Of a stretch of DNA of 64,000 nt, positions 1-64,000 are shown in pieces; positions within the stretch are counted from its first letter, which is position 1, and each line of letters begins with the position of its first letter. The position numbers and the translations under genes are program-made. The notes under the pieces were generated by a model, which made no database searches, was not told the DNA's origin, and was given only the letters and a program-made list of their open reading frames with translations. This stretch comes from Adineta vaga (Eukaryota; Animalia; Rotifera), in the NCBI GenBank assembly GCA_021613535.1, contig CP075493.1:17732001-17796000 (forward strand). The letters run 5' to 3'.

Positions 1-208
1 TATAATGATCGTCGCTTTGAAACAAATCATAGTTTCATATTTGTAGTCTTCAACGTATTGCAACGACGTGATGCTTGTTTTCATGCTCAATTAATCGCAA
101 CAAAACCATATTTTCAAGCATCAGCTAATGAAATTCAATCAATCAAAAGCAAAGATATTGAAGCGGCTCTTGACAACAATACGAAAAGAACATATAATAC
201 AGAAGCAA

Positions 209-1198
209 CCCACGAAAAAAAATATTTAGTAAAACCGCTAGTATCAGCGGTTTTTTTCAGAACGCCGCGGTTTCTATGCAGCACACCGCGGTATGATTTT
301 GGTAACCGCCATTTCTATCGGTTTTTATGGAACGAGGTAATACCAAATCGCGGTTAATGACGTCCATACCGCGATTTCATATAAAGTGGTAATGAGCGGT
401 TTTGCATACCACGGTGTAACGAGTAATAACCGCGTTATTATATACAGTGGTTATCAGTGGTTCTGCATACCGCGGTGCGGACGTTAACAACCGCGGTTTC
501 ATATAAAGTGGCAATGAGCGGTTTTCTATACCGCGGTGTACCAACTATTAACCGCGGTTTCATATAGACTGGTAATCAGTGGCGTTGGATATCGCGGTAT
601 GAATACTAATAACCGCGGTTTTCTGAGACTGCGGTTAGTAGTGGTTTTTCTTAAACCGCGGTATGGATTTCAACAACTGCGGTTTAATGAACCGCGGTGT
701 ACTGGCTGAAGAACGCGGTATCTCAATTCAAAAATGAATGTGCAAGGACTTAGAGGATGTCGTGCCCCGCTTTTTCGTAACTTTTTGCACAATTTTTCTT
801 GTGTGGGCTCTGTCATCAACAAATGACTTAGGAGTTCAATGGGACTTGGAAAAGTTCCTACAAAGCCCCTCGAAGGGCAACCTCTCTTAAAGTGTAGAGG
901 GGAGAGGCTGACTAGGTGGCCTTGGGTGAATTCAGTTGGGTGGGGTTTTTGACACCGCGGTTTTCAGCGGTTTATATGGACCGCAATTCTCAACGGTTTT
1001 CTCATAAAGCGGGAGTCAGACCATTAATGAAGTTATCAGAAACCGCCTCAAACCGCGATTCTCAAAAACCGCGGTTTCTGGCGGTATTTGGCACCTTCAT
1101 TAATGGTCTGACTTCCGCTTTATAAAAAAACCGTTGAAAATCGCGGTTTCCAAAACCGCTGAATGGCAGCGGTTTTTTGTCTTATTTTTTTCCGTGGG
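209..1198. mobile_element. Non-autonomous TIR element (CMC/CACTA-like MITE), 990 bp
   Basis: Termini CCCACGAAAAAA ... TTTTTTCCGTGGG with 2-bp TSD AA (207-208, 1199-1200). Removing it restores the Rep reading ...TEA-N-SALNKLL. Confidence 0.85.
270..720. repeat. Degenerate ~61-bp tandem repeat rich in ACCGCGGT palindromes (MITE subterminal repeats)
   Basis: ACCGCG recurs at 368, 429, 490, 551 and 612; more CCGCGG motifs at 955-1170. Confidence 0.8.
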
Positions 1199-3062
1199 AA
1201 ATAGTGCATTAAATAAACTTTTACAACATATTAAAACTGTCGGTGGTCGAGTTATGGGATCAGCATATTCTAGAACGGCCTTACGTACTCGTATACATGC
1301 ACTTATTTTTAATCAAGGTTTACCGAGTATATTTCTTACCATAAATCCAGCCGACATTCATAGTCCTGTAGCATTATATTTTGCTGGTGTTCAACTCAAT
1401 CTTGATCAAATTAAAGATGAACAACTTATGGATACTTATCGAAGAGCCGAAATTATAGCATCTCATCCTGTTGCTACTGCCAAATTTTTCCATGTATTGA
1501 TCAGCAATATCTTGGAAACTATGATAATGGATGGAGTTCTTGGGCCAATAAAGGCTTACTTTGGTACAGTCGAAAGTCAAGGCCGAGGTTCACTTCACTT
1601 GCATCTTCTTATTTGGCTTGATCATGATATGAAACCAACTGATATGAAAGAAAAAATTCAAGATGCTACTTTTCGTAACAAGCTAATAGCATATTTAGAA
1701 GATATCATCAAAGAAGATTTAGATGATTTCAAAGAAAAACAAATCACCGAATCTTCTAACGGTATGAAATATATTTATGCTATTGAATTGTTCATCTTTC
1801 TTTATTTATAGTAGAACCACAACCATCGCAAAATAATATTTATAATGCTTTACGTACTATTGATTTGACAGGTGCTGCAGAAAATACACTTCGGTCGCCT
1901 CTTTTTTCAACACCAACTAAGCAGCATTTACCTTCTCCATCGATTCCATTTCGTTCACCATCAATTCCATATGGATCTCCAGTAGCAAGTCCATTGGCAC
2001 GAACACCAACACATGATCGATCTGCAGTTGGTACGTTACAATAAAATTTTATAAAAATAAAATATTTATAAGTATTTTCAGATATGAATGTGTCATCTAA
2101 TCAATCAAAATTACCACCAGCTTGCTTACCCACTCCAAATCCATCGTCGCCTAATTTTCGATCAAAATTTCGTGCACATGTAGCACAAGTTGCTGAATCT
2201 AGCAATACTCATAGGCACTGTGATACATGTTTTAAATACTGCAAGGATGGTAAGAGGATTTGTCGATCGATTATGCCACGAAAAAGGTGCCAGTATCAAC
2301 AATCGATTCAGAAACTGGTGGTATTTCGATGAAACGATCAGATCCATGGATGAATAATTTCAATGAATATATTATCTCAGCTTGTCGATCCAATATGGAT
2401 ATTAAATTTAATTGGACTGGAAATGATACCAAAGCTTTAGTCTATTATATTACCGATTATGTCACAAAAATGAGTCTCTCATTTCATGATACATTTTCTC
2501 TTGTTCAAAAAAGTATTACATCATTACAAAATCCAAACAACCAAGTAGACACGGAAAATGTAATTGAAAAATCACGTAAACTCGTTTTACGTTGTTATAA
2601 TGCACTTGCTTCACAACAAGAATTATCTGGTGTGCAAGTTGCTTCTTATCTCATGAATTGGGACGACCATTATACAACACATAAGTTTCAAGGTCTTTAT
2701 TTGATTCAAACCGAACGATTTTTACAAAGTGAATTAAATGAAATGCGTGCTAAACAAAATCTTCAATCAACATCTCAGGGTAAGTCTAATTAATTCCTTT
2801 TATATGTTTATTATTTCATTCTCTCATACGGTGACAATCTTTTTTTTTTATATGTTAGGCGTGAGAGACGCATAGAGAGAGAGGAGAGGAAGAGAGAAGA
2901 GAGAAGGAGAAAAAGAAAGAAGGAAGCGAAAAAGAAAAAGAGATAGCGATAGGCTCAAATTGAACATAAGGAAAGTTGACCTATAACAATTGATTAGCCG
3001 CACACGTATATGTTAAGACAGAAAGGAAAGAGGAATGATAGGAAGAAGGATAACGTTCAATA

Positions 3063-3723
3063 GAGTAGATAGGGGCTATTATGAATGCGTTTTTAAAAAA
3101 TCGTATTAAATCTGTTATAACTCTTCCATTTTTCGTTCATTTTTTTTGCCGAAAACACCAATGTGTAGCCCGAACATTTTTCTTCAAGTCTGTCTAAAAA
3201 TTATTCGCAGATCTTGTCTAGACCATGTTCAGCACCTATTCTACTGAGAGCCCTGCATTTTGTTCATACTAGCCTCGTTTCTGACAATTATGAACATACA
3301 GTGAAAGATGCGGGGCAATTATGAACACTAATGTAAATTAGCTGAAAAAGCTAAGCCTCATTGTAATTCGCTTTACTCGTGATAGAAACAAGATTTACTA
3401 TTGATTTTTTCATCAATCGATAGAGTATCTCTTTCTCTACAATTGGTGATGTTCATCCAGTTATATCGCACAATTTGAAGTAACGCCAACTAAAATGATG
3501 AGAAGTAATCAACGGAAAAAAAATTTTTTTTTGTTCATAATTGCCCCATTGAGGCAATTATGAACGCTAATTAATATAGTGGGACTATTGTGAACAATAC
3601 ATTAAAACACCAGCTAAACTTAGCTCCTAATTTCTGATCAGTTTCTAAATGAACTAAGCATCAGATTGAGAAATTTTTGCTACAAAAAAGATGCACCATT
3701 TCATTCTCTATAATCCTATACTA
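3063..3723 (+). repeat. pogo left TIR (661 bp)
   Basis: Inverted match to 6745-7362 and 19956-19998; internal GGGGCAATTATGAAC-like repeats. Confidence 0.92.
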
Positions 3724-4059
3724 TTATGCGTGTTACATGCTAAAGATCAGTAATACAATGATGATATCAAAGACATTTAATCATACTTTAGTGTTGAAAT
3801 TATTATCAAATGTCTTAAGTATATTGTAGTCATTAGTTTAAAGTAAGAAAATAGATTACTATTAACATATATTTGTCAAGTTTTTTACTTGTACAATAAT
3901 ATAAATACATGAGGTGAGAAAAGGTTCAGTGAAAACGAAAAAAATTGAAAATATACGTATAAAGATAGCTTTAAGAGAATAATTTGTTCTCTAGTAAATA
4001 TTGAAAGTCCTATCAAACACATGTAATATGAAAGACTATGAAAACAAGAATAAGTATAC

Positions 4060-6523
4060 TTATCTCAAACGACAATTAGCACAATAGTATACGTTGAAAT
4101 AATCTTTAGACCAACAGGTCCAGCATATTGATATACCACATTGAGTACAGTAACCTCCGACATAATAACCAGTAATTGATTGTAAACATCCTCCACAATT
4201 AGATCCATTTGATGATGACGATGAAACAGTTTGTAGTTGTTGTAAGACGTATGATGAAGTTTGATCAGGAATTCGATATGAACCAGTAATTGAAGTGTTG
4301 GTAGGTTGAGACAAATAGCTGATATTTTGAGGGGCATACTGTAATGGTGCCATTTGATATCGGGGTGAAATTGAAATAGAACCATCGTGTGGATGCAATG
4401 AAGTAAATGTTGATAGATTTGTAGGTTGCGATGCAGCAGGTGTTGGTGAAGTTGTGTTTGTCGATAAAAGTGCTGATGTGGATGAATTTGTTGGTTTGGA
4501 TGAGGTGCTGGCTTTGGATTTCTTTGGTTTTTCTTCTTTCTTCTTTTTTTTCACGATGTTTTCACCAAGAACATCTAAGTCTGTAACGCTAAGACCATAT
4601 GGCCTTTTTATAATCCTTTTTTTCTTTGTTGTTGCATTAGAAGATGTTGGCGTTAAGTACTTGGATATGATCGCTTCGATTGTAGATAAAACTTTTGTAC
4701 TATCTAGAAATAATAAATCATATGTCATTCCATATGTATAAGTTTTTGATGTTTACTGGAATACTTACCGGTATTTGCTGATCCATTTGGGGCTGTAGAA
4801 GGAACTGATGATGAAGATGTTACAGAAGAATTCGATGGTGGAGGTGAAAGAGAAGAATTGGATGATTGGGATGATAAAGAAGAATCTGATGGTACACGTG
4901 CTGAATTATTTCCGTTTGGATTTGTTGATGTTGTTGGAACTGATGGTTGGTTGATACCGCTGGTTTTATCTAAAACATCATTGAGTAAGTCGTAGGCTCT
5001 TGTTGTTCGATCACATAATGACGAATCGCCAAGTGATGTAGCATTTAAACAAGTTGTTGATGTTGAAAAACCTATTGAATAAGAAAGTAAACAAATGAAA
5101 TGACGAAAAAAACAATTTTTACCATTAGTAAATTGTGGTGATGAATTAGATCTAGCTGATCGTTTTGCATGATTTCCTATTGGACTTACTAAGTTGACAG
5201 ATGTATTTAATTGTACCGGTGGTGTTTGTGTCGGTTGCTGAGGTGCTATTTCATCATCTGATGAAATAGTTTTAATCATTCTATGTTTTTTTACAGCTCT
5301 TCGATCAAATGGAACAATCCCCGCTTTAGCAAAGGCAGTAGAACAATGCGCAGGAATAAGAGCATAATCATATAATTTTGAGAACATATCGACAAAATCG
5401 CTTTTATCCATCACACGAGATGTCTTCTTGTTTCTTTCCCAAAGTAAATCTTTCCATTGTTGTTTCACATATCTGAGAGTATAAATATCTAACGGCTGAA
5501 GCAAATGGGTAGAATGACTGGGAAGGCATAACATGTGTATGTCGTGCTGAATGGCCAATCGAACAGTTTTTAAGTTTAAATGGGAATAATGACCATCAAA
5601 TAGAAGAAGAATTGGAGGTTTTAAATGTTTTGTATTTGGAATAAATAATTTCTCCAAATAATCATAAAAGCAATTTTCATCGGACCACCCATTCTTAGTG
5701 CCGTTGAAAACTGCCCCTTTTATTGTATTCTTCGGACACCAATGTGAGTACAACCTCAAGGACTTGTAAATGATGTACGGTGGCAAGCAACAACCATTGG
5801 CTCCAATTGTGAGTAAGACAGTAGTCATACCTTTTCCAGAATTACTTTGAATCCTAAAACAAAAGATAAAATAACTCGTCATATAAATCCTGAATGTTCT
5901 TCAATATTATCAACTTACTGATCAGCATACTTGGTACCACGTTTAACTACAACAACACGTCGGCCAGCTTCAGTACAGAATCCTGATTCGTCAACATTAA
6001 AGATATTCTGTGGTTTGTCCAAAAGATCAAGCTTTGATAAAACTAATTGTAAAGTATTAAACCAACCAGTAATAATTTCTTCTGTCACACCTTGAGCACG
6101 TGCATTTTCCAAACTGCTGCTTTTCATCAGTTTTAATTCATTCGTCCATCTTTTCAAAAAAGAATAATACCAGTCTTTTGTTGGTTTACCATTACTAAAA
6201 CGTGATTTTAAGTCCATCAGCTCTATATAATCATTAACATATTTAAGAACATCATTACATGTGGACAATTGTCCCCATTCCTGTAGAGTAATAATTAATT
6301 TGACCAGATAAGATTCTTCATCAGCATTTAAAGCTGTTGGATGCCCAGCACTGTGACTGACCTGATTCAAAACGTGTATTGATAACGTTGAAAGTGGAAC
6401 ATGAAATTCGGCACTAGCCTTTCTGAAAGTCCAGTTATCTTCTTTTATAGCTTTAACAGCATTTTCAAGCTGTTCTTTTGTATAAACTGGTCCTGGGGTT
6501 TTTCTTTTGTATGTTCGAACCAT
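4060..6523 (-). CDS. pogo/Fot transposase, 4 exons (HTH_psq and CENP-B-type HTH, DDE_1, Ser/Thr linker, C-terminal Cys-rich PHD-like finger)
   Basis: MVRTYKRK HTH start; catalytic NVDESG / LFDGHYSH / QPLD with 35 residues between D2 and D3; GT-AG introns near 5917-5855, 5121-5073 and 4768-4704; four CxxC pairs at the C-terminus. Confidence 0.9.
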
Positions 6524-6744
6524 TTATAACGATTTTTGATCTGATAAACTTGTTTTTTAGTCAACAAAACAAACAATAAACTTCTATATAATAATCTAGT
6601 CTAGTCAGTACATCTTCCTTTGACAAATGACCAATCCAAAAACTGAAAAGATTCTATCGCCATTCTGGAGGAAAAGAAACTTTTAGTATGAAAATTTACT
6701 TACGTTGAACTGATAGTGATTATAATCTCATATACTTGTGAATG

Positions 6745-7362
6745 TAGTATAGGATTATAGAGAATGAAATGGTGCATCTTTTTTGTAGCAAAAATTTCTC
6801 AATCTGATGCTTAGTTCATTTAGAAACTGATCAGAAATTAGGAGCTAAGTTTAGCTGGTGTTTTAATGTATTGTTCACAATAGTCCCACTATATTAATTA
6901 GCGTTCATAATTGCCTCAATGGGGCAATTATGAACAAAAAAAAATTTTTTTTCCGTTGATTACTTCTCATCATTTTAGTTGGCGTTACTTCAAATTGTGC
7001 GATATAACTGGATGAACATCACCAATTGTAGAGAAAGAGATACTCTATCGATTGATGAAAAAATCAATAGTAAATCTTGTTTCTATCACGAGTAAAGCGA
7101 ATTACAATGAGGCTTAGCTTTTTCAGCTAATTTACATTAGTGTTCATAATTGCCCCGCATCTTTCACTGTATGTTCATAATTGTCAGAAACGAGGCTAGT
7201 ATGAACAAAATGCAGGGCTCTCAGTAGAATAGGTGCTGAACATGGTCTAGACAAGATCTGCGAATAATTTTTAGACAGACTTGAAGAAAAATGTTCGGGC
7301 TACACATTGGTGTTTTCGGCAAAAAAAATGAACGAAAAATGGAAGAGTTATAACAGATTTAA
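6745..7362 (-). repeat. pogo right TIR, inner 618 bp (outer 43 bp displaced to 19956-19998)
   Basis: Reverse complement of 3106-3723. Confidence 0.92.
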
Positions 7363-7685
7363 GGGGACCCCCCCCCCCTTTCCGGCGTTTCTCAAGAACG
7401 GTCAAGCCAAAAGTTCTGAAATTTTCAGGGTAGATAGCTCTCGAAGAGTAGAACAAAAGTTCTCACAGGCCAAAAGTTGCCAGACCTCGTCGTCACATGG
7501 AGTGGCAAATATCAAATTGGAACAAATTTTAAAGGTTGCGTGTCAAAATTATTAAAAATTTTAACTTTTAAAAACTTGAAAATTTTAAAAATTCTTATAA
7601 TTTTTGCAAATTGAGTAAGTATAAAAATAAAAGTGCGTTATCACATGAATTATTAGTGTAAAACAAAAATCAATCTCTACTACAG

Positions 7686-7872
7686 TTAAAATTCAATCAG
7701 AAACCAGAAATCTACCTTCGATGAAATTAAAATTCAATCAGAAATCAGAAATCTACGTTTGATACAACTAAAATTCAATCAGAAATCAGAAATCTACCTT
7801 CGATGAAATTAAAATTCAATCAGAAATCAGAAATCTACGCTTGATACAATTAAAATTCAATCAGAAATCAGC
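7686..7872. repeat. 41-bp tandem repeat, ~4.5 copies (KDZ left subterminal)
   Basis: Unit TTAAAATTCAATCAGAAATCAGAAATCTACCTTCGATGAAA at 7686, 7727 and onward. Confidence 0.9.
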
Positions 7873-7978
7873 AATTAGAACAATTATAATACTTTTTGTC
7901 AATCAAGAATCAACCAAAGAAGTGAATTTGCGAGATATATTTGTAAAGAAAAGTGGTAAGGATTAATAAAAAAAGTAT

Positions 7979-10064
7979 TCAAAGTGCTTGATCATATGAA
8001 TCGATACCTGTAGTTTTACAGTTTTTTAAATGAAACAGAACTGTGAAGAATATGGTCGATTTTGGATAATTATATCCTCGAAAAGAATTTTTGAATTGCG
8101 ACAGGTACGAAAACATTTGTTCAGCAACTTGTGTATTGATGGATTTAAAAACATCATGGTGAGATGAGTGATCAGGTCTCATTACTGTTTTACACATTTG
8201 TCTTGTATGGTTCTTAACATGAAAGCGGTCAATTGCCATGGTTAGATCTGTTAGAAATTGGGTGAAATTTGTTGATTTCAAATCTTCCGTACCAAAATGT
8301 TTTTTTATAAACAATTTTAATGTGCACGCACAATCGTAACACATGGCGATGGGTAATTGACCAAACCGCTTTATTGTTAGAATATGATGAAGAACTCGTC
8401 GCACTATTATTTTATTATAGAGATGAAGAAATATGTTAATTATTAGCAAAATAAAACAAATCTTTACACCAACTTCCTTCAGAACATGGTAACTCTGTAA
8501 ATCAACTATGACAGCACAACTTAAGAATGTGGCTAAAAATCCGTAAGTACTGATTTTGCATTTAACATTTACTCCAGAGCGGAATACATTGCAAATTTTG
8601 TTATCATATTGGCCATCATCATTTATATAATCACTTAGCGCTAATTTGTCTAATACTTGTTCTTTATCTTCGTTAATGATCTCTGGTGTCATATGAGTCA
8701 TTCGATCATTTTCCTCTAATGTTGCTGGTTGATGATGCTGGCAGTATCTGTGGTCGATACCAGGTGCTATGATAAAAGCATTAATGAATACAATGATGTA
8801 CAAATCCTTATGAAATATACCTCTCCTTAACGGTGAATACAAACAACCCATCTGAATTGGACCTAACTCTGGGATGGTGCAATCAAACACATTCTTATAC
8901 TGGCAAACCAATCTATTGGCTTTTTGATGACCATCAACAACAAAAATTTTTGAGCACGTTTCAGGATTGCATTTTTTCGTAAACCGTTGATGATTTGTCC
9001 AAAAAACAACAAAATTTTTATATAGATCATTTTTAATCAACAAAAAATATGGATTACATTCATCAATATCACGTACAGACATTGGTATTTGAACAATTTT
9101 GTCGTTTGTTGTCATGAATTTAAATTTTGCAATATTGATGAAAAGCCACACCATTTGGAAATTTTTTTCATTCAAAAGACTTCAAAAGAAAACAATCACA
9201 ATGTACATATATGCAAAACAAAGTGATTATCATCTTACGAAATACAACCACCATTTACAGTAGCAGCATTGTGACCTAGTCTCCTATTGATCAATTCAAT
9301 TTTTGAGTTATAAGCGTTGGTATATCCTTCAAAAGATACTGTATTTTGGATTAAGTTTTGATCAAAATCAATCAGCAAGTTTTGATCAAATATTTGGTTA
9401 CCGTTTAAGTAAATAAACTTATCATTCTTAATTGATTCTAATGTAACAAACTTATTATTCTTTTGGATATAAAAATTTGGAAATATTTCAATATCACATG
9501 TTGCACAATAACAAGTGGCAATAACTGTCAATGAAAATTCTGGTTATTTATGCGTTATCAACAAACATTATGTGTTCACTTACGAGCTCTATATGTTCGT
9601 GTCAATGACATCACTGTCTTTGAACGATGAGCATATACAGGTTTCAATGATGTCTGGCATTCAATACATGTAGTAGTATATGGTTGTAAATATAATTCAT
9701 GTGCATTTGCAGATTCGGCAATATTGTTGGCACTATATTTATCAATCATTTCACGTATAGAATATTGCTGGAACATTGCATCAAATAATGGTTGTGTTGA
9801 CATAAATTCAATTATTGTTCGTACAGTATGAACTTCATACGATTTACCGAAATGTAAACTAATAATATTCCGTATGTGCTGATACTTATGCGGCAATTCT
9901 TGTGGAAAAAATTTGTTCAAATTCATTACACACATAATCTCATTCAAACGCATTGTTCTCATCATCAATATTAAAGTATGTTCTTCATCGGTAATTTCAA
10001 CAGGTGTACATGTTGGTATATCAGCAGAAGCTGTATTCATATTGTTATATTTATCTGAAAACAT
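7979..10064 (-). CDS. KDZ transposase with CxC5/CxC6-like cysteine clusters, multi-exon, one probable frameshift near 8503
   Basis: CIEC and CATC..PNFY clusters, VVDGHQK..R..C, YDCACTL, IDRFHVKNH...C, INTQVAEQMFSYL; short GT-AG introns between ORF segments. Confidence 0.85.
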
Positions 10065-10415
10065 ATGTAAAAATGTATTTTCTAGATAATATTTACGTCA
10101 CATTTTCATGTAGTCGAATATCACACTCTCAAGGAATTGTTTACATCATCATGCATTTTAATGTATTATAATCCATCAAGATAAACTAATAATATTCATA
10201 AATACATGATAATTTAATAATTGGAGATATGAATATCGCTTCGAGTAAGACTTAATTCTTTTTATTTTTATTTTCCATATTAACGTAAGAAGTATATGCG
10301 GAAGTAAAAAAGAACTAAAAATATAAAATTTGACATGCATCAGGCATATTCGAATAAAAAAGTCAATAAAAAATGTCATTATTTAAAAGTTAATACTATT
10401 GTTGAATGAAGTTAA

Positions 10416-13400
10416 TTAATATTTTTTCTTCATTCTTCTTGGTTGTGTTCGTACTTCGTTTTCTTGATCATCAACTGCCCGTAGTTTTCGTTTTGGTCGT
10501 ACAGTTAATGCCAATGTACTTGTAGTTTCAGCTTCTGTAGTTGCATCGATTTGCAGCTGTTGTGTTAATTGGTGAGGTATGTCATCTGTTACACTCTTCT
10601 CACAAGGTAATGAATGTGATATTTGTGTCAACGGTAATTCATTTTCATTATTACTATCGATTTCTTTTAATACATCTGTTGGTCTGAAACGTTGGATGTC
10701 CCATCGAACATGTTCCACGTAGAAAGTATCTGATTGAAAAACCTTGATACATTCATCTGATAGAGTCCAATTATTATTGGTAAACACATTTTCTTTTTGA
10801 TGTGGATAAAAACTCTTCATATACTCTTCAAGTGACATGTTTGCCTACAATAGAATCAAAACGAGATACATATTATCAATTAGAAATCGTGCAAAATGAA
10901 AGAAAGAGATGTGTTACATTTTTCTGCAATGATGCAATGAATTTGAATTTCGATGTGTTGGATTGTAATTGAGGAGCTTTTCTTTGAAAAAAGAATAAAA
11001 ATAATTCGTGTTAGGAAGAAATATAGTTTCAGTTATTACTTGATCCATCCCTCTCTTAAGGAACGCTTCGTATCTTTTTTGATACTTTTTTTTGATCGAC
11101 TTGGTTCTATCCATAAGTCATCCTTCTGCTCGAGTAGCTCAGCTTCAATCAATCGTGTAATCGCTTCCAAACGTATTGATGGTCTATTACATATCTGGGT
11201 AAGATCTGTTTTTGTATAAATAACAGATTTGCTACGTAATATATTATTCATTACTCTTTTCACCGTTTGTTCAGAATGTTTATCATCTGTTTTTTTCACT
11301 ATAGAGAATAATTTAACAAAAGTTCGAAAAAAAAGAAACAATCTATGCGAACCTTCTTTGATGTTATATGATACTAATGTAGAAGAATGTGCATCATCAG
11401 TACTGCCGTTCAGTATTTCAGTTTCAATCTGATTACTACATATAGATATAGAAGAATTATCAAGATCTTTCAATATTTGTGAACTATCAAGCTCAGGTGT
11501 TTCTAAATGCATAGGTGTAGATTATTGAAATTAAAAAATAGAAGAACAAATACTATTATTGACGTCAACATGTTGCTCATATATCAGTTGCACATCTAAA
11601 TCTTGATGTTGTTCTTCACAATCTTTTTCATGTGTATTACATGGAACATTGACTACTGATTCTGTAGTTTTTTCCAATTGAATTGGAGAACTAGTTGTTG
11701 GTTTTGGCGGATTTGCTGCTTTACAATTATTATCTGATTGCTTTCGTCGATTGCACAATAGTAAATTTTCAATATCATTATAATCACAAGAGAATACATC
11801 TTCATTCGTAGTAACAAAGCATCCATCTTCGACTTCTTGTACACTACCATTCTGAATATGATGTTGAATTACTGTTTCTAAATGATTTTTATAACATTTG
11901 TAATATGGCACAAGACAAGAACTGTATTTGAAAATTTCCAAAGATAATGGTGACAATTTGTTATTTGGTGGAATGGAAGATATACGATAGACCGAATAAT
12001 ATTCATCAACATTTATGCCATGTTTGATCAATTTGTTTTTTACACATTCTTGAAGTTCATCGTTAGCTTTGGTTATTGGAATTTTCATATACGATTTTAT
12101 TTTTCTATTTCGAGCATCCAGTAAAAAATAATTGAATTTCAACAAACCATCATTGATCAATTCTTTTAATGCTTGTTCACCTAATGCAGGACGATTTTTA
12201 AGAATTCCGCTTAAAATAATAAATATGAGATGAATATCCGGTTAAACAATTAGAGAGATGGCTACACTTACGTCTGTCCTGTTATAGGATGTTTGTCTGT
12301 CAACGTTGATAATGGAAAAATATTGAATTCACAGAGCATAATTAATTCTTTTAGTCGTGTTTGTTCAGATACAGTTGATGAATGTTTAGTTACAGGTTTA
12401 GTAGAAAAATTGTAATCAATAGTAAACAAAGTTGTCACAACATCGAGTTGATGCTCGTACCATTTCCAAGCAGCCAACACCGCATCCTTGTGAACAATTA
12501 TCATCGGATCCATTGTTGTTTGATCAACGTTCTTTTTTCGTGGTAAATATGTCACATCATAAACATAAAATTTACTTCTAATTATATTTTGTACATTTAC
12601 GATGAACTTCTCATTTATGACAGAATCTTCATCATCTCCTTCTGAATACACTACCGTTTCGTATACTTCACTCAATATACTCATTGCATTGTAATAGAGC
12701 TGAATCAAACAAGCAATACGTGGAATTGTATCTGCAGCTTTCCCATAAAAATCCTTGATTTGTTGTTGTTGATCGAGTTTTTGATCATTTGACTCTTTTA
12801 AATCAATTATTAAATTCCATAACGTATACATAGAGGAATGGTCATTTTGAGATTGAGATTGTTCATCTGGTACACTCAACGATTGATCAAATGTAGCTAC
12901 AATGACATGATAATGAGAAAGATACCAACATATACTCGATGCTTCAGTCATACATACCACCATAGATATTTTCTCGTTCAGATTCACTCATTTCGAACAC
13001 ATAACGGACTTTTTCAAATAAATGTGCAATAACACATAAATGATTAAATGATGGATTATTTTCAGAATATCTATTTCGACGAAAACTGAAAATGAATAAT
13101 TTCAAGTTATTATATGTCTATTTATACTATGAATTCATTACTTTTGCGGTCTTGAATAAATCATCTTTGGCATAACCATATAAATAAACCTGTTATGGGA
13201 GCCATCGAATCCCGCACAATTGCTCCAGTTTTTCATATTTTTCATTAATTTACCACCAGTAGTTGCAATGAAGATAGTCAAACGTTTATCATCGATCTTA
13301 ATAATGGTTGTTCCGGTAGTTCGAAATGACTTTTTGAATCTTATGAAAAAAAAATCTGCTTTTATGATTTAGTTATTTTCTGTACTCTTTACCCATCATA

Positions 13401-14106
13401 ACCACACAGAATTAAATTTCGTTCATGTTCTTTACCACCATCTGTGGCGTTATATAAACCATAGTTTTCAGCAATAATATCAGCATCATCGTTCAACAAG
13501 ATTTTACAATTCGATGAGAGATGTTGTCTTAAGCCGATATGATTTGTATGACTAACGACAGACGATACATCTTCCTCTGTTAACGCTCCGCTGACCATTA
13601 CCGGTTTCAGGTATGTAGATGGAAACATTTTTTCAGTTTTTGTGATAGCTTTTTCCATTTGACGAAAAGCATGCGATTTACCACTTCCTTTAAGACATCA
13701 AAAAATAGTATATTAAAAAATCAACTTAAATGAAAGTTAGATAGAATCTTAAGTTCTCTTTTTAGAGATGTATTTTGACTTAAATAAAAAAATCTTTTGT
13801 GCAACATCAATGATACTGACCGCTTGCACCCAAAACCCACATGTACAACTGAACGGGTCGATGATCAGTGCCGACAAAATGAGTATAATATGATCCTCGA
13901 GCGAAGTGTGACATCATTCCCAATGACATAAAAAATGACAGGGATGGATCATAGTTATACATTTGTTTGTAGCTATTAATCATTCCCATTTGTCGCTCAC
14001 TCAAAATTTCATTGATATTGAACTTCATTTTTGAAACCACCGAAATATTATGCAATATCATTTCAGATAACAGCTTCTCGTCAAGCATTGATCCTCGCTT
14101 AGCCAT
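10416..14106 (-). CDS. DUF3987/YfjI-like P-loop ATPase (putative helicase) with C-terminal winged-helix-like repeats, multi-exon
   Basis: Walker A GASG|SGKS split by an intron (~13821-13688), Walker B-like LLNDD, ILCGYDG, LTIFIATTG, DGSHNRF (Arg finger-like), YGKAADTIPRIA and DAVLAA..WY. Repeats NRPALGEQALKELINDGLL and NRPSIRLEAITRLIEAELL. Confidence 0.72.
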
Positions 14107-14961
14107 GTTACTATTAAAACAACATAATTAATCATGTATTTCATTCGTAAAAAAATAACTTTACCGAAAAAATTGAACTTTATTTCTATAAATTAGCAGA
14201 CAATTTAACCAACAGTAACTTGAATTTTCGTTATATAAAATTAGCTGTGTACAGATGATATTTCTCCTTATTCGAAAAATCCTTTAAATAGGCCTCGCTC
14301 ACAAAGAAATCCTATCAGTTTATTGCCTTGTTATAAAAAAAAAAGATAAATAGTACTGATATCAACCAAATACAAAGAAAACATGATGACGTCTAGCGAA
14401 ATCTTAACCAAAACCAGTCTTCTTTGATCGAAAATATATCATATCATCTTGTGATATATCGTATACGACATACCCTTGGTACATCAGTAAGAATCGAAAA
14501 CATTCTTCTTCAGCTGTGAACATATGATTACATCTGATATATCATATGACAAACCCTAGACAGAAAGGAAAGCAAAAAAATACAGCTGATGTCTGTCAGC
14601 TGTTCACAGAACGCAAAACCATATATACATCCATATATTTATCACGTATATCATCCAGTTAAATAACAGAAAAGAAAAAAAACATCGTGACATAAAAATC
14701 ACATATACAACCTATACCAAAACAAGGCTATTTCTTTTATTCGAGAAACTTTATCGAACATAGAAGCTTTCATACTAATCGCTTAAATATCAATACTAAA
14801 GCTTTCAATGCACTTTCTATAAAAATTAAACCAATTTAATCATCTACTTACACCGCCGGATTCCAAAAAAACTCACAGCAACAAACCTAATCAACAACTA
14901 ACATTTTCCTTCACCTTCCATTTCGTTTTTCCGTCTTAAAGCTTCATACTCCTATATGATC

Positions 14962-15550
14962 ATAATGAATTATCTCTGTTATATATAGAAGAATTTTAAA
15001 ATTTTATATTCGAAGTAAACTTCTGATTTCTTCTTTCCTATTTACTGTAGGTGTTCATATACACATATGATGAATTATCTTTGTTATATATAGAAGAATT
15101 TTAAAATTTTATATTCGAAGTAAACTTCTGATTTCTTCTTTCCTATTAACTGTAGGTGTTCATATACACATATAATGAATTATCTTTGTTATATATAGAA
15201 GAATTTTAAAATTTTATATTCGAAGTAAACTTCTGATTTCTTCTTTCCTATTAACTGTAGGTGTTCATATACACATATGATGAATTATCTTTGTTATATA
15301 TGGAAAAATTTTGAAATTTTATATTCGAAGTAAACTTCTGATTTCTTCTTTCCTATTTACTGTAGGTGTTCATATACACATATGATGAATTATCTTTGTT
15401 ATATATAGAAGAATTTTAAAATTTTATATTCGAAGTAAACTTCTGATTTCTTCTTTCCTATTAACTGTAGGTGTTCATATACACATATGATGAATTATCT
15501 TTGTTATATATGGAAAAATTTTGAAACTTAATAGTCGAAGCAAATTTCTG
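14962..15550. repeat. 105-bp tandem repeat, ~5.5 near-identical copies (KDZ right subterminal)
   Basis: ACACATAT recurs at 15061, 15166, 15271, 15376 and 15481. Confidence 0.95.
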
Positions 15551-16850
15551 TTTTCTGTTGTCTACGGAGACGAGTGCGAGAGTAAATTTCTGCTGAAAAT
15601 GCAGAAATCAGAGGTAGAACTTTGTTCAAAACTGGTTACAATTTGAGATTTGCCACGTCCTCCGTCGTCATGGACTTCTGGAGACCCAAAGGTCCAAAAA
15701 TGGCCTAAAGTTTTCCCCCCCGCAAATCCACAGATTTCAATATTTTGGGCTGAAATTTATACTGTAGATAGTAGACCCCAATCCTGGGGTATATATTTTT
15801 TTTTTTTGAAAAATTCCTAAAACTCACTTCAGGAGATCCAAAATACTGAGGACATCCTCCAAAACCTCGCTTTTCAGGGTGCTAAAAATTTTGCAAATGC
15901 TGCCAAATTTTTTTGGTGAGACATATCAACAAAAAAAAAAAAACATACCCCCCAAATCAGTTGAAGCCTTACCAAAAAAATTTTCAGCCCGATCGGACTT
16001 ACAATGGTGGAGAAAAAGGGGGAAAACTGGTTTTTGTTACCCAAAAAACTAGTTTCGAGAAAAATGCAAAATAAGAAAAAGTTGTGGAAAATTTTTCTTT
16101 TTCCGTTTGTATGCTAGTATTTTTGCTACTTTTGTGGTACTGAAGGTAGTTTTGCATGAGGAATCCGAATCTGAGGTCGGTTTTAATTAAATAATTAGTC
16201 GAGTTATTAATTAAATATTAATTAGTCCTTAATTAGTTGATCAATTTTTTATAATAGAGCAAAAGGAGTATTCGATGATGTAGAATCCGAATCTGATGTC
16301 AGATTTATTTATTTAATTAATTAGTTAACTGATTTTGGTTAAACAACGATTTTTCTGGAAAAATCCAACTTACTCAAATATGAATGGTGAATATGAATCG
16401 AACATCAATTCTGATTTATTAATTATTATTAACTGATTAATTGATGAGAGACATGAAAAATTCGAATAAAACGTGTCAATAATTAGCCATTGATGAAACA
16501 TCTATATCTACAATCCATTCTAATTAGCTAATTAATCATTTATTAATTATTAAAAATCTTTTTTCTTTTTATCTAAAAGTAAACAAGCATGAAAAATCCG
16601 AATGTGTAGAGACAATGAAAGTGTTCTCCCCTCTAATACTACTATTTCTCACTTTCAAATCTTTAATCGTATTATTCTCCACTCACAAGTCTTTCTTTAG
16701 TAAGTTTTATTAGATATCTTATAGTTTTATATAAACTTCCTTTTCCCATAAGAAACAAGAAAAACAACAAGCATTTATGTATGGCAAGCAACATCAAAAT
16801 TGAGAAAAATATTCGTTCAAGGTATGTTTATTTCTTTTTTAAAAATACAA

Positions 16851-18890
16851 TTAGTCAAATGCCCCTGATTCATAGTTATATTTTTCTTGTTGATTGAGAC
16901 ATTGTTCAGTTAGTATTCTTCGAAGTCGTTTCTTTCGTCGATTTGCTCTGCTTTTGAATTTATGTTCTTTTATTCGTTGATCATCATTTGACTTCAGCAT
17001 TTTTTCACATGCGGGAGTTGAACTACGGATACCACATTTTTCAAAGAGTTTCTTGATTGATACTTCATAACCATCGTTGCAAAGAACAGCAGCTAGAGAA
17101 ACAGCATCACCAACATATTTGGCAGAATGAAATTGTGTTTTAGGACACAAAGACCAAATATAACTGTGATAAGATTCATTTGGATTGGTTGTTCCTCCAT
17201 CGACCACCTTCGACAACATTTCATCAGAACACATCTTTTCATAAACAGGACGGATGGCTTTCATTACTGCAGGTGCTAAGCTATGTTTGCTAGGATCAAA
17301 TGTTTTATATCTGTATATATAACACTTTGTTGGATCACAATAATCATGATTTGGACTTTCACGTGTAGAACTGTAATGATAAAATGTAGCTAAAATATAA
17401 AATATAAACGAGAGATATTAGTAAGAATAAAGCATACCCCAACAAGCAACTTTCATTGATTCTAAATCATTGACATGAGATCGAATAGCTGAGCCATAAT
17501 AAACAGTTAGTTGATGAATTTTATCATCAGTCAAACGTCCATTCCGACCTCCAATTGACAATCCATCTTCTAATTTTGCACCTCTATATTTTTTCTTTAT
17601 TGCTTCTAGAGCAGTGCGCATTCTAAACTAAAAAAGTAGATATCTTATCATAAAGATAGCAATATTACCGTTTTGAAAAATGATTGATACATTGAAGACG
17701 TCGAATAGAAATCTCTTCATATGGTTGAGCATCGAGAAGAGCACGTTCATTGTTTGCATCACCATCACCGATGTACGTCGTGTATCGTAGAAGATGTTTG
17801 GATTCCGACCGACGAAAAGCTTTTACAATTCCTAAAAGATACCAAATATTAGTAAAAACTCCTTCAGCGTAATCTATTCAAACCTGCAGCCTCCATTCCA
17901 GATGATGAACCTGAATGATTTTCTTCACAACCACTTTCGATGTGTTCTGCTAAAAGTCGCTGATACATTTTAGGATTGTGTTCTCTAATGCCTAATAAGC
18001 CAGAACAGGTGGTGCAATGCCGACTTAGACATTCGAAGTCTAATACTTTTGGAGGATCCGACGTTGAGCAAACAGTTGCTACTCCATGTAAACTTGAATG
18101 TCCACGACGAGTCAGCCATGTACCATCAATTGACACTTTGATATTTGAAACTCCTTCATGATCAGCAGGTTCAAGTGATTGTTCTGCTGCTTCTTCAGCT
18201 AAAATATAATAGAACAAAAACAACATATAGAAAAGAAATAAAAAATAGTAAATTTTACCGGCTCTTCCAAGACTTTTATCTTTCACAACATCTACAGCAT
18301 CTGAATATATTTTTTGATATTTCTTCCAGCTTTTTACTTTAACTGGTGGTAAAATATTCAACATGCCTAAAACTGTAGTCATGCCTGTTCGTTTCATTCC
18401 AACTACATTAGCTGCTGCACACGCCATCATAAAACTCATTCAAGGATCACATAATATCCTAGTCATTTGTGAAAGATGTTTCAAACGAACAAGAACATGA
18501 AAACGTGATGTGATATAAGAGACCACGACGTTGAGTAACTTTTTGAGACATTTTACCAACACGACGACATGAAGGACAACACATTTTATTGATCAAATTC
18601 AGTATCATGCCAATGCTGACGATAATATTCACATTATCGAACCCAATATCATTTGATATAGATTCATCATCAACATAGTGTGGTTCATTTTCATCTTCAG
18701 TAGTAGATGGTGTTGTTGAAGTTGATCTAGCATGAAGTTGAGCACGAGATAAGGTCAACTTTTTTTGTGTTGCTGTTACTAAATGATCAACTGATGTTTC
18801 TGCAGCATTATGTATCAAGTTTTTGTTTGCATGACGTTGCAATTCAAGCTTTTGGTTTTGCAATCTTTTAGGTATATAGTTTTTACCCAT
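16851..18890 (-). CDS. Kolobok DDE transposase, multi-exon, disrupted near 18440-18460
   Basis: CPSC..CSC, SIDGTWLTRRGHSS, HSGSSSGMEAAG, YTTYIGDGDA, CINHFSKR, GRLTD and TTNPNESYHSYIW. Stops and a frame change follow FTND. Confidence 0.82.
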
Positions 18891-18912
18891 CTAAAATATA
18901 TTTACTATTTAG

Positions 18913-19294
18913 TGATGGTCGATCATTGCGCGCAGCACAATTAGAAGCAATCAAAACACTTCTCGATAAATGTTATCAAGATGCTAATACTACTATGCCT
19001 TCACATATTTATAATATTCTATTCGAAAAAAAATTCGACAATACCTCAGCTCGGCATCGTGTTACTACAGATGATGTTATAACAACTGATGTTGAACCAC
19101 GTGCAGCATTTATAAATGAAATAAATATTATTTTGTCGAAGAAATCAAAGAAAAAAAATCATCTACTACCACCAGTTATACTTCAACTGATGCGCCTTCG
19201 ATTTCCAAACGACCTTGACAAAGATAAAACTCTCAAAAATGCAATTGATGTGTCTATCGATGATTTTATTCAATGGACAAAGCATATAAAGTGA
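18913..19294 (+). CDS. Candidate Kolobok accessory ORF, divergent from the transposase
   Basis: 122-codon open frame preceded by a TTTAG acceptor at 18912; no recognisable motif. Confidence 0.4.
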
Positions 19295-19659
19295 AGAATT
19301 TTATGGTTTTTCATTTATTTTTATTGCATCAAACAAGAAAAAGTAAAATCATATAAAAAAGAAGGTCTTATTTCTCATATGCGATTATGACTCATAGTGA
19401 TAATTCCTGATTATATTCGTCACGAAAAGACCAATAGATGCATCAAGTATAATCGATAATGGAAGGACAATGAATCAATAGCTTTGATAACTAAATATTT
19501 CAAAATAGATGTCACTTGGGACAGGAGTTTTATGGATGACTTACGGTGCCCTAATTCGACTTGGAACTGCATGAGCCGAAATGGTTATAACCAGTACATT
19601 TGAAGAAGAAAATATGATGAAACATCGTTAGAAATAAAAATTGAAAAAATTGAAAAAAC

Positions 19660-19860
19660 ATTTTTTTGCCAAAAAAAGTCTCCAAAAACATGATTTTTCA
19701 GAGACCTCTAGGCCTTGGATGGTTCCGATTTTCATAGTGTATATATATTATATCATAATATAACTTTTTATGAAAAAAAAGTTTTTTTGTGAAAGTGGTC
19801 TCCAAAAAACCTGGTTTTTCGGAGACTTCCGGACCTGGGACGGTTCTGATTTTTATAGCA
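19660..19860. repeat. Two ~120-bp degenerate direct repeats (Kolobok subterminal)
   Basis: GTCTCCAAAAA..TTTTTC.GAGAC..GGTTC.GATTTT occurs twice. Confidence 0.6.
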
Positions 19861-20249
19861 CACCTAGAGGGGACCTTGATGGACCTTTGTATGAAAGAAA
19901 AAAAAAATCGAAAAAAAAAATTTTTTTGGCTGGGAAAGGGGAGGGGTCCCCTTAATACGATTTTTTAAAAACGCATTCATAATAGCCCCTATCTACTCTA
20001 TACAAACAATCGATCTGTGAAAAATTAAAGGGAAAAGAAAAGGAAACAAACAGGTTAATACATCTTTGAAGCGAAGTCATCAATAAGTCATGTTTGATGA
20101 GAAGGTGTTAATGTGATCTCAGTACTGTTTCTATAGATAAATATCGAAAAGCAAGTTGAATTATACGAAGATGATTACTTATTGATATATAAAATGATGG
20201 AGCAATTCATTTACGATAATTCAAAAAATGTATGTTTTTTCACATATAG

Positions 20250-23186
20250 ATGTAATTGACGATGAAGATGTGTTTGATGACGAAGCAATTAACGATGAAA
20301 ACAACGATGAAGAACATTTTCAGGTTCAACCGGCGGAAGATAAAAACAACTTTATTCTTGTTAATACACGCATTGATTATCAATATCGTTCAGACAAACT
20401 CAATAAAACGTGTTTATATGATTTTGTCAGTACATTTTATAAGAAAAAAATTAATGAAACAGATTTAAGATATTTATCGAAATCTTCTACAGCACAAGAA
20501 CGACAAGATAATCAAAGAGGTCGACCATGTAATGAACGATTTTCTTTTCAAAACGAACATCCTCAAACAACAACACATCTACTCATGAAATATAGTGAAG
20601 TTCATGTACCCGTTCTTTATGGTCCTCAAATTCCTCGACAAGATCGTGATGATACTCGAGAGCGATACAATCGTGCACTTCTCACACTTTTTGTACCATG
20701 GCGCAATGTAACCGATCTTTGTAACATTGATGAAACATGGGAAGATGCATTCGAATCTCGAAAAGATCTTATTTTTGCTCATTCATGGAAGATTATAGAA
20801 AATATTCAACTTTTACATGAATGTAAAAAAGATCGTGATGAACATCTACTTCAAGTTATTGCCGAAGCACAAGTCGATAATGATTCGATTGAACCTACAT
20901 TTTTACCATCAAATCAAGGTGCTGATGGTGAATACGAAGTAGATGATATCGACGGTTTGATTCAACTAATAGGCAGTGTAGATGAATATACAGCTGCTGC
21001 AATTAATGCTACGAAAAAATCAACAGAAAATGTGTATATTCGAGAAACAGTTGAAGCTGTCGAAAAAGTTGGACGTTTCAATCACATGAATCGTAAGTGC
21101 TATTTGTTTTATGACTCATATCCTTTAGAAAAAATATAAACTGTTTTAGAACAGGATCAACATGTTTCACATACGGGTATTGATCGACAAATTGTACCGT
21201 TTATTTCTGCAACTTCTAATCTCATTAAACTTAATTCAAAATGGCAAGATCAATTGAAGATTGAAAAAGAACGAATTAGACGCAGTTTGATTTCGGGAAA
21301 ACATAATAATGATGATGATAGATTGAATTATGATGATGTAACCAACGCCGTTGTAACCGTAGTCAATCCATGTAATAATTGAACTGATTTCGAAAAAAAG
21401 ATATCAATTCCTCCAGTACTTGTAGTTAAAAACAATTACTCAACTCAAAGAAGCATCATTGATGAATTTACATTGAACAAAGAATAAAAAGCTGCATTCT
21501 TGATAATAACAAGTCATCTCGATGGTGATAGTCGATGTCGTACAGGTATTTCCGTGAAATAAATCATTGCTTCTTTGATTCAATAATCCATTTTAGGTGA
21601 CAATAATGGTCAACTCATTATGTGTGTACCTGGATGTGGTGGAACGGGCAAATCACAATTGATTCGTGCTCTTACAGAATATTTTCTTGTTACAAAAAGA
21701 ATGCAAATGATGCGAAAACTTGCATCTACCGGAATTGCAGCTGCTGAAATTGGTGGCATGACAATTCATTCATTTTCGGGTGAACAACGTAATTCATGAA
21801 AGCCACGTACCATCAAACCAGGTGATTCCAAACTTGAAAACGAATGGAGACCTGTTGAATACCTTTTAATTGATGAAATGAGTATGGTTGGCTTAACATT
21901 ATTAGGAAAACTCAATAGAATCATTTGCTCTGCCAAACATGTTGATGTTCGAGTTTCATTTGGTGGTGTGAACGTCATCTTCTTTGGCGATTATTTACAA
22001 TATCGACCAGTCTATGATTCACCACTGCATACTGATTTTTCATTATCATCAAAAAAGAAACAGGGAAAAATACCATCTGAAAAAGAAATTCAACAACTTG
22101 TTGCACGTTCTTTAATTCTTCAAATGAATTGTGTGGTGAAACTTACACAACAGATGCGAACAGAAGATTTACGATATCTTCAATTACTCGATCGGCTTCG
22201 TCATGGACAATGCAGTTATGACGATTATGAATTATTGCAAACACGACTTGTTGGACAACCATCAATAGAATCTCTACATGATTCTCCATGGAACAAAGTA
22301 AATCAACTTTTTCATATAAAGAAAGAACTATTTTAATGTTTTTTAGGCGCCTATTCTCGTGTTTCGAAATGAAATTCGCACTCAAATAAATAATAAGGCT
22401 GCAATTCATAATGCAACACAGATGGGTCATCCACCGATGGTATGTGTTGCTCAAGACACGTGTAAAGGCAAAGTAATCGAAGATCCAGTATTGCGTAAAA
22501 AGCTATTAGAGTTATCTGATAGCAAGACAGAACATTTACCTGGTCTATTACCTTTTGTACCAGGTATGCCTGTCATTTTAACGCAAAATATTGCTACTGA
22601 ATTAGGTCTTATCAATGGTATTAATGGAATATTTCGACAATTAGTATATCACGAAGATTCGGTATCAACAGGAAATTTATCAGAAATGTTTCCGAATAAT
22701 ACACAATATATTCGTCGACCAATATATGCTTTAATTGAGATTGTTAAATCGAAGATTGAATGCAAACTTCAAGATCTTCAACCAAAACTTATACCAATTC
22801 CACTTATAGAACAAACATTTCAGGTTGACGTTGCTGATCTTATTCCAAAAGATAAGAAACCAAAATCAAATCAAAAGACAGTTTTATCAATTAAACGATC
22901 TGCATTACCACTTGTACCTGCTTATTGTATTACAACACATAAAAGTCAAGGTCAAACATTGAGCAAAGTGGTTATCGATTTAAAATTACCAAATGAAACG
23001 GATGATATTGCAGCAGTGTACGTGCCATTATCTCGTGTAAAACGTTTAGCCGATCTAGCTATTCTACGACCATTTGATTATAAAGTTTTGCTGATGAAAC
23101 CATCTAAATCTCAAGTTACCGAAATGGAAAGACTGGATCAACTGTTTTTGAAAACACGATCACGTTTTCCGGAATGGTTTCAATAA
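20250..23186 (+). pseudogene. Helitron PIF1-family helicase exons
   Basis: PGCGGTGKS, LIDEMSMV, FGDYLQYRPV, LTQQMR, ITTHKSQGQTL and YVPLSRV; premature stops near 21380, 21485 and 21797. Confidence 0.92.
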
Positions 23187-24565
23187 ATCATACATTTAAT
23201 AAGACAGCTCTTACTGATTTTATCAATTTGTACAATAGACAATTTGCATTTTCCATAAATTTCATTATCTTTCATTAAATTATGGAATTTCCACATTTTA
23301 ATATTCTTTAAGATAAGATGATTGTACTTTCAGATTATGTTGTGCATATTTACATAGATATTGTTTTTTCTGTTCATTTTTCTTTGTTTCAATCACATAT
23401 AAAATAAATTTTTGTTATGCAGTTGATTAAGACAGTTTTTGACAAACCTTCTCCACTGCAATTTGAATTAGAATATTTTTTTTTTAATTCCTACGAAATG
23501 ACTTATACGATTACAAGCTTGAAAAGAACTGTGACGAGTATATAATAATAGAATCCAAAATATTATGAATGATTTCAGCATGAAAAACATTTACTGTTAG
23601 CCATTCAGTCGAGGGTTAAGCGAGTTTGCCTCGACGAGCGTTACTAGTTGTAACTAAACGATAATTCGTCTTTGGTAATAAATTCTCAAAACGATTTCTC
23701 TTTGTTAAATAAGTTTCAATTGGTAAAGTCGTATTCATATTTACTTAATTTAATATTCATTTCAAGTCGAAAATAAGGAATTTCTAATGACCATATCAGT
23801 AAAATAGTAGTTGAATGTGATGTTATATAAGCATATTTCTTTTCATTAGGGATTGTTGTTATTTTTGACATTTTGATCAATTTGGGAAAACTACGTTCCC
23901 AGCGTTTTTCTGTTTGATCATTTCCATAATATCAACTGATTTAAAAAAAAATGAATATCGATTACCAATAATGACGTAAAACGAAAGTAATCTTTACCAT
24001 TGATAGAAAATAACTAGTACGATAAATATCTTGAGGGTTTGGGTGTTATTCTCTAAGATTATTCACATACTCACACTCAAGAAGAATAAAATGACAATTG
24101 TGCTTTGAGATATAAATCGCTTTATCGCAATATTTTATTGTTGATACTGATATAACACTACAGTAAAGAAACATATACCTTTTTTTTGTCGTTTATCTGT
24201 CAATAAGTATTTTAGATTAAAAAAAAGTACGATTAAGTACGATCGTAATCTGTAAATGTTACTCGTACTTTTGTTGAAAGTACGATAGGATTTTGTTTGT
24301 CGAAGAGATTAGATTAGATTAGATTAATTGTTAGTTTAGTATAAATTTATATATATACATAAGAGATTTGTTGTTGATAATACAATAATAAATCTGATAT
24401 TGCGATTGTATAAATACATTTGTCATCTACTGGAATTTCTCACGATTCATAATCAGTAAGTAGAAGTTTCTTCATCTTATCATCAAAATACAACTGGCAA
24501 TTGAAATAATCATCATAATTCTTGGTTCGATTACAAACAAATATTTATTTACTTTGAACAACTAA

Positions 24566-26507
24566 ATGTCTATTATTTCTCTATTAATTGTTTTGTTCAT
24601 CATAGGTAATAAATTCTTCATTCAATAGAAGATTCTATAGTAAAAGTGATTAGTTTGAGTTCAATACATTTTTGTTTTAATAAAACAGTAAAAGTAAGTA
24701 TAATAATTCTTTTTTTCTTCAAGAATATGTTCAAGGTGATAGTGCCAGCATGTCTCAATCGAAATTAAATGATTCACCTAATTTTCTTATTATTATTGCT
24801 GATGATCTCGGTTGGTCAGATTTATCACCATTTGGTAGTGAAATCAATACACCCAATCTTCAAATGCTTGCCAATAATGGAATTCGATTTACTGATTTTC
24901 ATACATCTTCAACTTGTTCACCTACTCGATCGATGCTTATGAGTGGTACAGATAATCATATAGCTGGTTTTGGTCAAATGAGAGAAACAATTGCACTTTA
25001 TCCAGATATCTGGTTGGGAAAACCTGGATATGAAGGTTATTTGAATAAGCGTGTTGCAGCTTTACCTGAGATCTTACAAGATGCTGGTTATTTCACAACG
25101 ATGAGTGGAAAATGGCATCTTGGAAGTATTCCTGAACGATTTCCAGTAAGTCGAGGTTTCGAAGAAAGTTTTGCTTTATTGTCTGGTGGTGCAATTCATT
25201 ATGTTACCGAAATTCTTATTCCATTACTTGTACCGAGCTATGTTCACAATTTTGAACCGATTAACTATACGTTACTCGAAAATTTTTATTCAACTGATTA
25301 TTTTGCTACTCAACTAATCAATAATTTAAAAGTAAATAATGCAAAAAGTAAAAAGCCATTTTTTGCTTATCTACCTTTCACTGCTCCACATTGGCCTCTA
25401 CAAGCACCTGCCGATCTAATTGCTAAATACAAAGGAATGTACGATGATGGTCCAACTGTCTTACGGGAAAAAAGACTTGCAAAACAACGTCAATTGGGTC
25501 TTCTCCCGGATGATGCAATCGTGTCACCTGTATATACAAATGCAAAAGAATGGGAGAAACTTACACCTACTGAACGAGCTTTTAGTGCTAAAACAATGGA
25601 AATCTATGCAGCCATGGTAGAACGGATAGATTTTGCTATTGGACGTGTTATAGATTATCTGAAAGAAAGTAATCAATTTGATAATACATTTATTATGTTT
25701 ATGTCAGACAATGGTGCAGATGGTGTCGACATGAGAAATGTTTCAATTTTCTCTCCTACACAAAGTACTCAATTCTTCAATAATAGCTACGAAAATCTTG
25801 GTAATAAGGATTCATTTATTTGGTATGGACCGAGATGGGCGCAAGCATCAACTGCACCTAGTCGAATGACTAAAGGTCATATTACTGAGGGTGGTATTCG
25901 TTCTCCAGCAATCGTTCATTATCCAAAACTCGGCAAAACTTTAAATATCAGTCATGAATTTACAACCGTCATGGATATTTTACCAACTGTCTTGGAACTC
26001 GCAAATATCTCTCATCCAGGCACGATATTTCGTAATCGTACTGTTGTGACACCAAGAGGAAAATCATGGGTATCACACTTACTTAATTCTAATGAACATG
26101 TGCATCATGTTCATAACGAACAGGATTTCATAGGTTGGGAATTATTTGGTCAACGAGCCATCCGTCGTGGAAACTACAAAGCTATTTTCATTCCAAATCA
26201 ATTAAATACAGCTAAATGGGAATTATATAATTTAACTCAAGATAAAGGTGAATTTAATAACTTGGCTGATCAACAGCCAGATTTGCTGAAAGAACTCGTT
26301 GATGCATGGTTTATATATGAAGCTGAAACCGGTGTTATTCTTCCAGAAGATGCATGGGCTATTCGATATCCACCCAACATTTTTGGATCACTTGGTAATC
26401 AAAATGTGACTCCTCCAATTGAAATTGGAAGTATAGGTGTAATCAATTATATTAACTTTTATCTGTATGCTTGTGCTCTAGTACTCTATCTTTCTTTATC
26501 TTTTTAA
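24566..26507 (+). CDS. Arylsulfatase (AtsA-like formylglycine sulfatase) with signal peptide and GPI-like tail, 2 exons
   Basis: ADDLG, CSPTR, SGKWHLG, APHWP and MSDNG. Exon 1 (24566-24605, MSIISLLIVLFII) splices in frame to 24724. Hydrophobic C-terminus. Confidence 0.93.
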
Positions 26508-26605
26508 AAGATGAGTCAGAATTACAAAAAAACACCGATATAAACCCTCGCAGTTATGTTTGATTTTGTTTTCATTTCGAATAAATCATTGTAACATTTA
26601 TTTTG

Positions 26606-26935
26606 CTACTTAACAAAGTAGTAAATACTGATGTCAATTATCTTGACAAAAATAAATTGTTTTAGTATGATTTTCATAGAATTGACGTAACATCGACGTA
26701 ATTGCTTGTAATCATTAATTAATTCATATCGGCATGCTACTAATGAACAACAATCATCTTTAGTTTTACATGTTTCACCTAATTTCGCACATATTTTCAT
26801 GGGCTCAAACGAAAGATGAGGAATTATTGGTTGAAGAGTACTGAGAATCTCAGGTTTATACTCTATTATTCTTGAGAAAATCTTTTCTTCAACAATAATA
26901 AATACAAATAAAATACCAATGAAATCACTCTTCAT
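26606..26935 (-). CDS. Small secreted inhibitor-cystine-knot-like peptide precursor
   Basis: Hydrophobic N-terminus; C-x6-C-x5-CC-x4-C-x13-C spacing. Confidence 0.6.
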   Translation of the reverse strand: MKSDFIGILFVFIIVEEKIFSRIIEYKPEILSTLQPIIPHLSFEPMKICAKLGETCKTKDDCCSLVACRYELINDYKQLRRCYVNSMKIILKQFIFVKIIDISIYYFVK

Positions 26936-27303
26936 CGTCTCTTCATTTTTAATGAACGAATTTTGATAAGAATAAGTATCTAATATATATATATAGACGA
27001 CGAAAAATACAATGATGATATATCATTAATACGTCATATTGTTTTGTATTCACTTGTATGATTATGTAATATATTAAATTTGTTGAATAATTTATCTAAA
27101 AAAATATTTGATAAAATAATATAAAGAAAGAAGAAAAAACAAATATTCAACATTCTCATTAGTAAATTCATTTTCATTATACGAACTAATTTCATATTTT
27201 AGTTTTTCTTTTAAAATATTTAATTCTTTTAATATAATATTTCATTTTATTTATTTATTTTCATATTATCTATTTGAAAAAAATATTGTCATATAAATAA
27301 AAA

Positions 27304-27902
27304 CAAGTAACGCTCGTCGTGCCGACTCACTTAACCCTCGACTGTGGAGGACAGATATTTTTTTAGTCTCGCAATAGTGAGACGAAGTGACCGAGCAACT
27401 TTACATATGAGGAAACGATTGAAGTGCTTTTGTTTAATTATTTATTAACTTTCGAAAACAAAAAAGACTCGATTTTTCAAACATGTAACGCTCGGCGGGC
27501 CGACTCACTTAACCCTTGGCTGTGGAGGACGGGTATTTTCAGTTTGACACAATACTGTGATGAATTGATCTCGAAACTCAAGATAAGAGAAAACGGCTTT
27601 CCTGTTACTGTTAAAATATGTATCCGCCTTCGAAAACAGAATGTTAACTTTGTTTTCGTGAAATAAATTTCACCTAACACCCAACTCAACACCCCCAACC
27701 CATGGTTTCACCCAACATCCATCTCTATACCCCCCCCCCCCACAGTTTCAGCCACCACCCATCTCTATACCCATCCACGATTTCAGGCGTCTCATCACTG
27801 ATTTTTTTGTTGACCCTTGACCTTTGACCCTGACACAAACAAATTTGCATACAACCTATTTTTTTTCATATGACCCTCCTTACAGTCGAGGGAACAAAAA
27901 AA
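27304..27902 (-). mobile_element. Non-autonomous Helitron related to the large element, with a duplicated 3' end
   Basis: The reverse complement of 27304-27345 (CAGTCGAGGGTTAAGTGAGTCGGCACGACGAGCGTTACTTG) matches 23606-23647. A second 3' end lies at 27482 and an inverted ACAGTCGAGGG at 27882-27892. Confidence 0.8.
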
Positions 27903-28785
27903 GAGTAAAACATTTCTGTATTTCGAATAACTTGTTACAATTTTGTCAATCGATTAAATAAATCAACTATATTTTATTTTATTTTCTTATTCGAATTAAA
28001 AGAGAAATTTTTAATGAAAAATAAATATTCTACTTTGATACATTCGCAAGAACAGAACTAAAAGCAATTGAACTTTTAATTAATTGTCTTATACCTTCAT
28101 CATATACTTGAAGGCAACTTAAACTAACTGTTTCACGTTTATATTGACCTTTAATATAGTTGTTAATTTCTCAAAATAAAATTTTTTTACTAATAAGAGA
28201 GTTTATTCAATAAAATCTTCATTATATTCTAAATCATGTAAATCGATATCATTCTTTTGTAAGACTATGTATCATTAAATGTTTGCATCTTAGGTAAACG
28301 TCTATTCTTCAGATAAATCTATTAAAAAAACTGAAATATTGAATACGTTCACAAAGAATTAGTGGTAATTGTTCATTAATTATTGTTGTTGATGATTTAG
28401 ATGATGAGGTTTATTCATCTATTTGTTAGAAGTTCTGGGAAAGTTACTAAACTATATTTCGATTTTTTTAACATTAATTCTACGAATATATTTTAAGATG
28501 ATGAGCTGGTCTTAAGAGTGTATGAGATTTTTTAAGATGATAATCAGGGTTAAATTCGTGCTTCATTATTTGTTCTATGTGGATAATAAAGATGATTTTC
28601 ATTTAAATATCCTAATATTAAAACACGAATACTTTGAACTTGTTCTCGATAAAATGACTTACAGATCTCTTTTATTCCTGAAGACATATTTATGAAAATC
28701 AAAGAGAAATAATATGTCGTTGTCGTTTAGCACGTAATATAAGAAGATTTTCTTTTAATGCGATTAATTCAATAATGATCATCCT

Positions 28786-31700
28786 TTATGATGAAAGTTT
28801 TTCTATTATTACATCCAATTGCCTTTCATAATCTAGAGTTTTGGGAGGACTAGGTCCAAAAGCAATTATTGCAGATGTGATTGACTCCCTTGCAGAATCG
28901 AATGCTTCTGGGTAACGTTCAATAACATAAAAAATCGAAGCTATGAAATTGTATGTATATGCTAGATTTTGATGATTGACAGGATCACTTCGTAAAAGTA
29001 TATCACGCACTTTTTCAAAGATTATGAGCGCTTTTTCGTACTCTCTCACATTACACAAGTCAATGGCTACTTGGTTGTATTCCATAGTCAACGATATATC
29101 ATTTAGCTGAAGAAGTCTTTGGTAAGTGTCGAGGAAATTAATAGCCGAATCACAGGATTGCAGTACATATTCTTTTAGGTCATTTAAATGAACCGTTTCT
29201 ATATCATCATTTGATGAATTTTGTGATGCTAATAAGTGATAATTTTGCATCTTTGTAATAATTAGTTTGTTCTGTTTATTTTCCTCCATGGATATATCTA
29301 ACAACAATTGACGATCACTCTTATTAATCGAAGGCGGTAAGTTAGCATCCGATCCTAGTTCTCATTGGACTTTCATTTGTTGTCCGATTATCTCGTTAAT
29401 CTGACATATAGAATTCAATATATCACACTGATCTGTTTCTGATAGATCGTCAAGATTATTTTGAAAGGGAGTTCGTGTCCCGTAATTTTTCATGTATACA
29501 TTAAGATCTTCCCAGTCGTGAATTCTATTAGAATATTGTTGTCACAACAGACCAATCGTGCGTTTCATAATGTTGTTTTCGTTATCGGTAGATTCCTTAT
29601 TCAAAGCGAACATGGTTTGTTGTACTTGAAGCAGATTGCTATTTGTCTGCATCAATCCGCGGAAATCGGTTGTCAGCATCTTCAATGCACCAATACATCC
29701 ATAAGTAGACAGCAGTTCTGAATGATGTTCTCCAAGTATTTGTTTTTGAATTCGAACTGCTTCTTCGTAGTGACATAGTGCAGTTGAAGAATTTCCTAAT
29801 GATTGTTGTGCTGATCCAAGCTCTCGATATGTCACAGCAACGAGAGGATGAATAGATGACATGCTTTGTTTCAAAATAACAAGAGCTTTTTCAAGATGAC
29901 GAAGGGCCATTGCAAAATCACCTTTTCTTTAGTATACAGAACACATAATGAGATGTGTTCTTCGGAATCCCCAATGATCTAATAAGTGTATTTTTTCATA
30001 TATTTTCAGTGCATTCTCCAAATATTCGACTGCAGATGGATAATCACCCATGTCACTCTTGATCATAGCAATATTGACATTTGCTGCGGCAACATCTAAA
30101 TGATCTGCTGGTAGAGAGTTATTCGCGATCATAAACGCTTTTTCGAAGTATAAAAGTGCGTCTGAATAATTGCAAAGAGATCGTTGGGAAAATCCACTAT
30201 TCGTGTAAATTTTTATCATTATTGGATTATTGGAGAACTGAGAGTTTTCTAAAATGTCGCGACATGTTTGTAGGTTCGAATGTGCTAAGAGATGATTGCC
30301 CATTTCGAGATGCAAAACAGCAATTGTGTTATAAACCACACCTAGACCTGGATGGCCTATCGGAAGTGTCCTCTTTTGTATTTCTAATGCTTTCTGAGCG
30401 TATGACAATGCTGTCGAATATTCTCCGAGTGAGTAATATGAAGAAGCGATATTTGTATAAATTTGAGCTAAATCTGGATGATTATGAGGTAAGCACTTCT
30501 CTAGAATTTGTAATGCTTTCTGATAATTGATCAAAGACGATGCAAAATCGCCCATCTGATCTTGAGTTGTGCCAATGAACCAGTGTATCATGCCGTAAAA
30601 GCGATGGTCAGGAGGTAAGTGTTTCTGAAAGATTTTTAAAGCTTTATTATAGTTGTCAAAGGATGCAGAAAAATCTTCCGTTAGTGCGAGTATTACTCCG
30701 TTATCGGGAGTGAAAAATGCCTATGAAGAAATCATCAGACGGTAAATATTGTAGCCAAAAGTTCAGTAAACGCTCACAAAATACTTGTGCCAAAGTATGC
30801 TCCCGTTTAACCAAATATGAATTGATCATTGACTGTCCGATAGTCAGCTGTTGTATCAACTGTGATTGTTTATCGTCGTCATTAATAGCGTAGAAAAGAT
30901 CATTATAGATTTCCAAAGCACCATCATAGTTTCCTATCCTTTCCATAAAAAAAGCTATTCGAAACCATCCCTGAGCAAGATCTATTTCTTGTCTTAGAAA
31001 ATCAGTAAGATTCTTCAAATCAGAATCATCTTTATTTGTTGCAGTTAAGTTTACTAACCACAACCGTTCTTCTACTTCTTTCATGTTACCAATTCGAAAT
31101 ACGCTGTGCATGGAGAGTAGAATCTCTCGTTCTTCTGGATAATTACTAAACTTTTCTACAGATGTGAATGGAACTGAAGAGATTGTTGAATCAATTTCTA
31201 TTTGGAAGATAATTCCTGTAGTATCACTCTGCCACCGAGCACTTTCAGCTAACATTTGTGCCACATTCTTATCCATACTTGTTGATAGGAAGCAATTGAA
31301 TGAGAAGAGAGCACCTTGACTCTTCTTCATTTCTTCGAATTTTCTATTTGATAGTCCCTGTCCAGAAAGCCATTTTCATCAGCACTTTCATATCTTGATT
31401 TCTCAATGCTTTGTTTACATTGGAATATAAAAAACTGGCTTTTGTATACCACCAAATGGCATTATTTTCATCATATTCTTTTTCAAATTGATTGACATCG
31501 TTGGATTTGTAATCGATACTCGTCGATGAATCTCGACAGTATTTGATAAAGTCAGTCTTGGCTTTGTTTTTGTCATGTTTTATTCCAATCAAAATTTCTT
31601 TGAATAGTTGTGTGTACATAAATGATGAATCAAGTTCATCAAATGATAAATTTGGATTAGACGATAAAAAACTAAATGGTGAATCCGTAGATAACTGATA

Positions 31701-32252
31701 GAACTCTTGTTTGATTACATAGCACATTTGTTCAATATGATGATAAACACTTTTGACTTTTTTATTCCAAGTTCCAATGACATAATTTTCATTGTTGAGT
31801 TGATGATGATCACGATAAAACAGATAAATAGAATGAATCTGTGGAATAAAATTAATGAGAGGAATAATGTCTACGTAAGGATAGTTGTATATTATTATCA
31901 GAGCATGAACGTCATTCATGTCTGTTAGAGAATCAATGCATTGATCTTGATCTGTGTAATACTCAGTTAATGATGAAATACTTTGTAATTCTTCGTTTAG
32001 ATTCTGAAAAACAAGATCGGATTGGTCAATATTTGAAGTTAAAACAATAATAACAGTCTTCTTTGTTATAGGTTTTGTATCGACTGATTGTTTACTTTCG
32101 TTTTTGTTCATAGGGCTCATATCGATCCATTTTTCAATGACTTTACGGCTTTGGTCATCTGAAAAGTTTGTTAACAATGAAGAATCGATTGAATTCGACA
32201 CAACAGTCGATTGAGCAGTAGTATTTGCATGTTCAGTTTTTGGTTCTGTCAT
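28786..32252 (-). pseudogene. R-S-E-type ADP-ribosyltransferase plus TPR-repeat protein
   Basis: AIWWYT..FLY..NKALR, FLSTS, EREIL, many TPRs (HPDLAQIYTNIA). Deletion/frameshift near 31365 and further breaks near 30700, 29930 and 29540. Confidence 0.85.
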
Positions 32253-34107
32253 GAGATCGATATATTCATCAAATGATTCTCATTGAAATAGATTTTTTGC
32301 TTTTTTTTAACTTGATTGGGAATTTCCCAGTGAGGAAACGAAAAGCAATGTATTTTTATATGAAATGCTCTAGACCATAACAAGAAAAAAAATGAAAGGA
32401 ATATCATGATTCGATATAATAGAACACGAAATGAGTCAATCATAAAAATACGGTGAGAATGAAGGTGATAGATGTCAAATTCACATCGACAAACATACAT
32501 TTTCATCTCTCGTTGTTAGAGAGAGAGAGATCTCTATTGGAAGTAACAAAGATGATGTGTGAAATTTTTGATATTTTCCTTCTATTTTAATAATTTCGAC
32601 GTTTATTTTTCGATATTTATGTTTCTTATCATTTGACTATGGAAAGAACTTAGAAAATACACAACTTCTGCTGCAATTAATATTTCTTTTCTCTTTCTAT
32701 GGACATGTCTGAGCTGTGAGGGTATTTGAACTGGTATGAAAACAACTACAATACCTCTTGCCATTCTGTATCGTTATTACTTCGATATCAAACCAGTAAA
32801 TATCCATCGTGAATCAGACGTCGACTCTAATCTACTTCATCAAGAAATGATGGTCCACATTCCAGCGGGAAAAAATAAATCGATTCAAGATATTCAATGA
32901 TAGTATTTGCTGTTGAAATCAGTTTCACCTTGTTTAAAATCAAATAAGTCTAATTTTCGTCAGTCAAATGAACTACATATGTTAGACATTAAATCGAGTA
33001 AGGATTAGATTTGGATTCATATAAAATACAAGCGTCGTTAGAACGTCGACGTAAAGTAAAATCATCAGCACTAAATCGTAAATGGTTAATAAATAATATT
33101 TTATAAAATAGAATATTAAACTAAGAGAAAATTGGGTACTGAACAAAGAAATTCGATGGAATAGAATTCATGATATTATGAATTTTCATTTTTGGATGAC
33201 TATCTTCCTCATTGACTGTAATTTGGCGTAAAGTTGAAGATATTTTTGAAATTAAATTCTGTTCATGTATTGAAAATGTTAACGATGATATACAAATCGA
33301 CAACTGACGATATAGATCAATATTTTTTTTATTAATTCACGCACTGGTATAGATCTGTTGTGAACAATTCAAAAAAGCGATTCTATTAATGTAATCAAAT
33401 CGGCAATGTAAAGAAAAGGTTAAAAACAACCCCATCGTAGATTCAAAAGAAAATGTCGGATAGTTGAACATCGAATCATAGTTTTTAGTACACGAATGAA
33501 AACGACCAATTGAATGTATTACAGGCGTAATATGTCTCTCCTTCATTAAAATTATTTTTTTTTAAAGTAGAAAGAGAATAGCTTGTTGTATAAAAAGAAA
33601 TGAATTGTTTATCGAAGTAGCTCAATAGATATTTCATTTATTTATATATTTCGTTAGAAAGATATTGATGTTCGACTCAATGAACTATAAAAGCTAATAC
33701 TTTTAGATGATTGTAACTCTCTTGCCCAAGAAAACTTTCGAATGCCCTATATAAACTAGAAAAATAGAATTTAAATGTAAAGATATGAAACTCACGAATA
33801 TCCAAATAACAAAATAATACGTAAGTCATTGCCCTTGAATTTCTTAAGCAACCGATTATCTCTATGTTGTCGATATGTTGTTGACGGAAATGAAATTGAA
33901 TTTAATATTTCAACTATACTATTTGTTATGTCACTGGTGACTGTAGGTTTAGACAGCAGTAACTTCAACCCATACCGCTCACCCTCAAAATGTCGTTATC
34001 AATTGTGTTTAAAATTTTGAAAAAAATATTTATTTATTTTCCTATGTTTCAGTAATTAAAAAAAGGATCAAAATGAAATAATAGTCTGTATAATTCTAAG
34101 ACAGAAG

Positions 34108-35660
34108 TTATTCAGTCTTGAGTAATATCCCGTATGGTCGGATAGCTTTTTCATCGAATACCCGCAGAGCCAGTCCTACACTAACAGGTCCTTTGTGTTC
34201 CGTAAATTTATCATTTTGAACTCGACATTGAAACACAATTTTGTATTTCTTTACTACTCCCGATGAATCTGAAACATTAAACCCGCTACCGGTATACCCC
34301 GAGGCTCCTCCCTCGCAGTGAGCTGCCACATACAACCCCTTAACATCTGGAATTGAAGGCCGTTGTGCTTTCGCTTCATCTTTACAGGCATCAGCAGTTA
34401 CAAACTGATGTTTCAGCCCAGCGGTTGCAATATTTTTTACTACACCTGATTTTGTTCCATGATATGCAACACACCATTCTCCAGGCGAATTATTCATACC
34501 TAACCATACCTTATCTTCTGGATATTTATTATCTACTTTCAATGCATGTCTATACCATCCTTGTGGAAAATAATAAGGTCGACCACCTCTCTGTTCTTGT
34601 TGAGCTGTAGGATAATCACGATTGAATCGAGGATCCAGATCTAGTTGTTGCAGTTGTAAAAAACTCAGCACAGGCTGCCATTTATAGGTGTAATGTTCAC
34701 GAAACAAATATTGAAAAATATCTTGACGCTTCTTTGATGATAAATCATTCAGTAATAATAAGAATTTTTCAGCATACAGTTTTGTTTGTTCTGATAAAGG
34801 TGTTTTTAAACCAAGCTCGGCAAACAACGACGACGCACGAGTGATAGAAAAAACTCGAATAAACTCTTTTTGATATCCAGTAATAGCAGAAACATCGTAA
34901 ATAAGATTCATAACGAATTTTTGAATAGTAGTTTCTGATGCGGTTACTGCATCATAATCGATATTAAAATGAAGTTTAAACACTGCTGTTTGTGCACTTT
35001 CATCTCATGCAATCATGGAATGAATACTGCCTAAATTACCAACACCACATGCCATTCGATATTCACTATCGCTATAATCGAATTTAGAATTCGTGAATGT
35101 CAAACGTGCACCTAATTTATGCGCAAGGTTGCCAAGTACAACAATAAGAGTTTCAGTACTATTGACAGCGGATTGAAACGGTTTTGTAGTGAAATCAATA
35201 ATCTGTTCCTTGTCGATCATGGATCGATACATAGCCAACCATTGATATTTGAGTACATCTTCCGGAGAATTTCTATCATAATTCGCCGGAAAACGGATTT
35301 TATCTGATGTTGGCAATTTGACTGGTTCGTACCAGGATGGGGTTACATCGAGATTTGTGGCATCTTTGTTTACTTCAATATTCGTAACAAGTGGTGCAGA
35401 TATATCGGAAATATGTTGTGGAATAGAAGTTATTACGGATTCTTCGTCTTCTGTAGCTAAAATATGAAATATATATTATTTCAAAACTATTATGGATTAT
35501 TTTCATAAAGAAAAAGTTTTAGTTCTCTTTGCCAATTATCATTTCAACTTGATGAATATAGTTACTTACTTTGCGTATTCGATAGTAGTTGACGTACAAG
35601 ATACCCAATGTAAATTACGTATAGAACAACGCCAAGTGCAATCGATTCAATGATAATCAT
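34108..35660 (-). CDS. Membrane-anchored NEURL4/Gig2-like (PARP-fold) ADP-ribosyltransferase domain protein with one in-frame TGA
   Basis: GWYRHALKV, VAYHGT, GLYV, FQCRV and IRPYGILLK. Exon 1 (35660-35570) encodes a hydrophobic segment. TGA at 35007-35005 is in frame with both flanking ORFs. Confidence 0.65.
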
Positions 35661-36298
35661 GCTACTATTAGATAGATATTTGATTCTATTGAGAAAAAAA
35701 ATAAGACTAAAATATGAAAATACAAAATGTTTCGAAACAATTCACGTTTTCTCTCAACAATGTTTCTGAATGTTTTCTTCTGTATTCATGCGTTCGAAAT
35801 TGAATTTTTGAGTGGAAAAAATCTCAATGTTGACAATTCGACTCAGCTTCAACAAATCTGAATAAATATAAAAAGAAAAGAGGAAAACAAACTATATGGG
35901 TGTGGGTGTAGGAGTAAGGATGCGTGTATGTGTGAGAGTACGATGAAAAGAGTATCATCCTTATCCTTACACTTACACCCACCGTAGTATTAGTCAAGTA
36001 GATTTATTAACTGGATTATTAACTTCACGTACAGATGTCTGACAGAACTTTACCTCCACTACTCTTTGAATAATTACCTACTGAAATGAAGTCATTTTTA
36101 GAAATATTCGAACAATAAGAATATAGAAGCAATAATCAAATATTTTATTTCTAATTATCTTTTTTAATAACATTATCGTCTGTAATAATCATCAAAAATA
36201 CGTCGAGTTCGAGTCAGTATAGTCTTTACTTTCGTAGCTAAATCCAGATTATTCAATTGTTAGTCGTTAATCAAGTATAAATATCTACGACGATCATT

Positions 36299-39200
36299 CT
36301 AATTGTTTCTGTTGGTACAGAACAGTATTTTACCGAATCGAGTTTTAATAAATTCTGCTCTGTACGAAGTTGAAGGTAATACAAAAATCAAAAAACTACA
36401 TATTTGTGGAATAAAAGAAAAAAGATAAGCGATAAGTAAAGCATAACGTTGCCAATCTTTCTTCAATTCTGTACATGCAAAACTTGATGCAAAAATTAAT
36501 TGTGGTAAAGCTGCAACAATAATAACTGCTGGTGTTATATAACGTTCTTTTTGTGTTCGGAATTTTTCTTTTAAAATTTTAAAAAAATTTAATTTTGAAT
36601 TTCCTTTAGTTTTAGCACGACTTTTAGCCATCGAAATAATCATTAATGTTATTGAAATAAGTTGAATACTAAATGGTATTATATGATGAATAAATACATT
36701 AAAACGATTGTAAATTAACCAATTTTGATTAGAGAAATCTATAACACAAATAATAGCAGTTGAATTTAGTCTTTGAGGATCTGCACGAATAATCTTATAG
36801 AGTAAAATCTCATGTATATGCATTCCACAAAGAATTAATACAATCATTATATTTACCAAACGTGTTACATTAGACTTTTGAATTCTACCTTGTGCTGGAT
36901 ATAATACTGAAGAAAGTCGTTCAATAGTAATTATACTAGTTAACCAATAACTTATACGAGTCGTTATAGAAGTCATTGGTGACAAAAGTTTACAAAGAAG
37001 CAAATTTATTTTATTATCCATGAGTAATTCAGAACCTCCAAGAAGAATATGAATAATTTTTCCATATTGAAAGATCAACGAAAGAATATTCATAATTGAG
37101 ACGAGAAGTAAATAATTACCTACACGAACTTTTCGCGGATTCTTTTGAGAAAATACCAATAAACTACATAAATTACTAAAGATACCTATCAAAAATATCA
37201 ATGAAGTTATTGAAACATAAATAGCTATAGAAAGATTCTTTTCCATTTGTATATCTTTCATCATAAGAGAATCAAGTGTAAAACTGAATAATTGACACAC
37301 ACTACCATACGTACATTGAGGACAAAGACAAATAAAATCTTGTTCTTGTTCAAGATTACCACGAATGCATTGACCTCTTGATAAACAATACTGACATTTA
37401 TCAATAGATGGATTAAAACGAAGACATTGAGCACGTTGTATTGTCATATTACATAAACAAAAATAATAATTATCTCGAAAACATACGATAGAAGAACGAT
37501 TTTGTTGTTGATAATGATGACGACATAGTTCATGATATTTAAATACAAGTATATTGTCTTTCGTATCTTTTAATAAAATTTAAAAAAAAAGAAAAAGAAA
37601 AGAATTTGATTATACTTTACTTTGAATAATTTTCAATTAAAGAGTATATAAGTATGTGCACATTCATTTTCACTTCTCAATTGTACAGTTATGTTAATAG
37701 AATCTTTTGGATTTTGTTGACTGTAAACAAGATAAAATATTGGTCCATGTATTGAACTATCTTCGTTATACGATTTAATAATAATAACTGATGGTGCATT
37801 ATTTCTCATATAATCCATTCGAGTTTCTATAGGTTGTCCGAAAAAAACTTGTTGTTTATTAATATATAAATCATGCAGATCACTCGTCACATCATAGTAT
37901 TGAATACTTGTTGCGAGAATCTTAGAAGACAAAGAAGACTGTACAATTCTAAGAATGTTAGCAGTTTTAGAAAATTGACAATTATTTCCATAGAAATCAT
38001 CGGTACATATGCATTCGAACGATCGAATATAGAATGGATCATGGATTAGATAACATGAACCACCATTTTGACATTGCGTGCATAATGGATATGTCAAATG
38101 ACATGTAGGCCCAAAATGACCATGTGGACATAAACAAACAGGTCGTTCATCATCATTAATAAAACCACGTTCTTCTGGTCTACAGATTGCATGAGGATGA
38201 CAAAAATGTTCACATTGTTTGTCATATTTATCACATCGATCGCCATACCAACCGCTTTGACAACTACAAATAAATTGTTTTATTTTATTTTGTAAATGTA
38301 AACATCTTCCATGTGAACCACAATCTAAGTTACACGAATAGTTCGAATATGTGTTATTAAAACGAAGAATTTTAGCCAGACGAAAAGCCGGTAGAAAATC
38401 GAACTCTATTGGAAAATGCCACACACCAAAAATAATGGGATATGATGTTGGTTGAAGATAAAGTGCTTCAAATCGAACACTATATAATCCTGTACCATTG
38501 CAATGAATGCGTTTTTGTTCCCGAAATTCCAGCGTACGAGGATATGCAAAATAAAACTTTTGTTTAGCTCTTTTAACGATTGAATGAATATAAAACTCAT
38601 GTCGATCGATAATATGTTTTTTGTAGCGAAATGTACAAGAAACCAAAACGGTCGCATTTTTACCAGTAACCGTTGTATAATTTCCATTGTACGAAGTTAA
38701 ATTGAGATGCGTAACAACAGATATACGATTGGCATGAAATTCACAATAATCTCCATAATAACTTGGCGAACAAAAACATCTAGTACGTTCATTGCTAAGT
38801 TTAATCGGAATACCACGATTACAAATAAAAGGTAATATAAAGTTCAATATCATGTTCGGATCACGACGGAGTATTTTCATGTACTGATCGACTATGTCGT
38901 CATCTGACATGAAAGTATTATTATTTTGTATTCGTTGTTCTACATAAGGTTTCATATTTATCTGTTTAATTCGATCACTAACGGACCGTTTTGAATGTTG
39001 TCTAGAATCATGAGTCGTCAATGAATTTAAATAGGTGGTTAATGTCATTTTAGACTCTAGTTCGATTCGGCGACTGTTTCGATACGTTTTCAGACCCTCG
39101 TCAGAACTATCTAAGTAAAACTGACACCAGTACACATCCTCACCATTCAAACACTCCCATTTTCCATTACAGCGCGCATTACGCTGACAGATCCCATGAA

Positions 39201-41078
39201 GACACGTGACATCGCTAAGTCCACTGCAATTCGAATCATACTTATGAAAACAAGCCATACGTGTATCATGAGCAGAACATGTAAAGAAAATTTTAGTGCA
39301 AAAGTAACGAGGAAGAATGCAACTGTTTAGTGAGTTAATACAGCCAAATTGCCAACCGAGAACATCTGTACCACATTTGACCAAATTACGTTCATCAGAC
39401 TTGCCAATACAATCAATGTGTCCGTCTCCAATTCTTCTAAGTTCAATACATGGTCGATTTAATTGAAAATTAAGTGCATCATCGACATTTGCAAGAAGAC
39501 AAGGATATTCAATTGTAATATTACAAATATTAGCAAATGGTTGGTTTTTATATCGATTAAAACAACGCATTCGTACTTCTCTGAAATTTAGTAACAGTCG
39601 ATTATGGCTCTCGGTGAAACCATCAACTTGAAGTAATAACCCTTGCTCATCAGATGCATCGCTACAATCCCATGTACCTAAAGATGATCAAGTAAATTTT
39701 ATAGTAACAACAAAAAATTCATCTTACCATCACACAACCAGTCGAATGGAACGCATTGTCCTGTAAGACAACGATATTCATTAGAGGTATACGACCATTT
39801 TGTCAGACAATATTCGACATTCTCATCAGCGCCTGTTTCAGAATCGAAGTACGTATCACAATGCTGTAGGAATGGAAGTACTTTCATTGATGAAGAGATT
39901 GTTATATTTTTATGTTCATTAAAAGATTGAATAACATGATTCCGAATCATATGACATTCAGATGCATCTTTAATGTCACATTTTAAAGTTTTAATCGCAA
40001 TTCCCGTTCTATTTAAATATCTATCTTTACCATCTATACAGATCGGGTGATATGAATCAATATAATTGACAGGTAAACAGATCGAATTTTTTCGTGTTCT
40101 CTCAATACAATTCAGACAAGACTTATGATAATGTTCGATAGGGCGATCTATGATTGTTTCATCGAATGCAACCTTTATATTATCGGCATAAACAGTTTTA
40201 TAATCGCTCAAACAGTCATCGAGACCATCATTGATGCGATGATGTGATAAGCAGTATTCGTGACATTTAACAATCACTTCTTCAACAGTAGTCAAGTTGA
40301 AGAATGGAAGCCATTTATGCCAACATGAAACGTCGAAATGAGGAGCGAAGTGTGAGTGGTTGCGAACGAATGATCGCTCTGGATTGGTTTTGGCTGCGAA
40401 ACGACAAAGCTTTCGTTCTATAAGAGCAGCTTCCTTCAAATAAACGTTTGTTCTATTAGAAGCAAATGAAATGTCAAACGCGATGAAAGTCACATGAAAA
40501 CCAGCACATCGAAGCCCACCATTTGCGAACAGTATATCAGGGAACAAACCATCGGACACTTAGAGATCTGTCTTGTAGTAAGTGTAAAAAATTGGACCTA
40601 ATAATGGACCGGACGGATAACTGACATACGAATAATCTGATGTGCACATGGTTTTCAACCACATGAATGTCTGATCGTCCATTAGACAATTTGTAGACAA
40701 ATTGCCTGAGAGTTGACATTTCAAACGAAATCGGCACGCGTTTTCTTCACTCGTAAATAGATGATTGCCCCATAATGAGTTTAGATGTGTACAAAAACCG
40801 CCTTTCAACGTCCAAAGATGAAAAGGTCGATGAATCTCGCATTGAAATGCTATATCACGTAGTGTGTAACATTGAATAGTTAACTTGTTTTTATTGGGTA
40901 TATTCGCTATAGTAATAATTAACCGATATGGATATGCACATGCACCATCTCCACATGATATCAGTTCATAATTCCAACATATGCGTTCATCACAATCTAT
41001 ACCCCTCTCCATTGGACAATCCAAATCAAGTCCAACTGGCTCGAGTTCGTCAGATGTATCCTGACAATCTACTTCACC
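36299..41078 (-). pseudogene. LDLa + EGF-repeat rhodopsin-like 7TM receptor, 5' part missing
   Basis: LDLa motifs (CLTGQCVPFDWLCDG, DCSDASDE), EGF repeats (CSCQSGWYGDRC), 7TM with ITIERL; in-frame TAA at 40560-40562. Confidence 0.8.
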
Positions 41079-41358
41079 TATAAAGTACCATAGCGTGTCA
41101 TTAGTTAAACAATCCAGATAATATTCAATTATGTGTCAATAAATTATGTAAATAAGTCTGTTAAAATGTCCGAAACTCGATATCTATCTCAATGTAATCT
41201 CATCATGTATCGAACATGATCGTATAAGATAGAAGTTTTGCCTTATTAAAATCTCGAAGAATTATCGAATTTCACATCAAACATCTTCGTAGATCTATCA
41301 TAGTAACTTTTCCTCACAATTATGTTGATTAACTCATCAATAGCAAATTGAGCTGTTC

Positions 41359-42874
41359 TTGTCTTATGGTTTTCAACTGCATCGTTTTACTCATTTGAAA
41401 TCACTTTCATTACGACGTATTCTTTCTCAAGAAATACTCAGTCAATTGATTACTGAATGTTTACATTTACCTCATCTCCTGCATTTGAGATTAATCGATT
41501 GCTATTTATTTCATCCAGCCGATCAACTACCAAACATCCTTAATAACATCTGGAGTTTACCAAGATTGACCTATTGCTTTTTAGATTTGGACGTTCATAT
41601 TCAAAGCATAGATTATTGGGTAGTACCATCCGTGATCTCGATGTCGATCGAGCAGTTCTTTATTATTGATCATCAATTCACCTACGAAGAGTTGTTTCTA
41701 ATTTTTGAACGAACACCACATCTTTCTCATTCGAACATTTATACTTTTGATGAAGATGTTACTGACGAATTAATGTTAACACTGCCATCGATGACGAAAT
41801 GGTCTGTTTCTCTTACGGAATCACTATCAAACACGATGATCAAATTTCTGGATCAGATGTCAAACTTACGTCATCTTGTTGTAAATACCTTCTGTCGGAT
41901 CAATGGATATGAATGGGAACGAATTATTACCGATCATGCACCACAACTAAAAACATTTCGACTCGAAATGTGTCTTGATTATCAAGAAGGACTAATTGAT
42001 GACTTACTTGATTCCTTCCTTTCGAACTTACTTTTGGATTGCAGAACGTCAATGGTTTGTTCGTTGTGACTGGCATCGATGTCAATATTGTTATAAACAT
42101 GTATATTTATATACACTTCCCTGTGTCACCGACAGAGGCAGTCTCTATTGTGAAGGTGGTTTTCTATCCAAAACCACTCGTCCGCTAAGTGGTGAGTCTT
42201 TTTAAAATAATCCATCAACAGCTCTGGTCTCCCCACCTATTCATTTTGATAACCTTCGTAACCTTTGCATTCAAATTCCTGTCGACGACAAGTTTTGGTC
42301 TATTGTACCGTCATTCGTTCATATGACTGCACTTACAATACTTAATGACGGACATAATCATGCTCATGGACAAGCAATACTAGAACGAGCACTTCATCTT
42401 TACTCGTTATCACTTCCTCAGTATGCCTCGTCAAGGGAGGTAGTCACTTTGGAATATACCAGTCCATCAATTTACCGTCTGGAGTTGATGGAGAAAGAGC
42501 ACTTCTCTGACGCACAAGAATGTTTCATGTTGAGTCATTCTCCATTAGGCATCCAGTGTCAAATACTCTTAATTAAAGTTGCTGATCGAACAGATGTCAT
42601 TGACCTACTCAATACGATGACAAATCTTCGAAAATTGACTGTAATTTGTGAACATGACACATGGAAGGATGCCGACGATCTCTGGTTACTCTCATGCTCA
42701 TCCGATAATGAACAGCCATCTCTATCCGAAGTTGATGAATTCCTTGATTGGTTTAAACATCGTTTGCCATCAACGTACACAATCATACGAGCTCCTAAAA
42801 AATTCAATTATGATCTGACTTTCGATGGTTTTCATCCTATTCAGTTTTGGATTGATTCAAAGATGAGCCCGTGA
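41359..42874 (+). pseudogene. LRR/F-box-associated family protein, degenerate
   Basis: FTHLKSLSL, IWSLPRLTYC, NLRHL, WFVRCDW and LGIQCQILLI; frameshift near 42030 and stop at 42205. Confidence 0.7.
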
Positions 42875-44002
42875 CAAGTGACTTTTTATCTAGTTTTAAA
42901 AGTTAAAACAGTGGATAAAGAGTCGATGTGGCAATTTCACATTATTTTCGTTTGTTTCGACTCATTAATATGTAGTCTCGAGTTCCCCAACTGACAACCC
43001 ACAAATTTTTGACAATATAATAATCTTTGGAATTCAATATTCCATATTCAACAGCTAAAACGGTATGATCGAGTCTGGAGTGACTTGAACTCTCCAATCG
43101 ATTTCTTTCGATGAACAATCAAATATATATTCATGTCCCAATATGAACGGGTACCCTTGGGTCCTCAAGTCCTATATTATGAGTGTACCCTTGAGTCTTC
43201 AAGGGTGCGGGGTGTGCATGAGTGTAAGTATGGCTCTCTTGTATTCAACATCACCTACACCTACGCAAAAAAATTCAACAGAAGTAACACAAACAAATTC
43301 CCATCTCTCCTCAGCATTACCAATATACATAGTACTGTCGTATATCCACTAATCCTTTAAAACCTTTTTTCTAAGTCATTCATGTGCTTCCCTTTGTGCC
43401 GTTAAGGCTCACAGTTAACCGAATAACAATTCGGCTTAGTCTCCGCATAATCAATAACTCTAAACATTCCTTGAAACCAGATACGTGATTCTCAATACAA
43501 AATCAACCGCAATAGTCACCACACGTCATTTAAATATAGAACTCACTTCTGAACAATTGTTGAAATTAGTACAATCTGGATTACCATCGTGAGTATATGT
43601 ATAGAGTTCACATTTGACCAAATTTATGAATTATGGTGGAATCCAGGTGTAATACAGTGATAATTTGGTGAAATATTTTATAGTTTGAGTAGAATCTAGT
43701 TGGTGATTGAGGTAGAATTGTTGATGTTTTCCGGTGATCCGTATTCTCTGAAACATGACTTTTTCCTGTTACCGATTCCGATAAGCTCCTGTCGGATTCA
43801 CAGATCGAATCGAATCACCTGGGCAACTGCTAGTAAACACAGAGGATACTACAAATAGATGGCATACGGGAACATCATGAGGGTGAATCAGAGATTGATG
43901 TATCAAAATGTTATCCTCACTTTGAACGAGAAGAGACACGAAAAAAAAATCACATGTATTTAATTTAGTGTTTGTATTAATTTGCAAAAAGGAATATGAA
44001 TA

Positions 44003-46653
44003 TTATGTGCCTAATAAATTAAAGAAACGCATTCCCCAATAACTTATTAAGAATGAAGTTGGATCTTCTTCTTTGAATCCATTACCATCATCTAAGGTAT
44101 AGATATTATCGTTCCATTTGTGTGGAGATCGCTCATCGGGTGGTAACATTTGTATTGAGTGATATTTTCTATCACATTCAGAGAGGAAATTACGTTGAAT
44201 ATCCAATCGATAACTATTAAATTGTGGCCAATTAATAAGTTCCAATGGCCAACGTTGCATGTACCATATACCATCTTTTGACAAAGAATTACAATCAAAA
44301 GTAGGAACAGATGTATGATTATTTTTAAATAAATATTGTGTTTGATTAATCTGACCACTAACATAACAATAGATCAAATTATAAAATGGAGATTTCTCCA
44401 TTTGCTTATATTTGTGAGCTAAATATAATCCCATCCTCATATATTCTAATATTTGATCAATAATTATTTGTGCAGATATTTTCTGTGTTTGAGATAGATT
44501 ATCGGTGAAGATAATTGTGTTAATGGCATAAACTAGATTGAAATACGATAAGTAAATGAGTTCATCATCAGAAAAATTATCATCACAAACAGCAATCATT
44601 TTCATATTAACAAGATTAATGTTATATTTATAAGTTTCAATTAATAATTTAGCTCCATCAAGAAAACGTTCATCACCATTGTACGCATAAGTTTGAAGTA
44701 GATAAGCTAATATTTCTAGACTGTTAAGACCTCGATCATCTCGAAAACTACTATCATTATTAATATATATTGGATTCCAGATACCCCATGTAGTATGAGT
44801 ATGTTTTTCACCTACTAAATACCAATCATGAGTGAGAATATGGTTAGTAATATTTAAGACTAGGACATAAGCTCTTTGACGTTCATCATCAGTACCAGCT
44901 AACAAATCATATACTAATGGATAAACAAATTCGTGTCCAACAATTTCATCTGATGACGTATCACCTTTGAATTGAAGAGATGAATAAATAGGAGATAGAT
45001 ACCACCCATGCTTAGGAGGAAAATCACTGCGTTTAGCAAATGATCGACTAGGATAACCAGGAATACCTATAATATAATGTGAAGAAAATAGAGAAAATTA
45101 TTCAGATTGTTAAAATGATTATTACCTGTCACTTTATTGAGCAATTCCAATGCTTCAAAATGTGTCCAAGCCAATGACTTAACGTCTGGATCTTTAGTCA
45201 CTGCATAACGAAAGACTTGACTACTCAAATACATGGATGTCCAAAGACCATCATTGTCACTTGATCCCTTGACACATGAACGACTATCACCCCATATCGA
45301 CATAGGACAATCAGAAATAAGATTGTACTTGTTATGTCTACCTGGATGGTTGAAAAAATCTTGAAAGTGTTCTGTTTTTTTTGATAATGTCCACATTTCA
45401 AAGCGAAGAATACTAAGACCTTTACTGGTCACTACTACAGCAGCACTTCCTAAACCTTCAGATATATTTTTTGGTCGACTCAATACAGCCAATGAACTAA
45501 CATGAACTAATGCATCACGATTTGGCATATATCTAGCACTATTGAATACACGCCATGCATTCAAATCAATATCATCAGGACTATAACGCATGGCTCCATA
45601 GATAGTGCCCAACCATACTCGACTGTCGGATATAGTTGAATGGCTCAAACTCAAAACAGTAATATTAGCAAATGGAAGATGACCAATATATGAGCCTGGA
45701 TTTGAGATTTGACCTGCTAATCTAGAAAAATACCAATTAACACTACCTGTAGACATTAGTATTGGGGAAAGGAAGGTTATTCCCGTTTCCTGTCCTATCC
45801 ATAGTTTATCTTGCACATCATTAAACACTAATGATGTAATCGTGGCATCAATGAGCCCATAAATGTGTTCAAAACGCCATTCTTCATTACCAACACCATA
45901 AGAATATATCCAGAGCTTAGTTTCAGTACCAATAAAAACTGTCTGTCGTTTCGAACTTCATGCTAATGCTGAAACACTAACATTGATTGCATTAAGAAAG
46001 GGAATTACTGTTAATGTGTGAAGATCCAGTCCATGTAGTCCAGTGTTAGTAGCAATATATAACCAGCCTGCTATTCCTAAATCTTCTATAAATAAACCAT
46101 CTGTAATTTTAGAAATATTCACCAAGATAGATGGAAAGGAAATGGCATGTACAATATTACAAGAAGTTGCATCGAATACATTACATAAAATGAGTTCTAT
46201 ACAATTTGAAGAAATCAAAGCTGCTGTATATGCTAGAGATGTACTTGTATTTTGTGATACAATCAACCGACTAGTATCACTATTGATAGAAATACTATTT
46301 ACAGGAATTAAAGTGCCATTGGCAGATAAAGACATCCAAAACATTTTGAATACATTATTCAATTCCGTTTGTTGTGATTTATTATTAGTTTGAGCAAGTA
46401 ACCAAACTCCTTGATCAGCTTGAGAATGATATAGTGGCAAAGAAATAGCTTGCCAAATATTGTCAATATTATTAAGAACTGTCCAAGCAGTTGATTCATT
46501 TGCAAATGGTTCAAATAAATAACGTTCAGCAATAATTTGTTCATATTCAGCATCTGGAATAGTTGATGCAAAAATGATACGCACTATACCGACAAACAAC
46601 CATATAAAAGTGCACCTCATCATATTACCTTTTAGTAAGAATTTGATTAACAA
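44003..46653 (-). CDS. Secreted beta-propeller plus alpha-barrel protein of bacterial type; one intron and one in-frame TGA
   Basis: Signal peptide; LWIG/VWLGT propeller blades; SDNDGLWTSMYL, KGDTSSDEIVGH, RGLNSLEIL and YWGMRF. Intron ~45125-45067; TGA at 45960-45958 in SALA*SSK. Confidence 0.7.
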
Positions 46654-47388
46654 GATGAAGTAGTGCGATTCATAAGCGAAAAAAAAGGTGTATCTTTATC
46701 AACATACGGGTCATATTGACACAAGATAAGAGCACAGTAAAGAAATAAAGTATACATGAAATGTGTTAACTTTACAATTTTGTATTGATTTACTTGAAGA
46801 ATAAATTCAATATATGGATAATAATCCGTTTGTATACGTATTTCTAATTCATTTTCTTGTTCTTTCAATTGATTATTATTTTTATCTTAATGAAATAAAT
46901 TCAACTAAATTATTCTGTCAAATGGATTGATTTCCATAAAAACATAATTCGAATTTTGTGACATTTATTTGAAGATATGATGAAACCATCTTGAGGGTGT
47001 GGGATATAGACTAAAGTCAAGCTTAATGTGACTATTCTCTATTTCAACCATACCCACGCCCTTTTCAGTTGCATTAATAACAGCAAAATGTAAATTATCA
47101 AATCTTAATAAATGATCATGATAATATTTTCCTAGTAATGTATTATTACAATTAATAGGAAATGCTTTACAATATTCAATATAAATATCCAATTCTCTTT
47201 CACGATTACTTCCAATACTTATTGCACCAGATTTATTTGTATTCATAATACAATGTTTTGTCAATCAATCCCTTATATGGTAGCAATTGTAACATGGTAT
47301 TAGATTTTTAATCAAACGACGAATATATCCTGAAAGTCTCAACGCTCTAAGTCATTCGAAACAAAACTTCGTTTCATATTTTTTTATT

Positions 47389-49527
47389 TTAATTGTAATA
47401 CGAGTAGACAGACAAGATAAAGAGATATGCACTGGCTACAATGACAGAAATATGAAAGTTCAATGTTGCAGATACAATCCAAGCTGATGAGGACAACGTA
47501 GACGTCGAAATGTTGGTCGCAGATGATTGTCCTTGTTGTTGCCAAGCGAGATATGCTTTGGTAATGGCTGTTGTGGCTTCCAAAACAACATTACTATCAT
47601 AGACATTCGTTGTGATCAAAAAAGCAACGGGTTGAGTCAACCGAGGATAAGCTCGAACAAGAGCGTACCAAAAAGTGTTGCTGCCATCATGTTCGAGGGT
47701 GAGGCCGATATTGTTGCTGTAACTAATCATTCCAGAGAGTGTGTACGTAGAGTTGGAAGTAGAAGATGATGGAAAGGCATAGGCGGTATGAATGCTTTGC
47801 CACATGGACGGAGAGAGTAAATATGGCCATTTTGTACTATTATTTTTAGGGACATAACCGAACGGTTGTAAGTCGCGCCCTTCTTGTAAATGGCAGGCAA
47901 TGAATTTGGCCCAATCATTGAGACTTGCGTGAACTGTGCCCGCAGGTCCATATAGCTTGGGATTATCAATATCAGTGCTGTGTAATACACCGGCTGGATC
48001 CGTCGCATGACCGAATGGCTGAGTTGCAAAAGAAGACAATGGTACCTGTGCGGTGGGTGAACCAAAACCTGCTGTGATCATTCCTAGACGATCAAATAAT
48101 TGCTGTTGAATGATTGTTTCCCAGGGTACATGGAAGAACTCTTCTAGGATCAATCCTAATAAAACATAATTATTATTCGAATAAGCATATTCTACAGAAA
48201 CGGTAATAGACGATGGTGGATTTGGAACGACCATTGATAATAGCTGACTAAAATCATATCGACGTGAGGGCAAAGAATAGTTAGTACAGGATTCAGTAGT
48301 TCTATTAATTTGTAACTCGACTGCGTGATTCCAGATGGCGCTTCCTGGGTAGACTGCTGGTTCTAGGGCTTTTAATCCCGAAGAATGAGTCAATAAATGA
48401 GCGACAGTGATATATTGCCAGGAAGTGTGAATAGTCAGATTACATGAATAGGGAGATTTAGCAAAGTAACCAGTAGCATTAGACAAATTCTCACAGGTGC
48501 ATGTATTGGATGGTGGTGTGGAAGATGATGAAAATGGCAAATAAGGGAATATCTGACCGACCGTGGTGGTGAGATTTAATTTGTCTGCTTGAATTAACAT
48601 TTGAATTAGAATGGCCGTCATAGATTTAGTGTTCGATCCCAGGTGCCATTTGTCGTCGACAGTGACTGGCTCTGGTATAACGGCATCCATACGACGAATT
48701 CCAGTTACCATCGTCGACACGGGAATGAATGGGCAAATGGCATTTGCTGGTGATGGGGTCCCATTATAAGACTGTAGCGTAGGCGTTTGAATGATCGAGA
48801 CACCAATCGCCGGTGTGTGATTGTATTTGCTTCGAATTCTCTGTAAAATGCTGAGTACTGTCTCATTGAGATAAACAGAGATCGCAGGTATCGTGTTCGT
48901 GCATGGTAATCCCATCAACTGAATGAAAGGCACGCTAGTTCCATCGTCCAGACTATAAGGTGCGGCCAAGATAATAGGAAATGATCCATTTACCGAAGCA
49001 AAGCTATCAACTGGTGGGATAAACTTCTCATTTGCAGGACTTGTGCAAAACAAAGAAATATTACCGTTCCCTTCATTACTCGAGTTAGCGTACCAATAGG
49101 TGATACTGTAACCGATACCGGCAGTGAGATTCGCTGGCTGTTCAAAAGGTAAAGTCAATGGTTGAATTTGTGCATTTGTGAATCCACCAGCCGAAACCGT
49201 GATTAATGACGTTTGTGCGATAAGTGTGGATGAAACATCATAGAGAGCTGCTCTCACAGTTAAAGTGTCTTTATTCTGTTGAGGAAACATCACGATAGCT
49301 GTCACCTGAATGGCAGAAGTGAGTTCGAATGGAGACGTTTGAAACAAAACATCAGTGATTGTAGTACAAGTATTGTAGAAGGTTGATGAGATGAGTGGAC
49401 CATTCGAGAAGAGAACTTGAGATTCACCCGACGTCATACATGAGAAGTTAGCAGCTAGGACTGGTGCACTCAGACCAAACCAAAACGAGAACAATAAGAT
49501 AAATACAATGCAGTGAGTTGGGATCAT
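47389..49527 (-). CDS. Beta-lactamase/PBP-family serine hydrolase, secreted, GPI-like tail, intronless
   Basis: SxxK (GSNTKS), LLTHSSG, YxN (YSNNNY), LGM, PAG and HDGSN; signal peptide; Ser/Thr stalk followed by a hydrophobic end. Confidence 0.9.
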   Translation of the reverse strand: MIPTHCIVFILLFSFWFGLSAPVLAANFSCMTSGESQVLFSNGPLISSTFYNTCTTITDVLFQTSPFELTSAIQVTAIVMFPQQNKDTLTVRAALYDVSSTLIAQTSLITVSAGGFTNAQIQPLTLPFEQPANLTAGIGYSITYWYANSSNEGNGNISLFCTSPANEKFIPPVDSFASVNGSFPIILAAPYSLDDGTSVPFIQLMGLPCTNTIPAISVYLNETVLSILQRIRSKYNHTPAIGVSIIQTPTLQSYNGTPSPANAICPFIPVSTMVTGIRRMDAVIPEPVTVDDKWHLGSNTKSMTAILIQMLIQADKLNLTTTVGQIFPYLPFSSSSTPPSNTCTCENLSNATGYFAKSPYSCNLTIHTSWQYITVAHLLTHSSGLKALEPAVYPGSAIWNHAVELQINRTTESCTNYSLPSRRYDFSQLLSMVVPNPPSSITVSVEYAYSNNNYVLLGLILEEFFHVPWETIIQQQLFDRLGMITAGFGSPTAQVPLSSFATQPFGHATDPAGVLHSTDIDNPKLYGPAGTVHASLNDWAKFIACHLQEGRDLQPFGYVPKNNSTKWPYLLSPSMWQSIHTAYAFPSSSTSNSTYTLSGMISYSNNIGLTLEHDGSNTFWYALVRAYPRLTQPVAFLITTNVYDSNVVLEATTAITKAYLAWQQQGQSSATNISTSTLSSSAWIVSATLNFHISVIVASAYLFILSVYSYYN

Positions 49528-50116
49528 TTTCAGATCAGCAGTAAACAGGAATAAAGATATGTATGAAAAGGAAGCTTATTGCTCTTTCTCACTCTCTCTT
49601 TATTCTATTTATTGGCTATTTGATGATCACTTGAGGTTGATGACTGTTAATATGAATAAGTCTTATAGATTGTGCTGTTTGTAAGTGATTCGCAAAATTT
49701 CGATCGTTATATATATATATGAGTGAGAAATATGTGCGGCTCTATAACGTCATTTTTATTATTATTTCTCGTACGATATTTTCATATCGATAATAAACGA
49801 CATGGCAAGAGAATGAGTAACGTGACGTTATTTATGTTTCTTGTCGATTTATACCTGATCACGACTTGTTAAATGGCGTCACCATTCGTACGTAATTTCT
49901 TTCGTTCTGTGGCCGTGAGTACTTGTCTTTCTAGTACGATCAGGTATATTTTTTTCTTTTTCTTTTTCGATAAGATTATTCATGTACGCAGAGTGTTACA
50001 AAATTATTACGCGCCCTCTGTAACTTAAAGTATAAATACTATCCACAGAGTATTATATACTAAATTAGTGCTCATTAAAAACAGGATTTATCAGTTTAAT
50101 TAATAGGCCGTATAGC

Positions 50117-50324
50117 AATTATTGAAATGTCTTGAACTATGTGCCAAATCCGCTCATATTTTCAGAAAAATAATATCAAATTCGTAATCTCCCTCAAAGG
50201 CTAAGTTGACTGATACATTAATCGAGAAATTTCAGTTCAAAAATATATAAATGACATGTCCATAGACTCAGTTTTTGATGGATGTCACAGCTTTTGGCAC
50301 ATAGTTGAAGACATTTCAATAATT
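50117..50324. repeat. 32-bp inverted repeat, probable Tc1/mariner-type MITE remnant
   Basis: AATTATTGAAATGTCTTGAACTATGTGCCAAA versus TTTGGCACATAGTTGAAGACATTTCAATAATT (one mismatch). Confidence 0.6.
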
Positions 50325-51471
50325 CACATTATACTTAAGTCGTTCATTGTGTCTATACCTCAAATGATATCTGAGTTACACATTTTAGCCCCAAGGAGGT
50401 TTGTATGACAAGTTTTTAGTAAGCATTACCATAGATGAGTGAGTCAAATTGGGATGAAGAATGATCAGCTTCATTCTGCTTATGTAACTATTAATTAGAG
50501 TTATTATTCAATAACTGAACTTTAGGCTTTTTATATTTCTTCACGTTCGATCAAGAAGCTAACAATATTTGAGTGTGATGTCAACGCTTTTTCGCTCCAC
50601 AAACAATCGGTGATTTAAATCATCTAGATTCAATATAAATAACTGAAACTCAATCAAAAGTCGCGTACAAAATAAGATAAAAATATTTTACTCCTGATCG
50701 TATTTAAGAAGTATCAAGGGTGTGAGTATTAGATAGATGTAGTACACCAACCCATTGTTCTTCGTCTACTCAATATCATATAAAATATTTCAATTAAAAT
50801 CTTTCCTACCTACTGATGATGTTAATCAAGATGCATTGGTTGTAATTGGATTTGAAATACTTTTCTTCCCCGAATCGAACGTTAGTTGAATATATTTATA
50901 GTTTTATTATAAATATATGTGACATATATCAATGCTTATTCATTAATTGTTCAATATCTAAATCAATTTTTAGAACAACAGCACGATGACTAGACATCCA
51001 CACTCTTAGATGGAAAACTTTTACTTAGATCTTAGTTTTTCGTGCTATAGCTTCACACCGATTTACTCTCACTCTTGTCTTTTGATGAAGGACAATATTC
51101 TTGTGTTAAGACAAATAATCTTTACTCGAACATGTCAAAGACCTTCTCCAATAGAAAATAAACTCAACGAATGAATTACGCAAACTAAAGAAATTTCATG
51201 ACAATGATAAACAATGTGAAGAGCTTCAATGTGAGCAAGATTGATGTGTAAATATGGTGTCCTTACCTTCATCCTCGATGAGAAATAATCATGTATGTCA
51301 AATTTCCTGATAAAGATAACAGTTCAAGCTAAGATGAACTCGTTTGTTATTCAAACAAAGAAAAATAAATATTTGAAAGATAAATATGTTTTATTGTAAA
51401 AAAAAGAAAAGGAAAAAATCAATAAATGGCATGAAAAGCAATTACAATCTCAATTGAATGAATCAATTTCC

Positions 51472-52346
51472 TTAAGGATTTATGACAGCACCAGATTCAC
51501 ATTTCTTATCAAAAGCTGCTATATAGAAGAAACGAACAGGTCTAGTATCTTGTGGTTTGTCATAATACAATTGAACAACAACTTCAACAGGTTGATTTGA
51601 AAGTAGAACTGAGTCTCGAATTTTTATTTCTGCTTGATTCCATTTTCCTCGATTAATCTTTAGATCTTGTGGGAAAATATTATATGTATCTTTGCCAGTA
51701 CCGCCTAATTTATTTCCAATAATATGTCCAGCATCATCTGTTGGTTTTCCCATAGATCTTGCGAATTTTCGAGTGGCATCATTCGTCACTGAACCTTTGC
51801 TGTTTATAGTTTGTGGGGTGACAGCTATTTATAAAAAAAATAACTAATTAGAAGAAAGTTAGAAAGAGTTTTTTGCAGTTATAAATTAAACTATAGTGAT
51901 GTGTTGTATTTTGAAAGTAGAAAGATGATATCTTGAAATTGATTACGATTAAAATTTTCTCTTTTCAGATTCAAAATTCTTTAATAAATATAGTCAATTA
52001 CATACATGCAAGAACATATTCCACCCTATCTTTATAACCAGTTTGATAGAATTTTATGGGTTCTCCTGCTTTATTCAGTGTATGATTTGTTAAACCTCCA
52101 TGTGTAAATGGGTCGTAATTGAGAATTTTACAAAGGGAACTATATTTGAAAAAAAATCACGAGTAGATTAAATGAATTCATCATTACATAATAAATAATA
52201 GTTTACCGTAAACTCTGAATTGCTGGAACTGTTCCTGTGGGTTTTGGTTGTGGTTTTGGTGGTGGTTTTGTCGGTGCACAAACTGTTTCATCGATCACGG
52301 ATGATGACAAGAGAAGCACAACAAGATAAAAAAGATTTTGTCGCAT
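51472..52346 (-). CDS. Secreted DNA/RNA non-specific endonuclease (beta-beta-alpha-Me, Endonuclease_NS_2-like), 3 exons
   Basis: DDAGHIIGNKLGG..NIFPQ...NRG.WNQAE. Signal peptide and Pro/Lys linker in exon 1; both introns splice in frame. Confidence 0.85.
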
Positions 52347-53892
52347 TCTTGAATTATCTCGTTAGAAGATGTTTAATACTTTAAATACAATCAATGAATG
52401 TCTTAAGAGATAAAATAAAATACTTACATATACTAATCAATAATATCACTGCTGTTGATATGTGTTTGTTTGTAATATTATCTTTACGCTTTAAATACTC
52501 ATGTTGATGTATATCCATATCTACGCATATATCCTTGATAAGAATAGATCGCCTACTATTCTTTTTCTCCCATGAGTATCTTACGCATTGACTAAAGATA
52601 GATACGTGCGTAAAAAATGCGTTGATTTTTATTTGTCCTTGGTGTGGGGAAAAAGGTAATAATGAAAGAAATATACACATACATCATAGGTATATTACTC
52701 AATAAACAAATTCTTTTATATATTGTATATCGATGATGTCCAATGAAGATAATGTTAATGAACAATTCAAGTATTGATTTGTTCGTTTAGGGGTGAATGA
52801 GGGTGGAAATTTTGTTCTTTTCTCACTCATACCTGATTTTCATGTACAGAAAAAGAGAATTTGGTTTCACTAACCAAATTATTTTCGAGTTTGGAACCTG
52901 TGAGTAAGGTGAACATCATTAACATTATGAAACATCGTCTTTTTGAATCTGTACTTTTGTTAATTCTAGAATCATATTGATTATTAGACAATTTTAATAC
53001 AGACACGATGAATACTAATAATATCAATATTTCGTGCTTTTTAGTTCAAAATTTAAATCGGTATTATCTTGAATGATGCATTCTCATATCTAAATTATTT
53101 ACCTATACGTTCAGATGAAAGCCTGTCCACAGGTAACGTACTCAGTATTTTCCACTTAGCAATAGTTATAATTCAAGAACCATAGGTGCTACAGAGCTGA
53201 AATTTATAACTTATCCAGATCTTTAGACGACCTACATTTACTGACAACCTCTCTTCACTAGGCTACGTTGTCGCTGTTTTAGAGCTTTAAAAAAGCGTGG
53301 TAAGGCATCCAATCAAAAGGACCTTTGGAACTAAACCGATGCGAAGCAGATTATACCGCTATGAATTTTCCGTATACGAAAGAAAATATTTTTACATGTA
53401 TTTAGAGCTGAGGTGTTAGGTTTGCTTACCATAAATATGCTCTTCAAAATTTGGTCTCTTCCGGAACTTATTGCTAAATGATTCTACTAACGCATTTAGT
53501 ATGAGTTTTAAAACCTTTATGTTATCAAACTATGCAACTCTAATGGTGTGTATAGGTGTAGATGATAAGGATCTGTGGATGAATACGAGGGTGTAGACGA
53601 AGACATGAGTATAACGGTTTCAACATGTTAACACCCTTGCACAATGTTGGAAGAAGTGTAAATTACAAAGAATCGTGTGAAATTCACACTCAAACCGACT
53701 CTTGTAATACATCCTCAATCACCTACGTTGAACGTGGGTTTGAAAGAAGAAAAGGCATTCACATTCATACCCTCAATGAAGTGAAAGATATTCTCATTGT
53801 AATAACTAATCACATAAAAGTCTCATTTAATAATCATAAAAAAAGATAAATTTTCATCTTTTATAATTTGAATTAATTTGAAAAAACAAAAA

Positions 53893-55065
53893 TTAAAGTT
53901 TGATTAAACGTATAATTGCTTGTGTTAAATAATAATCACCAAATGATAATGAAACATCATAAGGATTTTTTGGATAAGGACCAATTGTTCCATTTGTAAG
54001 TAAAGCATTTAATTGATATTTTTTATTTCCATAAATCATATATTTTGAAGAAGATAATTGATTAATAATTAATTTTGAAATATTTAAATAATGATTTTTT
54101 AATTGAGATATTGAAACATATTGTGATAATTCAATAAGTGCACTTGCAAATATTGCTGCAGCTGATGTATCTTTTGGTTGATATAATAATGTTGAATTAT
54201 ATGGTGCATCATAATCCCAATATGGAATTGAATCATTTATTTTTAATAAATTAGATAAAACATAATTTGTTGCTCCAATAGCTTTATCAAGAAATGGTTT
54301 ATATTGTGTATAACGATAAGCTATTATAAACCCATGAATAGCCCATGATTGTCCACGTGACCAAGTTGACCAATCAGCATAACCTTGAACAGTATATTTT
54401 TTAATAACATTTCCATTTATTTGATTATATTCAATAACATGATAAGTACTATTATTATCACGAAATTGTTCATACATTGTTCTATTTGCATGTTGCCAAG
54501 CAATATTATATAAATATTGATCTTTTGTTTGATTACTAACTTCAAATAATAATTCTAAATTCATCATATTATCAATATAAACTAAATAACCTTGTTGACT
54601 ATCAACTGAACGTAAACAACGAACAATTGAAGAATATTGTTTAGAAAGAGAATATGCACCAATTATAATTATATTTAAATATTCTTTTAATTTTAATAAA
54701 CGATATGCATTACCAAAACCTGACATAAGAATAAAACCAGCATTATATGGACTTGTACTATTTGCAAATAAACTTGTTGGTTTTGTTACATCAATTGCAT
54801 GTTTTAATGTTTCGCGTGTTGAATTATATTCAAATATATTCCAATAAATACCAGGAAAAAATCCTGATGTCCATCCAGTAATTGCACTTGTTGATGTCCA
54901 ATTATTTTCTAATGGATAACCATAATATGGATAAAAATCTTTTTCAGAATCAATAAATTTATTATAAAGTATTGAATATTGAATAGATGCATATTGCATT
55001 ACATTTATTGAAATTATTAAATTGAAAATTGAAAATAATATTAGAAAATTGAAAAAAATAGACAT
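53893..55065 (-). CDS. GH88 unsaturated glucuronyl hydrolase-like protein, secreted, intronless
   Basis: WTSGFFPG, IDNMMNLELL, WSRGQSW, PYWD, DTSAAAI and GDYY. Confidence 0.9.
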   Translation of the reverse strand: MSIFFNFLILFSIFNLIISINVMQYASIQYSILYNKFIDSEKDFYPYYGYPLENNWTSTSAITGWTSGFFPGIYWNIFEYNSTRETLKHAIDVTKPTSLFANSTSPYNAGFILMSGFGNAYRLLKLKEYLNIIIIGAYSLSKQYSSIVRCLRSVDSQQGYLVYIDNMMNLELLFEVSNQTKDQYLYNIAWQHANRTMYEQFRDNNSTYHVIEYNQINGNVIKKYTVQGYADWSTWSRGQSWAIHGFIIAYRYTQYKPFLDKAIGATNYVLSNLLKINDSIPYWDYDAPYNSTLLYQPKDTSAAAIFASALIELSQYVSISQLKNHYLNISKLIINQLSSSKYMIYGNKKYQLNALLTNGTIGPYPKNPYDVSLSFGDYYLTQAIIRLIKL

Positions 55066-56099
55066 TATTCATAAATTCATAAAGAATATGAAAATTCTTT
55101 TATTTATTTATTTATTATCTTATCTTATAAAATAGAAAAAAAAGATATGAATTTTATTTTATATTATAAATCGATTTAAATATCATTTTTATTATTATTA
55201 ATTAATATAATATGTTGACATTTTTTGTTTTGTTAAATTATTCTTAAAAATTGAAAAGAATTATTATTATAAACAAAAGAATTTTTCGAAATATATTCAT
55301 ATTTGAAATAATATATATTTATAATAGATTAATCTTTTTCTTTTTTTCTTTTTTAACTAAAAAACTTATATCATATTCTCATGATGACATAGATGAAATA
55401 TTAATATGTCATCCGAGAAATTATAGATTCATTTTTCTTTGTTAATCTTATTTATTATTATAAAAAGAAAACAACAAAACATTTCATATTTATTATTTTA
55501 GAAATGATTATAAAATATAAAATTTAACAATTTCAAATGACATTTCTTCATAATCTTTTTATAGTTTTAATAAAAGTAATAAAACATATGATTATGATTA
55601 ACTAATAATCTTATCATGAAGATATAAACTTATAGGTAGTGCAAAAGATTTTAAAAATTAAATTTATTTTATTATTTTCTCTATTTATTTTAAGAAAATG
55701 TTTATTTACATATATATTTCAATAGAAATTATAAAATATGTCGATTAATATCAGATAATTTGAATAACAGAGTGAAATATTTGAGTAAAAATTAAAATCT
55801 TTTTTATTTAACTTTAAAATCTTTTCAAGAACATTGTCGTCGTCAAAATGAATAAATATTTAAATTAATAATAAAATCAATTTCTTCTATTATTGAATTA
55901 TCAACATTCAATTTTGATCCTTCTATAATCGATATTAATCATGATTCAAGTATATCAATAGATTTTTTCGATGAATTTTAATGATTTATTATTGATATTT
56001 CTCGTCTGGATATGTTTTTTATTCTTTCTTAGAATGATATGAATATAAATAAAGAACTTTTAATCATTGAAAAACACATTTCATATTACAATAAGGTAT

Positions 56100-57570
56100 C
56101 TATTTTGATAAATCTCTTGTTTTACTCAATAATAATAATACTTTCTCTATTCTTACTCTATCTTATGTTCTACATCACAAATACAAGTAAAGTTAGAAAT
56201 ATTTTTTAAATAAAATTTTCAAAGAAAATATAATTTCAAGGTTAATTCTATTTATGATGAACAATCAGATAATCATCGAATAATTATATATCCTAATAAT
56301 CAACAAATTATTCCTTCTATGAATTCTATATTATCATCAAACAGTATTTAAACTCTTATTTCTTTGAAATTACATATAGGTTTAGTATTAGATATGGGAT
56401 CGGCTCTTCTTATATTGGCCATTCCACATGGATACTATTCAAATCAAATTAATGATAATATATTCGATATAAGTATTTAATTATATTTCTATACAATGTA
56501 TTTCATATACTTCTAGAAATACAAACAGTTTCGGTCCTTGTTTTATATGTTCAGTTAACATGAAAAATATTGGTATATCAGGAATTGAATATGAATCATG
56601 TATTATAAATGATACTTTCTTATGTTTATGTGGTTCATTAGAAGAAATTTCATTAATTAATATTACAAATTATAATCAATCAATTTCTTATCCCAATTTA
56701 CCAAGACTTAGTTGTATATAATCATATACTTTTACAACATATTTTCAATTTTATGATAGAATCATCTCATTGTTTATTTATTTCACCACTTTTCTGAACT
56801 TTATTAGCTATTGAATTAGGTTTTTATTATATGTTTTCCTCAATGAAAATCTCAATGAATATTTCTGAAGAAACTTTTTCGACATTTCGATCCGATAGAA
56901 GAAGATGAATTATGGTTTGGAGGATTAATGATATTTTCTATGATTGTATTTATCATATTTCCTATACTTGATAAACAAAATATAATTCTTACAATTCATA
57001 TGATTGGTACTGCTTTTTCTTGTCAAAATATTACAATGCAACAAAATTTAGATCGTGGACGAAAAATCCCATCAAATAATTTTAATTGTACATATGAAAT
57101 AAATTCAAATATTCTTTCTGTTTCAACATTATTATCAGAACATTTAATTACACTACAATTTGATTTAATTGGACCTTATTTTATTGGTGGAATTCGTTTA
57201 TGTTTCTCGGTATTATCTGTTATTAAAGATAATAAAAAAATATATATTGAAACAACTTGAATTTTGTCAATTCTTTCATGAAAATAATCAAACATTGACA
57301 ATGAATCCAACTTTTAATATTAAAATGACAAAAATTATCAATGAAACTATTGGTTATACATTTAATGATAACACGATTTTTAGTGGATGATGGATTCCAT
57401 CATTAACGATCGATACACTTCTCTTTAATAAAAATGATGAATATTTTCAATATTTATTTGATCATTTTACATTGATAATAGATATAACTGAATCAGAATT
57501 TTTTATTAAAAATACACAAGAATTAAATAGTTCGTCATACAGAAATTATATTATATACAATTTGATTTTC
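56100..57570 (+). pseudogene. Heavily degenerate membrane-protein gene fragments
   Basis: Broken coding-like segments (GLVLDMGSALL, LIGPYFIGGIRLC, KMTKIINET) in shifting frames. Confidence 0.4.
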
Positions 57571-58539
57571 TAGTAATTATTATTTTATTTAGTTTTTAAA
57601 CAATATTTTCTTGTTTTTTGTTTTATTTGTATTTTTGTAGATGTTTTTATTGAGAATATAAATTATTTTTTAAATTTACTTGCGAATGTATGTAAATATA
57701 TAATGTTCTCATACTCAAGATCTGACCTATTATTTGATTTATTTGATGATGAAATTTACTTGTCACACTATAGCAACACGTTAAATATCGACATATATGA
57801 TTTGAATTTCGTTTCAATAGAAAATATATAACAAAATAATTTTGAAAATATACGATCTTGTTAAAACTTGGAGAATTTGAATATATTGTATAAAATAATG
57901 TAGTTTTATATAAATAGATGGGAAAAACGTTTATTTTCTTGTTATCAAATTTTTCACGATCTATTACATGACTGATATTATTCAAAGAAAAGCAAACGAT
58001 AGTGGTGAAACAATAATATATACAATGTTCTACATCATAATAATTGATTAGAATTAACCATATGGACGGTGTCGACAAAGATGACCAAAGAAAAGATTCT
58101 AGCTTAGAATGTTGCAAACTTGACAAATTTATTTGAGAAGAATCTATTTTCATCCAGTCAGATATAAGAATGATTCGATTATATTCGGACAGGTTAAAGG
58201 AGGGTGATCTCCAATGATCGGTCTTTTTAAGATCGTATTATGGGTCTATCAGCTCTTAATAGCGTGGGACTCTGACCAATGTGATGTTTTCATTTCTCTC
58301 AAGATAGTGTCATAGAATATTATTAATTAAATTAAATAAAAATTCAAATTACTATATTCACGTATATTTTAGAAATATTTATAGAAAAAATTATTTTATT
58401 TAAAGAAGAAACATCGTTTCTAATAGATAAATAAATAAATTCAAACTCAATTATGTTACGATAAAAATGATTATTATGGAGAAGAAAATAGTCATAAAAA
58501 GAGCATTGTTAAGAGAGAGAAATCAATTCAAATGAATAT

Positions 58540-59990
58540 TACTTTGTGCAGCACCTTCCTTTAATTGTTTTACATGAATATCATTTTTTAAATGCCATTG
58601 AAAGATTAGATTCATATATATATATATAAAGTTCTTTTAATGTTCAATTTGTACAAAGAAAAGTAACAAATATTTCTAAACTTTTTTCATTTATTTCATT
58701 TGAAGTAATAAATAATAACCTCGAACAATGCTATCAGACAGATTAATATCACTGTTTGTTGATTCTTCAATTATATCTTTAATCTTTGTATTGATTTCTA
58801 ATTCACAAATACAATGATTTCTATTTAATATATTTACGATTTGATCTATTAAATCAGCAAAATTTAATTCAGGTGCACTATGAATTGTTATTGCATTGTT
58901 TTCAAGTGAAAATTCTCTTAATAATCGATGAGTTTTGATAAATTCGAGTAAATATGGAAGACTTTTTGCACTTATTAAACTATTTGTGACTTTGAATTGA
59001 AATAATAAATTAGATAATGATGAAAGAAGAGATTGAAATCCAATATCACCAATGTCACTTTTATTTAGTATAAGTCGTTCTAAATTTAGATTTGTTTTTA
59101 ATGTATCAGCTAATAAGATAACTTCATTATCATCGATATTTGATCAATCAGAAAGTTCTAAATGAAGAATATTATTATTGTTATTGAGAAACTTGAATAA
59201 TTCACTACGAAAATTTTATTCCAGATTGTTTACCTAATAAAGTTTTAATATCATTTCTCCTGAAAACTGTCTCGACCAAGAATTTTCACTGCTGATGATG
59301 ATTTTAATTACTTGAAATTTTTATACATTTCATAGTTGACACTTAATACTTTGAGAGTATTATTATTTGAATTAAGATAAGATTGTAAGAGAGAAATTTC
59401 ATTTGAATAAATCATGCTTTCAGTTAAATCAAGATAAAGGAGTGTTTTTGATAAAGATGGTAAAAGTACTTCTAAACATTGATAATCAATAATATTGATT
59501 TTTAGTCGTTGAAGAACAGTTGTCTGTAGATGCACGTGCTGTTACGCTGTCTAAATCAGATGTATATACTGATTAGTATCGTGATGAATAGGCAATAGAT
59601 AGAATTCGAAAGAAATCAATGTTGTATGATTAGCAATTGATTTCCCTAATTGAACAAAATTAACTCCGATTGAATCTGTATCTCATATACTTCACTGTAA
59701 TTCTAATTCTCGTAAAGGATATTTGTCATTTTGTATCTCTTTTAATATAATATCCGAATTATCATTTGTCAATGTTCTATAATTTAGTTTCAATTGAATT
59801 CCATCTTCTACATACTCCTTTAAAATTATTTTCGCTTGTAATAACTAAATCGAAAATTAAATTTATGAATTTTGTTTCGTTTATTTTCGTTTCAATTATT
59901 TGATTTTGTTGAAGTGATTTTTCATTAATATTATCTTGATCTTCATTTGACACAGAGTTTTTCTTGGTCTTGGTAGTAGAAAAACACAAA
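58540..59990 (-). pseudogene. Degenerate ribonuclease-inhibitor-type LRR gene
   Basis: TLLYLDL, LKVLS and LKTNLNLERL..SDIGDIG fragments with many stops. Confidence 0.5.
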
Positions 59991-60769
59991 GTGCAACGAT
60001 GAAAAAAGGAACAAAATTAAGTGTGTTTCGAAAGAGAATATTTTTTACCTTTATTAAAAACTATATTTAAGGTTATTGAAGCATAATATTCATACTAATT
60101 GAATGGTAAATGAATGGTAAATAAACCATGTATGCGCTTCATATATAGAAAAAATTGTAAGGTAGTGATGCTCAACTACTTGATTGACAGCGGTAGAAGA
60201 ATACTATACCGATATGTGCGTGTACACAAAAGGGTGTGAGTGTGGGTGTGAATATAAGAGACCCACACCCACATCCTGTTCAAACGCTATTTCAAGTGAA
60301 CTATTTAGGTTCGATTATTTTCCACTATGATTATCTTTCTGTTTTTTCGTTAAGGTTGTTGTCTTGACCGAAGTATGTAAAATACTTTTAAATAGCTATG
60401 CTATAGTTGACGGAAACGTAAATTTGATTAACAGAAAAAGATCATTGATAATCATGTATGTTTAGTTCTGCTAATTTAATCATTGTTATTAGAAGAAAAC
60501 ACGGCGTAGAAAGTTAGCGAGGAAATTTGCTGTAAAAAAAGGATATATCTCGCATAGGTACTTTATTGACGTAAAATGAAATTGCTTTAACACACTGAGA
60601 ATATTGAAAAAATATACAATACAAAAAATTAGCAATATCTGAATTTCCTGAACAATAATAGAAAGATACATGTTGCTTATCGTGTCACAAAAAAACAGCT
60701 ACTTTTGCACTATTGAATCCATGTAGATTACTTTTTTTCAAGTAACAATTGCGTAAAGGAAACCCTGAA

Positions 60770-61900
60770 TCAGATAGCATGCATCATCATATATAATAGA
60801 GGGTGGTAATGGTGGTGAAATATTAACGATTGATATCAATCCATTTATAATTTCTTATATTGTTTCCGATCTGAAAATTTCATTGAATGCCACGATAATA
60901 TTACAATTGGTGACGAAAACAATAACTCCAAATGAACGCATACATTTATCAATATACGTACTTGACTTTTCTTCTTAATCCCTAATTTATTTTTGCCTTT
61001 CGATGTAAAATTTTGATTAAACGTGAACTATTTTTTGGTAAATGTTCAGTGCAGTACAGCGATCTATATGCTAGAGTTTTATAATTTTATCTAGGCATAT
61101 TCGTCGTCGTAGTTTTTGGTTACCATCAATTACCAGAGCACGAGAACAATATAGTTCACAGGATTGATATTCAACATGATTCAACCAAAATTTAACAAAA
61201 AGTGTATATAATGATTGAAAAATTGAATATAAAAACAGATCATTATGTTCACGATCCATATGGTAGATGGCCAAATAAAATAATGAAAATCACGACTTAG
61301 AAGTTTCGTAATGTGATTCAGAGTTACGAGATATTGTTTCACTTGATTATTTTCTCACTACAGAAGGCATAGATTCTATTGTTTAGTTAGAAAAAGAAAA
61401 GCAAGCTGACTAGAATTCTTTTCATGAAACCTGATAACTACTTTGTGCAACTATCATTTCTTGGATTAGGAAATAAAATTCGTACCAGTATGATTTGTTC
61501 ATAACCCATGAAGAATACTATCCATGCTTGAAAGAAATTCTGACGTTTGGCAAAACGTTGATCGTTGCGTTCATAATCGTGTAATAAATTATAGACTTAG
61601 GTAAAGTTTTGAAAATTGGCATGAGAAGCAGTAAGAAGAGTTTTAAGTTGTAGAAATAATCTTTGTCAACCACTCGCCTTAAGAATGATGTCTTGACTTA
61701 CTTATGATAATTTAAGCTTTCGACTAGCATTTGAATAATAAGCGAAATATTGGTCTTATGGTTTTTGCTACCAGTCTGTAACAAACTGAACCGAACGATG
61801 AACTTTTTCTTTTTCCGCAACCAAATGTCGATTAATAAATATTCCACTAGCATCTCGAGCTTCACGAAAAGCAGTAGATTTAATTGATGCACCGAATGGA
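60770..61900 (-). mobile_element. Old KDZ transposase relic
   Basis: FWLNH..CSRALVIDGNQKLRRRIC (compare FWTNH..CSKIFVVDGHQKANRLVC near 8940), RSFGVIVFVTNCNIIV..FRSE and YDDAC; many lesions. Confidence 0.75.
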
Positions 61901-64000
61901 TAGATTTTTTTTATCGAAGATATGAATCAGAAAATGACCTTATTTATAGTTTCATAAACTTCTCGAACTTTCAAAGACAAGAAAAATGAAAACTTTTTTT
62001 TCCACTGTCATCGCAAGTAACAGACAAAAGAACGCAAAAAGGAAAACTTCGCCTTCTGAATCACAGTAACCCAGGTCGACAAAACCGATATTGGATTCCG
62101 TCAGTAGAATTTCCGTCGGAAGCAGCAAATTTTATTAGCGTTCTTTTTAGCTATATTTTATTACGGTCTTATGGTCACCAGAACAGTGCTCCTTTCGATT
62201 TTTCCAAAAACTATCTACTGTTTTCTTCGTTTCAAAACCCTCTAAAAATGCTCTCTAAAAATGAATTATAATAATTGTATGTAGAGTTCTTCGATCTTCG
62301 ACAGTTTCTATAATCCTTATTGTTTAGAACCAATAAACCGCATTTTTTACGGGCTTTCATTTGATATAAAATTCATTATTAACTTTATTTGGAAATATGA
62401 CAGAACATCCCTATCAAAATATTTTTTCCAATCTAGTAATACGATAAACAATTACTTATTATTATATATCTATTTGTTCAAGAAATAAATTAGCAAAAAG
62501 ATCAGATATTGTTGTATTGATTAAATCTCGATTCATCGTTGATTATAAAAAGATTCTGTTAAATTAATATTATTTATATATTAGTGAAATATATTAACAA
62601 ATGATTGATTAGAAAAACGAGGAGAATCAGTTGGTGGAAAGTCTTATGTATGCTTTTCAGGCGAAAGTATGATATATTCATAATTTGATATAATAGCATT
62701 TCCATGATTTATACTTCTATACGAGCAGTTGATTTATTCTATATTCAATCATAGAATTGAGTGGTTTATTAAAAGTTAATCGAATAGACAGTTGACATGA
62801 TTTTTGAATAAATTGTAATGGAGAAAAGATAAAACGATAATAATCTTTTTGTATGTCAATAAACAAATATGAAATAAGATCCATTTTTCATTCATCTAAA
62901 ATCAATTGATTTGAACAGATCTATAAAATAAATATTAATTTTCTTGGAAAAATTTCATAATAAAAAACTTTCTTTATTTCAATTAATTGTTTATAGAAAT
63001 TCAAAGGTAATCTATGAAATGTTTTCGTGAAACTTTGATATTGAAAGATAGTAAGATCAATGATCAATAGAATTAAGTAGACCATTGACTAAAATGTTGA
63101 GTCATTATTCGATCAAATATTATTTGTAAATTCTCTTAGAGAAAATTATCTTTTAATTAAATTAATTCATTAGAAATCTGAAATAATTTTATTATGATTG
63201 ATGTTGATTATACTCTTCGATCAATCTTTATAAAAAAATAAAAAAACCTTTAAAAAATAATATACGATATGGATTTCTCGATGAAATGCCTCAAGTGACA
63301 AGAAGTAAATTTATGATTTAATAATAAAAATAAAATAAACTTCGAATCTAAACTTTATCTCATTTGAAATCTTCGTATTATAAGAATAAGTCATTTTTTA
63401 TTTATCAAATAAATTGAATCTATTTTTTGAAATTCATCTGATTCAATTTCATATATAGAGATAAAATATTTATCTGTTGAAACGAGTATCATATGTGATA
63501 TTAGTTTATATAGTTATTGAAGAAATTATTGTTTAATAACATGTTCATATTAAAATAAATAAGTAATAGAAGAAAAAGAGAAATATCTTATCTGTCAAAT
63601 AAATAATTTCTTCATAGAAAACTATAAGCGTTTTGTTTCATTTGAAGAAATGGAAAGAAAATCAGATATGACAAATATATAATTGATGGAATTTTAAATC
63701 ATTTACAGATATTATAAATTAAATGTAAAATTAGATCTCAGTTTTTATTAAGTAAAAAGAAGTTCAATGATTTTTTTTAAAAAAGAACGATCTATAATAC
63801 TAATTAGATAAATATCATCAGCAACAAATTCATTTTGAATAAAACAATAAAATTAATGATATGAATAATCAGTTTATAATCTAATTTTGATTCTTTAACA
63901 AAAAATAAAATGTAATTATATATGAAAATTAAGAATTGATTCAATTCATTGAATTAAATTTAAAAATAACTATTGTTTCTATTTGTAATAAATATTCTTT

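Follow-up and report, generated by a model that had tools for sequence, protein, structure and literature searches.

An Adineta vaga KDZ transposon that pairs a predicted DDE transposase with an MCM-like DUF3987 ATPase

A 64,000-nucleotide stretch of contig CP075493.1 of the bdelloid rotifer Adineta vaga (hereafter the window) contains a transposase gene and an ATPase gene on the same strand between positions 7496 and 15662, raising the question of whether the two form a single mobile element and, if so, whether the ATPase is a working part of it. For eukaryotic cut-and-paste transposons the transposase is generally thought sufficient, sometimes with a DNA-binding helper; ATP-driven partners (MuB, TnsC, and IstB) and element-encoded replicative helicases (Cch, SaPI Rep, and DUF3987 proteins) are typical marks of mobile elements in bacteria.

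The element spans 7496-15662 (8167 bp), starts with CATGGAGTGGCAAAT and ends with ATTTGCCACGTCCTC, and is flanked by identical, unstranded copies of the 8-mer CGTCGTCA at 7488-7495 and 15663-15670, forming an exact target-site duplication (TSD). The terminal inverted repeats (TIRs) start with CATGGAGTGGCAAATATCAAATTGG on the left (7496-7535, plus strand) and end with CAATTTGAGATTTGCCACGTCCTC on the right (15623-15662, minus strand), and they are imperfect: the arms at 7502-7533 and 15625-15656 are 84% complementary, and the outermost 6 nt are unlike at the two ends. A twin copy, L002, is located on contig 3 (the window copy is on contig 1) and is 99.8% identical; its homology starts exactly at 7496 and stops exactly at 15662, with the same first and last bases, although it has no TSD. 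The termini recur in four other members of the family, each with its own exact 8-bp TSD (GATTTCAA, TCAAAATC, TTGATTGG, and CTCTTTCA), giving five insertions with distinct TSDs and conserved imperfect TIRs. TSDs of 8 bp are the rule for Zisupton-type, or KDZ (Kyakuja-Dileera-Zisupton), elements (PMC12730594). The terminus is conserved in at least six copies, and a count over the whole genome (100.8 Mb, six contigs) gives 21 instances of the terminal 18-mer, compared with 0 for a reversed control. There are also derivatives of 1.1 to 1.3 kb that consist of the ends and subterminal arrays, each with its own TSD, and from which both genes are missing together. The locus is thus a real DNA transposon, low in copy number and recently mobile, and the initial annotation, which described a unit of ∼8.2 kb with an exact 8-bp TSD and imperfect TIRs, is borne out by the arms, the ends of the twin, and the four TSD-distinct relatives.

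The transposase gene (7979-10064, minus strand) is organized in five exons (10064-9584, 9524 or 9539 to 9239, 9179-8821, 8766-8474, and 8403-7979) with GT-AG junctions and codes for a protein with Pfam matches to KDZ and CxC5. A 398-aa open frame at 7979-9175 is partly accidental: it runs through two short introns, and a base is missing after 8502, so that the spliced transposase of the window copy is shifted in frame. The KDZ domain is intron-split, and single window exons score below the Pfam cut-offs, the last exon with 20.5 bits against KDZ (PF18758; E 4e-4, cut-off 26.6) and exon 2 with 23.5 bits against CxC5 (E 6e-5, cut-off 26.9); CxC5 is N-terminal to KDZ, in the expected position and order. 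Related loci in the same genome score above the cut-offs, including L028 (KDZ, 38.7 bits; CxC5, 29 bits) and L036 (KDZ, 29.5 bits), which match the window transposase piece at E 3e-16 and 2e-23, respectively. L028 is a family-2 locus. The window copy and the Didymodactylos carnosus copies have the conserved motifs DGHQK, YDxAC, and QVxEQ in common, and these D, D, and E motifs supply candidate catalytic residues at 8935-8933, 8335-8333, and 8122-8120 (minus strand). By its domains and motifs, the protein is predicted to be a DDE-type transposase of the KDZ superfamily.

The rotifer element resembles described Zisupton/KDZ elements (fish Zisupton; fungal Kyakuja, Dileera, and Zisupton; Cryptococcus KDZ1-3 and KDZx1) in its predicted KDZ-type transposase, with a putative CxC cysteine cluster toward the N terminus, and in its TIRs, 8-bp TSDs, length (6 to 11 kb), and extra open reading frames (ORFs) beside the transposase; such elements are mobile, and their extra ORFs are of unknown function (PMC11343200, PMC12730594). 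However, canonical Zisupton combines CxC4 and SWIM with the KDZ domain (PMC11343200), whereas the rotifer transposase has a Pfam match to CxC5 and none to SWIM, and the host is a bdelloid. The partners described for KDZ elements are TET/JBP, SWIM, and ORFs without predicted functional domains, in contrast to the MCM-like DUF3987 AAA+ ATPase of the rotifer element.

The ATPase gene (10416-14106, minus strand) has nine exons (14106-13821, 13687-13393, 13339-13142, 13085-12958, 12896-12272, 12209-11554, 11502-11040, 10981-10918, and 10844-10416) separated by eight GT-AG introns of 51 to 133 nt, with splice junctions picked for their fit to lineages L017 and C3 and to homologues from rotifers. It is intact in the window copy, with a 3144-nt frame that has no internal stop and codes for 1047 aa, ordered as an N-terminal domain, an MCM-like AAA+ motor, one or more winged-helix domains, and a basic tail resembling a nuclear localization signal (NLS). 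The Walker A motif GASGSGKS (13674-13830) is divided after GASG by intron 1 (13820-13688), and its GSGK[ST] is kept in all lineages and in D. carnosus; the Walker B motif is ILLNDDAD (13479-13502), with DD in each of the three A. vaga lineages, compared with DE.D in D. carnosus. HNRF (13186-13197) is a candidate arginine finger, within a G.HNR[FM] motif conserved in all rotifer copies; the MCM counterparts are DEFD in Walker B and SRFD at the arginine-finger position. Two co-oriented, intron-containing genes, a P-loop ATPase and a KDZ transposase, had been proposed from the open reading frames, and both models agree with that layout.

Exons 3 and 5 of the window ATPase match DUF3987 (PF13148) at 13.5 and 14.6 bits over collinear profile positions (184-240 and 300-331), which is weak and below the 27-bit cut-off, but three rotifer homologues exceed it (P0061, 59.6; P0030, 54.9; P0058, 32.4 bits). 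The fold was tested with an AF2 model (pLDDT 74.7) of residues 1-640 of D. carnosus homologue P0063, which is 25 to 43% identical to the window exons. Its best 11 fold matches are all MCM or MCM8/9 (Z 17-14), led by 8ouw_7 with a Z of 17.0 and an rmsd of 4.1 for 273 residues, and the Foldseek result has an E of 3.5e-6 (probability 1.0); Cch and SaPI Rep follow at Z 10.6 and 7.6. Residues 473-575 resemble MarR-type winged helices with moderate scores (Z 6.1-6.8, rmsd 1.9-3.3), and window exon 6, which aligns with this region, is conserved. DUF3987 is a superfamily-6 (SF6) family of distant MCM kin that have a winged helix-turn-helix at the C terminus (PMC4889955), such that the DUF3987 and MCM-like labels given in the initial annotation name one family, and profile matches and the homologue model together assign the ATPase to it. 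The named homologues are all bdelloid, and beyond rotifers the closest relatives fall in DUF3987 clusters of bacteria or phages. With the SF6 helicases of phages, plasmids, and integrative elements, such as AgaPH, the rotifer ATPase family shares the Pfam family, Walker A and B, an AAA+ fold of MCM type, a winged helix at the C terminus, and location in a mobile element (PMC4889955, PMC11724360). The window gene differs in having eight spliceosomal introns, ∼450 extra C-terminal residues, and the NLS-like tail, and whereas the prokaryotic proteins are beside or fused to AEP or DnaG primases, the rotifer element has no primase and a DDE transposase as partner.

Is the ATPase then a helicase, or a regulator in the manner of MuB, TnsC, TniB, and IstB, that is, an ATP-dependent switch on target or end DNA that controls the transposase through target choice, immunity, or synapsis? 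The two-gene logic of a DDE enzyme with an adjacent AAA+ ATPase is the same and is well established in bacteria, most lineages have the ATPase gene immediately upstream of that for the transposase, and conservative transposition would suit the low copy number. In addition, with DD and not DE in Walker B of all A. vaga lineages, hydrolysis could be slow, suiting a switch over a motor. However, DE is retained in the D. carnosus copies, the bacterial regulators are switches or target selectors and not helicases, and no homology to them is seen beyond the P-loop. MuB, TnsC, and IstB chains are absent among the best 50 fold matches of the P0063 model, which are led by MCM-clade helicases (MCM, MCM8/9, ComM, and Cch), and neither the window exons nor the rotifer homologues have Pfam matches to MuB-, TnsC-, or IstB-type families. 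The one DUF3987 protein tested in the papers covered is a 5'-3' helicase (PMC11724360), and we consider a purely regulatory role unlikely.

The pairing with a KDZ gene is not confined to the window element and its twin. ATPase and KDZ genes are present in the same order and on the same strand in L017 (73% nucleotide identity, with its own TSD), in the C3 pair (66 to 72%), at 18.35 Mb and 15.25 Mb of C3, and on four D. carnosus contigs, and in divergent orientation at C1:17.43 Mb and C5:0.77 Mb; within the family the pairing is found in three diverged lineages, and the A. vaga genome has it in at least three further KDZ loci. Four of the five Pfam DUF3987 matches in that genome have a KDZ gene nearby, and for the fifth none was detected within the 10 kb searched. 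The ATPase has a pN of 0.21 and a pS of 0.59, with a dN/dS of ∼0.2 (0.21 to 0.25) that falls to ∼0.1 in the AAA+ core exons, similar to the 0.09 to 0.16 of the transposase, and these ratios place it under purifying selection. Because the pairing recurs across lineages, KDZ loci, and D. carnosus and the ATPase dN/dS is ∼0.2, the pairing is not a one-off capture, and the ATPase is probably an integral element gene and not cargo. It had been suggested that absence of the ATPase from other copies, neutral evolution, or a syntenic host orthologue would each refute the two-gene element; the ATPase is present in the relatives, its dN/dS rules out neutrality, and no host orthologue or stand-alone host copy was found. 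The accompanying suspicion that the pairing is undescribed also stands, in that a search of papers, as distinct from Repbase and Dfam, found no description of this pairing for any eukaryotic transposon.

These data also bear on whether the ATPase could be a passenger, a bacterial or phage gene captured once by a KDZ element that benefits the host or is otherwise selfish (in defence or repair, for example) and has no part in transposition. Foreign genes are well known in bdelloids, the nearest kin outside rotifers fit such a source, and cargo such as TET/JBP does occur in fungal KDZ elements (PMC12730594), but a passenger is hard to reconcile with a linkage held across synonymous-saturated lineages, genera, and two gene orientations, with selection on the core about as strong as on the transposase, with the joint loss of both genes from short derivatives, and with the lack of a stand-alone copy; we regard it as quite improbable.

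The state of the genes in the window and its twin could suggest a dead relic, with apparent selection from past activity only, or two nested or adjacent elements. The spliced transposase model is intact in L002 (614/619 aa) but stops at about aa 482 in the window copy, where a base is missing in KDZ exon 4 (CC to C at 8502-8503, unstranded, by comparison with L002 and L020) and YDxAC and QVxEQ lie past the frameshift. The extra C in L002 and L020 yields VIVGFTELPCSEG followed by M-RRVL, agreeing with VIVGFDECPRSEGMRRV in D. carnosus, and all public contigs covering the site have it; the window copy's own transposase is probably broken, and L002 has another 1-nt frameshift in its ATPase. The absence of a TSD at L002 and the scarcity of RNA would also fit a relic, as RNA-labelled runs of the species contain next to none of the element, and a possible RNA run gave only a few contigs, which are unspliced. 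Nevertheless, a single pair of termini and one TSD enclose both genes, with no inner TIR or TSD within the element, and the two copies differ at only 4 sites over the 6.1 kb covering both genes. Public short-read contigs have the intact state at both frameshift sites, and each of the two indels falls in a short homopolymer and could be an error of assembly. A nested or dead element is accordingly very unlikely.

Subterminal arrays are present at both ends. Tandem Repeats Finder reports a 41-bp unit repeated 4.6 times on the left (7686-7875) and a 105-bp unit repeated 5.6 times on the right (14965-15556), and both contain AAATCAGAA, three times on the plus strand at the left end and five times on the minus strand at the right; 8 of the 11 occurrences in the 64 kb fall in the arrays, versus ∼3 expected. 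This inverted polarity, facing inward from both ends, is kept in the diverged L017 and in short derivatives. Subterminal arrays are frequent in ordinary cut-and-paste elements, in which they are bound by the transposase.

Taking as established how the element is built, its signs of mobility, the family and fold of the ATPase, the conserved linkage, and the purifying selection, we infer the oligomeric state, DNA target, helicase activity, and step of action of the ATPase as follows. The CxC5-KDZ transposase would cut and paste the element, producing 8-bp duplications; the ATPase would form a ring on the DNA of the element, probably reading the AAATCAGAA-bearing arrays with its winged helices, and would then unwind or translocate DNA to aid transposition. 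We think this scheme, with an integral MCM-like ATPase in a cut-and-paste KDZ element, is probably correct. In the favored version, the ATPase would open or replicate the element around excision, as has been suggested for phage and integrative-element DUF3987 helicases and for Cch of staphylococcal SCCmec. The latter is likewise an element moved by a recombinase with its own MCM-like helicase, although it is bacterial and uses a serine recombinase rather than a DDE enzyme, and MCM proper outscores Cch in the fold comparison. The element codes for neither primase nor polymerase, so any replication would be wholly host-dependent, and its low copy number gives no pointer to amplification. Helitrons are also eukaryotic transposons with a self-encoded helicase, but it is fused to an HUH nuclease (PMC12730594), and they have neither a TSD of this kind nor a DDE transposase.

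A bolder proposal, which we hold to be doubtful, is that bdelloid KDZ elements are eukaryotic DDE transposons with their own replication module and are copied before reinsertion. Either at the donor site or once the element has been excised, the helicase would load on the iteron-like AAATCAGAA arrays and recruit the host replisome, and the copied element would then reinsert. The helicase would have been acquired horizontally, its source being a phage or an integrative element, and would have gained introns and the nuclear-localization tail later. If true, bdelloid KDZ elements would be the eukaryotic equivalent of SCCmec, ICE, and SaPI elements that replicate.

The small size of the element and the intact version of each gene among the twin copies and public reads make transposition assays with and without the ATPase feasible. 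The locus links a DDE transposase stably to an MCM-like helicase-type ATPase in an animal, and the link is kept under selection across bdelloid genera and several KDZ families. Bdelloids are known for horizontal gene transfer, and the ATPase is likely a foreign gene that a transposon has recruited. The element offers a concrete, testable eukaryotic case of a two-component module for transposition or replication in the prokaryotic style, and it suggests what the second ORFs of KDZ elements, so far unexplained, might do.

The element at positions 7496 to 15662 of the window (8167 bp) is a DDE-type KDZ transposon. Its transposase is accompanied by an MCM-like AAA+ protein that is conserved and under selection, and its subterminal arrays are polar. 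The initial annotation had described an 8.2-kb unit with an exact 8-bp TSD and imperfect TIRs, and this description holds: CGTCGTCA is an exact 8-bp duplication on both sides of the element, and the inner TIR arms (7502 to 7533 and 15625 to 15656) are 84% complementary. The left terminus begins CATGGAGTGGCAAAT and the right terminus ends ATTTGCCACGTCCTC, the outermost six bases being unlike between the two ends. Duplications of 8 bp are the rule for Zisupton and KDZ elements (PMC12730594, PMC11343200). The boundaries do not depend on the TIRs alone, because identity with L002, a 99.8% identical twin on contig 3, starts exactly at 7496 and stops exactly at 15662. Different TSDs were expected for other copies, and four members with the family termini each have their own exact 8-bp TSD: L013 (1324 bp, GATTTCAA), L014 (G000:C5:10531764-10537436, 5673 bp, TCAAAATC), L015 (1098 bp, TTGATTGG), and L017 (8450 bp, CTCTTTCA). 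The common terminal 18-mer is present 21 times in the 100.8-Mb six-contig genome, versus 0 for a reversed control.

The twin L002 (G000:C3:1004292-1012310) has the same termini as the window element but lacks a TSD (ATAAAAAA versus TATTACTC), and it has one 41-bp unit and one 105-bp unit fewer. The window DNA is rich in AT and its GT-AG introns are short; as every named protein relative is from a bdelloid rotifer, the genome is a bdelloid one. The window also contains a perfect 267-bp inverted repeat (3106 to 3372 and 7096 to 7362), one arm of which ends 134 bp to the left of the element. The insertion flanks are repeated elsewhere (C2:16.08 and 16.10 Mb, and C1:15.27 Mb), and a search with both of these repetitive flanks found no paralogous empty site. 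L014 is a non-autonomous 5.7-kb member without the ATPase and KDZ genes, and its inner part (1500 to 3700) contains Mutator-like transposase fragments (PF20700, up to 33.6 bits) that are probably a nested insertion. At G000:C1:12807904-12808680, two family termini, both of the right-end type, lie just 777 bp apart, perhaps as a short derived copy whose ends are alike. The majority of family members and other KDZ and DUF3987 loci are no more than ~1 Mb from contig ends (for example C1:0.41, 17.4, 17.7, and 18.07 Mb of an 18.15-Mb contig; C2:0.16-0.43 and 16.2 Mb of a 16.27-Mb contig; C3:0.67 and 1.0 Mb; C5:0.77 Mb; and C6:0.79-0.95 Mb), suggesting a subtelomeric concentration.

The left subterminal array (7686 to 7875; 41 bp x 4.6) and the right one (14965 to 15556; 105 bp x 5.6) both contain AAATCAGAA, three times on the plus strand at the left and five times on the minus strand at the right, and 8 of its 11 occurrences in the 64-kb window fall in the two arrays, versus ~3 expected. 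The array polarity and periodic spacing of AAATCAGAA also occur in L017, which is 73% identical overall, and in short derivatives of the family consisting of hardly more than the ends and the arrays; the arrays are candidate protein-binding sites. L024, a Didymodactylos carnosus contig, has short AGGATTCT-type repeats arrayed in inverted orientation at ~2670-2760 and 11980-13050, on the outer sides of its ATPase and KDZ genes, similar to the subterminal arrays around the window genes. These arrays were all that L024 showed when the D. carnosus contigs were scanned for TIRs and TSDs, which gave no clean ends.

Two co-oriented, intron-containing genes had been proposed, a P-loop ATPase followed by a KDZ transposase, and both are indeed on the minus strand (14106 to 10416 and 10064 to 7979, respectively), the transposase gene 351 nt downstream of the ATPase gene. 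Profile searches of both were run exon by exon, and joined frames were examined for length and stops only. The single transposase exons match CxC5 (exon 2; E 6e-5) and KDZ (last exon; E 4e-4), each slightly below the Pfam cut-off, and related KDZ loci of the same genome exceed the cut-offs. By its TSD, TIR, CxC, and transitive homology, the element is classed in the KDZ superfamily. It lacks the CxC4+SWIM layout, described as canonical for Zisupton (PMC11343200). A 398-aa open frame at 7979 to 9175 was rejected as a genuine coding frame, since it runs on across two short introns that look in-frame. The predicted five-exon transposase is intact in L002 (614 or 619 aa). A single C that follows 8502 in L002, L020 (another family copy), and every public contig is missing from the window copy, whose transposase is therefore frameshifted, with a stop near aa 482, ahead of the second Asp and the Glu. 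With the C restored, the exon reads VIVGFTELPCSEG, splices to MRRVLHH, and matches D. carnosus VIVGFDECPRSEGMRRV. L002 in turn lacks one T at 11209, and its ATPase ends early, near aa 846. Across the 6.1 kb that spans both genes, only four differences separate L002 from the window copy, and public short-read contigs, aligned to a 6000-nt query, have the intact state at both frameshift sites. Both 1-nt indels are in short homopolymers and could therefore be either real decay or assembly error. In the automatic annotation of D. carnosus, the ATPase and KDZ transposase are joined as one protein (P0062, 1559 aa; P0040, 874 aa), which is probably an artefact, but may instead be a read-through fusion transcript.

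The predicted ATPase gene has nine exons and eight introns of 51 to 133 nt, each junction being required to have GT-AG sites, to keep the frame open, and to agree with both the rotifer homologues and two diverged lineages, giving a frame of 3144 nt (1047 aa) with no internal stops. One exon, FFKEKLLNYN, was first taken for its likeness to D. carnosus FNKHLNEYG and rejected for another frame (…SNTSKFKFIASLQKN), because this alone has GT-AG sites and three-lineage conservation. Intron 1 interrupts the Walker A motif (GASG|SGKS); the Walker B motif is ILLNDDAD, followed by RTTGTT, ATTGG, and HNRF, and the C terminus has a basic stretch (…RPKRKLR…RRMKKKY) that may be a nuclear localisation signal. 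The sequencing-run search gave no RNA support, the aligned contigs being DNA-like or unspliced, without joints.

The ATPase has few relatives, just 42 for exon 5 when 1.84 billion representatives were scanned in full with HMMER, and those with names are all from bdelloids (Rotaria socialis, R. magnacalcarata, R. sordida, and D. carnosus); word-indexed searches with the homologue P0061, an alignment, and a second-family ORF reached no non-rotifer proteins. Single ATPase exons have two weak collinear Pfam matches to DUF3987 (profile positions 184-240, 13.5 bits; positions 300-331, 14.6 bits) and no NCBIfam match, and a PDB sequence search gave nothing meaningful. The expectation of a DUF3987 or MCM-like AAA+ match was borne out on homologues: longer rotifer homologues exceed the DUF3987 cut-off (P0061, 59.6 bits; P0030, 54.9 bits; P0058, 32.4 bits), and an AlphaFold model of homologue P0063 (residues 1-640; 18-row alignment including the window exons; pLDDT 74.7) has only MCM helicases as top Foldseek matches (E 3.5e-6). 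Exhaustive alignment gave the AAA+ domains of MCM2-7, MCM8/9, and archaeal MCM (Z 17.0-14.0; ~270 residues, rmsd ~4), then ComM, RavA, BrxL, and BchI, and then SCCmec Cch (Z 10.6) and SaPI Rep (Z 7.6), and residues 473-575 form a predicted MarR-like winged helix (Z 6.8). The modelled order of MCM-like AAA+ and winged helix agrees with the published architecture of DUF3987 proteins, superfamily-6 helicases that are distant kin of MCM with a C-terminal wHTH (PMC4889955), and 5'-3' helicase activity is demonstrated for one member (PMC11724360). A homodimer prediction of the AAA+ core scored 0.00 and gives no verdict, neither for nor against. That the ATPase is a MuB/TnsC-like switch seems rather unlikely beside these helicase matches.

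The ATPase is not absent from other copies, one of the doubts that the initial annotation had raised, along with neutral evolution and a syntenic host orthologue. The two genes share order and strand in three lineages (window/L002/L020; L017; and, at C3:18.51 and 18.67 Mb, an inverted pair), and likewise in four D. carnosus contigs, where the ATPase and KDZ genes are collinear at 25-45% amino acid identity. On one of these contigs, L025, the first- and second-exon matches are separated by 44 nt, which fits an intron at the position of window intron 1. The C3 pair (G000:C3:18505000-18516784 and C3:18661000-18673783) is in opposite orientation ~150 kb apart and may belong to a larger inverted duplication; its KDZ-side terminus was found and its ATPase-side terminus was not. 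Between lineages, ATPase pN is 0.21-0.29 and pS 0.59-0.65, and dN/dS is 0.21-0.25 for the ATPase (~0.1 in AAA+ exons) and 0.09-0.16 for the transposase, figures that are approximate because they use HSP-aligned codons and synonymous sites are saturated between the three lineages. With selection of this kind on the ATPase, we regard a mere passenger as improbable.

A whole-genome Pfam scan detected KDZ at four loci and DUF3987 at five, with no stand-alone host orthologue of the ATPase, and a KDZ gene is near four of the five DUF3987 loci. It is collinear at C3:18.35 Mb and C3:15.25 Mb, and none was detected within the 10 kb searched at C2:16.21 Mb. At a further place in the genome a KDZ/CxC5 gene was confirmed, where quick searches did not recover a helicase part. 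A second family, at C1:17.43 Mb (L028/L029, G000:C1:17429000-17445999) and C5:0.77 Mb (L030/L031, G000:C5:771000-785999), consists of two copies, 99% identical and >11 kb long, with divergently oriented ATPase and CxC5+KDZ genes; one copy has an additional 2-kb insert between them. Its ATPase is an intronless 408-aa open frame (DUF3987, 92.3 bits), and its CxC5+KDZ ORF matches KDZ at 38.7 bits and CxC5 at 29 bits. The second KDZ family is deeply diverged from the window family, and the two ATPase families share 20% identity over 294 aligned residues. Relatives of the second ATPase are bdelloid only (Adineta ricciae, A. steineri, and Rotaria spp.); among ESM-Atlas clusters, those closest to it are DUF3987 proteins of bacteria and phages (score 0.96-0.97), and tblastn against phage genomes gave nothing at E 1e-3.

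The extra ORFs known from KDZ elements are TET/JBP or lack annotation (PMC12730594, PMC11343200). The view that this pairing is undescribed agrees with our literature search, in which no paper connected DUF3987 or an MCM-like helicase to KDZ, to Zisupton, or to a eukaryotic DDE transposon of any kind; Repbase and Dfam were outside the search. Several points count against a helicase role for the ATPase: the element encodes no primase or polymerase, its copy number is low, the Walker B motif is DD, and RNA support is missing. We nevertheless tentatively favour this role over a switch or a passenger, because the close structural and family relatives are all replicon or mobile-element helicases and DNA-reading winged helices are present. 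The ATPase would form a ring that acts on the DNA of the element and, as a helicase, would open or copy it.
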